A DNA stretch of 64,000 bases from Deltaproteobacteria bacterium (GCA_034670305.1 JAXMNT010000001.1:32001-96000), one strand, 5' to 3'. Positions 1 to 64,000 are shown, numbered from the stretch's first letter. Made by a program: numbers and translations. The notes: generated by a model not told the origin, from the letters alone.

Positions 1-1279
1 CGGCGCGCTCGTTTTCGCGCGGATCGCGGTCGGTCCAGAACGCGCGGGTCGAATCGCGGACTTCGGCGAGCGGGGCACCGAGCACCTCGCGTTCGAGTTT
101 TGCGACGACCTCCGGCGCGATCGCGTCGAGCCCCGGGTGCGCGATGTAGAGGTCGTAGAGGCGCTGGGATCGCGGTCCGAACATCGTGCCGCGTTTGAGC
201 ACCTGGACCTCGACCCCCATCTCGAACATGTCGGCGGCCGGCGCCATCATCACATCGCCCATGCCCGCTTGGGCGAGCAGCGCTTTGCCCGCGGGGGAGA
301 GACCGGATTCGATCGCGCTCTGGTTCACGCTGCCGGTGAGCACATACGCGGCGCCGAGCGAGAACGCGGCGGCGACGGATCGAGGCGTGCCGAGACCGCC
401 TGCCGCGCCGACGCGGATCGGCCGGGCGTAGCCGCGTTCGCGCTGCACCCGATCGCGCAGTCGGCAGACCACCGGGAGGACCGCGGTGAGTGCTTGGTTG
501 TCGGTGTGCCCACCCGAGTCCGCTTCGACGGTGATGTCTTCGGCGACCGGGACTTCGCTCGCGAGCGCGGCTTCGTCGGCGGTGATCGCTCCGTCGCGTA
601 CCAGCGTGGCGAGCATCTCGGCGGGCGCCGGTTGCATGAACCGCGCGGCCACTTCTGGGCGGCTGACCTTCGCGAACACGTGGTGGCGTCGCGCGACGGA
701 ACCATCACCCGCGCGCTTCAGTCCGGAGACGGCGACCTTCACCAGCGGCAGGGTCAGACCCATGTACGCGGACGCGGAGACGAACCGGACGCCGCGCTGG
801 ATGAACAGGTCCGCGACCGCGGCCTCGAGCGAAGGTTCGTTCGGCGAGTGAATGAGGTTGGCACCCCACACGCCGTCGCCGAGCGCGTCGCGCATCTCGT
901 CGAGGCCGCGCGTCACGCGATCGGCGGTGAGACCGGCGGCACCGAAGAAGCCGAGCATGCCCGCGCGCGACATCGCGATGACGAGTTCGGCGGTGGCGAT
1001 GCCGTTGGCCATCGCGCCCGCGACGTACGGGAACCGCACGCCGTGCACTTCGTTGAACGCGCGGTCGCCGAGCCACTCGGGGTAGAGCGGCGGGAGCGTG
1101 GCGATCGTTTGCTGCGTTTGGTCGAACTGCACGCCGACCCGGCCGTCCGCGGCACGCACCACGTGGGTGGTCTCTCGGAACCTCGCGGCCGCCTGCGCGA
1201 GGCCGTCGCGGTCGAACACCGGTCGGTCGGTCGCGTGCACGGGGGCCGCGCCGCCGGTTGCGCGTTGAAGCGAGGGCAT
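1..1279 (-). CDS. pfaD: PfaD-family PUFA/polyketide synthase enoyl reductase (FMN TIM barrel), 3' end truncated by window edge
   Basis: Manual translation from ATG at 1279: LPPLYPEWLGD, FPYVAGAMANGIA, WGANLIHSPNEP, FAKVSRPEVA, DITVEADSGGHTDN, RVGAAGGLGTP, VLTGSVNQ, MAPAADMFEMGVEVQVLKRGTMF. Absent from the ORF track because no stop lies in the window. Confidence 0.92.
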   Translation of the reverse strand, partial: MPSLQRATGGAAPVHATDRPVFDRDGLAQAAARFRETTHVVRAADGRVGVQFDQTQQTIATLPPLYPEWLGDRAFNEVHGVRFPYVAGAMANGIATAELVIAMSRAGMLGFFGAAGLTADRVTRGLDEMRDALGDGVWGANLIHSPNEPSLEAAVADLFIQRGVRFVSASAYMGLTLPLVKVAVSGLKRAGDGSVARRHHVFAKVSRPEVAARFMQPAPAEMLATLVRDGAITADEAALASEVPVAEDITVEADSGGHTDNQALTAVLPVVCRLRDRVQRERGYARPIRVGAAGGLGTPRSVAAAFSLGAAYVLTGSVNQSAIESGLSPAGKALLAQAGMGDVMMAPAADMFEMGVEVQVLKRGTMFGPRSQRLYDLYIAHPGLDAIAPEVVAKLEREVLGAPLAEVRDSTRAFWTDRDPRENERA

Positions 1280-1459
1280 GAAGCAGGTCTACCGCCTGAC
1301 TCCCCCTTGTTCTGTCATCGTTTCGTCATTCCCGCGCCGGGGCGAGAGAGATCACAGAGCGGTCACGGAACAGACCCAAAAACGTCGATGGCTGGAGTCG
1401 AAATCCGTGCCGGATCCGTCACCACATCGGGTACGACGCGTTGCGTCAGCGACAGGTGT

Positions 1460-2137
1460 TCAGCGGACGCGGCTCAGCGTCCACCGCCGCGCGTCCGCGC
1501 ACTGCTCGAGCGTCGACGCCCAGGTCTCGGCGTCGTCCGTGCAGACCTCGTTGCGGCGGGCATGGTCGACTTGCCGTCGCAGGGTCCAGCCCTCGGCGGT
1601 TCGTTCGAACCAGGTCCGGTACCGGAGCGCGACACAGGACGCTCGAAGGCTGCGCACGACATGCAGATCGTAGACGTAGCTCTCCGAATCGGCTCCAGGC
1701 GCCCGCTCGAGCGCGACCGGGAACACCATGGCGTTCTGCCAGTCGACCTCGGCCCCGGGCTGGGGGCATTCGTCGCAGGTCTCGAGCAAGAGCGAGAGCG
1801 GGATCGGCGGTGGCCCGATGCCGAGGCTGTGCCGTTGCGCGACCAGCGCACAGGTCGGGTCGTCCGCACACCCGTGCAGCACGACGCTCTGCAGCGGACC
1901 TCCTCGCAGCACGAAGAACGGCACCTCGCTGAGGTCGCCTTCTTCGAGCACACAACCGGACTCTGCGGTGTCCACTCGGTAACGCCCAACCACATCGTGT
2001 TCGGCCCGGGCGTCGGACGATCGACCCGCGCGCATCCACACGAAGACCAGGCCGGCGAGGATCACGCACGCCGCGATCGACGCTTGCCACACCGCCTTGG
2101 GCACGGCCGCGAAGACCGACGGACCATGCTCGGGCAC
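1460..2137 (-). CDS. Hypothetical membrane-anchored protein
   Basis: 225-aa ORF with an N-terminal TM helix (VWQASIAACVILAGLVFVWM) and several Cys; starts 7 bp after the tolB stop on the same strand. Confidence 0.6.
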   Translation of the reverse strand: MPEHGPSVFAAVPKAVWQASIAACVILAGLVFVWMRAGRSSDARAEHDVVGRYRVDTAESGCVLEEGDLSEVPFFVLRGGPLQSVVLHGCADDPTCALVAQRHSLGIGPPPIPLSLLLETCDECPQPGAEVDWQNAMVFPVALERAPGADSESYVYDLHVVRSLRASCVALRYRTWFERTAEGWTLRRQVDHARRNEVCTDDAETWASTLEQCADARRWTLSRVR

Positions 2138-2144
2138 GCTGGTT

Positions 2145-3422
2145 TCAGCGCCAGCGCAACGTTTCGGCCGCGCCTCGGATCACCATGTTCTGGTTCAACC
2201 CCTCGGGGTTGGAGACGAAGATGCCGCCGCGGCTCGAGCTGAAGGCCACCATGCGGCAATCGGGCGAGAACGCCGGGTCCTTGTTGGTGCCCTGGCCCTG
2301 GGTGAGGCGGCGGTATTCCTGGGTCGCGATGTTGACGGTGAAGATGTCCATGCCGCCGCTGCGTCCGGTGAACGCGATGAGGCCGCCCCGCTGACACCAC
2401 TGCGGCGTCTGGTTGTGGGCGCCCCGGAAGGTCACTCGGCGCACGCCGCTGCCGTTGCCGTTCATCACGAAGATCTGCGGCGAGCCGTGCCGGGTGCTGA
2501 CGAACGCGATCCGTCCGCCCGGCCCACACGCGGGGCTCACGTCGATGGCGGGGTGGCGGGTGATGCGGCGCACGTTCGAGCCGTCGACGTCGGCGGCGTA
2601 GATCTCAGAGTTGCCGTCGCGGGTCGAGGTGAAGAACACGCGGCCGCCGCACACACTCGGGCCCATGTTCAGTCCGTCGCCGTCGATGATGCGGCGGTCG
2701 TTCGCGTTCGAGTGGGTGATGAACATGCCGGTCTCGGTGAGCCGGCTGAACCACACTCCACCCGGACCGAAGCTCGGCAACATGCTCACGCCTTGGCCGC
2801 TCGAGACCCGGCCTTCTTGGTGCCCATCCCAGTGCGCGACGTAGACGTCCTTGCGACCCGGACCTGCGCGCCGACCGAAGGTGATGCGGCTGTTGAAGGC
2901 GCCCGCTTGTCCGGTCAGAACCCGCAGCACTTCGTTCGCGAACTCGTGCATGAACCCGCGCAGTTCGCCTTCGCCGCCTCGGTAGGTGCGCTGGAGCGTG
3001 GGGCTTCCGCCGCGCGCGATCTCGTACAGGCGCATCTCGACTTCGATCTGGTTGCCGGTCTGCCGGATCTCCCCCTTGATCACGCCCTGCGCGCCCACCG
3101 CGGTCCAGGCCGCCGGCGCGATCTCGAGGCCTTCCCGTTCCAGGTCCGCGATGAACGAACGCGAGTCGAGCACCTGGAAGAGGGAGACAAGCGAGAGGTC
3201 GTTGCGAATCACGCCTGCGCCGCCGGCACCCATGGCCGCGGGACCGCGCAGGTTCGGGATCGCGATCTTGTAGAGCGCGCGCTCCGGCGAGTCGATTTCG
3301 ATCACGACGCCCCGCTCGGGGAGCGGTTCGTCCGCCTGCTCCTGGGAATGGCCGGGGTGGGAGACCACGGCGATCGAGACGCACGCGAGGGAGGCGGCGA
3401 GGATGGCGGGGAGACGTTTCAC
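2145..3422 (-). CDS. tolB: TolB-like Tol-Pal periplasmic beta-propeller protein
   Basis: Signal peptide from GTG at 3422; TolB N-terminal domain (YKIAIP...VIRNDL...W...GAQGVIKG); PD40 repeats (FTSTRDGNSEIY, IAFVSTRHGSPQIFVM, PAFSPDCRMVAFSS). Confidence 0.85.
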   Translation of the reverse strand: MKRLPAILAASLACVSIAVVSHPGHSQEQADEPLPERGVVIEIDSPERALYKIAIPNLRGPAAMGAGGAGVIRNDLSLVSLFQVLDSRSFIADLEREGLEIAPAAWTAVGAQGVIKGEIRQTGNQIEVEMRLYEIARGGSPTLQRTYRGGEGELRGFMHEFANEVLRVLTGQAGAFNSRITFGRRAGPGRKDVYVAHWDGHQEGRVSSGQGVSMLPSFGPGGVWFSRLTETGMFITHSNANDRRIIDGDGLNMGPSVCGGRVFFTSTRDGNSEIYAADVDGSNVRRITRHPAIDVSPACGPGGRIAFVSTRHGSPQIFVMNGNGSGVRRVTFRGAHNQTPQWCQRGGLIAFTGRSGGMDIFTVNIATQEYRRLTQGQGTNKDPAFSPDCRMVAFSSSRGGIFVSNPEGLNQNMVIRGAAETLRWR

Positions 3423-3557
3423 AAGAGCTCCAATAGGGCGTTCGGTCAGAGAACCGAAGGGTAGACGAGACTGACCCAACTTCGCTTCATCGGCCAGGCC
3501 CGTTGGGAGGGTGAAAAAAACCCCAATTTAGGGACGCTACGTTGATATAGTTCCAGT

Positions 3558-5777
3558 ATGAATAGAAGAACCGCCCTCCTCGCCTTACTCCTCTCCACCG
3601 GTCTCGCCTGCGGCGACGACGACGTTTCCACCATGGATACAGGTGGAATCGACGGAGGCGCCGCCTGTGCGGTGGGCGAGACCATGTGTGGCGCCGACTG
3701 TGTCAACATCGACAACGATCTTGACCATTGTGGGGGATGCGGCGTGGCCTGCGGGGCGGGGGAAGTCTGCTCGGCCGGACGCTGCGGGCTCACGTGCAGC
3801 GGCGGCACCACCCGCTGTGGCGATGCGTGCGTGGCCACGGCCAACGACCCGGCCCACTGCGGGGGTTGCGACGTCGCGTGCGCAGACGGCGAAGTCTGCT
3901 CGGCCGGCGCATGCGGTCTGAGCTGCAGCGGCGGCACCACGATGTGCGGCGACGTGTGTGTGGTGACGGACACCGACCCGGCCCACTGCGGCGGGTGCGA
4001 TGTCGCGTGCGACGCCGGCGAAGTCTGTTCGGCCGGCAGCTGCGGACTGAGCTGCAGCGGGGGCACGACGATGTGCGGCGACCTCTGTGTCGAGACCGAC
4101 AACAACCCGGCGCACTGCGGCGGTTGTGATGTGGCCTGCGACGCGGGCGACGTCTGCTCCGCCGGCGCCTGTGGTCTGAGCTGCAGCGGCGGCACGACGA
4201 TGTGCGGCGACCTCTGCGTCGAGACCGACAACGACCCGGCGCACTGCGGCGGCTGCGACGTCGCGTGCGACGCGGGCGACGTCTGCTCGGGCGGCACCTG
4301 TGGTCTGAGCTGCAGCGGCGGCACGACGATGTGCGGCGACCTCTGCGTCGAGACCGACAACGACCCGGCGCACTGCGGCGGCTGCGACGTGGCGTGTGCG
4401 GCCGGCGAGGTCTGTTCGATGGGCGCGTGTGGTCTGACCTGCCTCGGCGGCTCGACGATGTGCGGTGACTCGTGCGTGGACACAGTCAACGACCCGGCGC
4501 ACTGCGGCGGCTGCGACGTGGCGTGTGCGGCCGGCGAGGTCTGTTCGATGGGCGCGTGTGGTCTGACCTGCCTCGGCGGCTCGACGATGTGCGGCGACTC
4601 GTGCGTCGACACCCGATCCGACCCCGCGCACTGCGGCGGATGCGATGCGGCCTGCGCGGCCGGCACGGTGTGTTCGATGGGCGCCTGTTCGGTGACCTGC
4701 CTCGGCGGCTCGACCCTGTGCGGCACCGACTGCGTCGACACCACGAACGATGGAGCGAACTGCGGCGGATGCGGCATGGCCTGTGGGGCCGGCGAAGTCT
4801 GTTCGATGGGATCCTGCGGCGTCGTCTGCCTCGGTGGCGCGACCGCGTGCGGCACCGACTGCGTCGACACGACCAACGACCCGGCGCACTGCGGCGGATG
4901 CGACACCGCGTGCGGCGCCGGCGAGGTGTGCACGATGGGCACCTGTGCGGTCACTTGCCTCGGCGGTTCGACCATGTGCGGCAGCGGCTGCGTGGACACC
5001 GACAGCGATCCGGCGCACTGCGGCGGATGCGATGCGGCGTGTGCCGGGGACGAGTACTGCGACGCGGGCACCTGCACGCCGGACTGTCCGGCGCCCCTGT
5101 CGGTGTGCGGTGCAAGCTGCACCAACACGGCGAACGACCCGCTGCACTGCGGCGGTTGCGGCATGGCGTGCGGCGCGCGCGAGGCCTGTGTCTCGGGCAC
5201 TTGCGCGATGCTCGCGAGCTCCTGCGACGCATTCCCCGGCCCGGATGGCACCGTGGTGCCGGGCTGGACCGAGCGGACGGGCGACTTCTTCCTCTCCAGC
5301 AACCAGCTCGGCATCACCACCACGGGCGGCAGCTACACCAACCACATCACGATGGACGGCACGACGCACGACGACGGCTGCGCGAGCATGACCGCCAACT
5401 ACGGCAACGGCAGCGGCGTTCGTTCGCTCGGCATCGTGCTTCGCTGGACCGCGCCCAACAGCTACATCGTCGCGGTCATTCAAGACAACTCGAGTTCGGG
5501 CACCTTCAACTCCATGTGGATCTACGAGGCGAGTCCGGGCATCACCCACCTCAACGGAACCTCTGGGTTAGCGCTCGGAACCAACCCCGAAGTTCGGGCG
5601 AGCGTCACTGGGACGACGGTCCTGCTCGAGGTCGACGTCGACCGAGACGGTACCTACGACGAGACGATGACCGCGACCACCTCACGCACCGCGCCAGGCC
5701 TCGCCGGCATGATGCACTTGACCTTCAACGCGGGCCAATCGCCCTTGGTCGAAGAGTTCTGTCCGACCTGCTCCTGA
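3558..5777 (+). CDS. Cys-rich repeat lipoprotein (12 x 43-aa MXAN_6577/Stig1-like repeats) with C-terminal beta-rich domain
   Basis: Lipobox GLAC followed by GDDD; repeat unit [43 protein letters not shown]; non-repetitive C-terminal domain of about 185 aa. Confidence 0.88.
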   Translation: MNRRTALLALLLSTGLACGDDDVSTMDTGGIDGGAACAVGETMCGADCVNIDNDLDHCGGCGVACGAGEVCSAGRCGLTCSGGTTRCGDACVATANDPAHCGGCDVACADGEVCSAGACGLSCSGGTTMCGDVCVVTDTDPAHCGGCDVACDAGEVCSAGSCGLSCSGGTTMCGDLCVETDNNPAHCGGCDVACDAGDVCSAGACGLSCSGGTTMCGDLCVETDNDPAHCGGCDVACDAGDVCSGGTCGLSCSGGTTMCGDLCVETDNDPAHCGGCDVACAAGEVCSMGACGLTCLGGSTMCGDSCVDTVNDPAHCGGCDVACAAGEVCSMGACGLTCLGGSTMCGDSCVDTRSDPAHCGGCDAACAAGTVCSMGACSVTCLGGSTLCGTDCVDTTNDGANCGGCGMACGAGEVCSMGSCGVVCLGGATACGTDCVDTTNDPAHCGGCDTACGAGEVCTMGTCAVTCLGGSTMCGSGCVDTDSDPAHCGGCDAACAGDEYCDAGTCTPDCPAPLSVCGASCTNTANDPLHCGGCGMACGAREACVSGTCAMLASSCDAFPGPDGTVVPGWTERTGDFFLSSNQLGITTTGGSYTNHITMDGTTHDDGCASMTANYGNGSGVRSLGIVLRWTAPNSYIVAVIQDNSSSGTFNSMWIYEASPGITHLNGTSGLALGTNPEVRASVTGTTVLLEVDVDRDGTYDETMTATTSRTAPGLAGMMHLTFNAGQSPLVEEFCPTCS

Positions 5778-5797
5778 ACCAGGAATCGTAGCGACTG

Positions 5798-5829
5798 GCG
5801 GCCGTCCGAGAGGGCGGCCGCTTTCGTTT
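5798..5829 (+). terminator. Intrinsic terminator
   Basis: Stem GCGGCCGTCC-GAGA-GGGCGGCCGC followed by TTTCGTTT, just after the stop. Confidence 0.7.
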
Positions 5830-5884
5830 GAAGCGGACTCGAGAAACTTTCCGACTGAGGCGCGGGCGCCGGTAAAATCGCCCG

Positions 5885-7450
5885 ATGCGCACAAAGTCCG
5901 CCCTCTTGGTTCTCTTGCTCTCCACCGGTCTTGCATGTGGGGACGACGACGTGGGCACCGTGGACAGCGGGGCGACCGACGGCGGCGCCGGCTGCCCCGG
6001 CACGATGTGCGGTGCTGCGTGTGTCGACCTCGGCACCGACATCGACCATTGCGGAGCGTGCGGTGCCATGTGCGCGGTGGGCGAAATCTGCTCGGCGGGC
6101 AGTTGCGGGCTCGTCTGCGGCGGCGGCACCACCCGCTGTGGCGACGCGTGCGTGGTGACCACCAGCGACCCGGCCCACTGTGGCGGGTGCGACGTCGCGT
6201 GTGAGGCGGGCGAGGTGTGCACGTCCGGCGTGTGTGGTCTGAGCTGCGGCGGAGGCACCACGATGTGCGGCGACGTCTGCGTGTCGACGGCCAGCGATCC
6301 GGCCCACTGCGGTGCGTGCGAGGTGGTCTGCGAGGCGGGCGAGGTCTGTTCGGGCGGCAGCTGTGGGCTCACATGTGGAGGCGGCACCACGATGTGCGGC
6401 GACGCGTGCGTCGAGACCGACAACAACCCGGCGCACTGCGGCGGGTGCGACGTTGCCTGTGGTGCAGACGAAGTGTGTTCGGCCGGGGTGTGCGGACTGA
6501 CCTGCTTCGGCAGCTCGACGCGCTGCGGCGATCGGTGTGTGGATCTCAACAACGACCCGTTCCACTGCGGCGGCTGCGATGTGGCATGCGCGGGCGGCGA
6601 AATCTGCAACGCGAGCATTTGCGAAGTCGTGTGCTTCGGCGGCTCGACGATGTGCGGGGACGTCTGTGCAGACACGGACAGCGACCCCGCGCACTGCGGC
6701 GCCTGCGACGCGGCCTGCGGCGACGGCGAGTTCTGCGACGCCGGCACCTGTGCGCCCGAGTGTCCAGCGCCGCTGACGGTGTGCGGTGCGAGCTGCACGA
6801 ACACCGCGCACGATCCGCTGAACTGCGGTGGCTGCGACATGGCGTGCGCGCCGGGTGAAGCGTGTGATGCAGGCACCTGCGCGAGGCTCGCGGGCGGATG
6901 CGACGGATTCAACGCGCCCGACGGCACCGATGTGCCTGGCTGGACGGAGCAGACTGGGGACTTCTTCCTCGACGCGGGCCGGGTCGGGCTGACCACGACC
7001 GGCGGCGTCTACCGCAACCACATGACGATGGACGGGACGATGCACGACGACGGCTGCGCGACCATGTCCATCAGCTACGGCGCGGGCTCGGGCCTCCGCT
7101 CGATCGGCATCGTGCTTCGCTGGACGTCTCCCACCAGCTACGTCGTTGCGCTCGTTCAAGACAACTCGAACTCGGGCACGTTCGACTCGATGTGGATCTA
7201 CGAATACAGCCCCACCAGCCGCCACCTCAACGGCACGTCCGGTTTCGCGCTCGGCACCAACCCCGAGATCCGGGCGAGCGTCACCGGGACCACGGTCCTG
7301 CTCGAGGTCGACGTCGACCGCGACGGCACCTACGACGAGACGATGACCGCCACCACATCCATCACCGGAAGCGGTCAGGCCGGGCTGATGCAACTCAGCT
7401 CTGCGTCCGGCACGGCGTTGGCCGAGGAGTTCTGCCCGACCTGCTCCTGA
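5885..7450 (+). CDS. Tandem paralog of the Cys-rich repeat lipoprotein (7 repeats)
   Basis: Same [13 protein letters not shown] signal, same 43-aa repeat, homologous C-terminal domain ending EEFCPTCS. Confidence 0.88.
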
Positions 7451-7467
7451 TCTCAGAACCCTGATGC

Positions 7468-7504
7468 GCCGGCCGTCCGAGAGGGCGGCCGGCCGGCGTT
7501 CTTT
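7468..7504 (+). terminator. Terminator-like hairpin duplicated with the gene
   Basis: GCCGGCCGTCC-GAGA-GGGCGGCCGGC, near-identical to the 5798 hairpin; weaker U-tract. Confidence 0.55.
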
Positions 7505-7509
7505 GAGGA

Positions 7510-7740
7510 GCGGAAGCGGAAGCGGAAGCCTGAAGCTGAAGCCGAAGCCAAAGCCGAAGCCGAAGCCGAATCCGAATCCGAAGCCGAAGCCGAAGCCGAA
7601 GCCGAAGCCGAAGCCGATTCCGAAGCCGACGCCGAAGACGCCGAAGCCGAAGCCGAAGCCGAAGCCGAAGCCGAAGACGCCGAAGCCGACGGCGAATCCG
7701 AAGCCGAAGCCGACGCCGCCGACGACGCCGAAGCCGATGC
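7510..7740 (+). repeat. Hexamer tract (GCGGAA)n then (GCCGAA/TCCGAA/GCCGAC)n, intergenic
   Basis: Directly visible; lies between convergent genes. Confidence 0.9.
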
Positions 7741-7819
7741 CATGCCGACCTGGTTTCAGGGGCAAGGTTGGGTTCGGGCCGACGAAGTCGGCCCATGCCG
7801 AAGCCCGCAGGGCTTTGGC

Positions 7820-8518
7820 TTAGAGGATGCTGCCTTCGACTCGGACGCTCATGCGGACCTGCACGTCGATGGCGCCTTCGGGCCAGCGCTGGCCGGGGTC
7901 GAGGTCGACGGTGGTGCGGGTGAAGAAGCGGAAGCGGTGGCTGGTGGTCTCGAAGTGGCTGCTGAACGCGGCGTTGCCGGCGGCGTCGAGGGTGATCGCG
8001 CCTTCGCCGGTCGTGCCGGCGTCGACCGCGGGCACCGTGCCGAGGAGGTGCACGCCGGGCGAGTCGATGTCGACGGCGCCGGCCGGGCCCCAGTAGATCT
8101 CCAGCGGCTCGGTCGGAATGGTCAGCGTGTTGCGCTCGATGTTGTAGTCGAGGGCGAGGATCTCGATCGTGTCGATGCTCGAGAAGATCTCGCCCACGTC
8201 TCCGGCCAGTTCATCGATGTCTGCGTCACCGACCACCGCGGAGACGGTCTGCGCGGCCGGGTCGCAGGTTCCGGCTTCGCAGGTGATGGGCACGTCGCCC
8301 GAGGATGGGCACATGCCCATGGGACCGCAGGGCAGGGCGCGCACGCGGTCGCCGGAAGGATCCTCTTCCCGAAGCTCCATCGGGAGCGCGAAATCCGCGG
8401 TGTCGAGCGATGCCTCGACGCCGACGGGGAAGGTCGCGGACGCGCCGCCCGCGCAACTCGCGGAGAGGCCGCACAGGCCGAGAAAAAGGAAGACGCTGCC
8501 GAATCGATCGAGAGACAT
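7820..8518 (-). CDS. Hypothetical lipoprotein
   Basis: Likely ATG at 8518 ([22 protein letters not shown]); acidic, beta-rich mature part. The upstream extension in the ORF track overlaps the neighbouring gene. Confidence 0.72.
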
Positions 8519-8661
8519 GCCCCGATGGTAGTGGAGACGGCCGCGAGAGGCACCGTTTGTGGAGGAACCACGGCGCGAGTTGCGGCACCGACGCCCGAAC
8601 TCCACGTGGTTGGAGCTCAGCGCTTGAAAGGGTGCGCGGCGAGAAGGTTCGCGCGTAGAAC

Positions 8662-9243
8662 TCAGGGACGCGGTGTGAGGTTGAACGGCACGCTGACGTC
8701 GGCGCAGTTGCCGGCGACCGCGGGGAACGTCCACGACTGCGCCAAGCGGCGCACACACGCGAAGACTTCGTTGTCGCGGAGCGAACCGCCGACCCGCACC
8801 TGCTCCACCGCGCCGGTTCGGCCGATGCGGAGCGTGACGTTGACCCGTCCTTGTAGGACGTTGTTCACCTTCAGGCGTCGCTCGTAACAGCTTCGCACCT
8901 GAGAGCGGTGCTGCGCGATGACGCTGGTCAGACCGGCGCGATCGACCTGTCCGTTGCACTCGACGACGCGCACACGCATCGTGCTCATCATCGTGGTCTC
9001 GACCTCTTCGGGACCCGTGTCGGGATCACCGGCGTCGGGTTCTTCCTCGGGGATCTCGATCTCGGGCTCGAACGTGTTCGTGCGAAGGGCCACGCCCGCG
9101 TCTTCGGGCACGTTGGCCACTGGCTCTGGCTCGGGTTCTTGGGTGAGACAGTAGAGCCCCCCAGCCCCCAGCAACAGAAGCAGACCCAATAGTGCGTATC
9201 GCATGCCCCCTCCGGTCGGGGGCGGCGGCGTCGACTCAGTCAA
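8662..9243 (-). CDS. AgmX/PglI C-terminal (TonB_C-like) domain membrane protein
   Basis: TM helix, Pro/Glu linker, then VIAQHRSQVRSCYERRLK...LQGRVNVTLRIGRTGAV...ACV...WTFP...VSVPF. Confidence 0.8.
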   Translation of the reverse strand: MTESTPPPPTGGGMRYALLGLLLLLGAGGLYCLTQEPEPEPVANVPEDAGVALRTNTFEPEIEIPEEEPDAGDPDTGPEEVETTMMSTMRVRVVECNGQVDRAGLTSVIAQHRSQVRSCYERRLKVNNVLQGRVNVTLRIGRTGAVEQVRVGGSLRDNEVFACVRRLAQSWTFPAVAGNCADVSVPFNLTPRP

Positions 9244-9415
9244 GACGTTCCCTCTCTGTGGCCGGCGACCTTAGCAGGGATCATTGAGGATGGTGTTCTA
9301 TTTGTCGGAAGCCCCAAACGAGACTCTTTCGCCGGTTCGGACCTTGGGTCGCTGGGCTCGAGGCGAACAGCTGCGATGGGCCGCCGCCGGGTCTCGCGAC
9401 GCGCACCAGGTTCGG

Positions 9416-10585
9416 ATGGGAGAAGGTATAGTCCGCGCCGTGTGGTTTCGAGCAGTCGCGGCATGCGTGTTCGCCTTCGCCTCCGTGTCGGCCCGCGCCC
9501 AACCCACCGAACGGGCAGCGGTCTACCGACTGAACGGAAGTGCAGAATGGGCGGGCCGCATCGAGTCCGCTGGTGGCCGGCCGCTCTCCGCGCTGCGGTA
9601 CTCCAGCGGCGTGCATCGGGACCGCCTTTTGGCCCTTCACCGTGCCGAAGATCTGGTTCGGGATGCGCGGCGCGCGGCCGGTCGCTTCGACGAAGCCGGT
9701 GCGCTCCGGCGGTTGGTCGAAGCACGCGGGCTGGTGGAGACCCACGCGGACGTCCCTGGGAGCTCTCAGTGGCTGGCGGAAGTCGAACTCACCCTGGGTC
9801 TCGTGGCGGCGCAAGCGGGGCTCGACGCCATCGCCGACGAGTCGTTCCGCCGAGCCGCTGCACTCGATCCCGAACGGGTGATCGCTGCGGCGGAAGCGGC
9901 CCCGACCGTGGTCGCCCGGGCCACCGCCGCCGCCGCGGTTCAAGGACTGCGCGCGCTCGGTACGTTGCCCATCGCGTCCCCGGTCGGTGCCCGCGTCTTC
10001 TTGGACGACCGGGAGATCGGGCGTGTGCCCCTCGAGGTTCGCGCGCGGGCTGGCCGCCACGTACTCCGGATCGAGTTCGAGGAGCACGTGCCGTGGGGGC
10101 AGGTGCTGGACGTACGCGAAGGCGTGGCCTCCTCGATCCGGGTGCGGCTCGCGTCGCGTCCGGAGGCCAGAGCCCGAGATCGGCTCGCGGCGCTAGAAGC
10201 CCCTGATCCGCGGGTGCTCTCAACCATTGCAAGCGAACTCGGGCACCTCGTGTGGTGGGTGGATGCCACCGAGGAGCGGGCGTTGCTCCTCGAATGCGGG
10301 CCGGTCGGATGCGCGGCCCCCGTGCGGCTCGGAGCGTTTCGAGACCCGGGTCCACCGATCCCGGAAGCCCGTGTCCGCGCCCAACTCCGCCATGGCCGAG
10401 CCTGGATGCATTGGCGACCGGGCGTCGTCGACCCCCCGCCCGGCGTCGTCTGGTGGAAGCGGTGGCCCCTCTGGGTGGGCGTCGGCGCGGCGGTCGCGGC
10501 GGGTGCCGTGGGGGTGGGTGTGGCGCTGCGCCCAGAGCCCGATCGCCAGCGCGTACTGATCGTCGATACAGCGGATCTCTTGTAG
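9416..10585 (+). CDS. PEGA-domain protein with helical N-terminus and C-terminal hydrophobic segment
   Basis: PEGA motif SPVGARVFLDDREIGRVPLEVRARAGRHVLRIE; C-terminal WWKRWPLWVGVGAAVAAG. Start uncertain (9284-9440). Confidence 0.72.
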   Translation: MGEGIVRAVWFRAVAACVFAFASVSARAQPTERAAVYRLNGSAEWAGRIESAGGRPLSALRYSSGVHRDRLLALHRAEDLVRDARRAAGRFDEAGALRRLVEARGLVETHADVPGSSQWLAEVELTLGLVAAQAGLDAIADESFRRAAALDPERVIAAAEAAPTVVARATAAAAVQGLRALGTLPIASPVGARVFLDDREIGRVPLEVRARAGRHVLRIEFEEHVPWGQVLDVREGVASSIRVRLASRPEARARDRLAALEAPDPRVLSTIASELGHLVWWVDATEERALLLECGPVGCAAPVRLGAFRDPGPPIPEARVRAQLRHGRAWMHWRPGVVDPPPGVVWWKRWPLWVGVGAAVAAGAVGVGVALRPEPDRQRVLIVDTADLL

Positions 10586-10669
10586 GCCGCCAACGCATTG
10601 CAGCCGCGCGGGGGCTCGCCTATGGTGCGCGACCCTTGACCTGGCCGCCTTGGCCACTTGGATCACGAG

Positions 10670-12688
10670 ATGTTCGAGAAGTTCGCCGCACGATTCCAGA
10701 CCTACGTCCTGATTGCGCTCGTCACCTTGCTGAGCGCGGTCTTCATTCTTCAGTTCGGCGGCCCGCAGGCCGAAGGCTGCACCACGGGAGGCTCGTCGTA
10801 CGCGGCCCAGGTGGACGGCGAGGTCGTGAGCGCCGGTGAGTACCGGTCGGTCTACTACCTCCTCGGGTTCAACCGCGCGCCGGCCGAACAGCAGCGCAGC
10901 GAGAAGCTGTGGTCGGTGGTCCTCGACGGGCTGATCGAACGCAGCTTGCTCGCGAACGCCGCGCGCGAGATCGGCTACCACGTCACCGAAGACGAAGTGA
11001 TGCAGCGCCTCGCGACCGAGGGCACCATCCGTGTCTCGCTCGGCGCCTCGAGCACCTACGGCGGCGCCCGCGAAATCCAGGTCGACGGAGCGATTCAGAA
11101 CCGCGACGGCGTCTTCGATGTCGAGCGCGCGAAGTCGTTCATCCAGAACACGCTCCGCCGCAGCGTGGGCGAGTTCACCGTGGCGCAGATCGAAGAAGAG
11201 CTCGCCGAGCGCATGCGCCAGACGGTGCTCGCCACGGTCGAGGTCAGCGAACGCGAAGTCTGGGACGCGTACATCCGCGAGGCCGACCGCGCCCGCATCG
11301 AGTACGTGCGTTTCGCGCCCGCCTACTACCGCGAGACCATCGAACCGACGGATGCCGAACTCGACGCCTGGATCGAAGCCCACCCGGAAGAGGTCAACCA
11401 GGAGTACGAGCAGAACCGCCACCGGTACACCGACCTCGACGAGCAGGTCCGCGCACGGCACATCCTCATCAAGGCCGGTTCGGACGCGAGCGAAGACGAG
11501 AAGGCGGAAGCCCGTGGTCGCGCCGAGTCGCTCCTGCGTCAGGTCCGCGCCGGCGCCGACTTCGCCGCGCTCGCGACCGCCAACAGCGAAGACACCGGCA
11601 GCGCCCGCCGCGGCGGCGACCTCGGGTTCAACCCGCGCGGCCGGATGGTCGGCGCGTTCGACGAAGCGCAGTTCGGCCTCGAGGTCGGCGGCGTCTCGGA
11701 CCTGGTGGAGACCCAGTTCGGTTTCCACATCATCCGCGTCGAAGCCAAACGCGAAGGCGATGTGCCCGAAGCGGAAGCGAAGCGCGAGCTGGCCGACCGC
11801 CTCTACCGAGACGACCGCGCGGAGACCTTGGCGCGCGACGCGGCGACGGCTGCGCTCGCGGCCTGGAAGGGCGGCCTGAGCCGGGACGACCTCGATGCGT
11901 GGCTGCTGCGCCGCGAGCGCGGCGAACCCGAACCCGAGCCGGTGGATCCCGACGCGGAAGTGGCCGCGGACGCGGACCCCGATGCGGAGGTCGAAGAAGA
12001 GGAAGTCGAAGAGCGCAACCCGCTGGCGCCACGCGTCGCGGAGTCGAGCAGTTTCGGCCAGACGGACAACCCCATTCGCGGACCGTTCGACTCGGGTCCC
12101 CTCGTGCGCGACGTGTTCTCACGCAACCTCGAGGACCCCACGCCCGAAGAGCCGATCCAGCTCGGCAACGACTTCGTGATCTACACGCTCACCGAGCGCA
12201 CCGAGGCGAACCAAGAAGGCTTCACCGACGAGGTGCGTCAGCGTCTACGGATGGGCCTGTTGCGGTCGAAGCGCGCCGACGCGCTCACGAGCTACGTGCG
12301 CGACCTTCGAACCGAAGCCGAGCGCGCCGGCAAGATCCGCATCCAGACCTTTGAGCTCGAAGCCCACACAGAAGGCAACGGCGAAGTCCGCTCCATCCCC
12401 GAAGGCATCAGCTGCGGTCGGGACTGCACCGCGGCCTACGACTTCGGCACCATGGTTCAGCTGACCGCGCGCGTCGGCGACGGCGCCCGCTTCCTCGGCT
12501 GGGTCGGCGCCTGTTCCGGCTCCGACGAGACCTGCGTCGTCACCCTCGACGAAGCCCGCGAAGTCACCGCCCGTTTCCGAGGCGGCTCCGCGGCACCCGA
12601 GTCCGAGAGCGACGAAGGCGGCGACTCGAACGAAGACTCTACGGACGACGAAGAGCCCGAGCCGGAACCCGAAGAAGCCGAAGGCTGA
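10670..12688 (+). CDS. ppiD: PpiD-like SurA_N + parvulin peptidyl-prolyl isomerase with C-terminal InlB B-repeat-like domain
   Basis: N-terminal [11 protein letters not shown] SurA_N region, rotamase motifs [48 protein letters not shown]; extra tail [33 protein letters not shown]...FLGWVGAC...[15 protein letters not shown]. Confidence 0.82.
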
Positions 12689-12711
12689 ACCCGCGCGACT
12701 GAACGAAGACG

Positions 12712-12743
12712 AACGCCGCGCCCCAACGGGTGCGGCGTTTCTC
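12712..12743 (+). terminator. Intrinsic terminator
   Basis: AACGCCGCGCCC-CAAC-GGGTGCGGCGTT followed by TCTC. Confidence 0.6.
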
Positions 12744-12769
12744 GTTGGGATGGCGCCGGGCTGGTTGGC

Positions 12770-12889
12770 GTCGGGGTCGGCTTCGGCTTCGGCTTCGGGG
12801 TCGGCTTCGGCTTCGGCTTCAGGGTCGGTTTCGGGGTCGGCTGCGGCTTCGGGGTCGGCGTCGGCATCGGCGTCGGCTTCGCCTTCGGC
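12770..12889 (-). repeat. Hexamer tract (GCCGAA/GCCGAC/CCCGAA)n on the minus strand, intergenic
   Basis: TTCGGC/GTCGGC units on the plus strand, between convergent genes. Confidence 0.85.
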
Positions 12890-12901
12890 CCTCATCGTCG
12901 C

Positions 12902-13516
12902 TCAGGGCAGCACCGCGACGCCTTGGAACCAGTGGGACGTGATCGTCGGGCGCCCGAGATCGAACGCGTCGAGCGTGACCAACTCGAAGCCGGCGCGCTC
13001 CAGCAGCGCGGGAATGTCGCGGTCGAGTCGGCAGCCGCCTGCGATGGGGGCGTAGACGGGGTTGATGCGGCGCTGCCACTTCCGGAGGCGTGGCAGGTGC
13101 GATGCGCCGTGTTCGAGAAAACAGAACGGTGCGCCGGGACGGAGCACGCGCCGAACTTCAGAGAGTGCCTGCCCGATGTGTTCGATGGAGCAGAGCGTGA
13201 ACGTACTCAGCACGCCATCGACCGACGCGTCGTCGAACGGAAGTCGCGCCGCATCGAGCCCCACAAATTCCACCGGAACCGAAGTGTCCCGCAGGCGCTC
13301 CTTCGCCATCTTCCGCCCGACCTGGTCCGGATCCACCGCGCGCAGCGAAGTGACCGCGGCAGGCAACGCGGGCAGGTTCAACCCCGCGCCAAACCCAAGC
13401 TCGACGATGTCCCCCGAGAGCGGTCGTGCGGTCTGCATCCGCAGCTCGTGAATGCGCGGATGGTCGAGCAACCACCGCGTGACGCGGGGCAGAACCTGTC
13501 GGGTGTAGAAGCCCAT
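12902..13516 (-). CDS. Class I SAM-dependent methyltransferase
   Basis: VELGFGAGLN, LPFDDASVDGVLSTFTLCSI, EVRRVLRPG, FLEHG, GGCRLDRDI. Confidence 0.88.
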   Translation of the reverse strand: MGFYTRQVLPRVTRWLLDHPRIHELRMQTARPLSGDIVELGFGAGLNLPALPAAVTSLRAVDPDQVGRKMAKERLRDTSVPVEFVGLDAARLPFDDASVDGVLSTFTLCSIEHIGQALSEVRRVLRPGAPFCFLEHGASHLPRLRKWQRRINPVYAPIAGGCRLDRDIPALLERAGFELVTLDAFDLGRPTITSHWFQGVAVLP

Positions 13517-13579
13517 GCAGCAGACGATACGCGCTTCGCAAGGCGTGGGCCCATCCTTGAACCGGGTCTGCCGGTCTGG

Positions 13580-14620
13580 TCACTCCAGCGTTAGGAACAG
13601 GTCGAAACGCGGCACGCTGCTGGGCATGCCGAAGAGCAGGACCGTTTCGGTCGAGTCGGATGTGTTTGCGTAGCGGGCCACACCGAAACTGGGTGGCTCA
13701 CCGATGCAGGTGAGCACCCCGTCCAGATCGGGGCAGCTCCGCGCGATGACCACGGTCGGAGGTGTGAAGGAGCCTCCCCCAAACTCGCCCGAGCGCGACT
13801 CGGCTTCGGCGCGCAGCGTCGCGCCGGCGGGTACGTCCACTTCGACGAACATGCCCTCTGTGGAGAGGCCATCGAGCGCGAACGCACGGGGGCAGTCGAT
13901 CTCCGTCGCGGACTCGACGCCCATGGAGCTGAGCGCGGTCAGGGTCGATGGAGCAGACGCGACGCGGGGGGTCGCGCAGTCCACGTACGGCTCGATCGGG
14001 TTGAACCGTACCCGTGCTTCCCGCGTGAAGGAGTCGCTGTCGCCCGCGAACACGGCGGTCACGTGGACCACGTCGTCGCCGCGGTTGAGGTGGCGTTGCC
14101 CACGCACGCCTTCTTCGAATGCGTCGCCGCAACCGCTGTCGCAGTCCGTGCGCTCACCGACGAACACACCTCGGCTCACGATGTCGACGCCTTCGCCCGG
14201 GCCCACCTCGATGTCGTAGTAGAGGACTCCGTCGATCGTTCTTGGCGAACCTGCTTCCGCGCACACGTCGGTGGCTCCATCGCGTGGGATGGTGATGACC
14301 CGGTCGACGCCGCCCAGCGAAGCGCTTGAGAGCGGCTCTGCCGCCCCGCAGGTCAGTGGTGGCCCAGCGTCCGACATTCCGGCGTCCGGTTGGCCGACGT
14401 CCGCTGCGCCAACGTCCAGCATGCCCGCGTCCAGTGATCCCCCATCGGTTGCCGCGTCGAGCCCTGCATCCTCGAGACCACTGTCGCGCGGTGTGAATCC
14501 GTCCCCACGGTGTGCATCGGCCAACGCGGCGTCGGCGGGGCCGGGCGAATCGCCGCAACCAATGAGGTTGGGCGTGGCACCCAAGGCGAGAAGAACCAGA
14601 ACCAGTCGTCGTGATTTCAT
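13580..14620 (-). CDS. Hypothetical lipoprotein
   Basis: Lipobox LIGC, DAG-rich linker, Cys-containing beta domains. Confidence 0.7.
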   Translation of the reverse strand: MKSRRLVLVLLALGATPNLIGCGDSPGPADAALADAHRGDGFTPRDSGLEDAGLDAATDGGSLDAGMLDVGAADVGQPDAGMSDAGPPLTCGAAEPLSSASLGGVDRVITIPRDGATDVCAEAGSPRTIDGVLYYDIEVGPGEGVDIVSRGVFVGERTDCDSGCGDAFEEGVRGQRHLNRGDDVVHVTAVFAGDSDSFTREARVRFNPIEPYVDCATPRVASAPSTLTALSSMGVESATEIDCPRAFALDGLSTEGMFVEVDVPAGATLRAEAESRSGEFGGGSFTPPTVVIARSCPDLDGVLTCIGEPPSFGVARYANTSDSTETVLLFGMPSSVPRFDLFLTLE

Positions 14621-14869
14621 GGTCCACGACAGAGCAAGCGGTGTGCCGCTGCAGACCCGTGGGTCGAGGCGCCGAACTGTCGCTCAACAAGAAACAGTTC
14701 GCGCCCAAACGTGAACCTCGGTTCACACGCCAAACGAACCGCGAAACCAGGATCACGCCGCCGGTCAGAGGCCGGTGCAGCCCCAGGTCGCGGCGTGGAG
14801 TTGTGTCTCGGGGCCCTCGGCTGGTCACTTGGACACCGAGTGGTTCGGGAAGGTCCCGTTCGTCTAGGC

Positions 14870-15067
14870 GCCGACGCCGAAGCCGAAGCCGACGCCGACG
14901 CCGAAGCCGAAGCCGAAGCCGACGCCGAAGCCGAAGCCGACGCCGACACGGAAGCCGACGCCGATGCCGAAGCCGAAGCCGACGCCGAAGCCGATCCCGA
15001 AGCCGAAGCCGAAGCCGAAGCCGAAGCCGATGCCGATGCCGACGCCGACGGCGATGCGGATGCCGAG
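14870..15067 (+). repeat. Hexamer tract (GCCGAA/GCCGAC/GCCGAT)n, intergenic
   Basis: Directly visible, immediately past the stop of the 15072 gene. Confidence 0.9.
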
Positions 15068-15071
15068 CTTC

Positions 15072-16466
15072 TCAGTGGATGCAGCGTTCTTCGCAGCCGC
15101 GTAGGAGGTTGGTTTGGTAGCGGCCGGGAGATTGGGGGGGGAGGTCGAGGGGCTGTTCGCACACGTCTTCGTACGTCGAGGTGATGCCTCGGTAGCGGAT
15201 TGTGAGCGCGGTCGGCGCGGCGCCGTGGGCGCACCATTCGGTGACCGCGGTCCGAAGGCTGGCTGGGTGCCAGAGCCGCTCGCGCGCGATCGCACTCAGG
15301 GCCGCGCGTCCCCGCACTGGGCCGCCGACCTCGATGTCCTCCACGCGGACGTAGGGATCGTAGAGGCGCACGCGCTCGGGGACGAAGAGGTGGTTCCAGC
15401 ATTCGTCGTCGATGCGCAGGTTGCTGAGCATCGCGCTCGTGTGGTGGAACTGCACTCCGAGGTAGGGCGTCATGCCGTTGCCGACGAGGGTCACAACGAA
15501 CAGGACTGGAAGCAGCCGGCGCACGCCCGGCGCGACCGGTGCGCGCCACACGCTCCGGTGAAAGAGCGTCCGCGGTGCACGCAGCATGGCGGCGAGGATC
15601 CAGACGGCGAGTGGCCAGAGAAGGAACTCTTTGATCTGCCAGGCGGGGTAGGAGACCCAGTGGTCGATGAAGTAGAGCCCTTGGCTGAGCAGGCCGAGCA
15701 CGAGGCCGACCGCGAGGATGCGGGTTCGGTGGCGGCGACCGAACGCGCAGAAGTACCGGACGTCGCGGGGCGAAGCGAACGCCACCCAGCCTGGGATCAT
15801 CACCCAGGCGAACGATGGCGCGAACACGATCGTGAGCGGCAGATGCATCGCGATGGCGAGGGCGAAGGCCAAACGCGGCCAGAATCGAAACGAGAGGGCG
15901 AGGCCCACCTCCACCGTGAGGAAGAGCGGAGGCCAGAGGGGACCGAGTCCGTCCGGCGGCGCGCGCAGACTCCAGTTCTCCGCCAGCAGCCGCATGCCGC
16001 CGGTGGCGCAGCTCAACGCCGGGTCGAGGAAGTCGTGGTTCATCTTGTGGAACGCCGCGAGCGCGTACGCGGTGACGAAGATCCAGCGCACCGTGCGCAT
16101 CAGCGTGCGGTCGTCGGGGGCGCGCCAGGGCATCGACGCCAGGGTCGCGAGCGCGCCCGCCAGCATCGTCACCGACTGGGTGAGCTGGTCGCCAAGCCAG
16201 AGCAGGGGCCAAAGAACGCCGATCGCGCACAGCGCCCACGGCACGACGGCGCGGTGATTGGTCGGCGCCCGCCAGAGCAGCCAGACGGCGCCGATCGCGA
16301 GCGCGAGGTTCGGCGCGAACCAGCTCCATTGGAGCGCATCGGGAAGGGTGAGGTGCGCGAACGCGCCGAGCCCATAGAGCCGCGCCCACAGCCGGTACCG
16401 AACGAACGCGCTCGAGGGATTGGTGCCAAGTGGCGGGGAGGCGGGCGATGGAGGGGCCGACACCAT
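15072..16466 (-). CDS. HTTM-like polytopic membrane protein
   Basis: Many TM helices; [33 protein letters not shown] and MLSNLR motifs reminiscent of HTTM/vitamin-K carboxylase-like families. Confidence 0.6.
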
Positions 16467-16470
16467 GCGC

Positions 16471-18063
16471 TCAAAGGGCGAGCAACGTGATGAACCCGTT
16501 GTGGGTCAGGTGGGCCAGCGCGGGCACCAGGGTGGACCGCGTCAGTGCCCGGAGCGCGGTGAGCGCCACACCGGTCATGGTCACCGACGCGAACGCGCCC
16601 CACGCGCCCCATTGTTGCGGCAGGTGGACCAGCGCGAAGAGCACGACGGTGACCACGCTTGCGACCCAGGGACCGCGCGCGCGCTCGAGCGTGCCGAACA
16701 GGAACCCGCGAAAGAAGAGCTCCTCCGCGACCGGCACACACACCGCCACGCACCCCACCGCGAGTCCGCCGCTCGGGTACGACACGAACGCCTCGATCGG
16801 CGCCTGCCCGGTCGAGGGCACCAACATCATCACCACCCGCCCCCCGATCCAAAGCACCACCCCCACCAACGGCGCCAGCCCCAGCACCCACGCCGCGTAC
16901 CGAGGCCGCACCAGCCCAAGCCCCGCCGATCGAGAAGGGGGATCGAGGACATGCGCAGGCGCGGCAGCCCCGGCTTCGGCTTCGGCTTCGGCTTCGGCTT
17001 CGGCGTCGGCATCGGCGTCGGATTCGGCTTCGGCGTCGGATTCGGCTTCGGCTTCGGATTCGGCATCGGCATCGGCATCGGCATCGGCGTCGGCTTCGGC
17101 GTCGGCATCGGCATCGGCGTCGGCATCGGCGTCGGCATCGGCATCGGCATCGGCGTCGGCTTCGGCTTCCGCTTCCGCTTCCACTTCCGCCTCCGCTGCC
17201 GCTTTCGCGCCCGCTCCCACTTCCGGCGCCCTCGCCGACGCCGGATCCGCGTCCGGCCGCACCTGCTGCACCAGCCACCACGCGACCGCGACCTCGACCC
17301 CCGCGATGACGACCCCGCGCGCGAGCCCCATCGCGGAGCCGAAGAGCGGCACCAGCGCCAGCGCGAACATGCCGCCGAGCAAGAGCAGGACGCCGATGCC
17401 CACCCGCAGCAACGGCCGGAAGCGTTGGCCGGATTCGGTCCGGCCGCTCGCGGCGGGTTCGGTCGCGTTCATCTCCCGCTGCATCTGCGCGTAGGGGTCG
17501 GGTTTGGGCCGCGCAGCCATGCCCGCGAGCAGCAAGAGCGCGCCGAGCAAGAGCATCCCGACAAGCGCGCGATCCACCCCGCCGAGCGGTCGCCACGCGA
17601 GCACCCGTCCACGCACGTTCGCATCCGCAGGTGGATCGCCGCCGAGCCCGACCGCGTAGTCTCCACCGATCGGCAGCGACTCCCCGTTCGCGAACACCAC
17701 ACAGGCCGCGCCGGACTCCGCCCGTTCGATCCGGTTCGCGAACCGCTCGTCGTACGCGACCTCCGACACCAGGTCGTGCGGGTCGGTCCCGGTGAACCAC
17801 ACCTGAAAGAGCGCCCCGCCCCAGCGGTCCTCGGTGAGCCCATCGTCGGTGCACAGCTCGAACATGGCCGCCTGCCCGGCGCGCACATCCGCCACCACCA
17901 TCTCCCGATGCACCACCGCACCAAGGTCCTCGACCGACTGCCACTCGCCCGCGTGGTCCCGCTCATCTGCCTCGAGCGAATGCGTCCGAAACACCGCCGC
18001 CCCGAGAGCAACGACGAGCAGCACCCAAGCGGTCCCCAGAAGCGCACGACGCATGCGTCGCAT
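16471..18063 (-). CDS. CPBP (CAAX/Abi) intramembrane glutamic endopeptidase with N-terminal extracytoplasmic domain and in-frame (AE/AD)n insert
   Basis: [15 protein letters not shown] and AHLTHN CPBP motifs. Confidence 0.85.
16972..17195 (-). repeat. Hexamer tract inside the CPBP gene encoding (AE/AD)n
   Basis: GCGGAA then GCCGAC/GCCGAT/GCCGAA units on the coding strand. Confidence 0.9.
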
Positions 18064-18165
18064 GATGCACGATCAGCGCGGCCACGGGGCGTCTGGCATC
18101 GGGACGGCATCGCGCCGAACGCGGTCAGACTTGGGTTTCGCGCGGCGCGGCCGCATGCTTCGCGT

Positions 18166-18771
18166 ATGACGACCTGGGAAGAACACTGGAAGACCCTCGA
18201 GACGCCGTGGGACGCCGGCAAGGCGTGTCCCGCGCTCACCGACTTGCTCGAGGCGCAGTTCGCGCCGGGCACGGATCGCGTTGGACGGGCGCTCGTGCCC
18301 GGGTGCGGTCGGGGCTGGGACGTCTTTGAGATCGCGGCGCGCTCGCCGATGCATGCGTTCGGTCTCGATCTGGCGCCGAGCGCGCGCGGACCCTTCGAAG
18401 AGACCCGGCAGTCCCTCGGCGTCCCGGAGACCCACGCGGAGCTCTTGGTCGCCGACTTCTTCGAGTTCGAACCCGAGACCCGCTTCGACTTCGCCTGGGA
18501 CTACACCTTCCTGTGCGCGATCGATCCGGAGCTGCGCCCGGACTGGGGGGCGGCCTACGGGCGGCTTGTTCGGCCCGGCGGTCTGCTCGCCGTGCTCGCG
18601 TTCCCCATCCCGCTGCCCGACACCGACGACGGCGGTCCGCCCCATCCGGTGATCCCCGAGACGGTGCCCGCGCTGCTGCCCGCCTTCGAACTCGAGGACA
18701 CCCGTTTGAAGGTTCGGTCGCATCCCGCCCGGGAGGGGCGCGAGGTGCTCCAGCTCTACCGCGCCCGCTGA
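18166..18771 (+). CDS. TPMT/thiol-halide methyltransferase family protein
   Basis: ATG at 18166: WEEHW...TPWDAG, RALVPGCGRGWD, DFF, FDFAWDYTFLCAI, GPPHPV. Confidence 0.85.
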   Translation: MTTWEEHWKTLETPWDAGKACPALTDLLEAQFAPGTDRVGRALVPGCGRGWDVFEIAARSPMHAFGLDLAPSARGPFEETRQSLGVPETHAELLVADFFEFEPETRFDFAWDYTFLCAIDPELRPDWGAAYGRLVRPGGLLAVLAFPIPLPDTDDGGPPHPVIPETVPALLPAFELEDTRLKVRSHPAREGREVLQLYRAR

Positions 18772-18818
18772 CACAACGTCGGCTTGTTTCGCCGGTCGCG
18801 GGAGGCCAGGGTCCGCGG

Positions 18819-19319
18819 ATGGCGATGACGACGTACTTTCAGATGGTATCCAAGGCCGAGCTGGACGCCCTGCTCGCGGACCCCACCACCATCAACGAAC
18901 TCGACCAGCCGGAAGAGCAGTGCGCCATGACGCAGCTCCAGCAATCGCTGTGCTTCTTCTTGTGCGGCGACGCGTACCCGAACCCGACGGAACATGGCCC
19001 CCTCGCGGGCGGCCTCACCGGCTACCAGAACGTCGAGACCAACACCCTCGAGAACGGCTCGTTCGACGTGGTGCCGAAGAACAAGTGCGAAGAAGTCGCC
19101 GACGCGCTCCAAGCGGTCGATCTCGACAAGTTCAAGCGCCGGATCGCGAAGGCCGACGTCGAGGGCCTCGTCGAAGAAGAAGAACTCTACGACCTCGAAG
19201 CCTGCATCGCCGATGGCGACGATCTCGGCGAGCTCCTCAGCGACCAGATCTCGAACCTGCGCGCCTTCTACGCCGACGCCGCGGAACAGTCCCTCGCGGT
19301 CGTGCTCTACACGACGTAG
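18819..19319 (+). CDS. YfbM/DUF1877-like protein
   Basis: 166-aa acidic protein; MAMTTYFQMVSKAELDALLADP, LCFFLCG, EVADALQAVD, LRAFYADAAEQSLAVVLY fit the DUF1877 pattern. Confidence 0.65.
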   Translation: MAMTTYFQMVSKAELDALLADPTTINELDQPEEQCAMTQLQQSLCFFLCGDAYPNPTEHGPLAGGLTGYQNVETNTLENGSFDVVPKNKCEEVADALQAVDLDKFKRRIAKADVEGLVEEEELYDLEACIADGDDLGELLSDQISNLRAFYADAAEQSLAVVLYTT

Positions 19320-19353
19320 ACGACCCCGGCTGCCGTCGGAATCGGGGGTGGTT

Positions 19354-19539
19354 GCGGAAGCGGTAGCGGAAGCGGAAAACGGAAGCGGAAGCGGAAGCGG
19401 AAGCGGAAGCGGAAGCCGATTCCGAAGCCGATTCCGAAGCCGACCCCGAAGCCGATTCCGAAGCCGATCCCGATCCCGAAGCCGACGCCGAAGCCGAAGC
19501 CGACGCCGATCCGATCCCGAAGCCGACGCCGAAGCCGAC
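19354..19539 (+). repeat. Hexamer tract (GCGGAA)n then (GCCGAT/TCCGAA/GCCGAC)n, intergenic
   Basis: Directly visible; between convergent genes. Confidence 0.9.
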
Positions 19540-19574
19540 CAAGGCGGGCGCGCCATTCGCGCCCGCCGCTGCGT

Positions 19575-22331
19575 TCATCGCGGGGGGCAGGTGAGGGCGC
19601 CGGTGACGAAGACGCCGTTGTTCGGGTCCGTGTAGGCGAACCTCGGCTGGCCGTCGACGCTGAACGCGCCGCTGACCCGCGCGTTGGGCGGGCTGTCCTG
19701 GGTCAGCTGCACTGCGCACGGGTTGTTGCACATCTCTTCGGCGCTCGGGAAACACTCGGAGCAGCCGGTCGTGCGCGCGGGTTCGCCGTCGTGCACGGTC
19801 GCGGTGCGCATGAAGAGGCGGGCTTCGGTCGCGGTGCTGAGGTGCGCGAAGACCACGCGCCATCCGCCCGGCTGTTCCACGACGCTGTCGCCGCGCATGG
19901 TGCCCAGCGTCAGCACACCGTCCGGCACGTACACGAGCGATGGCGCGCCGAGTAGCGGCTCGCGGTGGCTCATGTGCGTGACCGGTGCGATGGCGCGCAC
20001 GCCGGTCGGGGTGAGGACCTCGTCGCATCCGACGACGCCGCAGGTGCCGCCGCCACCGGCGCATTCGCACTCGGTGTGGAAGGTGACGCTGGTGAAGCCG
20101 ATGCGCTGACCCATCTCGCTGATCTCGCGCCAGGCGACGCCCATCACGACGCCGTCGCGGCTGGCGGGACCAACCGCCATCACGAGGTCTTCGATCTGCG
20201 CGTCCGGGAGCGGGCCGTCGCCGCCGGGCACGAGCTCGAGCGGGTCGGTGGCCAGGCACTGGCGGATCGACTCGGGCGACCGCTGGGTCTGCGTGAGGCT
20301 CTCCTTGTTGCCGGGCTCGCTGTCTGGACGTCGCCGGTCACGGGTGGTCGGGGTGCCTTCGTCGATGGTGCCGTCGCAGTCGTCGTCGATCCCGTTGCAG
20401 TCCTCGGTGGGGTTCGCGACGCACGCCTCGGTGCAGCCGTTGTCCAGGATGCCGTTGCAGTCGTCGTCCTGGCCGTTGCACAGCTCCGGCTGAGGTCCGA
20501 CGTCGCCCATGCAGATCGTGCGGCCGGCGAAACATTGCCAGGTGCCCTGCGAGCACTCTCCGGTGCTGCTGCCGCAGGCGTCGCCTTCGGTGTTCTCGTC
20601 GGTCATGCCGTCGCAGTCGTCGTCGAGGCCGTTGCACATGTCCGCGCCGGTCTCGTCGCCGGTGGTCGGCACGCAGTCGTCGGTGCAGTTGGTCTCGTCG
20701 ACGCCGCCGTCGCAGTCCTCGTCGACCCCGTTCGCGCAGAGTTCCGGCTGGGGCATGACGGCGCCGTCGCAGTACACCTCGCCGCCATCGCAGCGGAAGG
20801 TGCCGGAGACGCAGGCGCCGATTTCGATGCCGCAGCTCGTCTCGCCACACACCGAGGGTTGAGCGGCCGTGTCGGACACACACATCTGAGACTCGTCGCC
20901 GGCCGGCTCGCACATCTGCGCGGCCACGAGACGCGCGTCCGGAATCGCGAGCAGGTGGATCCGGAGTCGGCCTTCCTGCTCGGATGCGACCGCGTAGGTC
21001 TCGCCGATGGCGGCGATGCCGGGTGCGGTGGTCGAACGGGTCTGCCCGAGCACGGTGGGCTCGCCCTCACCACTCACGTTGACGAAACGGATGCGGTTGG
21101 AGGCTGCGGTCTGCAGATGGGCGCCCCAGACGAGCACGTCGTGCAGCGACTCGTCTTCTTCCGTGCCGCTGAGGTCTTCGGTGATGCAGCGGCCGAGCGC
21201 ATGCGATCCCGAGACGGCGGCCACGACCGCCTCCACGTCCACGTCGGCCTGGTCGCCCGGGAGCGCTGCGAGGGCGATGTCCTTCACGCCGCACGCATGG
21301 CTGATCGCGACCTGCGCGCTGGACGAACAACTGCCGCACAGACACTGCACGGCATTGGGGCTGTCGCACTCGCTCATCGAGTTGCAGCTCTGCGGTTCGC
21401 AGCGGCCGCCGTTGCACGTCTGGGCGTGCGGGCATTGCGCGTCGGATGCACAGGTGGACGGGACGCACGCGCCGCGGACGCAGCGTTCGCTGCCGGCGCA
21501 GGTCGGGCAGCCCTGGGTCTCGAAGGCCACCGCGAGCTGGGCCGCTTCGCAGCGGTCGGTGTCGGCGGCGGAGCATCGCCCGTTGTGGGTCAGCGAGACC
21601 CCCGCGAATGCATTCGAGCGTCCGGACGGTCCGAGGTTGAAGATCTCGGTGCCGGCTTCGTAGTGGCCGATTCGGAGCTGGCCCTGCACGCACCGGGCCG
21701 AGGAGACCGACGCGGCGATGCCGCTGTCGCCGGCCATGCCCACTTCGAGCTGCGCGAAGTTGCAGTTGCCCTCGGTGGGCACGATGCCGGTGATGGGGGT
21801 GTCCATCGCGCCGGTTCCGTCGCGGTTGATGCCCCAGCAGCCGGGCTCTTCCGTCGGCCCCGCTTCGACATCGTTGCTCTCGTTCTTCACGTAGTTGGCG
21901 CGTACTGGCGCGGGGAGTTCCCCCGACACCGGGAGGACCACGGCGAGCGCGTCCGCTTCGGTCCACAGGGCCCGCACGGAGGTCGCGCCTTCGGCGAACG
22001 TGATGCCGGTCGGTGTGCCGAGGATCAGATCGGCCCGTCGAATGTCGGACACCGGGTCCGCGCCTTCGTCGCTGTTGCCGTCGCAGTCGTTGTCGGCTCC
22101 GTCGCAGATCTCTTCGTCGCTGCGCACACACTGTCCGTCGAGGCAGCGCCAAGGCCGGCAGGCGGCCGGCAGGCCGAACGACCCGTTGAGCGCGTCGGCG
22201 CAGGCTTGTTCGAACTCACCCTGGGTGGTGCCGAACTCGTCGCAGCGGTCGAACTCGTCGAGCCCGAGGACGCTGCAGCCCGCCAGAAGCGCGAGCGCGG
22301 GAAGAACCATCGTCGTTTGCAAACGGCGCAT
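19575..22331 (-). CDS. Large Cys-rich lipoprotein with MopE-like (putative metal-binding) repeats
   Basis: Lipobox LAGC; repeats EICDGADNDCDG, ELCANGVDEDCDG, MCNGLDDDCDG, ELCNGQDDDCNG, EDCNGIDDDCDGTIDE. Confidence 0.82.
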   Translation of the reverse strand: MRRLQTTMVLPALALLAGCSVLGLDEFDRCDEFGTTQGEFEQACADALNGSFGLPAACRPWRCLDGQCVRSDEEICDGADNDCDGNSDEGADPVSDIRRADLILGTPTGITFAEGATSVRALWTEADALAVVLPVSGELPAPVRANYVKNESNDVEAGPTEEPGCWGINRDGTGAMDTPITGIVPTEGNCNFAQLEVGMAGDSGIAASVSSARCVQGQLRIGHYEAGTEIFNLGPSGRSNAFAGVSLTHNGRCSAADTDRCEAAQLAVAFETQGCPTCAGSERCVRGACVPSTCASDAQCPHAQTCNGGRCEPQSCNSMSECDSPNAVQCLCGSCSSSAQVAISHACGVKDIALAALPGDQADVDVEAVVAAVSGSHALGRCITEDLSGTEEDESLHDVLVWGAHLQTAASNRIRFVNVSGEGEPTVLGQTRSTTAPGIAAIGETYAVASEQEGRLRIHLLAIPDARLVAAQMCEPAGDESQMCVSDTAAQPSVCGETSCGIEIGACVSGTFRCDGGEVYCDGAVMPQPELCANGVDEDCDGGVDETNCTDDCVPTTGDETGADMCNGLDDDCDGMTDENTEGDACGSSTGECSQGTWQCFAGRTICMGDVGPQPELCNGQDDDCNGILDNGCTEACVANPTEDCNGIDDDCDGTIDEGTPTTRDRRRPDSEPGNKESLTQTQRSPESIRQCLATDPLELVPGGDGPLPDAQIEDLVMAVGPASRDGVVMGVAWREISEMGQRIGFTSVTFHTECECAGGGGTCGVVGCDEVLTPTGVRAIAPVTHMSHREPLLGAPSLVYVPDGVLTLGTMRGDSVVEQPGGWRVVFAHLSTATEARLFMRTATVHDGEPARTTGCSECFPSAEEMCNNPCAVQLTQDSPPNARVSGAFSVDGQPRFAYTDPNNGVFVTGALTCPPR

Positions 22332-23359
22332 CAGAACGACCCTCCGAGCGAGAGGCCGGCGGCGGTGCGGGAGACGATCGGCGCGACCTGGAGCCGGAGC
22401 CGCGCTTCGGCCTCGTCGGTCGAGATCGCGTTCGGGTCTTCTTCGTCGTCCCAGTCGGTCAAGACCGCGAAGATGATGGCGGTCGTCGCAAGCAAGGCCG
22501 CGGTGCCGAAGAGGATGTCCGCGTTGCGGGCGTTGCGCTGGATCGAGTCGACCTCGTCGGCGGTCGCGAGCCGCGGCGAGCGACCGTCCGGTTCGTTGCC
22601 CTTGTTGAGCGCGACCAGGCCGAACGCCATCCCGCCGAGCGCCGCACCGACCGCCGCACCCGCGGTGACCCAGAACAGGACCGGCGGCAGCCCTTCGTAT
22701 TCTTCCGCCAGCCGCTCGAGCTCGAACGTGGCGGTCGCCTCCGACTGGGCGGCGACCTGAACTTCTTGTTGCTCCGGCGTGTACCCGTCGGAGCGGATCT
22801 CGACGACGTGCGCGCCACCCGGCACCAGGATCTCGGTCTGGTTCTCACCGATGCGGCGGGAGTCGACCCAGACTTCGTAGTTGCGGAGGTTCACCGTGAT
22901 GCGGACGGTTCCGAGCAGACCGTTGAGCAGCTCGATCTTCGCCCGCACATCGGCGGCGTGGTCGGTGAACGCGCCGCCTTCTTCCAGGAACGAGGCGTAC
23001 GACGCCATCGCTTCGCTGTAACGGAACAGGCGCTCCTGGCAGCGGGCGATGTTGTAGAGCACGAGGAAGCGGAGCTGGTGGCCTCGGAGCAACTCGCGGG
23101 TCGTGTTGAACTCGGCGAGCGCGGCTTCGTAGTTGTTCTCTTCGTACAGGGCTTCGCCCCGCGCGATGCGCTCGCGCGCTTCGGCGATGCGCGGGTCCTC
23201 CGCGGGTTCCTCCGCGGCGGGTGCTTCGGCTTCCGCCTCCACATCCGCGGCTTCGCCGGCAGCACCCTCTTCTCCAACGGGCTCCTGTGCCATCGCCAAC
23301 GAGCCAACGCTCATCCACCACAGCAAGAGAAGTCCGCGCCCCATTCGACGTCCCATCAC
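22331..23359 (-). CDS. TPR + PEGA domain protein
   Basis: Signal peptide, ARGEALYEENNYEAALAEF...LYNIARCQERL, PEGA-like GGAHVVEIRSDGY, C-terminal GLSLGGSF; coupled to the downstream lipoprotein gene. Confidence 0.82.
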   Translation of the reverse strand: MMGRRMGRGLLLLWWMSVGSLAMAQEPVGEEGAAGEAADVEAEAEAPAAEEPAEDPRIAEARERIARGEALYEENNYEAALAEFNTTRELLRGHQLRFLVLYNIARCQERLFRYSEAMASYASFLEEGGAFTDHAADVRAKIELLNGLLGTVRITVNLRNYEVWVDSRRIGENQTEILVPGGAHVVEIRSDGYTPEQQEVQVAAQSEATATFELERLAEEYEGLPPVLFWVTAGAAVGAALGGMAFGLVALNKGNEPDGRSPRLATADEVDSIQRNARNADILFGTAALLATTAIIFAVLTDWDDEEDPNAISTDEAEARLRLQVAPIVSRTAAGLSLGGSF

Positions 23360-23483
23360 CCGCGCACTTTACCGGAAAGCCGCGGAAGATGGGCGCTCTT
23401 GCCGCTCGCATTCCGCTTGGCTCGAAACGGGGAGAAACGCTCCGAACCAAAGCCACAAAACGGAGCCACATGTGTTCGAGCCG

Positions 23484-24272
23484 CTAGTAACGGTGAATTC
23501 CGGCGGAATCGATGCGCAGCAGGGCGAGGTCGCCGCGTTGTTCGAGGCGGCCTTCGATCCGGACCGGTTCGGCGACGTAGGAGAGGACCTCGGGTCCAAG
23601 CGGTCCACCCTCGGCGTTCGCGAGCAGCAGATGGGTCTCAGTGCCCTCTGCGTCGCGGGTCACAAGCACCGGCGCGATGCCGCCTCGGATGCAGAGCTGT
23701 GCGCAGCCCCGGTGGGCGCGCCCGTCGCCTGGCCGCATCTGACCGTAGAAGCACTTGCTGTCGACGATCTCTCCAGACACTTCGATCGACGCGCCCGTGA
23801 GGACCGATGGTGCCTCGTTCAAACGTGTGAGCGCGGCCTCCGACAACGCGGCGTCGGCGGCGCCACCGCTCACCACCAAGAGTGCGCCGCCGTTGCGGGC
23901 GAAGAGCCGACCGCGCAGCTCGGTGGGTTGTCCGTCTCGGTCGGCGTAGCTCTCCCCGAGGCCGGACTTCCAAGCGCGCGCGGTCAACACGGTGAAGAGC
24001 GCGCCATCCGCGCCCACGGTGCGCAAGTGCGGGTAGGGCGACTGCACGAAGAGGCCTTGCAAGGTGACCTGTCGACCGGCTTCGAGCCCTTCGCCCGGGT
24101 GGCGTTGAAAGACCGCACCCGAGGCCGCGATCGACGCCGCGGCGACGACGAGCCCGCCGGCCAGCAGAAGGGAGAAACGTTTGAGCTTGGGCGGGGTCGG
24201 CAGGTAGCCGACGAAGAACTCGTCGCTGGGCTGGAGCGGCTCGAGGGCCGGATCGTCGGGCGCGTCGCTCAT
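23484..24272 (-). CDS. Conserved-looking membrane-anchored hypothetical protein with DSKC...HxxCAxxCIxGG motif
   Basis: ATG at 24272 overlaps the upstream TGA (ATGA); DEFFVGYLP, TM helix, GEIVDSKCFYGQMRPGDGRAHRGCAQLCIRGGIAP. Confidence 0.78.
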   Translation of the reverse strand: MSDAPDDPALEPLQPSDEFFVGYLPTPPKLKRFSLLLAGGLVVAAASIAASGAVFQRHPGEGLEAGRQVTLQGLFVQSPYPHLRTVGADGALFTVLTARAWKSGLGESYADRDGQPTELRGRLFARNGGALLVVSGGAADAALSEAALTRLNEAPSVLTGASIEVSGEIVDSKCFYGQMRPGDGRAHRGCAQLCIRGGIAPVLVTRDAEGTETHLLLANAEGGPLGPEVLSYVAEPVRIEGRLEQRGDLALLRIDSAGIHRY

Positions 24273-25360
24273 GAGGGCTCCTCCCGGGCGAGACGCGCGA
24301 CGGCGACATCGAACTCGGCGGGTGCGGTGGCGGTGCCGGGCGCGAGCGCGACCGGACGCACCAGAATGCGCCCGTCTTTCAACCGCACTTCGTAGGTGGG
24401 GATCTTCTCGGTGAATGGCGGCGGCGACTGACCGTCTTCGGGCCGGTACTGCCATCCATGCCACGGGCAGGTGAGCGATCCGTCGATCACCTTGCCCTCG
24501 TAGAGCGGTCCGTTCTGGTGGGCGCAGTGTCCGTGCAGCGCGGCGACCTTGCCTTGCCATCGCACGACGGCGATGCGCTCATGGCCCGGAATGCACAGCG
24601 CGCGCGCCCGCCCCTCCGGGATGTCCTCCGGCCGGCCCGCGTCGACGTAGCGTTCGCCGTCGAACTCGACCCACGCGACCTCCTCGCGCTCGCAGGCCAA
24701 GGAGCGGCGGGCCGCGAGCAAATGCAGCCCGCCGACCAGCACGACGCTGCCGAAGACGAGCGCTGCGTTCATCGGATGCGGCTCCGACTTCATCAATCCG
24801 AACGCCACGTGCAGGACCGCGAGCGCGAACACCAAGTAGACGCCCATGTGGAGGGTCTTCCACGCGGCCGGACCGATGGTCCTCTGCCAGAAGTCGTGGC
24901 TGGTCGCGGCCATCACCGCCAAATACAGCAGCGCCGCGAGGCCGAAGAGTGGGAAGGGCCACGAGGCGCCGGTGAACTCGTTGTCGCTCAGAAAGAGCGC
25001 GCTGACCCGGTCCAGATCGCCGGTGTAGTTGTAGTAGTACCCGAGCACCGTGTTCGCGTGCATCGCCGCCACGAAGAACATCAGCACCCCGAAGTGCCGC
25101 CGGTTGTAGAGCAGCGGAATGAACTTCGGGCTCAGGCGCGCGAGCGGTCCGATGCAGAGGATCAGGGTCAGCATCAGAAACGCGCAGCTGCCCCACGCGC
25201 GCATCGAGACGATCTGTCCGGTCAACACCCCGTCGCCGGAATGCAGCCAGCGGGTCACGACCCCGAAGAGCACGATGTAGATCGCCACCGCCACGACGAC
25301 GATGGCGTCGTAGAAGATCTTGCGCGCGGTCCACTGCACCGGGACGTACTGCGTGCTCAT
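24269..25360 (-). CDS. Ferric-reductase/MsrQ-like heme-b membrane domain fused to a Rieske [2Fe-2S] domain
   Basis: About 6 TM helices with RRHFG, AMH, WKTLH and VLH histidines; Rieske CAH...CPWHGW. Confidence 0.88.
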   Translation of the reverse strand: MSTQYVPVQWTARKIFYDAIVVVAVAIYIVLFGVVTRWLHSGDGVLTGQIVSMRAWGSCAFLMLTLILCIGPLARLSPKFIPLLYNRRHFGVLMFFVAAMHANTVLGYYYNYTGDLDRVSALFLSDNEFTGASWPFPLFGLAALLYLAVMAATSHDFWQRTIGPAAWKTLHMGVYLVFALAVLHVAFGLMKSEPHPMNAALVFGSVVLVGGLHLLAARRSLACEREEVAWVEFDGERYVDAGRPEDIPEGRARALCIPGHERIAVVRWQGKVAALHGHCAHQNGPLYEGKVIDGSLTCPWHGWQYRPEDGQSPPPFTEKIPTYEVRLKDGRILVRPVALAPGTATAPAEFDVAVARLAREEPS

Positions 25361-25370
25361 CGGCGCGGCC

Positions 25371-25523
25371 TCATCGGGCCGCCTCTGGGCGACGGGCTTG
25401 CAGCGGACTCGGCTCGGCCGGGGCCTGGCTCGGCATCGACGCGGCCCAGCCACACAGAGCCAGCAGCGCCGGCAGCAGCAGCCACCAGACGAGCGCGTGG
25501 GCTTTTCGTTGCGGCCGGATCAC
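25371..25523 (-). CDS. Small membrane protein (50 aa)
   Basis: GTG overlapping the upstream TGA (GTGA); MIRPQRKAHALVWWLLLPALLALCGWAA. Confidence 0.62.
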   Translation of the reverse strand: MIRPQRKAHALVWWLLLPALLALCGWAASMPSQAPAEPSPLQARRPEAAR

Positions 25524-25720
25524 GACGGAGCACCGCGGACCCAGCGCCAAGCGATCACCGGCCAGAGCAGCGCACAGGAAGGAAGGATCAGCACGCGGAA
25601 GAGCATCGAACTCCCCGCGCCGGCCGGGTCGACCCGTGGCAACCCGACCGCGAGGAACGCGAGCGCGACGAGCAGACCGAAGCCCATCCATCCCGCCGCA
25701 GCGTGGAGCATCCACGCCAT
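25520..25720 (-). CDS. Small two-TM membrane protein (66 aa)
   Basis: ATG 2 bp after the upstream stop; GFGLLVALAFLAVGLPRVDPAGAGSSMLFRVLILPSCALLWP. Confidence 0.68.
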   Translation of the reverse strand: MAWMLHAAAGWMGFGLLVALAFLAVGLPRVDPAGAGSSMLFRVLILPSCALLWPVIAWRWVRGAPS

Positions 25721-25722
25721 GA

Positions 25723-27348
25723 TCAGAGCGGGGTCATGCCGGCGTATCGCACGCCCGTGAGGTGCGCGATGTCCCGCTTCCAGGTCGTGAGATCGTCCAC
25801 GCAGAGTTTCGCGAGGGCGTCGTGTCCACAGGCGCGCGCCAGGATCTTCATGAGCTCGACCGTGGCCTCGAAGTAGCGGGCGAGGCGCTGCGCCGAGTGC
25901 TTCACGTCCAGGCGCTCGCGCAAGTGCGGCTTCTGGGTCGCGATGCCCACCGGGCAGTTGTTGCTGTGGCAGGCCCGCATGCCGAGGCACCCGATCGCCT
26001 GCAACGCCGAGTTCGACACCGCGACCGCGTCGGCGCCGAGCGCCATCGCTTTGACGAAGTCCGCCTCGGTGCGAAGCCCGCCGGTCACCACCAGGGTCAC
26101 GTCCGACGCGCCGCAGGCGTCGAGGTGTCTGCGGGCGCGGGGCAACGCAGCGAGCGTCGGCACCGAGATGTTCTGCTTGAAGATCTCGGGCGCCGCGCCG
26201 GTGCCGCCGCCACGCCCGTCGAGGATCACGTAATCCGCGCCGACCGCCAGGCAGAAGTCGAGGTCGCGCTCGATGTGTTGGGCGCTGAGCTTGAATCCGA
26301 CCGGGATGCCGCCCGAGGTCTCGCGGACTTGTGCCGCGATCTCCTGGAAGCCCGCGACTCCGTGAATGTCCGGAAAGGTCGAAGGGCTGATCGCCGCTTT
26401 CCCGGGCGGGAGTTTGCGGACCTCGGCGATCTTGCCTTGGACCTTCTCGCCTGGGAGGTGTCCCCCGGTGCCGGTCTTGGCGCCCTGGCCGCCCTTGAAG
26501 TGAAACGCCTGCACCTTCTTCACGAGCTGCAGATCCCAGCCGAAACGCGCGCTCGCGAGCTCGTAGAAGTAGCGGCTGTTCTCGGCTTGTTCTTCCGGCA
26601 GCATACCGCCTTCGCCGGAGCAGATGCCGGTGCCCGCCAGCTCTGCGCCCATCGAAAGCGCGGTCTTCGCTTCTTCGCTCAACGCGCCGAAGCTCATGTC
26701 GCTCACGAAGATGGGGATCTCGAGGCTCAGCGGCTTCTTCGCGCGCGGTCCGATGACCACCGAGGTCGCGACCGGTGCGTCGTCGAGCCGCGGCTGCTTC
26801 CACATCTGCGCCGTCACGATCTGGATGTCCTGCCAGCGCGGAAGTTCGGTCAGCGCGACGCCCATCGCGCTCGTCTCGCCGTGGTGGCCGGTGCGCGAGA
26901 GGCCGTGTTCGGCGAGCTCGTGAATGTGTTTGGCGTAGGGCTCCGCCGACGTGCCGTGGTGGTCGGCGTACAGACCCAGGTAGGTCTTGCGGTCGTAGGG
27001 CTGCGGGTTGTCGACGGCCCACGTCCGGATCTCCGCTTCATCGACGAACACGGCGTCGCCGTCGATCCAGGCGCGGAACTTGTGGAGCACTTCTTTGGAG
27101 TCGTAGGCGCTCACCCCGGTCGCGACCCGGTAGTCCCACTGGTGCACGCCGCAGATGAGGTCGTCCCCCTTCACGAAGCCGTCCGCCATCAGCGCGCCGC
27201 GGTGCAAGCAGCGCCCGTACAGCACACTCACGTCGTCGTCGTAGCGCACCACGACCAGGTCGACGTTGGCGACCAGCGCGTACGTCGGCGTGCGGTCTTC
27301 GAGGGTCGACCACGTGGCGACCTCGACCGGCTTTCTTTCCGTCCCCAT
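25723..27348 (-). CDS. Rieske domain + FMN-binding glutamate synthase-type (GltB2/GlxD-like) protein
   Basis: Rieske CLH...CGVH; SDMSFGALS, SGEGGM, KGGQGAKTGTGGHLPG, DGRGGGTGAAP, TGGLRT, KAMALGAD; [3Fe-4S]-type CLGMRACHSNNCPVGIATQ; RBS GAGGAG. Confidence 0.9.
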   Translation of the reverse strand: MGTERKPVEVATWSTLEDRTPTYALVANVDLVVVRYDDDVSVLYGRCLHRGALMADGFVKGDDLICGVHQWDYRVATGVSAYDSKEVLHKFRAWIDGDAVFVDEAEIRTWAVDNPQPYDRKTYLGLYADHHGTSAEPYAKHIHELAEHGLSRTGHHGETSAMGVALTELPRWQDIQIVTAQMWKQPRLDDAPVATSVVIGPRAKKPLSLEIPIFVSDMSFGALSEEAKTALSMGAELAGTGICSGEGGMLPEEQAENSRYFYELASARFGWDLQLVKKVQAFHFKGGQGAKTGTGGHLPGEKVQGKIAEVRKLPPGKAAISPSTFPDIHGVAGFQEIAAQVRETSGGIPVGFKLSAQHIERDLDFCLAVGADYVILDGRGGGTGAAPEIFKQNISVPTLAALPRARRHLDACGASDVTLVVTGGLRTEADFVKAMALGADAVAVSNSALQAIGCLGMRACHSNNCPVGIATQKPHLRERLDVKHSAQRLARYFEATVELMKILARACGHDALAKLCVDDLTTWKRDIAHLTGVRYAGMTPL

Positions 27349-27498
27349 CTCAGCTCCTCTTCAGACGAGCGATGGTACGCGGACTGGTCGATCGCGTTAC
27401 GGATTCCTTGGCATAGCAGGTGGCCGCTGAGCGCCGCGTCTGCGAAGGCGGCCGCCTAGCCGATTGCCCTTCGATCCGGCCCAGCCTCCGAGAGGAGA

Positions 27499-29043
27499 TC
27501 ACTCGATCTGGACGATCACGCCTTCGCTCTCGACGCCTCGGCGGTCGATGGCGCTCAGGGCCCATTCGCCCGGCTCCAGGCCGACACCGGTCCCTTCTTC
27601 CGAACCGGCGGGGACGAGCCGATCGAGCGTGAAGACGCCGGGTTCGATCGCGCCGTACACGCCGACGTAGCGCAGCGGGGACGCGTGGGTGACGGTGGCG
27701 ATGGCGCCGTCGATCCGCACCGCCGGGGGGGCGAGGGTCGCGCCGAACGCATCGGCGATCGGCGGCGTGGCGGCGGGGACGACGTAGTGGTTTTGCAGCA
27801 CCTCCGCGATCTCCGGTGCGCGGCCGTCGAGCGGCGCGACGTGGAAGTACAGGTTGCCCTCCACCCCGGGGGCTTCGCGCGTCATGCGGAGTTGGGTCCG
27901 CAGCTCGTCGAGATCCCAGGCGGTCTCCGTGCCGACCTTCGAGAGGTAGTTGCCGATGAAGATGAGTCGGCCCTCGGTGGCCAGCGCGCCCCACCACTGC
28001 GCGAGTGGCTCGTAGGCTTGGCGGGTCTGGGTGGACGGCCAGTAGAGTTGCGGCGCGAGGTAGTCGACCCAGCCGTTGCGGATCCACAGCGGCGGGTCCG
28101 CGTAGATGCTGGCGTATTGATCGAGTCCAGTGATGCCTTCGGGCATGCCGGGCCGGTAGATGCCGAACGGTGAGATCCCCCAGCGGACCGTGGGCGCGAC
28201 TTCGCGCACGATCTCCGCGATGCGTTCAACCAGGTGGTTGACGTTGTCGCGTCGCCAGTCGCCTCGGTCGAGCGTGCCGCCCCCGGACCGGTAGGCATCG
28301 AACGAGTCGTCGTCGGGAAACGGCCCGTCGGGGTAGGGGTAGAAGTAGTCGTCGAAGTGCAGCCCATCGACGTCGTATCGGGTCAGCACGTCGCGAATCA
28401 CCGCGAGCGTGTGGTCTTGTACCGCCTCGGCCCCGGGATCCATCCAGAGCAGATCCCCGTAGCGGATCATGTGTTCGGAGAGCGTGACCGCGGCGTGCGG
28501 TGCGACCGCGGTCGAGGACGCGCTGGCTTTGGCGCGGTACGGGTTCATCCAGGCGTGCAGTTCGAGTCCGCGCGCGTGCGCCATCCGAATGGCGGTCTCG
28601 AGCGGGTCCCAGCCCGGGGCGACGCCCTGGGTGCCGGAGAGGAAGCGGCTCCACGGTTCGAGCTCCGATGGGTAGAACGCGTCGCCTTCCGGTCGCACCT
28701 GCAGGAACACCGCGTTGAGTCCCGCGTTGGCCGCGTCGTCCATCCGGGCTTCGAGTTCGCTTCGCTGGGCTTCGGCGGACAGCCCCGTGCGACTCGGCCA
28801 GTTGATGTTGTAGACGGACGCGATCCAGCCGCCCCGCATCTCGCGCGCGTGGCCGACCCGCACGGTCTCCTGGTCGAGCGCGTCGGCGGAGGCGTCGCGT
28901 TCCTCGCCGCCGGAGTCCAAGGCTTCGTCTCCGGTGTCCGTGGACCCATCGACGGCCGCATCGCGCGCGGCGGCGTCGGGGCCGGGAGGGGTGGAACCGC
29001 ACGCGAGCGCGAACAAGAGACCCAAGGGGATGACGAGTTTCAC
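27499..29043 (-). CDS. GHL10/DUF187 glycoside hydrolase lipoprotein (YddW/DigH-like)
   Basis: Lipobox LAC; EMRGGWIASVYNINWPS, NAVFLQVRP, ELHAWMNPYR, YDVDGLHFDDYFYPY, WGISPFGI, DYLAPQLYW. Confidence 0.9.
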   Translation of the reverse strand: MKLVIPLGLLFALACGSTPPGPDAAARDAAVDGSTDTGDEALDSGGEERDASADALDQETVRVGHAREMRGGWIASVYNINWPSRTGLSAEAQRSELEARMDDAANAGLNAVFLQVRPEGDAFYPSELEPWSRFLSGTQGVAPGWDPLETAIRMAHARGLELHAWMNPYRAKASASSTAVAPHAAVTLSEHMIRYGDLLWMDPGAEAVQDHTLAVIRDVLTRYDVDGLHFDDYFYPYPDGPFPDDDSFDAYRSGGGTLDRGDWRRDNVNHLVERIAEIVREVAPTVRWGISPFGIYRPGMPEGITGLDQYASIYADPPLWIRNGWVDYLAPQLYWPSTQTRQAYEPLAQWWGALATEGRLIFIGNYLSKVGTETAWDLDELRTQLRMTREAPGVEGNLYFHVAPLDGRAPEIAEVLQNHYVVPAATPPIADAFGATLAPPAVRIDGAIATVTHASPLRYVGVYGAIEPGVFTLDRLVPAGSEEGTGVGLEPGEWALSAIDRRGVESEGVIVQIE

Positions 29044-29224
29044 GCCAGGCAGGTTTGCACACCCCGTGCCCCCGCGCGCGCCGACCGTCGCCGTGCGGTT
29101 CGTGGTTCGGCAGGCCCCGGCCACGCGCCGCCACGGACACAACCGCACACCTGCTCGGCGGTGGTGTTCAGGAGTTGAGCAGTCGGCGCGTAACATCTTT
29201 GTGCGAGCACGGTAGGGTTGCGGA

Positions 29225-30580
29225 ATGGGCACCCCGGCCAGCGCTGAACCGCACGAAGACGGCTGGGGAGGCGTGTCGACTGAACCTCCACCCGCGGCGT
29301 GGTCGGACGCGGTCCACGCGCTGCTGGGTCACCGCGCGACCCTGGTCGGGTGCATCGACGCGGTCCGCGCGGCCTCGCCGGAGTTCGTTCCGGCCCGCTG
29401 CGTCCAGGGATTCGGGCTGCTGTTCAAGGGGCGCGTCGAGCTGCGCGGGCGGGCACTTCGTCTGGCGGACGAGGTCGCGCCTCTGTGCCGAACCCCGCGC
29501 GAACAGTTGCTCGTGGCCGCGATCCGAGCTTGGGCGAACGACGACGCCTTGGGTGCGCTGCGCGCCTTGCGCGAGATCCTGGAGCGGCACCCAACCGACG
29601 CGCTGACGATCAAAGTGCACCACGGGCTCGCCTTCTTATACGGCGACCGCGTGGCGATGCTCGGCGCGCTCGAAGGGGTGGCGACGGCGTGGTCCGATGC
29701 GACGCCTGGCAGCGGGTACATGCACGGATGCCACGCGTTCGCGCTCTGCGAAGACGGACAGTTCGAGCGGTCCGAAGCGGTGGGGCGGCGCGCGGTCGAA
29801 CTCGAACCCAGCGACGCCTGGGGCATTCACGCCGTCTCGCACAGTTTCGAGATGCGGGACCGGCCGGAGGTTGCCGCGCAATGGCTCGATGCACATCGGG
29901 CCGGGTACGACGGATGTTCGGTCTTCCGCGGGCACGTGTACTGGCACCGCGCGATGATCGACTGCGAGCTCGGCCGTCCGCGCGACGCGCTCGCGCTGTA
30001 CGACGCGCACGTGGCGCGGCCCTGGGTCGGCGACTACCGGGACATGAGCAACTGCACGACGCTGCTCTGGCGGCTCGAGTCCGATGGCATCGACGTGGGC
30101 GACCGCTGGGTCGGTCTCGCGGAGATCGCCGCGACGTTCGGGCTCGACCACGGCTCGGCGTTCGCGGATGCCCACTACGCGCTGGCGCTCCGCCAGGCCG
30201 GGGATCCCGCGCCGATGCGGGCCTCGCTCGCGGCCCACTGCGCCGAAGACGCGACCGGTGCGCAGCGTGCGGTGCAGCGAGAGGTCGGCGCGCCGTTGGT
30301 CGAAGCGATCGCACTTGGGCCGAGCGAACCGGCGCGCAGTTTCGAAAAGCTCGTGCGGTTGCAGAAGCACCTGGTGCGGATGGGCGGAAGCAACGCGCAG
30401 CGCGATGTGTTCGAGCTCATCCGGCTCCAGGCCGCGCTCGACGGGGGCCAGCGCGCGCCAGAGACCCTGCGACGAGCGCAACGGGCGCTGCGCCAACGGC
30501 TGGGGGAGCGTCCCGGTCACCAGTGGGCGAAACAACGCGTGGCGCCAGGCTCGCACCACGAAGCGGGCATCCTCGCCTGA
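29225..30580 (+). CDS. TTC38-like tetratricopeptide repeat protein
   Basis: HPTDAL, GCHAFALCE, DAWGIHAVSHSFEM, HVYWHRA, LLWRLE, FADAH, MGGSNAQRDVF. Confidence 0.85.
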   Translation: MGTPASAEPHEDGWGGVSTEPPPAAWSDAVHALLGHRATLVGCIDAVRAASPEFVPARCVQGFGLLFKGRVELRGRALRLADEVAPLCRTPREQLLVAAIRAWANDDALGALRALREILERHPTDALTIKVHHGLAFLYGDRVAMLGALEGVATAWSDATPGSGYMHGCHAFALCEDGQFERSEAVGRRAVELEPSDAWGIHAVSHSFEMRDRPEVAAQWLDAHRAGYDGCSVFRGHVYWHRAMIDCELGRPRDALALYDAHVARPWVGDYRDMSNCTTLLWRLESDGIDVGDRWVGLAEIAATFGLDHGSAFADAHYALALRQAGDPAPMRASLAAHCAEDATGAQRAVQREVGAPLVEAIALGPSEPARSFEKLVRLQKHLVRMGGSNAQRDVFELIRLQAALDGGQRAPETLRRAQRALRQRLGERPGHQWAKQRVAPGSHHEAGILA

Positions 30581-30688
30581 TCGTGCGCTTGCGGCTCCCC
30601 AGGGCCAGCGAGCGCTTGCCGCTTCGTCCGTGCGCGGACACGTAGGGCCAGTGCAGCGCGTTCCAGATCCCGACCTCGGAGGTACACG

Positions 30689-30814
30689 GTGTTGTCTGCG
30701 CGAATCGCAGTGTTGTCTGCGCGAATCGCAGTGTTGTCTGCGCGAATCGCAGTGCAGTCCTCGAGAATCGCAGTGCAGTCCTCGAGAGCAGCAGTGCTGT
30801 GCCCAGCGACCGCA
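30689..30814 (+). repeat. 21-bp tandem repeat, about 6 units
   Basis: GTGTTGTCTGCGCGAATCGCA x3, GTGCAGTCCTCGAGAATCGCA, GTGCAGTCCTCGAGAGCAGCA, and a degenerate sixth unit. Confidence 0.9.
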
Positions 30815-30829
30815 CCGTAGGGAAGCGCA

Positions 30830-31750
30830 GTGAAGATCTTGAAGATCATCGGCCTCGTCGTGTTCCTGGTCGGCTTGGTGGTGCTGTGCGTCGTGTACCA
30901 GCGCGTCACGTCGCAGGTCGCGGAGAATCTGATCCGCCCGCGCAACCTCGGACGCAGCTACGAGGATCCACCCGACGAGGTGACGCGGGCCTTTCGCGTG
31001 TCGGTCGACGACGGCGTCGAGCTCGACGTCTGGTACACCGAGGCGTGGGGCGAGCCGCCGCCGGATCCGGTCGACCTGATGATCATCCTGCACGGGATCG
31101 GCGACAACAAACGCACGATGTGGCCGCTCGCTAGGCGCTACGCCGTGCATGGCGTCTCCTCGGTGCTGGTTGATCTGCGCGGGCACGGCCGTTCGAGTTC
31201 GGTCCCGATCACGTACGGAGCCAAAGACCGCTTCGATCTGATCGCGGTGCTCGATCATCTGGAGGCCGAAGGCATGCAACTCGACGACGTCGGCGTGTAC
31301 GGCCCGTCCTATGGCGGCGCAGTCGCCCTGCAGCTCGGATGTCAGGATCCGCGGGTCACCCGCGTCGTCAGCGCCGGTGGTTTCGGATCGATGCGCCGGC
31401 TCATGCGGCCGTACCTGCGCTCCGCGAGCGAACACTTCGCGTGGCTGGTGCCGACCGACTTCGTGCAGCGCACCGTCGAGCTCGCCGGTGCCCGCGGCGG
31501 CTTCGATCCCGACGATGCGTCGGCCACCGCGTGCATCGCAGATTCTCCGAGTGCGCACTACGTCCTCGTGCACAGCCCGGTCGACGAAGTGGTCGAGTAC
31601 AGCGACGTGCTCGACGTGATGGCGGCCTGTGGCGACCGGTGCGAGCTGCTCACCCTCGAGGGCATGACCCACCACGAAACCCTCAGCAATGAACCGCTGC
31701 GCCAACGCCTCCACGAGTTCACCGCGGGCGAGCCGCTCAGCAGCTTGTAG
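30830..31750 (+). CDS. Membrane-anchored alpha/beta hydrolase
   Basis: N-terminal TM, ILHGIGD, DLRGHGRS, GPSYGG nucleophile elbow, HSPVDEVV, THH. Confidence 0.85.
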   Translation: MKILKIIGLVVFLVGLVVLCVVYQRVTSQVAENLIRPRNLGRSYEDPPDEVTRAFRVSVDDGVELDVWYTEAWGEPPPDPVDLMIILHGIGDNKRTMWPLARRYAVHGVSSVLVDLRGHGRSSSVPITYGAKDRFDLIAVLDHLEAEGMQLDDVGVYGPSYGGAVALQLGCQDPRVTRVVSAGGFGSMRRLMRPYLRSASEHFAWLVPTDFVQRTVELAGARGGFDPDDASATACIADSPSAHYVLVHSPVDEVVEYSDVLDVMAACGDRCELLTLEGMTHHETLSNEPLRQRLHEFTAGEPLSSL

Positions 31751-31846
31751 GTCAAAGCCTCCAAGGTTGGGGACGCTCCCTGTTGTGCGCAACGCCTGTC
31801 AGGAGCGGGTCTTGTGCCTCGAGCCAACTTCTGGGCTCAATGGGGC

Positions 31847-34639
31847 ATGTTTGGCTCCCGCGCTGTCCCGTCTGTCTTCGTGCTCGCATCCATCGCCGTT
31901 GCCGCCGTTGCGTTCTCCTCCCCGATCGTGATCGCCAAGGCTGGCTCCACCGAGCCGTGGCTCGACCCGCTCGCGCTCGAACGGACCGAGGCCGCGCTCG
32001 ACCCCGCCCATCAGCCCGCGCCCCACATCGCCGGCGTCCGACTCGGGGAAGCGGACGTGGACGCACGGGGCGCCCGCGTCGCGCGGGATGGAGCCACGGT
32101 GTCGATCGGACTCGCGTCGCTTGGGCGCGGAGACACCCGTCGCGCGGTCGCGTCGCCCGCGCCCGAAGTGGATGGTCCCGAGGTGCGCATCGTGCGCGCG
32201 GCGGGCGTCGTCGAGTGGTGGCGTTCGCTCCCGAGCGGACTCGAGCAGGGCGTGACCCTCGACGCGCGCCCGGCGGGAGACGGCGCGTTGCAGCTCGACA
32301 TGTCGGTCGGTGAGGGGGTCGTGCCGAAGCGCATCGACGACGACGCGATCGCGCTCACAGACGCGTCGGGTCGGGAGCTCGCGCGCTACGCGCATCTCGC
32401 CGTCGTGGACGCCCGCGGACGTCGCATCCCAGCTCGGATGCTCGTGGCCGGCGGCCACATCCGACTCGAAGTCGATGATCACAGCGCGCAGTACCCAATC
32501 GTCGTCGACCCGCTCCTCGAGTTCGTGGAGCTGCCGCAGATCAATTCCACCATCCCACGCGAAGGGACCGCGGTGGCCATCTCTGCCGCGGGGGGCTGGG
32601 CCATCGTGGGCGGGAGCAACCTAGTCCGGGTGTACTTCCGGGCAGGCGACGTATGGACGCCCGTCGACCACCACCCCAGCGTCCCCGATGGTTCGCGGTT
32701 TGGTGCCTCGGTCGCCATCTCGTCGAACGGCCAGTACGTCGCGATCGGCGATCCTGGATACAACGGCAACCAAGGGCGGGTGCTCTTCTTTTCACGGCAC
32801 AGCATCGGCGGCGTCTGGCGGTACCGCGACTTCTTCGCCGCCGTGCCCAGCCCCGGCTTGGACGGCGGTTCGCTCTTCGGGACCGCGGTCGCGCTCTCGG
32901 ACGACGGCCTCCATCTCGTGGCGACCGCGAGCAACGACATCGTGGCAGGCGCCTCTTCAGGGACGGCCCGGTACTACACGTGCGTGCCGCCCACCTCATG
33001 CACGCAGCGTGCGGAGTTCGCGCCGCCGAGCCCGACCGGGCGATCCGGAGACGACTTTGGCGCATCGGTGGCCATCAATGCGGACGCCTCCATGATCGCG
33101 GTCGGAGCGCCTGGAGACAACGGGGAGCGTGGACACGTCTACGTGCACACCCGGTCCGGCAGCACCTGGACCTATCGGGCGCGGCTCTCCGCCCCGAGCG
33201 CGCAGGCCGGCGAACACTTCGGGACGTCCGTCGCGACCGACGGAACCCGGCTCCTGGTCGGTGCCGCGAACTTCGACGCAACAGCGGACTCTCGAGACGA
33301 CCATGGCCGAGTGATCTCCTTTGAGTGGACTGGAAGCACGTTCGCAAGCGCTGCGGAGGTTTCGCGGGGGGGCCACAACGCGCGCCTCGGCTTCTCACTC
33401 GCCATGGCGCGGCACACGGGCCGTCGAGCGGTCGCGGGCGCGTACACCGACGGGTACATTCGGTTCTTGAGCCGTGCTGGGTCGACCTGGACAGTTGGCG
33501 GCAACGCGACCCTCCCCGCCACCAGCCATTTTGGGTTCTCGGTGAGCATGTCGGGCGATGGCACCCGCGCGCTTGGTGGCGCCCCCAACGAGGGAACGGT
33601 GCGCTCGTACCGGCTCTGGGACGCGCAAGGCGAGCCGTGCACGGGAGGCGGAGACTGCCGCAACGGGCTTTGCGTGGATGGGGTGTGTTGCAACGACGCG
33701 TGCAACGACGCCTGCGAAGCGTGCAGCACGGCGGCCGGCAGCGCCGGCGCCAGCGGAACGTGCAGCGCACTGACGGCTGGGGCCGCCGCCGCGATCACCT
33801 GCCGGGCCGCCGCGCCGGGGGGGTGCGACGTCGCGGAGCAGTGTGTGGCCGGCGACCGTTCGTGTCCGACCAACCTGTTCTCCACCGAAGTCTGCCGGCC
33901 CGCCGATGGTCCGTGCGACGCCCCAGAGCGCTGTTCGGGCGCGGCTATGTGCCCGCCGGACATCGCCGTGGCCGCGGGCACGACGTGTCGAGGCATCGTC
34001 GGAGACACAGGATGCGACTTGGAGGACGTGTGTGATGGCACGTCGTCCGAGTGCGCGGACCGGGTGCACCCGGAAGGCACGAACTGTGGTGTGGCGGCTG
34101 GGCCATGCGACGACAACGACCTGTGCGACGACGCTGGGGTGTGCGTCGAGAACGTCCTCCCGGCAGGCACCGTCTGCAACGCGGGCGTGCTCGATGTCTG
34201 CGACACCGCGGACATGTGCAACGGGCTCACGATCGATTGTCCGATGCTCTACCTGGCGGACGTCATGTGTCGCGCCGCCGACGGCACGTGCGACACGCCG
34301 GAGTTCTGTTCCGGCGATGCGCCCGGCTGTCCGCCCGACGCGGTCGAATCCGCGGGCATGTCCTGCCGGGAGTCGACCGACGCGAGCTGCGATCCCTCCG
34401 AGCAGTGCGACGGCGTTGGTGCGGCGTGTCCCGCAGACGTGAACAGCTGCGGGGTCGAGGCCGACGCGGGCGGCGGCGAAGACGATGCAGGCGGCGGCGA
34501 AGACGACGCAGGCGTGGGCAGCGACGCGGGCGAGCCGGTCGCGGCCGCCGGATGTGGTTGCCGAGCACCGGGCACAGGCGGCGGTTTGCCGCTTGCGCTC
34601 TTCGCGCTCACCGCTTGGTTCGTACGGCGGCGCCGGTAG
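31847..34639 (+). CDS. Surface protein with FG-GAP repeats, disintegrin-like Cys repeats and MYXO-CTERM
   Basis: FGASVAIS/FGTAVALS/VGAPG repeats; CRPADGPCDAPERC and CRAADGTCDTPEFCSG; C-terminal GCGCRAPG-hydrophobic-RRRR. Confidence 0.86.
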   Translation: MFGSRAVPSVFVLASIAVAAVAFSSPIVIAKAGSTEPWLDPLALERTEAALDPAHQPAPHIAGVRLGEADVDARGARVARDGATVSIGLASLGRGDTRRAVASPAPEVDGPEVRIVRAAGVVEWWRSLPSGLEQGVTLDARPAGDGALQLDMSVGEGVVPKRIDDDAIALTDASGRELARYAHLAVVDARGRRIPARMLVAGGHIRLEVDDHSAQYPIVVDPLLEFVELPQINSTIPREGTAVAISAAGGWAIVGGSNLVRVYFRAGDVWTPVDHHPSVPDGSRFGASVAISSNGQYVAIGDPGYNGNQGRVLFFSRHSIGGVWRYRDFFAAVPSPGLDGGSLFGTAVALSDDGLHLVATASNDIVAGASSGTARYYTCVPPTSCTQRAEFAPPSPTGRSGDDFGASVAINADASMIAVGAPGDNGERGHVYVHTRSGSTWTYRARLSAPSAQAGEHFGTSVATDGTRLLVGAANFDATADSRDDHGRVISFEWTGSTFASAAEVSRGGHNARLGFSLAMARHTGRRAVAGAYTDGYIRFLSRAGSTWTVGGNATLPATSHFGFSVSMSGDGTRALGGAPNEGTVRSYRLWDAQGEPCTGGGDCRNGLCVDGVCCNDACNDACEACSTAAGSAGASGTCSALTAGAAAAITCRAAAPGGCDVAEQCVAGDRSCPTNLFSTEVCRPADGPCDAPERCSGAAMCPPDIAVAAGTTCRGIVGDTGCDLEDVCDGTSSECADRVHPEGTNCGVAAGPCDDNDLCDDAGVCVENVLPAGTVCNAGVLDVCDTADMCNGLTIDCPMLYLADVMCRAADGTCDTPEFCSGDAPGCPPDAVESAGMSCRESTDASCDPSEQCDGVGAACPADVNSCGVEADAGGGEDDAGGGEDDAGVGSDAGEPVAAAGCGCRAPGTGGGLPLALFALTAWFVRRRR

Positions 34640-34660
34640 GTGCTAAAACAGCGCGGTCAA

Positions 34661-34800
34661 CGACGTGAACGCTCGAGGCGCAAGCCGACGTGAAGAACGA
34701 CGACGTGAAGAGAACGACGTGAAGACAGCTCTGCGACTCCCGAAGCCAGCACTGCGATTCCCAAGGCCAGCACTGCGACTCCCCAGGCCAGCACAGCCAG
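34661..34800 (+). repeat. CGACGTGAA(C/G) direct repeats followed by 21-bp tandem repeats
   Basis: CGACGTGAAS at 34661, 34686, 34701 and 34715 (also 34820); CAGCWCTGCGAYTCCCNARGC x3 at 34726-34788. Confidence 0.85.
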
Positions 34801-34823
34801 CACCGGCCGGGACCCACACCGAC

Positions 34824-36467
34824 GTGAACCGAACCCCCCGCGTGATCCTCGCGGTCACACTGGCGTGCGGCGCTTTCGTGGCGTCGAGCGCCCACGCCTC
34901 CACCTCGCCAGAGCGGACCTGGCGTGCCGAGATCACGCCCCGCGCGCCGGTCGCCATGGAAGACCAGTTGCTCGATGCGATGGCGCCCGATGAGTCGCTC
35001 TCCGGTTTCTCGGTGGCCATCGACGGGGACCGGGCGCTCGTCGGTGCACCGGGTTCTTTCGGGGCACAGACCGGCCGCGTGTACGTCTTCGAGCGTGCCG
35101 CCGGTCGCTGGTCGCGCGTCGACGAAATCGACAACCCGGATGGCATGGTCGGGAGCTTTGGATTCTCGGTCGCGCTTCGAGGGAACGTCGCGGTCATCGG
35201 CGAGCCAGCCGCCTCGGGCGCCGCGCGGCCGGGTCGCGCGCACCGATACGAGTTCGATGGTTCGGAGTGGATGGGTGAAGAACTCACGCGTCCCGGCGAC
35301 GCCCCGAACCGGTTCGGTACGTCGGTCGCCATCTCGGATCAGTGGATCGCCGTCGGTGCGCCGGACACCGACAGCAGCGCGGCGGCAGGCGCCGTGTATG
35401 TCTACCCGATCGACGGCGTCGCAGCCGAGGCTGTGGCCCCGGGCGAGGTGGAAGCCGACGACCGGTTCGGCGAGAGCGTCGCGCTGTCTGGGGACTCCCT
35501 GCTCGTCGGCGCACCCGGCGATGACCTGCAGGGCATGAACGTGGGCGCGGTCTACCCGTTCGAGCACGACGGCGCGTCGTGGGTCGGGGGCGCTGTGCTG
35601 CGACCCGGGCTGGCGGACCGCGCAGAGTTCGGCATCGGCGTCGCGCTCGCCGACGGTGGGCGGCAAGCGCTCGTCGGCGCGCCGGAGGAAGCGGAGGGCG
35701 GCCTGGCCTTCGTCTACGTGCGCAGCGCGACTTCCGAAGCATGGCCTGCGCCGCAACGGCTACAGGCCGACGAACGCACCAGCAGCGACAACTTCGGCGC
35801 ATCGGTCGCGCTCGAGGACGGTGTCGCGGTGGTTGGCAACCCGCTGGACGATGGCGACGCAGCCGATGTTGGCAGCGCTTCGCTCTTCTTGCGGCGTGGT
35901 GAAGTCTGGTCCGAGGTCACGCGCTTCGCGCTGTCGGAGGCCCGGGCGATGGACGCGCTTGCCACCCACGTGGCCGTCTCCGGTCGCACCGTGCTGGCGG
36001 GAGGTCCCGGCCGCGCGAGTCGGGCTGGACTGACCGCCACGTTTCCACTGCCGGATCCCGAAGGCACGGCGTGCAGTGCGGACGGCCGCTGCGAGTCCGG
36101 CTTCTGCGTCGACGGAGTGTGTTGCGAGTCCAGTTGCGGGGGCGGCTCGTCGACGGACTGCCTGGTGTGCAGCGTCGCAGCCGGCGCCGCCGCCGACGGC
36201 CGTTGCGATCCGCGGGAGGCAGCCGCGACCTGCGACGGCCTGTGCGGCGGAGCGGGCACCTGCGACGAAGAGGGCATGTGCTCCTCCGACTGCCCCGACA
36301 CCGGCATGCCGGACAGCGGGGGTACGCTGGACGGCGGCAGGCCTCCGGTGGTGCAGGTCAGCGGCTGCGCGTGTCGCACCACGTCCCCGGACGATGGGGC
36401 GGCCATGCTCTGGGGCGGGCTCTTCGTGTTCGTCCTCGTCGCGCGACGTCGGCGGTCGGCGCTCTAG
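34824..36467 (+). CDS. FG-GAP repeat surface protein with MYXO-CTERM
   Basis: Likely GTG at 34824 before a signal peptide; about 7 FG-GAP repeats; CESGFCVDGVCC; GCACRTT-hydrophobic-RRRR. Confidence 0.85.
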   Translation: MNRTPRVILAVTLACGAFVASSAHASTSPERTWRAEITPRAPVAMEDQLLDAMAPDESLSGFSVAIDGDRALVGAPGSFGAQTGRVYVFERAAGRWSRVDEIDNPDGMVGSFGFSVALRGNVAVIGEPAASGAARPGRAHRYEFDGSEWMGEELTRPGDAPNRFGTSVAISDQWIAVGAPDTDSSAAAGAVYVYPIDGVAAEAVAPGEVEADDRFGESVALSGDSLLVGAPGDDLQGMNVGAVYPFEHDGASWVGGAVLRPGLADRAEFGIGVALADGGRQALVGAPEEAEGGLAFVYVRSATSEAWPAPQRLQADERTSSDNFGASVALEDGVAVVGNPLDDGDAADVGSASLFLRRGEVWSEVTRFALSEARAMDALATHVAVSGRTVLAGGPGRASRAGLTATFPLPDPEGTACSADGRCESGFCVDGVCCESSCGGGSSTDCLVCSVAAGAAADGRCDPREAAATCDGLCGGAGTCDEEGMCSSDCPDTGMPDSGGTLDGGRPPVVQVSGCACRTTSPDDGAAMLWGGLFVFVLVARRRRSAL

Positions 36468-37570
36468 AAGTGGCCCACGCAGCTCACGCCGAGCTGCGCG
36501 AAGGGGCCGCACGCAACGGCCTGCTCGTCGTCGTCGTCGCTCGGCGCACCGGCGAGCAGCGCGATGCCAGCGGCGAGAAACGCACCCGCGCCCACGTATC
36601 CGATCCAGATGAATGGAAGCGTGAGTCGGTAGCGGTTCTCGAGGTCGTAGCATTCGGGCGCGCCACCCGGCAGAACGTCTTCGCTCTCGGGATCCGCGGC
36701 GCAGGCGCCCGCTTCGAGGTTGACGTTCAAGGTCGACACCGCATCCGACCAGATCACGTTCGCGACGACGCCAGCGATGAGAAACGCGCCCGCGCCCGCC
36801 ATGCTCGCGATGCCGAGCCGGCGGTGGAGCGCGCCCGGATCCTCTGCGGTGGCTGCGACCAGCCGCACGAGTTCGATCGAGATCGTCTCCTGCTCGCCTC
36901 CGCGCACGTGCACGCGCCGGGTGGTGGGCTCGTAGCCTTCGGCGCGCGCGACCAGCTCGTGCTCGCCGAGATCCAGCACGAGCTCCGTGCCCTCGAAAGG
37001 TTCACCATCGACGTCCACCCGCGCACCGGGGACGCTCGTGTGGACCTCGAAGTGTCCCAGGAACGATCGCGCCCGCGCGAGCAACGACTCGACGTCCTCG
37101 CGCATGTCCGTGGTGAGCGGCCGCACGCTCGTCGCGAGCGATCGCTCCAGCCAGTCGATGGCTTCGCGGTAGTTGCGGAGCGCAAACGCGGTCATGCCCA
37201 GCACCCGCTCGACCCGGGCGGTCGGCTGCGCTTCGTACGCGCGCCGGAGCAGCGCGTACGCCTCGTTGTAGCTTCCCGCGCCGTACTCTCGGACCGCCTC
37301 CGCCAGCAGCGCCTGGCTCGGGTCTGGTTCGACCGCGGCCACCGACGCTTGGCTGCCATCCGCTGAGTCGTTGCTCTCGGCGACCTCGCTGCGACTCCCA
37401 GAGCCAGCACCGTCGGCTTGTGCCTCGGCTGTGGTGCCTGGGAGCACCGCAAGTAGGCAGGCCACCGCGATGAGCTGGCGGCCAAGGCGGACCCATGCCT
37501 GGGAAGGCCCGTTCGCGTTGGGGAGGTCGCGTCCTGGGGGGGGTGTACGCATGGTGGGCATCGCCGTCAT
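36464..37570 (-). CDS. TPR + PEGA domain protein
   Basis: EAVREYGAGSYNEAY, PGARVDVDG...GEHELVARAEGY, two hydrophobic segments, C-terminal CVGHF; coupled to the kinase. Confidence 0.8.
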   Translation of the reverse strand: MTAMPTMRTPPPGRDLPNANGPSQAWVRLGRQLIAVACLLAVLPGTTAEAQADGAGSGSRSEVAESNDSADGSQASVAAVEPDPSQALLAEAVREYGAGSYNEAYALLRRAYEAQPTARVERVLGMTAFALRNYREAIDWLERSLATSVRPLTTDMREDVESLLARARSFLGHFEVHTSVPGARVDVDGEPFEGTELVLDLGEHELVARAEGYEPTTRRVHVRGGEQETISIELVRLVAATAEDPGALHRRLGIASMAGAGAFLIAGVVANVIWSDAVSTLNVNLEAGACAADPESEDVLPGGAPECYDLENRYRLTLPFIWIGYVGAGAFLAAGIALLAGAPSDDDDEQAVACGPFAQLGVSCVGHF

Positions 37571-39153
37571 AGGTCGTCCAAGCTGATCTCGCCCGCGCGG
37601 TGATGGCGCCCCATCTCGGTGGGCGTCTCCATCGGGGTGGTGGTCGTTGTGGTCGTTGTCGTCGTGGTCATCGGAGTCGTCGTCTCGTCGGCGGACGCAG
37701 CGGTCATCGCAGTCCTGGCCTCGGGAGTCCCAGTGCTGGCTCTGGCCGCAGTGCTGGCTTCGGTCATCGCAGCGGTGGCCATCGACACCATCGGCGAGGG
37801 ATCGGTCATCGTCGTCTCGGCCACGTCGTTCTGCATCCCGAGCGTCATGGCGACGGAGTGGTTCCGGATTCGTGACCTCGGTTCCATGACGGAGGCCATG
37901 GGCGTGGGGCGGGGCGCGGCCACCGTGGCCGCTTGCGTTGACGGCTCTGCGACCGGGGTGGCTTCGACCGCGGGCGGTGTCGGTGCGACGGCGGTCGTCC
38001 CATCACGTGGCGGGGACACGTCGCCCACGGTTTGTACATCGTTCACTGGCTCGTCCCCCGCACTGAGACCCGGAAGGACCACGCCGAGAACGGCACCCAC
38101 AGCCAGGAGCGCGGCGCCCATGACCCACACCCGCCGCGACGTGCCAGCGACGGGACGTTCGTCCATCGACTCGATGGCACGCGCGGGCGCCGGCGCGTCG
38201 GGCGCATCGCCCGCGGCCGTCTCACCAAAGACATCGAGACCCGCTGGCACCACCTGCCGCGCGGAGGGTGCGACGTAGTCCCCCTGGGTCTCGAGCACGT
38301 GTTCGAGCTGCGTTCGAAGGGTGCGCGCCGACGCGGTCCTCGCGCCCGGATCGCGCGCGAGCGCTTCTTCCAGCACGCGCGAGAGTTCGGGTGGCACGTT
38401 CGGCACACGCGCGGAGAGCGGCACGATGTCACCCACGACGAGCGCGACCAGGATGGCGTGCGCCACAGGGGATTCGATCTCGATCGGATAGTGTTCGGAG
38501 AGGCAGTGGTAGACCATCACCGCGGCGGCCCACACGTCGGTCCAAGCGCCGATCTCCGACTGCCGCCCCTGCGCCTGCTCAGGGGACATGAAGTAGGGGG
38601 TCCCGAGCATCGCGCCGGTCTTGGTCGCTTGTGACTCGTTGCCTTCGGTCAACTTCGCGATGCCGAAGTCGAGCAACTTCGGGACCATGCGCCCGTCGCG
38701 CGTCCGGCTCAGGAACACGTTGTCGGGTTTCACGTCGCGATGCACGATTCCGTGGTCGTGTGCAGCGCCGAGCGCGTCGAGCACGGGGCCGACGATTTCG
38801 AGCGTCTCAGAGAGGCTCAAGTGCCCCTTCGACTCGAGGTGGTCACCGAGCGACACCCCTTCGAGGAACTCGAGCACCATGAAACACCCATCGCCGTCGA
38901 CCTCGATGTCGCGTACGTCGACGACGTTCGGATGTTCGAGCTTGGAGGCCGCGCGCGCTTCCCGCACGAAGCGCGAGACGACATCGGGCGAGCTCATCAT
39001 GTGCGGGTGCAGGATCTTGATCGCGACCCGCCGATCGAGCTGCAGGTGGTGTGCGCCGTACACCGCACCGAAACCTCCGGTGCCGAGCAACCGCTCGAGC
39101 CGGTACTTGCCCCCGACGACCGTCCCCACGCGGTCTTGTTCTTGCGTGCTCAC
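37567..39153 (-). CDS. Membrane Ser/Thr protein kinase
   Basis: LGTGGFGAVY, VAIK, HRDVKPDN, DFGIAK, GTPYFMSPEQ, DVWA; TM helix; Thr/Met-rich tail. Confidence 0.93.
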   Translation of the reverse strand: MSTQEQDRVGTVVGGKYRLERLLGTGGFGAVYGAHHLQLDRRVAIKILHPHMMSSPDVVSRFVREARAASKLEHPNVVDVRDIEVDGDGCFMVLEFLEGVSLGDHLESKGHLSLSETLEIVGPVLDALGAAHDHGIVHRDVKPDNVFLSRTRDGRMVPKLLDFGIAKLTEGNESQATKTGAMLGTPYFMSPEQAQGRQSEIGAWTDVWAAAVMVYHCLSEHYPIEIESPVAHAILVALVVGDIVPLSARVPNVPPELSRVLEEALARDPGARTASARTLRTQLEHVLETQGDYVAPSARQVVPAGLDVFGETAAGDAPDAPAPARAIESMDERPVAGTSRRVWVMGAALLAVGAVLGVVLPGLSAGDEPVNDVQTVGDVSPPRDGTTAVAPTPPAVEATPVAEPSTQAATVAAPRPTPMASVMEPRSRIRNHSVAMTLGMQNDVAETTMTDPSPMVSMATAAMTEASTAARASTGTPEARTAMTAASADETTTPMTTTTTTTTTTTPMETPTEMGRHHRAGEISLDDL

Positions 39154-39346
39154 CCCACCGAATATCTACCACGGGCTCGCTCGACCGAACACATCGCAAG
39201 CGTTCCGTGAACTTGCGGTTGAGGCGCGTTTTGCGCCGTGGCCGCCCCAAAGCATCGGTCCCGGTCCATGGACGCCAAGACTTCAGCAGTTCGGCGGGGC
39301 GAACACAGATCCCAGCCGCCAGGGAAACTCGGGTCCCAGCCGGCGC

Positions 39347-41059
39347 TCAGATTCGGTCGTCGTAGGCGTGGCGGGGGATGGGGCAGTGCAGCAGCGTGAA
39401 CACGTCGCGGTCCTCTGCAAAGGCGGCGGCGAGTTCGGTCTGCAGCTGGGCCAGCGATTCGATCCGAACGCCGACGCCGCCAAAGGCGCGGGCGATGGCG
39501 GCGTAGTCGGTGCCAGCGAAGTCCGGGTCGGTGCCGCCGAAGTCGACACCCAGGTTGGGCAGGTCGCGGGCGCGTTGCTTCTTCTCGATCAGCGCGAGTG
39601 AGCGGTCGTCGAACACGACGATCATCACCGGCAACTTCTCGTCGCGGAACGTGCCGAGCTCGCCGAGCGCCATCTCGAGGCCGCCGTCTCCGATCACCGC
39701 GAGCACCGGCCGTTGTGGCTCGGCGATCTTGGCGCCTGCCGCGAAGCCGAGCGCGCACGCCATGGTGCTCGTGCCGTTGGACTGGACGAGGCGGGCTGGT
39801 TCTCGGAACCGCCACTGCTGGCAGATCAAGATGCGGTGCGCGCCGGTGTCGACGCACACGATGGCTTCGGGTGGGGTGTGTTGCTCGAGCACCGCGATGA
39901 GCCCGGTGGGTTCGAAGGTGTCTGTGGATGGGAACGCGTCGCGCAGCTGCTTGCGTGCGACTTCGGGTCCCTCCGATCCAGAGTGTTCGCCGCCGGACCA
40001 ACCACCGTCGTGTGCGACGCCGTCGAAGAGTTGTCGGACCAGCGTCGCGGGGTCGCCGACCAGGGTCGAGGTCGCGCGGAACATCCCGTGCAACCCGGCG
40101 CCGCGCGCGAGCTCGATGATCGTTGCGTCTTCGGCGAAGGGGTGCCGCCACGCATGTCGAAGCTCGACCGGGTCGAAGCCGACCAAGACCACGACGTCCG
40201 CGTCGCGTACGAGTGGCAAGACGATGGCGTTGGCGCGCGGACTGAGGCCCGCCGCGCCGACGCAGCGCGGATCGTGTTCGTCGACGACGCCCTTGGCTTC
40301 GTAGCTGGTCACGACCGGCAGCGGGCAGCGCGCGTGCACTTCTCTCAACGCTTCGGCGGCGCCCGGTGCGAGCGCGCCGAGCCCGACGAGCAAGAGCGGC
40401 CGCTTCGCGTTCTGAATCGAATGCCGCAGTGCGCTCAACGTGGTGTGGTCTCCGCATCCGGACCGCACGTGTTCCCACAGCGACGCCGAGTGGGGCTCGG
40501 CCGGTTGGTCGGCGACGTCGACCGGCACCTCGATGTGGACGACGCCGGGCACGCCTTCCTTGGCCAGGGCGATCGCCCGTTCGACGACTTCGCCGACGGT
40601 GCCGGCCGCGACGACGAAGCTCGCTTTCACGAGCGGCCGGAGGACCGACACATGGTCGAACACCTGGTGGGTGTAGGTGCCCGCGTCGGCGGCGGCGACG
40701 CAGCCGGTCAGCACCACAAGCGGCTGCCGCGATTGCTGCGCGTGGCTCACCACGTTGACGCAGTTGGCGACGCCGGGCCCGAGGGTCGCGACGAGCACAC
40801 CGAGCGCGTCCCCACCTTCGGCACCTTTCCATCGGTCCGACCGCAGCGCGCCTTCGGCCATGAACCCAGCGCTCGACTCGTGGCGGGCGAGCACGAACCG
40901 CGTCCCGGCCAATCGGAGCGCGTCGATGAGGCTGAGCACCTCGCCGCCCGGCACCCCGAACGCGAAACGGGTCTCGCGCGCCAACCGCTGTGCGATCACA
41001 TCGACCACCCGGATCTCTCGAACCTCACTCGATGACGGCATCGCGTCTCCACTCGTCAC
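39347..41059 (-). CDS. ThDP-dependent enzyme (acetolactate synthase-like)
   Basis: FGVPGG, ARHESSAGFMA, TLGPG, DTGAH, GDGG...FDD ThDP motif. Start may be ATG 41041. Confidence 0.85.
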   Translation of the reverse strand: MTSGDAMPSSSEVREIRVVDVIAQRLARETRFAFGVPGGEVLSLIDALRLAGTRFVLARHESSAGFMAEGALRSDRWKGAEGGDALGVLVATLGPGVANCVNVVSHAQQSRQPLVVLTGCVAAADAGTYTHQVFDHVSVLRPLVKASFVVAAGTVGEVVERAIALAKEGVPGVVHIEVPVDVADQPAEPHSASLWEHVRSGCGDHTTLSALRHSIQNAKRPLLLVGLGALAPGAAEALREVHARCPLPVVTSYEAKGVVDEHDPRCVGAAGLSPRANAIVLPLVRDADVVVLVGFDPVELRHAWRHPFAEDATIIELARGAGLHGMFRATSTLVGDPATLVRQLFDGVAHDGGWSGGEHSGSEGPEVARKQLRDAFPSTDTFEPTGLIAVLEQHTPPEAIVCVDTGAHRILICQQWRFREPARLVQSNGTSTMACALGFAAGAKIAEPQRPVLAVIGDGGLEMALGELGTFRDEKLPVMIVVFDDRSLALIEKKQRARDLPNLGVDFGGTDPDFAGTDYAAIARAFGGVGVRIESLAQLQTELAAAFAEDRDVFTLLHCPIPRHAYDDRI

Positions 41060-42242
41060 GTTGGGCGCGGTCGATGCCGAGCTCGTCCAGGATCTCGTCG
41101 GTGTGCTCGCCCCGCATTGGTGGAGGCCGCCGATAGCGCACCGGGGTCTCGCTCATCTTCAGCGGGTTGCCGAGCAGCCGCACTCCGTCCGGGCTCGCCG
41201 GGTGCGGCATGTCGATCTGCATGCCGCGGTGCTGGGTCTGGGGATCGTCGAACACCCGGTCGAGGGTGTTCACCGGACCGACCGGGACCATCGCCTTCTT
41301 CAGCGCCGAGACCCAGTCGTCGGTGGTTCGGGTTCGCGCGCATGCGGTGAGAAGCTCGACGAGCGCGTCGCGGTGCCGCAGTCGATCCGAGTTGGTTCGG
41401 AAACGTTCGTCCGTCGCGAGCTCGGGCCGCCCCATCGTTTCGCACAAGCGTCCGTACTGCGCGTCGTTGCCGACGGCGATCACCACGTGCCCGTCCGCGG
41501 TCTCGAACACCTGGTAGGGCACGATGTTCGGATGCGCGTTGCCGAAGCGGCGCGGCGCCGAGCCACTCGCCAAAAAGTTCGTCGCCGCGTTGATGAGCCA
41601 GGCGACCTGCGCGTCGTAGAGCGCAAGATCGATGTGTTGTCCCTGGCCGGTTCGGTCGCGGTGTCGAAGCGCCGCGAGCACGCCCACGCTCGCGTACATG
41701 CCGCACATCACGTCCGCGATGCCGACCCCGACTTTGACCGGCTGTCCGTCGGGGTCGCCGGTCAACGACATCACGCCGCCCATCGCCTGCACGAGAAAGT
41801 CGTAGCCAGGTTCGGCGGCGCGCGGACCGGTTTGGCCGAAGCCGCTGATCGAGAGGTACACGAGCTTCGGGTGGTCGGCGCGCAGGTCCTCGTACCCGAG
41901 CCTTCGTTTGGCCAGGTCGCCGACTTTGTAGTTCTCGACCAGCACGTCGGCGCCGGCAGCCAGCCGCCGAACGAGCGCCGCGCCAGCCGGCTTGGTGAAG
42001 TCGATCGCGATCGACCGCTTGTTCCGGTTCGCGCAGAGGTAGTAGGCGCTCTCGGTGGTGTCGGTGCCGTCGGCGTCTTTCACAAAGGGTGGGCCCCAGC
42101 GCCGGGTGTCGTCGCCGTGTCCGGGCCGTTCGACTTTGATGACTTCCGCGCCCAGGTCGCCCAGCAACTGGGTGCAGGTGGGGCCCGCCAGGATGCGGCT
42201 CAGGTCGAGCACGCGGATGCCTTCCAGCGCGCCGGCCATCAT
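41025..42242 (-). CDS. CaiB/BaiF family III CoA-transferase
   Basis: LEGIRVLDLSRILAGP, LGDLGAEVIKVE, GDDTRRWGPPF, NRNKRS, DVLVENY, SISGFGQTGP, GYDFLVQAMGG, catalytic-Asp region GIADVMCG. Confidence 0.93.
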   Translation of the reverse strand: MMAGALEGIRVLDLSRILAGPTCTQLLGDLGAEVIKVERPGHGDDTRRWGPPFVKDADGTDTTESAYYLCANRNKRSIAIDFTKPAGAALVRRLAAGADVLVENYKVGDLAKRRLGYEDLRADHPKLVYLSISGFGQTGPRAAEPGYDFLVQAMGGVMSLTGDPDGQPVKVGVGIADVMCGMYASVGVLAALRHRDRTGQGQHIDLALYDAQVAWLINAATNFLASGSAPRRFGNAHPNIVPYQVFETADGHVVIAVGNDAQYGRLCETMGRPELATDERFRTNSDRLRHRDALVELLTACARTRTTDDWVSALKKAMVPVGPVNTLDRVFDDPQTQHRGMQIDMPHPASPDGVRLLGNPLKMSETPVRYRRPPPMRGEHTDEILDELGIDRAQRDEWRRDAVIE

Positions 42243-42250
42243 GCCGGCGG

Positions 42251-43414
42251 TCACGGAATCGCGCGGCGCGCGCGGACTTCGTTCTTCCACCGCTTGGCGC
42301 GGTGCCACCCCAGACCGACGAGGGTGGTCACGACCACCACCGCGGCCGCCGCGAGAAGCGCCTCCGTCAACGGGAGGGTGCGCCCGACCACCGAGGCCAA
42401 CCCGAGACCGGCGCCGTAGAGCACCATCAAGTGGAACCAGTAGAGCATCAGGCTCTCGCCCGCGAGGGTCTGCAGCCACCGGGGCAAGCTGCGCAGCCGG
42501 GTGCCGATGAGCGAGAGCACCACCACCACGCCCACCACCGCGGCGAGCTTGAGGATCGCGAAGTGCGGCACCGAATGCGACGTGGTCGCGTCGGTCACGA
42601 AGGTCCACGGCGAGGCTTTGGCGATCGCATGCGCGCCGAAGAGGAGCACTGCCAACCCGAGCAGCCGCGGCACCGGCACCCAGGGGTCGGTCTTGGCGCC
42701 CTGAGGTGCGACGAGGAACGTGAGCGACACGCCCGCCATCACGAAGCCGCTCCAGGGGAAGAGTGGGAAGAGCGAGCCGCCGCGGTGCGTGAGGTAGTTC
42801 GCCAGCGGGCGGCCCCAGTGGTCGTAGGGCACTGCGTCGGCCAGCGGCGCCATCGCGATGAACACGACCGCGAGCACACCCGCGCCGATCACGACGGTGC
42901 GGGCCTTCTTCGCGAACATCGCCATCAGCTGCACGATGCCGATGGACACGCCGATGCACTGAAGCACGTCGGCCATCATGAACATGTCGAGCGACGCCTG
43001 CGCGCGGGCCGGATCCGAGCTCAACGCTTCCGCCGGAAAGTGCATCGTGTAGCCGAGGAAGATCAGCCAGCCGATGCGGCGCCAGCGGGCAGCCGCCCGA
43101 CCGGGCTTGCTCTTGAACCGCTCCAGATCGACGAGCGTCGAGAGCGTGAACGCGATGCCCGCAGCGAACAGAAACCCGACGCTCACCAGGCCCCGTTGCC
43201 AGGACCACGCCTCGAAGATCGGACCGCTCCGCAGGTCCTGCGCGAGCAGCGCATCCAGGGTGTGCCCATGCATCATCTGGAACGCTGCGAGCAACCGCAG
43301 CAGGTCTACGAACATCAGGCGCTGCGACGTCGCCCGCACGGTGGCGTCCGCGCGCGATTTGGACGCGGCTGGGTCGGCTGCGTGAAGCGCGCCGATCGGG
43401 GCTACCTGAGACAT
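42251..43414 (-). CDS. DUF1624 / heparan-alpha-glucosaminide N-acetyltransferase-like membrane protein
   Basis: RLMFVDLLR...MMHGH, FLFAAG, DVLQCIG, SLFPLFPWSGF, ESLMLYWFH; multiple TM helices. Confidence 0.78.
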   Translation of the reverse strand: MSQVAPIGALHAADPAASKSRADATVRATSQRLMFVDLLRLLAAFQMMHGHTLDALLAQDLRSGPIFEAWSWQRGLVSVGFLFAAGIAFTLSTLVDLERFKSKPGRAAARWRRIGWLIFLGYTMHFPAEALSSDPARAQASLDMFMMADVLQCIGVSIGIVQLMAMFAKKARTVVIGAGVLAVVFIAMAPLADAVPYDHWGRPLANYLTHRGGSLFPLFPWSGFVMAGVSLTFLVAPQGAKTDPWVPVPRLLGLAVLLFGAHAIAKASPWTFVTDATTSHSVPHFAILKLAAVVGVVVVLSLIGTRLRSLPRWLQTLAGESLMLYWFHLMVLYGAGLGLASVVGRTLPLTEALLAAAAVVVVTTLVGLGWHRAKRWKNEVRARRAIP

Positions 43415-43439
43415 GGCGCCGCCGGTTTAGCAGCCAGGC

Positions 43440-43590
43440 AGGGCGGACGCAGCCCGGCGGGGTTCGGGGGGGTCGGTGTGGCGGGGATGCGGTGCATAGA
43501 GGGGGAAGCTGGAACCAAGCCCCGTCTTCGTAGACGCAGCGCCCCCAGCCGATCACCCGGTCTCAGGTCCTCCCCGGCCGGCGGCCTCCC
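43440..43590 (-). ncRNA. Candidate structured RNA (long irregular hairpin), family unassigned
   Basis: Nested complementary segments by eye (CCGG-CGGGG/CCCCG-CCGG, TCGG/CCGA, GGGG/CCCC, TGCGT/ATGCA, GGGG/CCCC, TTGG/CCAG); G-U pairs favour the minus strand. Confidence 0.3.
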
Positions 43591-43607
43591 GACGGCCCCG
43601 GCCCGTC

Positions 43608-45254
43608 TCAGATCATGATGCCGAGCAGGTCCATCATCACCGTCTCCATCGGGGTCTCCATGACCGGCGGTTCGACCATCTCGGGCTCCATGACGGTCTC
43701 CATCGGAGTCTCCAGCATGGGCGTCTCCATCATGGTGGGTGTCATGTGGGTGCTGACGTGGTTGGTTCGCATCTCGGCGCGGGTCATTCGGCTCGGCGCC
43801 ATCACGGTGCTGACGTCTTGGGTGCCCTCGCCACGATCCAAGGTGATCCGGACGCTGCCCGCGTAGATCAGGGTCAGGTCCTGGATCTTCGTCTGGTAGC
43901 CCTCGGCGCGCGCTTCGAGTCGACGGGGCTCGCGCTGGCGTGGCAGCGCGCCGTCGAACGGGTTTGGCATTCGGTCGCCATCGAGGAAGAGGATCGCGTT
44001 GGGAGGCACGGTGCTGATCTGGATGCGTACGGTCTCCACCGGCGCCTCCATCGTGGTCGTCTCCATCGCGGTGCCGGTCCCGGTCTCGGGGTCGGTCCCG
44101 GTTTCGGTCGCGACGACGGGGTCCGCGGTGTTGCTGAACGCACCCGTCGCAAACGCGACCGCGAGGCCACCGCCCGCGACGACCAAGAGCCCCGCGACGA
44201 GAATCAGCGGCAGCTTGCTTGTCGTCGGAACCTCGAAGGGTCCGGATGGATAAGGGGTGTGGGCGGCTTGCTGGCTGGCGTCCGGGGCGGCGACGGCCGA
44301 GGCCTTGGCGGCCTCGAGCATCGACGACTTCATCGACGCGGTGCTCGGCGCGTCGGAGACGACCACCGGCGCGTCCTCCACTTGGGCGAAGGGCAGCAGG
44401 TCCGCCTTCACCTCGGCGCAGCTCGCGTGCCGGTCCTCGCGGTCCTTCGAGAGCATCCGGTTGACCAACGTCTCGATGGCCTCCGGGATGTCCGGCCGGT
44501 AGGTGCGGAGCGACGGCGGCGGCTCGGTGCAAATCTTGAGGACGAGCATCGGGTACGACTCGTCGTCGAACGGGTACTGGCCGGTGAGCGCCTGAAAGAG
44601 AATGACGCCGAGGCTGTAGATGTCGGCGCGGTTGTCGACGTCCTTGCGGCCCTGCGCTTGCTCCGGCGACATGTAGTAGGGCGTGCCGAGCGTGGTGCCC
44701 GTCTGAGTCATACCGCTGCCCGGTCCGGTGTCCTTCACCTTCGAGATGCCGAAGTCGAGGACCTTCACGAAGTCCTCGTTTCCGCCACGTTCGATCAGGA
44801 AGATGTTCTCGGGCTTCATGTCGCGGTGCACGATGCCGAGCGCGTGCGCGGCGTCGAGCGCGTCGCAGACCTGCAACATGATCTGTACGACCTTGCCCAG
44901 CGGCTGTGCGCCGTGGTTGTCGATGTCGTCGGACCAGTCGCGGCCTTTGAGGAACTCGAGGACGATGAAGAGCGTTCCATCCGGGAACTGCCCCATGTCC
45001 GTGACTTCGATGATGTTCTGGTGGCCGATGCTCGTGGCGGCCAAGGCTTCGCGGCGGAAGCGCGCCACGATCTCCGGATTGGTCGCGAACTGAGCGTGCA
45101 GGCACTTGATGGCGACGCGGCGTTTGATGAGGACGTGCATGCCCTCGTAGACGGCACCCATCCCGCCTTCGCCGAGCTTGCCGACGATCTCGTACTTGTC
45201 CTGAAGAACCATCCCAATCTTGGGATCTTCGGGCTGCGCCAACGCCTCACTCAT
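43608..45254 (-). CDS. Membrane Ser/Thr protein kinase with PEGA-like domain and Met-rich tail
   Basis: LGEGGMGAVY, VAIK, HRDMKPEN, DFGISK, GTPYYMSPEQ, DIYSLG; TM helix; STVPPNAILFLDG. Confidence 0.93.
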   Translation of the reverse strand: MSEALAQPEDPKIGMVLQDKYEIVGKLGEGGMGAVYEGMHVLIKRRVAIKCLHAQFATNPEIVARFRREALAATSIGHQNIIEVTDMGQFPDGTLFIVLEFLKGRDWSDDIDNHGAQPLGKVVQIMLQVCDALDAAHALGIVHRDMKPENIFLIERGGNEDFVKVLDFGISKVKDTGPGSGMTQTGTTLGTPYYMSPEQAQGRKDVDNRADIYSLGVILFQALTGQYPFDDESYPMLVLKICTEPPPSLRTYRPDIPEAIETLVNRMLSKDREDRHASCAEVKADLLPFAQVEDAPVVVSDAPSTASMKSSMLEAAKASAVAAPDASQQAAHTPYPSGPFEVPTTSKLPLILVAGLLVVAGGGLAVAFATGAFSNTADPVVATETGTDPETGTGTAMETTTMEAPVETVRIQISTVPPNAILFLDGDRMPNPFDGALPRQREPRRLEARAEGYQTKIQDLTLIYAGSVRITLDRGEGTQDVSTVMAPSRMTRAEMRTNHVSTHMTPTMMETPMLETPMETVMEPEMVEPPVMETPMETVMMDLLGIMI

Positions 45255-45357
45255 CGAAGGCGGCACTATATCACCCGCGTGTGGCCCGTGGGGACCAACT
45301 CACACTGGTACGAATTGTCGCCCACGACTCACATTCCCCTGGTTGTTGTCCCACAAC

Positions 45358-45388
45358 GAGAAAGACCGCACCCGAGGGCGCGGCCTTT
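45358..45388 (-). terminator. Intrinsic terminator of the 45433 gene
   Basis: Minus strand AAAGGCCGCGCCC-TC-GGGTGCGGTCTTT-CTC. Confidence 0.6.
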
Positions 45389-45432
45389 GCTCTGACGAGA
45401 AACGTGTGTCCCTCGGTTGGGTCAGCTGAGGT

Positions 45433-46077
45433 TCAGCTGCCCGCGAGGTTCGACGGGTTGACCGAGCCGAGCTCGGTGAAGCCGAGCGTGTACGCGGCGT
45501 TCTCACCCTGCTGGTAGCTGCCGATCCAGATCTTGTAGGTGCCGGGGGCCATCGGGCCTTCGACGAGGGGGTTCATCGCTTCGAAGTCGTCGTTGCAGAG
45601 GTAGCTGCCGTCCGGCTTCTGTACCACGAGGGTGATGTCGGAGGCCGAGTGGGCCATGACGCGAAGGTTGGCGAAGGCGCCCGAGGCCACGAAGAGGTGG
45701 TCCGGGGTTCCGGCGATCCAGCCCGTGCAGGCGGGGTTGACGGTGGCGGCGTTGGTGCTGCCGCCGCTCGTGCCGGTGGCGGTGTGCGGGTCCGGCATGA
45801 AGCCAGGGTTGAGGGTGACGGTTCCGAAGTTGGAACCACCGGCTGCGGCGGCGACGCCTGCACCGGCTGCGGCGGCCTGGGCTGCGGCGGCTGCTTGCGC
45901 GGCCTGTGCTGCGGCACCAGCGGCTGCGGCCTGCCCCTGCTGTCCCTGTGCGGCGGCCTGCTGCAGCTGCTGCTGAAGCTGGGCGCCTAGCGCGTTGGCT
46001 TGCTCGTTTGCGGCTTCTTCGTTGCCACCGCAGGCAACGAGGCCCAAGGCGAGGGCGATCGTGACGACTTGCTTCAT
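45433..46077 (-). CDS. Lipoprotein with Ala/Gln linker and PPC-like beta-sandwich domain
   Basis: MKQVVTIALALGLVAC; LNPGFMPDP, CTGWIAGTPD, DITLVVQKPDGSYLCNDD, GTYKIWIGSY. Confidence 0.8.
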   Translation of the reverse strand: MKQVVTIALALGLVACGGNEEAANEQANALGAQLQQQLQQAAAQGQQGQAAAAGAAAQAAQAAAAAQAAAAGAGVAAAAGGSNFGTVTLNPGFMPDPHTATGTSGGSTNAATVNPACTGWIAGTPDHLFVASGAFANLRVMAHSASDITLVVQKPDGSYLCNDDFEAMNPLVEGPMAPGTYKIWIGSYQQGENAAYTLGFTELGSVNPSNLAGS

Positions 46078-46356
46078 GCTCCCTGAACTCCTTGATTGTC
46101 GACCCGATTCGGGTCGTCCTTCGGCGGATTCGATCCACCCCCCCAGCCGCGGCCGGGTGCCGGGGCATACCACAGATCGGCCAGAGGGATCCAAGGGACC
46201 CACGTGGGACGAGCAGAGCCGTGGTTGCGAGGGGGCGGTCTTTCCAGCTATGGCCCGACCCTACGCCCACCGACTCGAGAACTTCCCCGGCCCCGGTCGA
46301 ACCGGCGCGGGGTCGTGAGACTTCACAGCCCGTCGGGCGTTCGGGAACCCCGCCTC

Positions 46357-46902
46357 ATGTCTGCTGCACACCCCTCCTTCTTCGCCCGCATCGGGTTGGC
46401 CTTCCGTGTCCTCTTCAGTGGTGAAGCCGCCGCCCGGGTGGTTTCCAGGCCTGCACTGCCGGCCCCGGCGCCCGAGCGCGCGCCCACGCCGGTCCCGCCT
46501 CCGCCCGTGGTGGAGCGGGCGCCGAGCGATGCCGCGCTCCAACTGCTCGCGATGTTTCAGCGCGAGGGGCGCTTCGTCGACTTCCTGGAGGAGGACGTGA
46601 GCGCGTACAGCGACGGGGACATCGGCGCCGCGGCGCGGAAGGTCCACGAAGGGTGCCGAAAGGCGCTGCGGGAACACATCGAACTCGAGCCGGTGCACAC
46701 GCAAGAAGAAGGCGAATCGGTCACCGTGGAAGCGGGGTTCGATCCGTCGGAGATCCGGCTCACCGGCAACGTGTCGGGCGAAGCGCCGTTCAAGGGTGAG
46801 CTCGCGCACCGAGGCTGGAAAGTCGTGCGGTGTGAACTGCCGAAGCTCTCGAACGACCACGACGTGCACATTCTCGCGCCCGCGGAGGTCGAACTCGCAT
46901 GA
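46357..46902 (+). CDS. DUF2760 domain protein
   Basis: AALQLLAMFQREGRFVDFLEED, DIGAAARKVHEGCRK, IRLTGNV, HRGW, APAEVE; ATGA overlap with Hsp70. Confidence 0.82.
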   Translation: MSAAHPSFFARIGLAFRVLFSGEAAARVVSRPALPAPAPERAPTPVPPPPVVERAPSDAALQLLAMFQREGRFVDFLEEDVSAYSDGDIGAAARKVHEGCRKALREHIELEPVHTQEEGESVTVEAGFDPSEIRLTGNVSGEAPFKGELAHRGWKVVRCELPKLSNDHDVHILAPAEVELA

Positions 46903-48710
46903 GCGCGTCGTACGCGATCGGCATCGACCTCGGCACGACGCACTGCGCGCTGGCGTACATCGATCTCGACTTGAGCGAAGGTGAGTCGCTCGCGCACCAC
47001 ACGCTCGACATCCCGCAGGTGGTCAGTCCGGGCGAGGTCGAAGACAAGTCGCTGCTGCCCTCGTTCGTCTACCTGCCGCATCCGGACGAGTTGTCTGCCG
47101 GCGCCGGCGCGCTGCCGTGGAACCCGACACCCGCCGCCATCGTGGGCACGCTTGCGCGGCGACTGGGTGGCAAGACGCCCGGCCGATGTGTGTCGAGCGC
47201 CAAGAGCTGGCTCTCTCACAGCGGCGTCGACCGGACCGGTGCGATCCTTCCGGTGGATGCGCCCGACGACACGCGGCGCATCTCGCCGGTGGAGGCGAGC
47301 ACCCAGTACCTCAAACATCTGCGCGAGGCGTGGGAACACAAACACCCGGACGCACCGCTCGCGGAGCAGCGCGTCGTTCTCACCGTGCCGGCATCTTTCG
47401 ATCCGTCGGCGCGTGAGTTCACGTTGGAGGCCGCGCGCGCGGCCGGGTTCGGGGAGCCGGTGTTGCTCGAAGAACCACAGGCTGCGCTCTACGCCTGGAT
47501 CGCCAACACCTTCGGCAGCGACGAAGGGTGGCGCGACCAACTGAAGCTCGGCGACGTGCTTCTGGTGGTCGACGTCGGCGGCGGCACCGTGGACTTCTCC
47601 GTCATCTCGGTCGGAGAGAAGGACGGCGGACTCTGGCTCGAGCGCGTCGCGGTGGGCGAGCACATCTTGCTCGGCGGCGACAACATGGACCTCGCGCTGG
47701 CACACACCGTCAAGGCGGCACTCGAAGCCACGGGCAAGACGATCGACGACTGGCAGTTGCGCGGCCTCGTGCACGGGTGCCGCGACGCCAAAGAGCAACT
47801 GCTCGCAGGGGAGTCCACGTCGGTTCCGCTGGTCGTGCCGAGCCGCGGATCGAAGTTGATCGGCGGGTCGTTGCGGGCGGAACTCACCCTGGAACAAGTC
47901 ACACGCGTCGTGCTCGAAGGGTTCTTCCCCAAGGTGCCGGTGGACGCTGCGCCGGCCACCACGCCGCGAAGCGCACTCACCGCGCTCGGGCTGCCGTACG
48001 CGCGCGACGCGGCCGTCACGCGCCATCTGGCCGCCTTCCTCCGGCGTCAGTCGGGCGCACTCGAATCGGAGGAGGGCACGTTCCTCTGGCCGACCGCGGT
48101 CCTCTTCAACGGCGGCGTGCTCAAGGCGAAGGCGATCTCGGAGCGGTTGCTCGACACGATCGGTGCGTGGCTCTCCGCCGACGGCGCGCCACCGGCCCGC
48201 GTGCTCGGTGGGGCCGACCTCGACCGCGCGGTGGCTCGCGGCGCTGGCTACTACGCGTACGCCCGCATGACCGACGGAGTCCGAATCCGTGGCGGCTTGG
48301 CCCACGCCTACTACGTCGGGGTCGAGAGTTCCGCGCCCGCGGTCCCCGGCCTCGAGCCTCCGATTCAGGCGCTGTGCGTCGCGCCCTTCGGGCTCGAAGA
48401 AGGCGACCTCGCCGAGCTGCCACCGCAAGAGCTCGGCCTCGTGGTCGGAGAGCCGGTTCGGTTCCGCTTCTTCACCTCGTCGGTGCGGCGCGACGACCGG
48501 CCTGGGCAGATGTTGTCCCGCTGGAGCGAAGACGAGCTGTCCGAGCTCGGGCAGATCGAAGCCACCCTCCCGACCGAAGGCCGCGCACCCTCCGAGGTCG
48601 TACCGGTGCGGCTGCGCGCGCGGGTGACCGAACTCGGCGTCTTCCGCCTCGAAGCGGTCCCGCGCGACGGCGGCCACGTCTGGAACGTGGAGTTGGACGC
48701 GCGGCAGTAG
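46899..48710 (+). CDS. Atypical Hsp70-family protein
   Basis: IGIDLGTT, VLTVPASF, LEEPQAA, VDVGGGTVD, LGGDNMD, LFNGG, AVARGA; divergent C-terminus. Confidence 0.9.
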   Translation: MSASYAIGIDLGTTHCALAYIDLDLSEGESLAHHTLDIPQVVSPGEVEDKSLLPSFVYLPHPDELSAGAGALPWNPTPAAIVGTLARRLGGKTPGRCVSSAKSWLSHSGVDRTGAILPVDAPDDTRRISPVEASTQYLKHLREAWEHKHPDAPLAEQRVVLTVPASFDPSAREFTLEAARAAGFGEPVLLEEPQAALYAWIANTFGSDEGWRDQLKLGDVLLVVDVGGGTVDFSVISVGEKDGGLWLERVAVGEHILLGGDNMDLALAHTVKAALEATGKTIDDWQLRGLVHGCRDAKEQLLAGESTSVPLVVPSRGSKLIGGSLRAELTLEQVTRVVLEGFFPKVPVDAAPATTPRSALTALGLPYARDAAVTRHLAAFLRRQSGALESEEGTFLWPTAVLFNGGVLKAKAISERLLDTIGAWLSADGAPPARVLGGADLDRAVARGAGYYAYARMTDGVRIRGGLAHAYYVGVESSAPAVPGLEPPIQALCVAPFGLEEGDLAELPPQELGLVVGEPVRFRFFTSSVRRDDRPGQMLSRWSEDELSELGQIEATLPTEGRAPSEVVPVRLRARVTELGVFRLEAVPRDGGHVWNVELDARQ

Positions 48711-48935
48711 CGAACTGTGCGCGGTTCGCTGGGCGTTCTCGCAGCCTGTCCCTCGCCCCTGCCCTTGCCCGCGGATCAGCGGTCAGATCGCTTGATCAGC
48801 GCGACCTTCGTCCGCCGGGCATCCGGCTCCGATTCACGGCCTCGCCGTCGCGAAACACACGGCGTCCACGACGCGGGCAAGGGCACGGGCAAGGGCAACG
48901 GCAAGGGAGCAGGTCGCTTTTCAGCGACCTGCTAG
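48708..48935 (-). mobile_element. Short copy of a MITE-like repeat (related to 63180-63684)
   Basis: About 115 bp near-identical in reverse complement to 63180-63300, plus about 75 bp matching 63571-63657; the end CTAG overlaps a TAG stop. Confidence 0.72.
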
Positions 48936-50764
48936 CGTGAGCCGGTGATCTCGACGCTCTGGTTCACGCAGGGGTCGCTGCCGAAGAAGCTGCAGTCTCC
49001 GACGAAGGTGGCGCTGAAGGTGGCGGTCCAGGTGTCGTCGTCGGTGAAGGCGCCGTTGAGGCAGTAGGTCTCGTTGCAGGTGCCGGTGAACATGCAGCAG
49101 ACGTCGATGTCGCGGCTCGGGGAGTTGGCCGAAGGACCGCGCATGAAGGGATCGGCTCCGTCGCAGAAGCTCGCTGGGACTTCGAGCACGGAGCCGTCGT
49201 CGTTGAAGGTGAACGACGAGATGTCGAGGCTGACGAGGCCGAGCGCACACGAGTACACGATGGGCGGCGTCGTGTTGTAGAAGCCCGACGGGTCGAAGTC
49301 CGTACACGCCGACTCGTCGTAGGTGCAGTCGGACGCGCACGTCAGGTCGCCTCCATCGAAGCCCCGGGTCGTGCAGTCCGCGCCGCCGAGCTGGGCGCCG
49401 TCGCAGGCTTCTCCGTCGGCGGCGTCGATCGTTCCGTTCCCGCATCGGTTGCAGCCACTGAAGTCGAAGCCGCACCCAGCCGCGCACCGGAGCGTGCCGC
49501 CCGCGAAGCCCATGCCGAGATCGGTGCAGTCCATGCCGTTCAGATCCGTGCCGTCGCAGTCTTCGCCCGCGTCCACGTCGCCGTCTCCGCAGTTCGAGCA
49601 GCCCCGCTCGTCGAAGCCATCGCAGCTGTCGTTGCACGTAGCGGTCCCAGAGAAGTAGCCGAGCGCGGTGCAGTCGCGGTCGCGGCCGCGGCAACAGGTG
49701 AACCCGTCGTCGCACGCACCATCGCAGTCGTCGTCCACGCCGTTGCAGACTTCGGCCGGCGGCACGCACGCGTCGAGGCTGCAGTCGGGCAGACAGGTGC
49801 GGGTGCCGGTCGAGCCGCAGGTGGTCGCACAGTCGGTGATGCTGCCGGGTCTGCACACGGAGGTCTCGTCGATGGCCCCGTCGCAATCCTCGTCGCCCCC
49901 GCCGCACGCCTCGGGCGGCGGAGTGCAGGTGGTCGACCCATCGGGCGCACACGCGGTGGTTCCGGTCGAGCCACAGCTGGTCGTGCACGGCTCCCCCATC
50001 GGGCAGCACCCTTCGTCGACGACCGCGTCGCAGTCTTCGTCGCCACCACCGCAGATCTCCGCCGCCGACGGAGACACCGACGCGTCCGTGTCGTCGCAGT
50101 CGTCACCGCAGGCCAAGGGTGTGCTCGGTGCGTGGCCGTCGCCGTCGGCGTCGATCAACGGGTGCACGCAGGCGCGCGTCTCTTCGCTGCACGAGTCCAC
50201 GGTGCACTCGTCGTCGTCGTCGCAATCCCGGAGCGAGACGAACTGACAGCCGAACTCCGGCTGGCAACTCCACTCGCCGACGCAGTACGCGCTGGCTTCA
50301 CAGTCCGCGACACTCTCGCAGGACGTGGGCGGCTCCGGGATGCAGCCGAACGCCGCCAAACAGATTTCTCCGTCGTCGCACAGCTCGGGCTGCGGCCGAG
50401 ATGTACAGAGCCCTTCCGCGGAGCAGAAGTCGAGCGTGCAACGGACCTCGTCGCGGCAGTCCCCGTCCGTCTCGCAAGCCATCGGCGCGGTGCCGCAACC
50501 GAACCCCGCCGAACAGGAGAGCCCGTCCTCGCAGCAGTCCGCGCAGGGCGTGTGCGTGCACGCGTCGTCGAGGCAGCGGTCGATGGTGCAGGCCACCCGG
50601 TCGTCGCACTCGAAGTCCGCCGCGCAGCGGGTGGGCGCGTCCGACAGCGCGGGGGCGTCGCCGGAGGTCGCATCGCTTCCACCGTCGGGGCTGCGCTCGT
50701 CCGACCCGCACCCGAAGCACAGAAGAAGAGCGCTGCCGACCAGGAGAACGCGCTTGTCGGTCAT
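48932..50764 (-). CDS. Cys-rich lipoprotein with MopE-like repeats
   Basis: MTDKRVLLVGSALLLCFGC; CDDRVACTIDRC, DADGDGH...DCDDTDASVSP, EICGGGDEDCD, EVCNGVDDDCDG, CGNGTID...EACDG. Confidence 0.83.
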   Translation of the reverse strand: MTDKRVLLVGSALLLCFGCGSDERSPDGGSDATSGDAPALSDAPTRCAADFECDDRVACTIDRCLDDACTHTPCADCCEDGLSCSAGFGCGTAPMACETDGDCRDEVRCTLDFCSAEGLCTSRPQPELCDDGEICLAAFGCIPEPPTSCESVADCEASAYCVGEWSCQPEFGCQFVSLRDCDDDDECTVDSCSEETRACVHPLIDADGDGHAPSTPLACGDDCDDTDASVSPSAAEICGGGDEDCDAVVDEGCCPMGEPCTTSCGSTGTTACAPDGSTTCTPPPEACGGGDEDCDGAIDETSVCRPGSITDCATTCGSTGTRTCLPDCSLDACVPPAEVCNGVDDDCDGACDDGFTCCRGRDRDCTALGYFSGTATCNDSCDGFDERGCSNCGDGDVDAGEDCDGTDLNGMDCTDLGMGFAGGTLRCAAGCGFDFSGCNRCGNGTIDAADGEACDGAQLGGADCTTRGFDGGDLTCASDCTYDESACTDFDPSGFYNTTPPIVYSCALGLVSLDISSFTFNDDGSVLEVPASFCDGADPFMRGPSANSPSRDIDVCCMFTGTCNETYCLNGAFTDDDTWTATFSATFVGDCSFFGSDPCVNQSVEITGSR

Positions 50765-50945
50765 GGGAGCCGCACGCCTTACGGTGCCATCGCACCGCCC
50801 ATCACCGCAAGGGCGGGCGTCATCCATGCATACCGCGCCAAGTCATTCCGACAGGCAAGCGTTGCGCTGCCCACCGTGGTGCCGGCACCATGCCGCGTCC
50901 GCGTCACTCGGCGCGGCAGCACCCGGATCGAAGGACACACACGCA

Positions 50946-52568
50946 ATGTTTCATGGCGGAAGAATCGTAGCGCGGGCGATCAAAGCAGAGGGCGTGGACC
51001 ATGTGTTCACCCTCTGTGGTGGACACATCCAGAACATCTACGACGGCTGTCTCGACGAAGGCGTCCGGGTCGTCGACGTTCGCCACGAACAGACGGCGGG
51101 CCACGCGGCCGACGGATGGGCCCGCGTGACGGGGCAGCCTGGGGTGGCGCTCGTGACGGCCGGTCCGGGCGTGACCGACGTCGTGACGGCGGTGGCCAAC
51201 GCGCAGCGCGCGGGGGTGCCGATGGTGGTGATCGGCGGGGCAGGCCCGACGGTGAACAAACACCAGGGCAGCCTCCAGGACATGGACCACGTCGAGCTCA
51301 TGCGGCCGATCACCAAGTGGTCGGCGGCGGTGACCGAGACCCGGCGGCTCGGCGAGTTCATGGAGATGGCGTTTCGACACGCGACCACGGGGGTGCCGGG
51401 CCCGGTGTTTCTCGAGATGCCGCTCGACGTCCTGATGATGGGCGCGAAGGAAGGCGAAGCGGGCGCGCCGGCGAGTTACCGCGCGCAGTACACGGCCGCA
51501 CCGGATCCCCGCGCGGTGGCGGCGGCGGCGGAAATCCTGGAGACCTCCGAGCGCCCGGTGTTCGTGGTCGGAAGTCAGCTGCGTTGGTCGTCCGATCGGG
51601 ACGCGCTGCGGCAGTTTCTGACCCACTTCGAGCTCCCGACCTTCGTCAACGGCATGGCGCGCGGTTCGGTGCCGCTCGACAGCGCCTGCTTCTTCAAACG
51701 GAGCCGCAGCTGGGCGCTCAAGAAGGCCGACGCGGTTTTCATCTTCGGCACCCCGTTCGACTTTCGGCTCAAGTACGGACACGCGATCCCCAAGGGCGTG
51801 AAGATCGTCCAGGTCGACCTCGATTCGACCGTGCTCGGGCACAACCGGGGCATCGACGTCGGCGTGCCGGCCGACAGCGGCCAGTTCATCGCGGCGCTCG
51901 AAGCCAGCGTGAAGCCCCGGAAGGGCGGGGACTGGCTGGCGGAGGTGCAGGTCGAAGAAGACAAGAAGCTCGAAGCGATGGCGGTCGAGATGCGGGCGGA
52001 CGGTGATCCGCCCAACCCGCTGCGGGTCTGCGCCGAAGTCGCCAAGTACGTCGAAGAGGACACGATCGTGGTCGGCGACGGGGGCGACTTCGTGGCGACG
52101 GCGGCCTACACCCTGCCAGTGCAGTGGCCGGGCGTCTGGATGGACCCGGGACCGCTCGGCACACTGGGGGTCGGCCCGGGCTACGCGATGGCGGCGAAAC
52201 TCGCGCGGCCCAACAGCCGGGTCATCCTCATGTACGGGGACGGGTCGTTCGGGCTGCACGGGCTCGAGTTCGAGGCCATGGCCCGCCAGGGCATCAAAGT
52301 GGTCGGGGTCATTGGCAACGACGCCGGCTGGACTCAGATTCTTCGGGGCCAACGACAGATCTTCGGCGAAGATCGTTGCGTCGCAACCAAGCTGGAGTAC
52401 ACGCGGTACGACAAGATCGTCGAGGCCTGCGGTGGACGTGGGTTCTGGGCGGAGACAGTCACAGACCTACAATCGGCGTTGAAAGAAGCGTTCGAATGTC
52501 CGGAGCCCGCCGTGGTGAACGTCAAGATTGGCGCGAGCGACTTCCGGAAGAACGCGATCAGCGTCTGA
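50946..52568 (+). CDS. ThDP-dependent enzyme, 2-hydroxyacyl-CoA lyase/IlvB-like
   Basis: FTLCGGHI, RHEQTAGHAADGWAR, TAGPG, GSLQ, DGGDFV, PGPLGTLGVGPGYA, GDGSFG...GNDAGW. Confidence 0.88.
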   Translation: MFHGGRIVARAIKAEGVDHVFTLCGGHIQNIYDGCLDEGVRVVDVRHEQTAGHAADGWARVTGQPGVALVTAGPGVTDVVTAVANAQRAGVPMVVIGGAGPTVNKHQGSLQDMDHVELMRPITKWSAAVTETRRLGEFMEMAFRHATTGVPGPVFLEMPLDVLMMGAKEGEAGAPASYRAQYTAAPDPRAVAAAAEILETSERPVFVVGSQLRWSSDRDALRQFLTHFELPTFVNGMARGSVPLDSACFFKRSRSWALKKADAVFIFGTPFDFRLKYGHAIPKGVKIVQVDLDSTVLGHNRGIDVGVPADSGQFIAALEASVKPRKGGDWLAEVQVEEDKKLEAMAVEMRADGDPPNPLRVCAEVAKYVEEDTIVVGDGGDFVATAAYTLPVQWPGVWMDPGPLGTLGVGPGYAMAAKLARPNSRVILMYGDGSFGLHGLEFEAMARQGIKVVGVIGNDAGWTQILRGQRQIFGEDRCVATKLEYTRYDKIVEACGGRGFWAETVTDLQSALKEAFECPEPAVVNVKIGASDFRKNAISV

Positions 52569-52578
52569 GGCGACCCCT

Positions 52579-54267
52579 TTGAACGACACGGACGAAGAGC
52601 ACGGCGACGGGCCGGACGAGACGACAGAACCGAGCGCTGCCGAAGGCAGTGGCAAGGACACGTCCGCCGAGGACGAGTCCCGGGCCGCGGCCGACGCTGC
52701 TGCGGATGGCGCCTCCCCGGAAGACGGCGCTTCGGGCGCCGAGCCCACCGCATCTCCGAAGCCGCCCGTCGTAGACGCCGCTGCTTCGGACGGGCCTGCG
52801 GCGCCGGCCAAGAAGAAGGGCGGCAGCCGCACGCCCCGGCGCAAGAAGAAGCTGCCGGTGCCGGTCCAGCGCGGTCCCCGGACCGGCCGCGGGCTGGATC
52901 CGGATCTGGTGAAACTGGCCAGCGGCGAGGAGTCGAGGCTCTTCAAGGGGCGCCGCAAGACGCGGGTGCTCAAGGACGACCGCCCCAACGCACTCGTGCC
53001 GGGGGTGGCCAACCGCGCGTCTCGGCGGCTGTACCTTGCGCGGCTCGAAGACCTGAAGGACGCCACCGAAGAGACCATCGGCTTGCTCCTCGCAGAAGCC
53101 ATGTGGCTCGGGCTGTGGCGCGGTCAGAGCCTCACCGGGTTCGAAGCGCTGGTCACCGACGTGCTCGGACGCGAGATGGCGGACGTGGTTCCGTTGGCCC
53201 GCGCGGCGGCGGAGAAGGTCGGGCTTCCGTTCGAGACGCTCGAGAACTTCACCGTGGCGGTGTGGATGCGGGTGGAAGACGCGCTCGTCGATGGGCACCT
53301 TCCGGGACGCATCCACGTCAGTCCGAAGGGGCTGCACCTGCTTCTGGATGTGCAGTCGGCGCCCGAAGCGCTGGTCGAGATGAGCTTCCGGCTGAACGAG
53401 CTCGTGGCGGATCTGCAGGAAGCGAACGAGTTCGAGGCCCGCAAGGACGCGGAGCGGGCAGAGCGCGCAGCGCGGCGCGCGGCGATCGAGGCCGGTGAAG
53501 AGCCGCCCCCGAGCCGGTTCGACAAGAAGCGGGGCGGGTTCAAGGACCGGGACGATCGGGGTGGCAAGCCATTCGACAAGAAGCCGCGGCGGGACGACGA
53601 CCGCGGCCGCGGCCGACCGTTCGAGAAGAAACCATTCGACAAGCGGGACGACCGCGGCGGCAAACCGAAGCGCTTCGACGATCGAGGACCGAAACGAGAC
53701 GACCGAGGGCCGAAACGGTTCGACGACCGTGGCCCGAAGAAGTTCGACGACCGGGGTCCGAAGAAGTTCGACGACCGCCGCGGACCGAAGAAGTTCGACG
53801 ACCGGGGCGGCCCGGGCAAGAAGCGGTTCGACGACCGGGGCGGCCCGGGCAAGAAGCGGTTCGACGACCGGGGCCCGAAGCGGTTCGACGACCGGGACGA
53901 CCGGGGCGGCCCGGGCAAGAAGCGGTTCGACGACCGCGGTCCGAAGAAGTTCGACGACCGAGGCGGCCCGGGCAAGAAGCGGTTCGACGACCGGGGCCCC
54001 AAGAAGTTCGACGACCGGGGTGGACCGAAGAAGCGCTTCGACGACCGGGGTCCGAGCAAGAAGCGGTTCGACGATCGCGGCAAGCCCGGCGACAAACGCG
54101 GCGGCCGACCGGGCGACAAACGCGGCGGCAAACCCTTCGAGAAGAAGAAGCGTTTTGGGGACCGTGGCCCGAGCAAACCAGGCGGTGGCGGTCGTCCCCC
54201 CCGTGGCGACGGTCCCAAGGCACCCAAGAAGGACGAGCACCGGTGGGACGACGGGGACGACGATTGA
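52579..54267 (+). CDS. Hypothetical protein with acidic N-tail, central helical domain and long (K/R)FDDRG(G)P repeat tail
   Basis: Coding-like codon usage; tandem KKFDDRGP / KRFDDRGGPG units. Start uncertain (TTG 52579). Confidence 0.75.
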   Translation: MNDTDEEHGDGPDETTEPSAAEGSGKDTSAEDESRAAADAAADGASPEDGASGAEPTASPKPPVVDAAASDGPAAPAKKKGGSRTPRRKKKLPVPVQRGPRTGRGLDPDLVKLASGEESRLFKGRRKTRVLKDDRPNALVPGVANRASRRLYLARLEDLKDATEETIGLLLAEAMWLGLWRGQSLTGFEALVTDVLGREMADVVPLARAAAEKVGLPFETLENFTVAVWMRVEDALVDGHLPGRIHVSPKGLHLLLDVQSAPEALVEMSFRLNELVADLQEANEFEARKDAERAERAARRAAIEAGEEPPPSRFDKKRGGFKDRDDRGGKPFDKKPRRDDDRGRGRPFEKKPFDKRDDRGGKPKRFDDRGPKRDDRGPKRFDDRGPKKFDDRGPKKFDDRRGPKKFDDRGGPGKKRFDDRGGPGKKRFDDRGPKRFDDRDDRGGPGKKRFDDRGPKKFDDRGGPGKKRFDDRGPKKFDDRGGPKKRFDDRGPSKKRFDDRGKPGDKRGGRPGDKRGGKPFEKKKRFGDRGPSKPGGGGRPPRGDGPKAPKKDEHRWDDGDDD

Positions 54268-54384
54268 CCCGCCAGGGCAAAAAAGCCCTTGCGGGAGACC
54301 CGATGATCCATAAACCTCCGCCTCCCCCTTGGCCCTCCGCGATCGGAGCGGCTGTTTTCGGGACAGAAAAGCAGTAGAAGAACC

Positions 54385-54693
54385 ATGTACGCAGTCATCA
54401 AGACCGGCGGTAAGCAGTACCGAGTCTCCGAGGGAGACGTCATCCGAGTCGAAAAGCTCGAGGGCGATGTGGGTTCCGACCTGGAACTCGACGAAGTCCT
54501 GATGCTTGGCGGCGAGAAAGTCGCCATCGGCAAGCCCGTCGTGGCCGGCGCCAAAGTCAGCGCGAAGATCATGTCGCAGGGCAAGGCCAAGAAGGTCATC
54601 GTCTTCAAGATGAAGCGACGCAAGGGCTACCGCCGCAAGCGCGGCCACCGTCAGCCGTACACCGAGTTGCGAATCACCGGCGTGAGCGCCTGA
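54385..54693 (+). CDS. rplU: 50S ribosomal protein L21
   Basis: [14 protein letters not shown]...[17 protein letters not shown]. Confidence 0.98.
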
Positions 54694-54705
54694 GGAATTT
54701 GAACA

Positions 54706-54975
54706 ATGGCGCATAAAAAGGGACAGGGCTCGACCCGCAACGGCCGTACCTCCAACCCTCAGTACCGTGGCGTGAAGCGTTTCGGTGGTGAGGTCGTGAC
54801 GGCCGGAAGCATTCTCGTTCGCCAGGTGGGTCTGACCTACAAGCCGGGCGCGAACGTGGGCGTCGGCAAGGACTACACGCTGTGGGCGAAGGTCGACGGC
54901 GTGGTGACGTTCGAGCGCCAGGGCAAGCGCGCCAAGCGCGTCGCCGTGTACGCCGTCGAAGACGCCGCCGAATAG
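54706..54975 (+). CDS. rpmA: 50S ribosomal protein L27
   Basis: [14 protein letters not shown]...GVKRFGG...AGSILVRQ...[10 protein letters not shown]. Confidence 0.98.
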
Positions 54976-54993
54976 ACCTCTCGAGGTCGAACG

Positions 54994-55023
54994 AGAAGCC
55001 GCGCCGCAAGGTGCGGCTTCTTA
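54994..55023 (+). terminator. Intrinsic terminator after rpmA
   Basis: AGAAGCCGCGCC-GCAA-GGTGCGGCTTCT. Confidence 0.7.
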
Positions 55024-55036
55024 CGTTCCGTCGTCT

Positions 55037-55080
55037 ACGCCGAAATTAGGGCCGCCAGTCGAGCGAAGCGAGCCAGGCCC
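55037..55080 (+). repeat. Dispersed REP-like repeat (GGGCCGCCAGTCNNGCGAAGCGAGCCAGGC)
   Basis: Near-identical copy at 63960-64000; related copies at 58951-58996 and 63682-63715. Confidence 0.8.
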
Positions 55081-55096
55081 GTAGTAGGATAGAAAA

Positions 55097-56563
55097 GTGC
55101 AGCTCAATCTTCCGCTGCCGGAGATCGCCTTTGTCTCGACCGGCGCGCCTCCCGCACCCGAATGCCGTGTGTACTGCAACCGCTCGCTCCGGCTGGACGC
55201 GATCGACTGGGTGGGGTTCGACATGGACTACACCTTGGCGGTCTACGACCAGAAGGAGATGGATCGGCTCAGCATCGCAGCGACGATCCAGAAGCTCGTC
55301 GAGCGCGGGTACCCAGAGGGTTTGACGGCGGCCGCGTTCCGCACCGACTTCCCGATCCGCGGGCTTCTCGTCGATCGCAAGCTCGGCAACGTGCTCAAGA
55401 TGGACCGCTACAAGTACGTCAAACGCGCCTACCACGGGATGCGGGAGATGACGAAAGAGGAGCGGCGCCACTGCTACCACACGCGCCGTTTGAAACCTGC
55501 GAGCGGCCGGTACCACTGGGTCGACACCCTCTACGGGCTCAGCGAGGTCACCGTCTACGCAGCGGTCATCGAGTACCTCGAGATCGAAGGCCGCGTCGTG
55601 GATTTCGAGCGCCTCTTCAACGACGTGCGGGAGTGCATCGATCTGGCGCACCGCGACGGCAGCATCAAGGACGCGATCGCCGCCGACCCGGCCCGGTTCG
55701 TGGATCGAGATCCTCTGCTCGCGGCCACGTTGCATCAGCTGCGTTCGTCCGGGAAGCGGATCTTCCTGCTCACCAACTCGTTCCCGGCCTATTCGGATCG
55801 GCTGATGCGCTACCTGCTCGACGACGCGCTGCCGGCGTACCGGAGCTGGCGCTCGTACTTCGACGTGGTGGTGTGCGGCGCTGGCAAGCCAGGGTTCTTC
55901 ACCGAACGCCGCCCCTTTCAGCGGGAGGTGTCCGGCAAACTCGAGAACGTCGAGCGCCTCGAAACCGGCAAGGTCTACATCGGTGGCAACATCGGTCCGT
56001 TTCAAGCGCTGCTCGACACGACGCCCGACCGGGTCGCGTACATCGGAGATCACATCTACGGGGACGTGCTGCGCGCGAACAAGGATTCGGCCTGGCGCAC
56101 CGTCATGATCATCCAGGAGATGGACCGCGAGCTCGAAGCCCATCGCGAAGTCCTGCACTCGCTCGAGCGGCTCGACCGTCTCGACGAGCAACGGCATCGG
56201 CTGCTCGACGAGCTGGGCGATTTCCAGCACGCGTTGCGCGCGTTGCAGCGTCGCAAAGACCGCGAAGGCCGCCTCTCTCCAGGACTCGAAGCCGATCGTC
56301 AGCGTCACCGCCGTTCGATCGATCGCTTGAAACAGCGCGTGAAGTTGACCGAACGCGAACACGACCAGCTCGAACGAGGCGTGTCGCAGCGCTTCCATCC
56401 CTTCTGGGGTTCGGTCTTCAAGACCGGGCCAGAGGTCTCGCTTTTCGGCCATCAGGTAGAGACCTACTCCGGTCTGTACACGGCTCGAGTCAGCAACTTC
56501 CTCCGCTACAGTCCGCTGCACTACTTCCAGAGTCCGCGCGACCGCATGCCCCACGAACGTTGA
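55097..56563 (+). CDS. HAD-IG family 5'-nucleotidase (cN-II-like)
   Basis: GFDMDYTLA, FLLTNS, KPGFF, YIGDHIYGD, WRTVMIIQE, WGSVFK. Confidence 0.93.
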   Translation: MQLNLPLPEIAFVSTGAPPAPECRVYCNRSLRLDAIDWVGFDMDYTLAVYDQKEMDRLSIAATIQKLVERGYPEGLTAAAFRTDFPIRGLLVDRKLGNVLKMDRYKYVKRAYHGMREMTKEERRHCYHTRRLKPASGRYHWVDTLYGLSEVTVYAAVIEYLEIEGRVVDFERLFNDVRECIDLAHRDGSIKDAIAADPARFVDRDPLLAATLHQLRSSGKRIFLLTNSFPAYSDRLMRYLLDDALPAYRSWRSYFDVVVCGAGKPGFFTERRPFQREVSGKLENVERLETGKVYIGGNIGPFQALLDTTPDRVAYIGDHIYGDVLRANKDSAWRTVMIIQEMDRELEAHREVLHSLERLDRLDEQRHRLLDELGDFQHALRALQRRKDREGRLSPGLEADRQRHRRSIDRLKQRVKLTEREHDQLERGVSQRFHPFWGSVFKTGPEVSLFGHQVETYSGLYTARVSNFLRYSPLHYFQSPRDRMPHER

Positions 56564-56613
56564 CCCGCTGAAACCGCTACCGACCAGGTGGCCTGCCGCG
56601 GTAGATTCCGTCG

Positions 56614-56961
56614 ATGAGCACCGAGCATCGCAAGCACCGACGATTCGACGTGGCCCTCGCCGGTGAACTCACGGTTGGCGGAGAACCCGTGGCTGTCTCC
56701 ACCAGCAACCTCTCCGCGGGCGGGGTGGGTGTGCTCTACGAGCTGGAGCTTCAGGACGGATCCGAAGTCGACGTGACGCTTTTCCTCACCCAGGACGGGA
56801 TCGAAGATCCCGACGTCGAACCCTTTGAGACCACCGGGGTCGTGCGCTGGGTCGCGCCGCGGGACGACGGATTGTTTCTGGTCGGTCTGCAGTTCAAGGG
56901 CCTCGCCGAAAGCCAGCAGCAGCAACTCGAGCACTTCCTCGTCGCCGTCGACGAAGAGTAA
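56614..56961 (+). CDS. PilZ domain protein
   Basis: RKHRR (RxxxR) and NLSAGG (D/NxSxxG) c-di-GMP motifs; VRW...GLQF. Confidence 0.88.
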   Translation: MSTEHRKHRRFDVALAGELTVGGEPVAVSTSNLSAGGVGVLYELELQDGSEVDVTLFLTQDGIEDPDVEPFETTGVVRWVAPRDDGLFLVGLQFKGLAESQQQQLEHFLVAVDEE

Positions 56962-56968
56962 CGTCACA

Positions 56969-58516
56969 TCACAGGTGCAGGTGGACCCAGCGGCTCGCGG
57001 GGGCGAGGCGGGTGCGCGCGTATCCGACCAGGCCGCCCACGACGAGCGCGAGCAGAAGAAACGGCCGCGCGTCGGTTCCATCGAGTGCAGCAGGCGTGGC
57101 GTCGAGTCCGAGAAGACCGGCACCGACCACGCCCGCGAACGCGAATGCAGCGGAGGGAATGAAGAACTTGGACTCCGCCTGGATCGCTCGTGACGCGCCG
57201 AGCAGCAGCGCGGTGAGGGTCAGCCCGAGTCCGAGATCGTAGGGGGTGCCGACGCCACCGCCGCCGAACAACATCACCACGACCAGCGCGCTTCCGATCC
57301 AGCTCCGAACCCGTCCCAGCATGCGCAGGCCCGGCCGCCGGGCTGCCGGACCGGTGACGAGGACCAAGGGCGCAGCAGCCACCAGGAGAAGGCTCAGAGG
57401 CGTCCGCACCGCCAACCAATCGCCGACCCCCTCCGACTGAGCGACGAGTGCGCCGGCGGTGTGCGTCGTGCCGAGCAGGAACGCGGCGCCGAACACGATC
57501 AACCAGAGCCCGACCTCCGCACGGAGCGCCTGGAAGAGCGCTCGGAGCGGTTCGTGGCCTTCGAGCGCGGCGGCCAACGAGATCAGCAGGCCCGCGCCAA
57601 GCCAGATCAGGCCATCGATGGGTAGGGCGAGCACCGGCAGCGCGACTGCCGCAGCGAGTGCGTCGCGTCCACGCCAGTGGTGCGGCCTCGGGGAGCGGTT
57701 CGACACGACCGCGGCGACACGTCTGCGAGGACGGGTCCGAAACACCTGGGCGAGCGGACCGAACGACACCGCGAGGCCGAGCAACAACGCAAGGACCCAG
57801 AGCCCCAGGTGGCTCTCGCGGACCGGGGCAGCGAACGAGACTTCCGCGACGAACAGGCGAGCGCGTTCGGGGCGATGAAACCCCACCTCGAACCGGGCGG
57901 CGCTCGGCGAACGCAGATCGGTGAGATCACGGACGTGGACGCCGGCCCAGGTGACGATGCGATCGCCACTGCGCAGCCCGGCGTGTTCGAGCGGCCCGTG
58001 CACCGACTCCACGGCGACGCCTCCTTCGAGCGGAGGATCCGCCGTGAGCACCAGCCCAAGCGTCTCGAGGGCCACCGACGTCGCGTGGTGCACCGCGCGT
58101 CCGGGCCGTTCGGTTGCCGTGTGTCCGACGTCGAGTTCCAGTTCGCGGCGCCCGGTCACGAGACCGCCGAGCGGGCTCGGCAACCGCACCTCCACCGTCC
58201 CTCGGAAGGTGCCGCGGCCACCGAGCGCCTCGATCGCAGCCGCGTCGATCTGCGCGACCAAAGACCCCTCTCGCACTTCGAGCGGGACGTCGACCCGCAC
58301 CGGCAAGACACCAGCGGAGGGACGCCACAAGGTCCCTTCGAAGCGCAGTGTGCCCTCGGTCCCGGAGGGCACGCCGTCCGCCTCGATGGTCAGCTCGGTG
58401 CCTTCGTCGAGCACCGTCGGGGAGACTGCGCCGAGCGTCAGCAACTCGGCACCGTGCGTGTCTCCTGCGCATCCCAGAAGCACACCACACCACGCCAACG
58501 ACGCCACGAGCCGCAC
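56969..58516 (-). CDS. Putative lipoprotein with Ig-like and PDZ-like domains fused to a degenerate NuoH-like multi-TM domain
   Basis: Likely GTG at 58516 (lipobox LLGC); PDZ-like GVAVESVHGPLEHAGLRSGDRIV; TM region LRALFQALRAEVGLWL...G...Q...W and MLFGGG. Confidence 0.6.
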   Translation of the reverse strand: MRLVASLAWCGVLLGCAGDTHGAELLTLGAVSPTVLDEGTELTIEADGVPSGTEGTLRFEGTLWRPSAGVLPVRVDVPLEVREGSLVAQIDAAAIEALGGRGTFRGTVEVRLPSPLGGLVTGRRELELDVGHTATERPGRAVHHATSVALETLGLVLTADPPLEGGVAVESVHGPLEHAGLRSGDRIVTWAGVHVRDLTDLRSPSAARFEVGFHRPERARLFVAEVSFAAPVRESHLGLWVLALLLGLAVSFGPLAQVFRTRPRRRVAAVVSNRSPRPHHWRGRDALAAAVALPVLALPIDGLIWLGAGLLISLAAALEGHEPLRALFQALRAEVGLWLIVFGAAFLLGTTHTAGALVAQSEGVGDWLAVRTPLSLLLVAAAPLVLVTGPAARRPGLRMLGRVRSWIGSALVVVMLFGGGGVGTPYDLGLGLTLTALLLGASRAIQAESKFFIPSAAFAFAGVVGAGLLGLDATPAALDGTDARPFLLLALVVGGLVGYARTRLAPASRWVHLHL

Positions 58517-58679
58517 CTTCGGACCCTCGCGTTCTGCGGCGGATGGGTCAACAAAACCGACGGGGCGGAGCGGAGCGAGCCGCGCTTCTGGCGCCGGGTT
58601 GGCGGCCGGGCTCCCAAGAGAACCGACCTGGCAAAGCGGAGCGAGGTTCGGGAAGAAGTGCCCGGCGGCGGGGACCAAA

Positions 58680-58714
58680 GAAAAAGGCGAGAGACCTGAG
58701 TCTCTCGCCTTTTC
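58680..58714 (-). terminator. Intrinsic terminator of the tRNA
   Basis: AAAAGGCGAGAGAC-TCAG-GTCTCTCGCCTTTTT on the minus strand. Confidence 0.85.
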
Positions 58715-58716
58715 GG

Positions 58717-58789
58717 TGGAGCGACGGGGGATCGAACCCCGGACCTCATCACTGCCAGTGATGCGCTCTCCCAGCTGAGCTACCGCCCC
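58717..58789 (-). tRNA. tRNA-Ala(GGC)
   Basis: GGGGCGGTAGCTCAGCTGGGAGAGCGCATCACTGGCAGTGATGAGGTCCGGGGTTCGATCCCCCGTCGCTCCA; anticodon GGC, G3-U70; followed by CCG, so CCA is not fully encoded. Confidence 0.96.
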
Positions 58790-58821
58790 GTCTTCTGGAA
58801 GATCCGCCGAAGCGGACCGAC

Positions 58822-58850
58822 GTTCTGTATCCGAGGAAGGGCACTGTCAA
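58822..58850 (-). promoter_or_regulatory. Possible sigma70 promoter of tRNA-Ala
   Basis: Perfect TTGACA at 58850-58845; the -10 element is poor. Confidence 0.35.
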
Positions 58851-58950
58851 GCGCCGAGACCCGTCAAACTGGCCACCAATCGTGTGCCGGCGCCCGCGCT
58901 GCCGCTCGATCCGAGTCCGGATGACCTTTCTCCGGGACGTGCACCGGTTG

Positions 58951-58996
58951 GGGCCGCCAGTCTCGCGAAGCAGGCCGCCAGTCTCGCGAAGCGAGC
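58951..58996 (+). repeat. Two tandem REP-like GGCCGCCAGTCTCGCGAAGC units
   Basis: Same motif as at 55049, 63684 and 63971. Confidence 0.78.
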
Positions 58997-59075
58997 GCAG
59001 TGGCAGTAGAAAAGAAAACGGCCCCGCGGGCGGTTGCTCGCAGGGCCAGTTCTCATCCGAATCCGGGCTGCCGGA

Positions 59076-59957
59076 TCAGGTCTCCGGTTCGGGCTCGCCG
59101 CAGAAGCCCGGAGGCGTCGGGGTCCGCACGCTGCCGCCGTCGTCCGGCTCGAACGCGATGCATTCGTCCGGGTCGGTGCACATGAACGTCTCCGGGTCCG
59201 GCTCGGCACTCGCGTCGCAGAACTCCTGGCAGGACGCGGTCATGTCGCCGTTGTCCGTGCAACGGAGTCCGGGGGCGCACTGGTCGATGAACATGCAGGG
59301 CGAGCCCGACAGGCCGTCTTCGCCCTCGAGCGGGGTCCACTCGAAGCAGTCGCCGACGATGTCGCCGCTCGTCGAACCGAGCACGTAGCAAGCCTCGTCC
59401 GGGGCGCAGCCGGTCTGCTGGACGGGGTCGCAGTTCTCGGCGGTCTGGCAGAAGCCGAACTCGGGTTCGGAGTTCGCGAGCAAGCAGATGCCGTCGGTGC
59501 CACAGTCGGTCACGCCGCTCTCACACATCTGGGTGCAGACCGCGCGGCCCGCGTCGTTGGCGGTGCAGAAGAAGCCCTGGTCGCAGTTGTCGATCTGCGT
59601 CTGGATGCGTCCTTCGACCTCGATGTCCGAGCGGCGGCAGCGCACGCCTTCGTCGGCCCAGGCGGTTCCGTCCACGCACTCGTAGAAGACCTCGAGGAAC
59701 TCGCCGTCCGCGTCGAACTCGATGGCGACCGCGCACTTGGCGTCTGGACCACAGCTGTCCGGGGTGAACGGACTGCACGCCGGGGGCGGTCCTGCATCCG
59801 TGCCGGCGTCCACCGGCGGTGTGAACGCGTCCACGCCCGCATCGGTGCCGCCATCGGACCCACCCGTGTCGCCGCCGCCCGCGTCCACCATCGTCATCGC
59901 GTCGTCGTCGCCACAAGCGAGTCCGAACGCCAAAGCCACAATCATCATCCCACGCAT
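59076..59957 (-). CDS. Cys-rich lipoprotein
   Basis: [19 protein letters not shown]; two internal repeats beginning CSPFTPDSCGPDAKC and CDPVQQTGCAPDEAC. Confidence 0.8.
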   Translation of the reverse strand: MRGMMIVALAFGLACGDDDAMTMVDAGGGDTGGSDGGTDAGVDAFTPPVDAGTDAGPPPACSPFTPDSCGPDAKCAVAIEFDADGEFLEVFYECVDGTAWADEGVRCRRSDIEVEGRIQTQIDNCDQGFFCTANDAGRAVCTQMCESGVTDCGTDGICLLANSEPEFGFCQTAENCDPVQQTGCAPDEACYVLGSTSGDIVGDCFEWTPLEGEDGLSGSPCMFIDQCAPGLRCTDNGDMTASCQEFCDASAEPDPETFMCTDPDECIAFEPDDGGSVRTPTPPGFCGEPEPET

Positions 59958-60047
59958 GTCATGTACTCCCCAAAGTCGAGCCGATCTGCCCAGGCTAGCA
60001 GCACCGCCATCGAGGGCAACCACCGCCCCTGTACGCTCCTTGCGCGT

Positions 60048-61178
60048 TCAGCGCACTTCGTGGGGCGGGGCGTGCACGATGCTGACGAAGCGGTCTCCGA
60101 CCCGGACGCCCACCGCGGCGAGCACCCGGCCGCCCTGAGCGCACTGGAAGACCTGCTCGCCTTGAAGCGCGACGGCGACCTCACGTTCGTCCCGCTGAAT
60201 GCCGGTCTTGGACTCGGTGATCACGATGCCCCGAAGCATCAGCGGGGCGGGCATGCCGCGCCCCACCCCGGCGAGCTCGCGCGCGCGACCAAGCCGCTCT
60301 CGACCCACCCGCCAAGCCACGAGCGCGCGACCATTGCCGAGCGGCACGCAGACGCATTCGGCTTCCCCTGGCTCGCCCTCGTCGTCCTCGGTTTCGCCGA
60401 TGGCGGGCAGCCCCGCCTTCTCCCGCACTTGCTGCGCTTCTTGCCGCAGCTCGGTGTCGCCCGGCGTCTCCGCCACGAGCTTCCGGTAGATCGCGGCGGC
60501 GCGGGCGGCGAAGCCTTGCTGCGCCAGGATCCGAGCCATCGTGCGGGTCTGGATCGGTTCGCCGACGAGCGCCTCGATGATGCTGTCGGAAGCGGGCGCT
60601 GGGGCGGGCGCGGAAGCGGAAGCGGAAGCGGAAGCGGAAGCGGAAGCGGAAGCGGAAGCGGAAGCGGAAGCGGAAGCGGAAGCGGAATCCGAAGCCGAGG
60701 CCGATCCCGAAGGCGAATCCGAAGCCGAAGCCGAAGCCGAATCCGAAGCCGAATCCGAAGCCGAATCCGAAGCCGAAGCCGAAGCCGAATCCGAAGCCGA
60801 AGCCGAATCCGAATCCGAAGCCGAAGCCGAAGCCGATGCCGAATCCGATGCCGAATCCGAAGCCGAATCCGAAGCCGAATCCGATGCCGAAGCCGATGCG
60901 GAATCCGATGCCTTCGGCGGGATCGTCTCGAGTTTCGGTGGGGGGGAGGGGGTGGGACGCGGTGGGGGGAGGGCGACGACGCCGGTCAGGGTCTTGGCGA
61001 TGCCGAAGAGGCCGCGGAGGGCTTTGCGGGCGCGGCGGAGAGGGCTGGTTTGGGTGTGGTCGCGGATGCGCTGCTCGACTTGCCACCGTTCCATGCGTTC
61101 GGGACGGCGCACGCCGAGGCGCCGGGCTTCGCGGTCCAGGTCCTGTCGAGCCATCGTTCGCAGTCGCTCTAGATCCAC
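60048..61178 (-). CDS. Hypothetical protein (Rho_N-like N-terminus, (AS/DS)n linker, TPR-like motif)
   Basis: GTG at 61178 overlapping the ribF end; [38 protein letters not shown]...AAAIYRKL. Confidence 0.62.
60610..60912 (+). repeat. Hexamer tract (GCGGAA)13 then (GCCGAA/TCCGAA/GCCGAT)n inside a minus-strand CDS
   Basis: Directly visible; read as (AS/DS)n. Confidence 0.9.
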
Positions 61179-62083
61179 AGGGCCCTCTCGTCCTGATTCA
61201 TACCCGCCAACGCCTCTCGTCCCGCGGCGACGTCGCGGGAGAGCTGGGCACGCAGGGCATCGAGGCCATCGAACTTCTGTTCGCCGCGGAGCCGTGCCAC
61301 GAACGCGACCCTCAACTCGGTTCCATAGAGGTCGCCCTCGAAGTCGAGCAGGTGCACTTCCACGGAGCGACCCGCCTCGAAGGTCGGCCGCACCCCGAGG
61401 TTGGCAACGCCGCTGACGCGGGCTCCGGATTGGGTTTTGGTGAGCACCGCATACACACCGTCGCACGGCGCCGTGTCTGGGGTCGCCAAATTGGCGGTGG
61501 GAAAGCCGATCGTCCGCCCCCGTTGGTCGCCCTTCACCACGGTTCCCGTCACGTCGTGAAAGCGGGCGAGCAGCACACTCGCGGCCGCGACCTCCCCGGC
61601 TTCGATGTGGGCTCGGATCCTGGTGCTCGAGACCAGGTCGTCCCCATGGTGCACCGGGTCCACGATCAGGACATCGAACCCGTGCGCTTTCGCCAGTTCG
61701 CGCAGCACCTCGACGTCGCCTTCGCGGCCGGCGCCAAATCGAAAGTCGTCTCCCACGACCACGGTGTGGGCGCGGTGTTCGTCGACCAGGATCTTGGAGA
61801 CGAACGCCTCGGGGCTCTGCTGGGCGAACGATTCGTCGAATGTCCGAATGTCCACTTGGTCGATCCCGCACCTGCGCAGCAGGTCTGCGCGCCGCGCCGG
61901 CGAAGTCAGCAGACGGGGGGCGCGGTCGGGCGCCATGACAGCGGTCGGGTGGGGGTCGAAGAACATGGCGACCGAGCGCGGCGCCGAACCGGCTCGGTCG
62001 CGGGCGCTCAGTGCGGCGTGCACGAGCGCACGGTGGCCGAGATGGACTCCGTCGAAGTTGCCGAGGGTGACTGCGGACCGCAT
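61169..62083 (-). CDS. ribF: Bifunctional riboflavin kinase/FAD synthetase
   Basis: [64 protein letters not shown]. Confidence 0.96.
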
Positions 62084-62197
62084 CCGGTGCGCAGTGTCCC
62101 GGATTCAAGCGGAACCCTCAACGGTTCTTCACGGCGGCTGGGCCTCTGGCTGCAGCAACACGCGCAACTCGGGGCGCCGCGGGACGAAGACGGCCGC

Positions 62198-62557
62198 ATG
62201 GTTCGTCTCCTCGTGGTGGTTTGGGTGGTCGCTGGATGCGCGGGGAGCGCGCTTCCACGGGTTCGAGTGCAGGGTCGGCTGATGCGGGGGGCGCGCGCTT
62301 CGATGTCGACGGGCATGGCACGAGATCAACGCAGTTGGTCCGGCGCGCTTCTGGCCACCGCGGCCTGGTCGCCCACCCACGCACCGCGTTCGTTGCCCGA
62401 ACCCATCCGACTGCCCGCGCGCACGTTGGCGCGCAGCCGACTCGGGTGTCGGAGCCCGTCGTTGTGCGTCTGGGAGGGGCGTGCGGTGCGTACTGCGCTC
62501 GACCGCTACACCCGGAGCTCCGAGCAGGGCGCATCGAACCGGAGGGCGGACCGATGA
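62198..62557 (+). CDS. Small hypothetical lipoprotein
   Basis: [14 protein letters not shown] lipobox; ATGA-coupled to the next gene. Confidence 0.55.
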
Positions 62558-63183
62558 GGGGTTCTTCGCGCGGGTGGGGTGCGCTCGCCGTCCTCGTCGG
62601 AGTGATGGCGAGCGTTCGAGGACTTGCGCAGCCACCGGTCGAGGAAGTGCCCGATCCGATCGACGCGGTGCGCATCGCGGAGGCCCTCGAGCGGTACGCA
62701 CTCGAGCCCCGGGTCGACGAACTGCTCGCTGCGCTCGACGACCACCCTGGACTCGACCTGCGCGCCGCTCGAAGACTCGCCCGTCGTTCGAGGCGGGGAG
62801 GGTGGTTGCCCCAGGTGCGGCTCGGCGTGCGTCGCGGCCAACAACGCGACCTGACGACGCAGCTCGTCGACGAAGACTCGACGCGGCTCTCGGCCGACGA
62901 CGATCTGACGCTCGAAGCCACCCTCACCCTCAGACTCGACCGCGCCGCCTACGGAGAAGACGAACTCTCCACGCTGCGCGAAGTCCGTCAGCGCGCGGTG
63001 CTCCGAGACGACCGCGCTCAGCTGCTCATCGCGTTCTACTTCGAGCGCCGCCGCCTCCAGCTGGAACGCGACTTACTCGACCAACACGACGTCGCCACCG
63101 AGCTGCGCATCCACGAACTGCAGGCGATGCTCGACGCCCTCACCCGAGGCGCCTTCACCAGAATCCAACAACGCCGCCACTAG
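62554..63183 (+). CDS. Exported protein resembling a single outer-membrane-efflux (TolC-like) repeat
   Basis: Signal peptide; [58 protein letters not shown]. Confidence 0.55.
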
Positions 63184-63684
63184 CAGGTCGCTGAAAAGCG
63201 ACCTGCTCCCTTGCCGTTGCCCTTGCCCGTGCCCTTGCCCGCGTCGTGGACGCCGTGTGTTTCGCGACGGCGAGGCCGCGAATCGGAGCCCGATGCCCGG
63301 GGCTCCGCGATCGGGGTCGTCTCCTGGCTCGAAATCACGGACCGTCGGGCCGAGGCATCGAGGCCCGATATTCGACGCGGCGCAGCCGAGCGAAGCGAGC
63401 AAGCCGTGTCACCGAGACGGGGTTTGGGGGCTGTGCCCCCAAGAATATTCGACAGCGTGCAGCCTCGCGAAGCGAGCCAGCGGCGTCACCGGGACGGGGT
63501 TTGGGGGCTGTGCCCCCAAGAAACATCGAACGGGCTCTCGCCCACCTTGAGCAGGTCGTCGCGACACTCGTCGCGCTGATCAAGCGATCTGACCGCTGAT
63601 GCGCGGGCAAGGGCAAAGGCAAGGGCAGGGGCAAGGGGCAGGCTGCGAGAACGCCCTGCGGGCGTTCTTCAGCAGCCTGCATAG
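63180..63684 (+). mobile_element. MITE-like non-autonomous element, about 500 bp
   Basis: Imperfect TIRs CTAGCAGGTCGCTGAAAA / TTCTTCAGCAGCCTGCATAG, subterminal (CCCTTG)n / (GGGCAA)n, internal 77-bp tandem duplication (63368-63521), second shorter copy at 48708-48935, no credible ORF. Confidence 0.7.
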
Positions 63685-64000
63685 GGCCGCCAGTCTCGCG
63701 AAGCGAGCCAGGCCCGAACAGCGCCCACGAGTCAGGCGACTCGCTGACGTGCACCTGCGCAGGCCGAAGGCCGAGCAACTGGTGCACTCCCCCCAAGTGC
63801 GTCGTAGAGGTGGCAGGAGTGCATCGACCGCGCGCAGCCGCCAAGTGCCCCGGATGAATCTTCAGTGATGGCCACACCAGGCGGCGAGCACGTCGATGTG
63901 CCCAGGTGGGGAGGAGGCTGCAGGCCGGAGGGGGAACCCTTCCCCCTCAGAAACAACGGACGCCGAATTAGGGCCGCCAGTCGAGCGAAGCGAGCCAGGC
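63682..64000 (+). repeat. Two REP-like repeats flanking a hairpin-rich non-coding segment (runs off the window)
   Basis: TAGGGCCGCCAGTC(TC/GA)GCGAAGCGAGCCAGGC at 63682 and 63969. Confidence 0.7.

Follow-up and report, generated by a model that had tools for sequence, protein, structure and literature searches.

A widespread four-gene membrane system proposed to carry electrons to the periplasm, with a Rieske-tagged flavoenzyme as its probable facultative client

We propose that four genes in the 64,000-nucleotide stretch of bacterial DNA analysed here (the window), g2 to g5, encode an inner-membrane conduit that would take electrons from inside the cell to the g5 protein outside the inner membrane, and that the neighbouring gene g1 encodes a client enzyme coupled to it through Rieske domains. 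We put the probability of this reading at about 0.6; in it, the cofactors and the direction of electron flow are inferred, as are the substrate, the acceptor and the link between g1 and the conduit. The g2-g5 system is a widespread and unstudied membrane complex, and our literature search found no paper on it. In the window, five co-directional minus-strand open reading frames span positions 23484-27348:

g1, 25723-27348, minus strand: 541 aa; Rieske plus GltS-type FMN/[3Fe-4S] domain; probable facultative "client" enzyme
g2, 25520-25720, minus strand: 66 aa; two-helix membrane protein; core subunit
g3, 25371-25523, minus strand: 50 aa, GTG start; single-helix membrane protein
g4, 24269-25360, minus strand: 363 aa; predicted six-helix MsrQ-type ferric-reductase-domain (FRD) flavocytochrome b plus cytoplasmic Rieske domain
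g5, 23484-24272, minus strand: 262 aa; bitopic, with two predicted periplasmic OB-folds; proposed terminal redox site

As read from the sequence, the stop codon of g1 is followed after a 2-bp gap by the ATG of g2, g2 overlaps g3 in a GTGA, g3 is followed by g4 after 10 bp, and an ATGA overlap joins g4 to g5. The tight packing reported in the first-pass annotation, together with its junctions, domains and motifs, is thus borne out by the sequence, Pfam and alignments, but its treatment of all five genes as one system is not, since no more than 8 of 80 core loci include g1 (5 of the 49 with flanks of at least 6 kb on the upstream and 4 kb on the downstream side). The conserved unit is the four genes g2-g5. 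A relative of g5 was confirmed in 591 of the 599 stretches matched on contigs of one genome per species, which puts it in the genomes of at least 591 species, and the match titles include Myxococcota, Acidobacteriota, Planctomycetota, Verrucomicrobiota and Bacteroidota as well as Alpha-, Beta- and Gammaproteobacteria and a Leptospiria MAG. None of g2, g3 and g5 has a family match in Pfam or NCBIfam. Judged by their conservation, g2 and g3 are nevertheless real genes despite their tiny size, because tblastn matches to g2 are found upstream of g4 in 65/80 loci and 56 of the 64 loci examined have a separate g3-like frame with a transmembrane (TM) helix between g2 and g4; in another 7 of these 64 loci, g2 and g3 are fused. 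Residues G15, P47, W53 and P54 of g2 are invariant in 66 sequences, which share the motif FR..(I/L)..PG.AALWP, and on this sequence basis g2 is an undescribed protein family. The g3 protein has an N-terminal R-x-x-H-x3-W motif ahead of its helix, the R-x-x-H part of which is present in 55 of the 56 g3-like frames as read from the locus output, and a longer version, of some 160 aa, exists in Verrucomicrobiota, Bacteroidota and the Leptospiria MAG. Both proteins would be small membrane subunits of the conduit.

The centre of the proposed conduit is g4. Pfam places it in the ferric reductase superfamily (Ferric_reduct, PF01794, residues 57-182, 42.4 bits, cut-off 28) and identifies a C-terminal Rieske domain (PF00355, residues 240-312, 52.5 bits), the ligands of which, C279/H281/C298/H301, are invariant in 43 sequences; g4 stays below the NCBIfam MsrQ equivalog NF003831 (52.5 bits, cut-off 130). 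The Rieske domains of g4 and g1 are predicted to be cytoplasmic because the proteins have no Tat motif and an even number of TM helices. An hhalign comparison aligned g4 with E. coli MsrQ at a probability of 93.9. According to the available part of a study on MsrQ, the outer heme of this protein is bound by H91 and H164 and its FMN pocket is formed by R77, R78, L131, S135, W147 and H151 (PMC12525009). In the alignment, H101 and H184 of g4 match the heme ligands, and R87/R88, M150, S154, W167 and H171 match the respective pocket residues; all are invariant in 43 g4 sequences except for M150, which is nearly so. As g4 aligns with MsrQ at the heme ligands and at the FMN pocket, its sequence points to a flavin and one heme, not to a pair of hemes. 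We envisage a single b heme near the periplasm, held by H101 and H184, and most likely a flavin on the cytoplasmic side in the pocket made up of R87, R88, M150, S154, W167 and H171. The first-pass annotation had described g4 as a 4-His cytochrome, and one might still regard the locus as an obligate five-gene unit built around a di-heme protein of this kind: H89, H101, H171 and H184 are all invariant, with spacings of 12 residues on TM3 and 13 on TM5, the five genes are tightly packed in the window, and H89, which sits two residues past the arginine pair, could ligate a second heme. However, the five-gene order is rare, and where NOX proteins have their inner-heme ligand, at the equivalent of MsrQ R77, g4 has the invariant arginine R87 and not a histidine, as in the one-heme MsrQ, with the FMN-pocket residues kept. 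We therefore consider a five-gene di-heme unit improbable, and the 4-His description of g4 was not upheld.

The proposed exit of the conduit is g5, and its association with g4 is close to obligate. In 79 of 80 loci g4 is found directly upstream of g5, and in the 80th the sequence ahead of g5 is just 38 bases long. Three Acidobacteriota loci encode in-frame g4-g5 fusions; among 20 longer g5 relatives, all carry PF00355 (Rieske), 18 also carry PF01794, and 18 measure 596-614 aa. A model of the g4-g5 complex gave ipSAE values of 0.85, 0.83 and 0.85 in three runs, compared to 0.13 for the best of three controls; this score is the model's own confidence, obtained from alignments made for this analysis, and its level is reached by 58/80 solved complexes and 2/110 mismatched pairs. 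The runs share at least 81% of their contacts, with a partner pLDDT of at least 84, and the predicted interface comprises residues 19-23, 30-60, 100-103 and 179-197 of g5 and TM1/2 and residues 43-47, 108-137, 187-201 and 289-302 of g4. According to its own AF2 model (pLDDT 89.9), g5 consists of a cytoplasmic F-x-V-G-Y-L-P motif, a TM helix (28-55) and two barrels (63-147 and 156-262), the second of which contains an inserted segment with D171, C174, M179, H187, C190 and C194. We expect the single anchor helix to pack against TM1/TM2 of g4 and the VGY motif to lie in the interface along with the Rieske cluster loops. The model places the invariant Cys3/His/Met segment onto the periplasmic loops of g4, where it, possibly together with the Asp and Lys residues, would lie over the outer heme and form the electron exit. 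The g5 family counts 2899 representatives at E<=1e-3, and in 135 of them with at most 50% identity to each other, the residues C174, H187, C190, C194, M179, D171 and K102 do not vary. With the ligands proposed for g1 and g4 likewise invariant in their family alignments, the 79/80 pairing, the fusions and the complex model all support the earlier idea of an electron wire that starts at cytoplasmic Rieske centres, crosses the membrane and ends at an extracytoplasmic Cys/His site.

The fold of g5 leaves room for a different function of this segment. No sequence match was found in the PDB, and the barrels resemble only generic OB-folds, namely those of SSB, PriB, the MCM N-terminal domain and the NlpE C-terminal domain (Z 6-6.7, rmsd 2.4-4.0 over 67-81 aligned residues), scores so middling that they are common for unrelated pairs; Foldseek likewise returned generic OB-folds at E values of about 1e-4 and TM scores of 0.2-0.3. 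In the OB-folds of MCM and RPA, zinc motifs are found at a comparable position. By analogy, the g5 segment could be structural, because it lies where, as we assume, the RPA and MCM domains carry their structural zinc ribbons and because MCM domains are among the fold matches. The Cys3/His residues would then form a structural zinc site or disulfide, and g4 would pass its electrons to O2, to Fe(III)/Cu(II) or to a soluble periplasmic protein recruited by g5. Reduction of O2 would correspond to NOX-like superoxide formation and reduction of free Fe(III)/Cu(II) to STEAP/FRE-like activity. Relatives in the FRD superfamily do reduce metals or O2 directly, according to the available text of two papers (PMC3591440, PMC12525009), and the YHS (seleno)proteins and peroxiredoxin/ResA-like proteins nearby in other genomes could be the true acceptors. 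Against this, M179, D171 and K102 are as invariant as the cysteines and the histidine in the 135 diverse sequences, the segment is predicted to contact the outer loops of g4, and the g4-g5 pairing is nearly obligate and sometimes a fusion. We therefore think it unlikely that the segment is purely structural and favour g5 as the redox exit of the conduit.

The g1 protein is probably a cytoplasmic flavoenzyme built on the synthase domain of glutamate synthase, judging from its sequence. Its only Pfam matches at E<=0.1 are Rieske (residues 8-78, 40 bits), Glu_synthase (PF01645, residues 200-508, 298.9 bits) and weak TIM-barrel relatives, and its nearest solved structures are the FMN domains of GltS alpha-subunits (7mfm, 2vdc, 1ea0 and 1llw; E values of 8e-38 to 2e-30). 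In line with the first-pass annotation, Pfam and NCBIfam searches found neither amidotransferase nor GltD-type domains in the operon; according to Pfam, g1 itself is missing both the N-terminal amidotransferase and the C-terminal GXGXG domain, and it scores 141.5 against the cut-off of 1047 of the NCBIfam glutamate synthase large-subunit model NF008730. None of the 17 NCBIfam matches to operon proteins is to a model named MgsC/GlxD, and MgsA/B-type partners are absent from the operon. Orthologues with 60-77% identity are found in four phyla, and across 19 orthologues 200 of 541 columns are invariant, including the Rieske ligands C47/H49/C66/H69 and the [3Fe-4S] motif C454-x5-C460-x4-C465-P; an alignment with solved GltS proteins showed that the motifs GEGG and QGAK.G.GG.LPG.KV are retained.

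With regard to its relationship to the core, g1 probably is a facultative client. It is part of core loci in Planctomycetota, Bacteroidota, Gammaproteobacteria and Myxococcota, in the two gene orders 1-2-3-4-5 and 2-3-4-5-1, and in our phylum sample it is present in 7 of 9 core-bearing but only 43 of 292 core-less genomes. The two core-bearing genomes without it are 92% and 93% complete, and g1 is found without g5 in 11 of 40 relatives; thus, the core does not need g1, nor g1 the core. A second Rieske-tagged enzyme, a pyruvate-oxidase-type protein with three TPP_enzyme domains (Rieske-TPP), adjoins the core and/or g1 in 10 loci and occurs in 5/9 core-bearing versus 25/292 other genomes of the sample. 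Neither enzyme was found in three of five further core-bearing genomes, and no Rieske-TPP orthologue was found in the present genome. Such a scattered distribution might also be expected if g1 were an independent metabolic flavoenzyme, for example one working with Rieske-TPP or a soluble partner, that exchanges no electrons with g4 and adjoins the core by accident. Away from the core, its sole conserved neighbour is the Rieske-TPP gene, g1 is encoded in 21 of the 30 genomes that have Rieske-TPP, often adjacent to it, and in two core-bearing genomes it is separated from the core by tens of kb or lies on a different contig from its pair partner. What makes us consider an accidental adjacency unlikely is the enrichment of g1 in core-bearing genomes, the fact that it adjoins the core in four phyla and two different gene orders, the gap of only 2 bp to g2 in the window, and the same kind of NirD/ferredoxin-like Rieske module in g1, g4 and Rieske-TPP.

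If g1 is a client of the conduit, as we favour, it would probably exchange electrons with g4 from Rieske to Rieske. In the most likely direction, the FMN of g1 would oxidise a substrate of an amino-acid/2-oxoacid couple of the glutamate/2-oxoglutarate type and pass the electrons via the [3Fe-4S] cluster to its Rieske centre. From there, they would move to the Rieske centre of g4, the flavin, heme b, the g5 site and finally a periplasmic acceptor. The flow could also be reversed, with a periplasmic donor feeding reductive amination at g1, that is, the formation of glutamate from 2-oxoglutarate and ammonia. The FMN domain of GltS normally works reductively, as stated in the available portion of PMC8097209, and its motifs are retained in g1. 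However, known FRD proteins conduct electrons outward, according to the accessible text of PMC12525009, the genome encodes a separate canonical large GltB-type frame of 1552 aa elsewhere, and most core loci are without g1; a reversed flow is hence the least probable of the alternatives considered here, and a very improbable one.

In other genomes, the core is found in the context of thiol/selenol redox proteins, ECF sigma factors with zinc-finger anti-sigma factors and DinB-like proteins, with genes for periplasmic YHS (seleno)proteins and peroxiredoxin/ResA-like proteins nearby. Such stress-type neighbours are absent from the window. The context hints that the system, like MsrPQ, serves reductive defence or repair in the periplasm. 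MsrQ of E. coli is a membrane flavocytochrome that feeds the periplasmic molybdoenzyme MsrP. Similar to MsrPQ (YedYZ), g4 has a six-helix FRD with equivalents of the heme ligands and the FMN pocket, and cytoplasmic electrons would be handed to a specific partner in the periplasm whose gene is adjacent. In contrast to MsrQ, which uses the soluble reductase Fre, g4 has its own cytoplasmic Rieske domain, whose [2Fe-2S] cluster would replace the soluble flavin reductase, and the g2-g5 system has two extra small membrane subunits. The partner differs as well, since MsrP is a Tat-exported Moco enzyme and g5 a membrane-anchored Cys/His/Met protein with two predicted OB-folds; in the locus, the gene adjoining g4 is not MsrP but g5, for which neither Pfam nor NCBIfam gave a match. 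An FRD-Rieske architecture has been listed as "M4" in the survey by Zhang et al. (2013), the available text of which assigns it neither a function nor a partner or an operon (PMC3591440). With the STEAP, FRE and NOX proteins, g4 would share a transmembrane FRD carrying electrons outward, but NOX and FRE proteins have two hemes and an NADPH/FAD domain. The client enzymes can be viewed in the same way: g1 has the PF01645 domain and the [3Fe-4S] cysteine motif of GltS alpha-subunits and Fd-GltS but, without an amidotransferase, a GXGXG domain or a GltD partner, carries a Rieske domain at its N-terminus instead, and Rieske-TPP resembles the PoxB-type ThDP/FAD pyruvate oxidases in its TPP_enzyme domains but differs from them in bearing an N-terminal Rieske domain.

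Positions 23484-27348 encode a transmembrane electron module of the MsrQ type that is genuine, widespread and uncharacterised and has a new periplasmic partner. A GltS-like flavoenzyme with a Rieske tag is joined to it here; the cofactors, the direction of flow, the substrate and the acceptor are what we infer. Direct reading of the sequence bore out the five minus-strand open reading frames and the junctions described in the first-pass annotation, and its domain calls for the first and the fourth gene were confirmed by Pfam and NCBIfam:

25723-27348, minus strand: g1 (541 aa), Rieske-FMN-[3Fe-4S] enzyme with a Rieske domain and the glutamate-synthase FMN domain PF01645; its stop codon TGA is followed by 2 bp and the ATG of g2
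25520-25720, minus strand: g2 (66 aa), protein with two TM helices; GTGA overlap with g3
25371-25523, minus strand: g3 (50 aa), protein with one TM helix; 10-bp gap to g4
24269-25360, minus strand: g4 (363 aa), MsrQ-type ferric-reductase transmembrane domain PF01794 and a C-terminal Rieske domain; ATGA overlap with g5
23484-24272, minus strand: g5 (262 aa), bitopic protein with two predicted OB-folds

No Pfam or NCBIfam family matched g2, g3 or g5. The window has a G+C content of about 69%, and the operon is flanked by two unrelated genes, coding for a GHL10 glycosidase-like protein upstream and a PEGA/TPR protein downstream, neither of which is a conserved neighbour. A cmscan search of positions 22000-30000 for riboswitches and other RNA elements returned a single chance-level miRNA match at E<=1. 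Scans of positions 23000-27800 were uninformative, with no promoter-like site and three terminator-like sites compared to 2.0 expected. Elsewhere in the window, a minus-strand gene at 19575-22331 codes for a 918-aa secreted or lipoprotein-like protein with many repeats of the Cys-x-x-x-D-D-D-C-D-G type, which are typical of Myxococcota surface proteins.

The five genes had been taken as one unit. Comparison with other genomes indicates that the conserved unit is g2-g5 (the core) without g1, which lies inside only 8 of the 80 core loci kept for analysis, where it precedes g2 or follows g5. In a scan with the g5 alignment pattern, using one genome per species, g5 relatives were confirmed in at least 591 of 599 matched stretches, placing the core in at least 591 species of many phyla. 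The g5 relatives are all "hypothetical" proteins from metagenome-assembled genomes (MAGs) of several phyla; carriers of the core include the cultured Rohdeia mirabilis and Gemmata and, going by the name on a MAG record, possibly Phycisphaera mikurensis. A search of 1.84 billion clusters (50% identity) recovered 2899 representatives of the g5 family with E<=1e-3, of which 1326 reach E<=1e-30. g4 is matched immediately upstream of g5 in 79 of the 80 loci; the remaining locus offers only 38 bases on that side. g2 was detected in 65 of these loci. Between g2 and g4, a small g3-like frame was present in 56 of the 64 loci that could be examined there, g2 read through to g4 as a g2-g3 fusion in seven, and neither form was seen in one. 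The g3-like frames usually overlap the g2 stop codon and code for an N-terminal R-x-x-H-x3-W motif followed by one TM helix; a long form of about 160 aa occurs in Verrucomicrobiota, Bacteroidota and a Leptospiria MAG. The conserved histidine of g3 was considered as an essential heme ligand and rejected, since other residues take its place in those fused g2-g3 forms that were inspected by eye in an alignment.

Within g4, six histidines (H89, H101, H155, H171, H184 and H213), four other residues (R87, R88, S154 and W167) and the Rieske ligands C279, H281, C298 and H301 are invariant among 43 sequences. The g4 alignment took in 42 of 62 usable references and omitted loci L014, L020, L027 and L069, in which a stop codon had been read through, and L042, whose protein has an odd length of 478 aa. 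A profile alignment matched g4 to E. coli MsrQ with a probability of 93.9. PMC12525009 describes a single periplasm-side heme in MsrQ, ligated by H91 and H164, and an FMN pocket lined by R77, R78, L131, S135, W147 and H151; it also reports that NOX and DUOX enzymes carry a heme-ligating histidine at the position of R77. In our alignment, g4 H101 and H184 correspond to the two heme ligands, and R87, R88, M150, S154, W167 and H171 to the six pocket residues in the order given. Because of these equivalences, g4 looks like an MsrQ-type protein with one heme and a flavin. Alternatively, g4 may hold a second heme, since H89, H155 and H213 are invariant as well and fall outside these equivalences. 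A hydrophobicity count gives six helices with the N-terminus inside, which would place the Rieske domain of g4 in the cytoplasm. The combination of a ferric reductase domain with a Rieske domain appears as class 'M4' in a figure legend of Zhang et al. 2013 (PMC3591440).

For the g5 family, we found no Pfam entry, solved structure or paper, and a search of PDB sequences with the g5 profile gave no matches at E<=1. The Protein Atlas offered no functional lead, as it returned "hypothetical protein" clusters and one auto-named DUF5666. An AlphaFold2 model of g5 (pLDDT 89.9) contains a TM helix (residues 28-55) and two beta-barrels (63-147 and 156-262), which match generic OB-folds only (Z 6-6.7). 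In this model, the second barrel is interrupted behind its first strand by an inserted segment, 171-198, which holds D171, C174, M179, H187, C190 and C194; these six residues and K102 are invariant among 135 representatives with pairwise identities of no more than 50%. The wider g5 alignment took in 134 of 150 listed representatives, leaving out fused forms, rows already present in the first g5 alignment and two long rows. Tat export was rejected, since the basic residues ahead of the TM helix form no consistent twin-arginine motif in the first alignment. This argues for insertion by the Sec route and makes a pre-assembled Fe-S cluster unlikely; the cofactor would then be gained outside the cell, as a metal ion or as thiol chemistry.

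Gene fusions and structure prediction both bear on the pairing of g4 with g5. In-frame g4-g5 fusions occur in three Acidobacteriota loci, and apparent fusions in L046 and L082 were dropped as artefacts of reading through a stop codon. In a collection of 5.8 billion proteins, all 20 longer g5 relatives carry PF00355 (Rieske), 18 of them also PF01794, and 18 of the 20 are 596-614 aa long; the only informative extra domains found were those of g4 itself. In these fused proteins, the N-terminal motif of g5 and its TM helix come after the Rieske domain, an order consistent with that domain lying in the cytoplasm and the body of g5 in the periplasm. A model of the g4-g5 complex, built with our own alignments, reached ipSAE values of 0.85, 0.83 and 0.85 versus 0.13 for the best control, with a contact agreement of at least 81% between runs and a partner pLDDT of at least 84. 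For reference, 58 of 80 solved complexes and 2 of 110 mismatched pairs attain the same mark. The predicted confident interface sets the TM helix of g5 against TM1 and TM2 of g4 and includes g5 residues 19-23 (a near-invariant VGY motif) and g4 residues 289-302 (the second Rieske ligand loop). It also includes g5 residues 100-103, the Cys/His/Met segment of g5 at 179-197, and g4 residues 43-47, 108-137 and 187-201, by topology periplasmic loops beside the ligands of the outer heme; among the best-determined contacts are the pairs 46/47 with 180. The model supports binding, short of showing it.

The distribution of g1 is unlike that of the core, and g1 is probably a facultative client, that is, an enzyme proposed to feed the core. 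An alignment of 19 orthologues has 200 invariant columns out of 541 and retains all Rieske and [3Fe-4S] ligands; identity is 60-77% across four phyla. Core loci that contain g1 come from Planctomycetota, Bacteroidota and Gammaproteobacteria, in addition to Myxococcota relatives.

Occurrence of the core and of g1 in the compared genomes
40 relatives: core (g5) in 5, g1 in 14 (full-length orthologues, that of genome G036 being split), both in 3
301 phylum genomes: core in 9, g1 in 50; g1 in 7 of 9 with the core versus 43 of 292 without, indicative only because the sampled genomes are kin
5 further core-bearing genomes, found by locus: g1 in 2, both with the Rieske-TPP enzyme; 3 with neither

Of the nine core-bearing phylum genomes, the two without g1 are G214 (92% complete) and G303 (93% complete). 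The split orthologue (G036:C20:730039-731656) consists of two overlapping frames covering residues 5-176 and 175-541, due to a frameshift or an assembly error. Seven Myxococcota genomes (G057, G104, G110, G149, G212, G296 and G325) contain g1 relatives with 59-67% identity in frames of 519-564 aa, whose matches start only at about residue 96-133; here, another N-terminal domain appears to replace the Rieske module. In genomes without the core, the only conserved neighbour of g1 is the gene for a Rieske-TPP enzyme, a PoxB-like protein of about 650 aa with an N-terminal Rieske domain followed by three ThDP-enzyme domains. This enzyme adjoins the core and/or g1 in 10 loci. It is encoded in 30 of the 301 phylum-sample genomes. 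Five of these are among the 9 core-bearing ones, and 21 of the 30 also contain g1, often adjacent. Its best match in the genome studied here has 29% identity, in the ThDP part only.

The neighbours that recur beside the core in other genomes suggest, by analogy, a role in envelope redox stress like that of MsrPQ. A secreted YHS (seleno)protein lies near the core in 22 loci (e.g. L023:8793-9713 and L028:8803-9750), and in many Phycisphaerae and Verrucomicrobiota its gene comes right after g5. Of 14 members tested, 12 match NF041384, and some of these frames also match peroxiredoxin, ResA-like or DUF1223 models. Some peroxiredoxin/ResA-like proteins are among the recurrent neighbours, as are DinB_2 proteins (26 loci), an ECF sigma factor (18 loci) and a zf-HC2 anti-sigma factor (7 loci). 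None of these neighbours is present in the window. DinB_2 forms a trio with a TANGO2-like protein and a roughly 390-aa protein without Pfam match beside the core in 22-26 loci (e.g. L028:9788-12269), often with the ECF sigma and zf-HC2 anti-sigma factors nearby. The window does encode, on the plus strand at 29225-30580, a 451-aa TPR-like protein without Pfam match, which the Atlas assigns to "tetratricopeptide repeat protein 38" clusters at 0.98. With 35% identity (E 2e-55), it resembles a TTC38-like protein that recurs no more than a few kb from the core in seven other loci (L010, L011, L015, L021, L025, L030 and L072). In Myxococcota, Acidobacteriota and Planctomycetota, its gene may thus have an accessory role.

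Taken together, we propose as a tentative reading, with a probability of roughly 0.3, that g2-g5 represent a new class of transmembrane electron exporter. The MsrQ-like flavocytochrome would be hard-wired to a Rieske input and would draw electrons directly from Rieske-tagged amino-acid/2-oxoacid flavoenzymes, g1 in this genome and the PoxB-like enzyme in others, without a detour through the NAD(P)H or quinone pools. The electrons would pass to a previously unknown periplasmic redox protein, g5, with two putative OB-folds and a putative Cys3-His-Met centre, and from there to envelope targets, for example thiol/selenol antioxidant proteins or Cu(II)/Fe(III). Our literature search found no paper on this system, the figure legend of Zhang et al. 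2013 being the sole mention. If the reading is correct, it would offer a starting point for understanding the widespread Rieske-GltS and Rieske-PoxB enzymes. To our knowledge, few routes carry reducing power to the periplasm, namely DsbD/CcdA, MsrPQ and quinol-linked systems. Within the MsrQ/STEAP/NOX family, the proposed exporter would be new at both ends: electrons would enter through a fused Rieske domain supplied by Rieske-tagged metabolic flavoenzymes and leave through a Cys/His/Met centre on an OB-fold.
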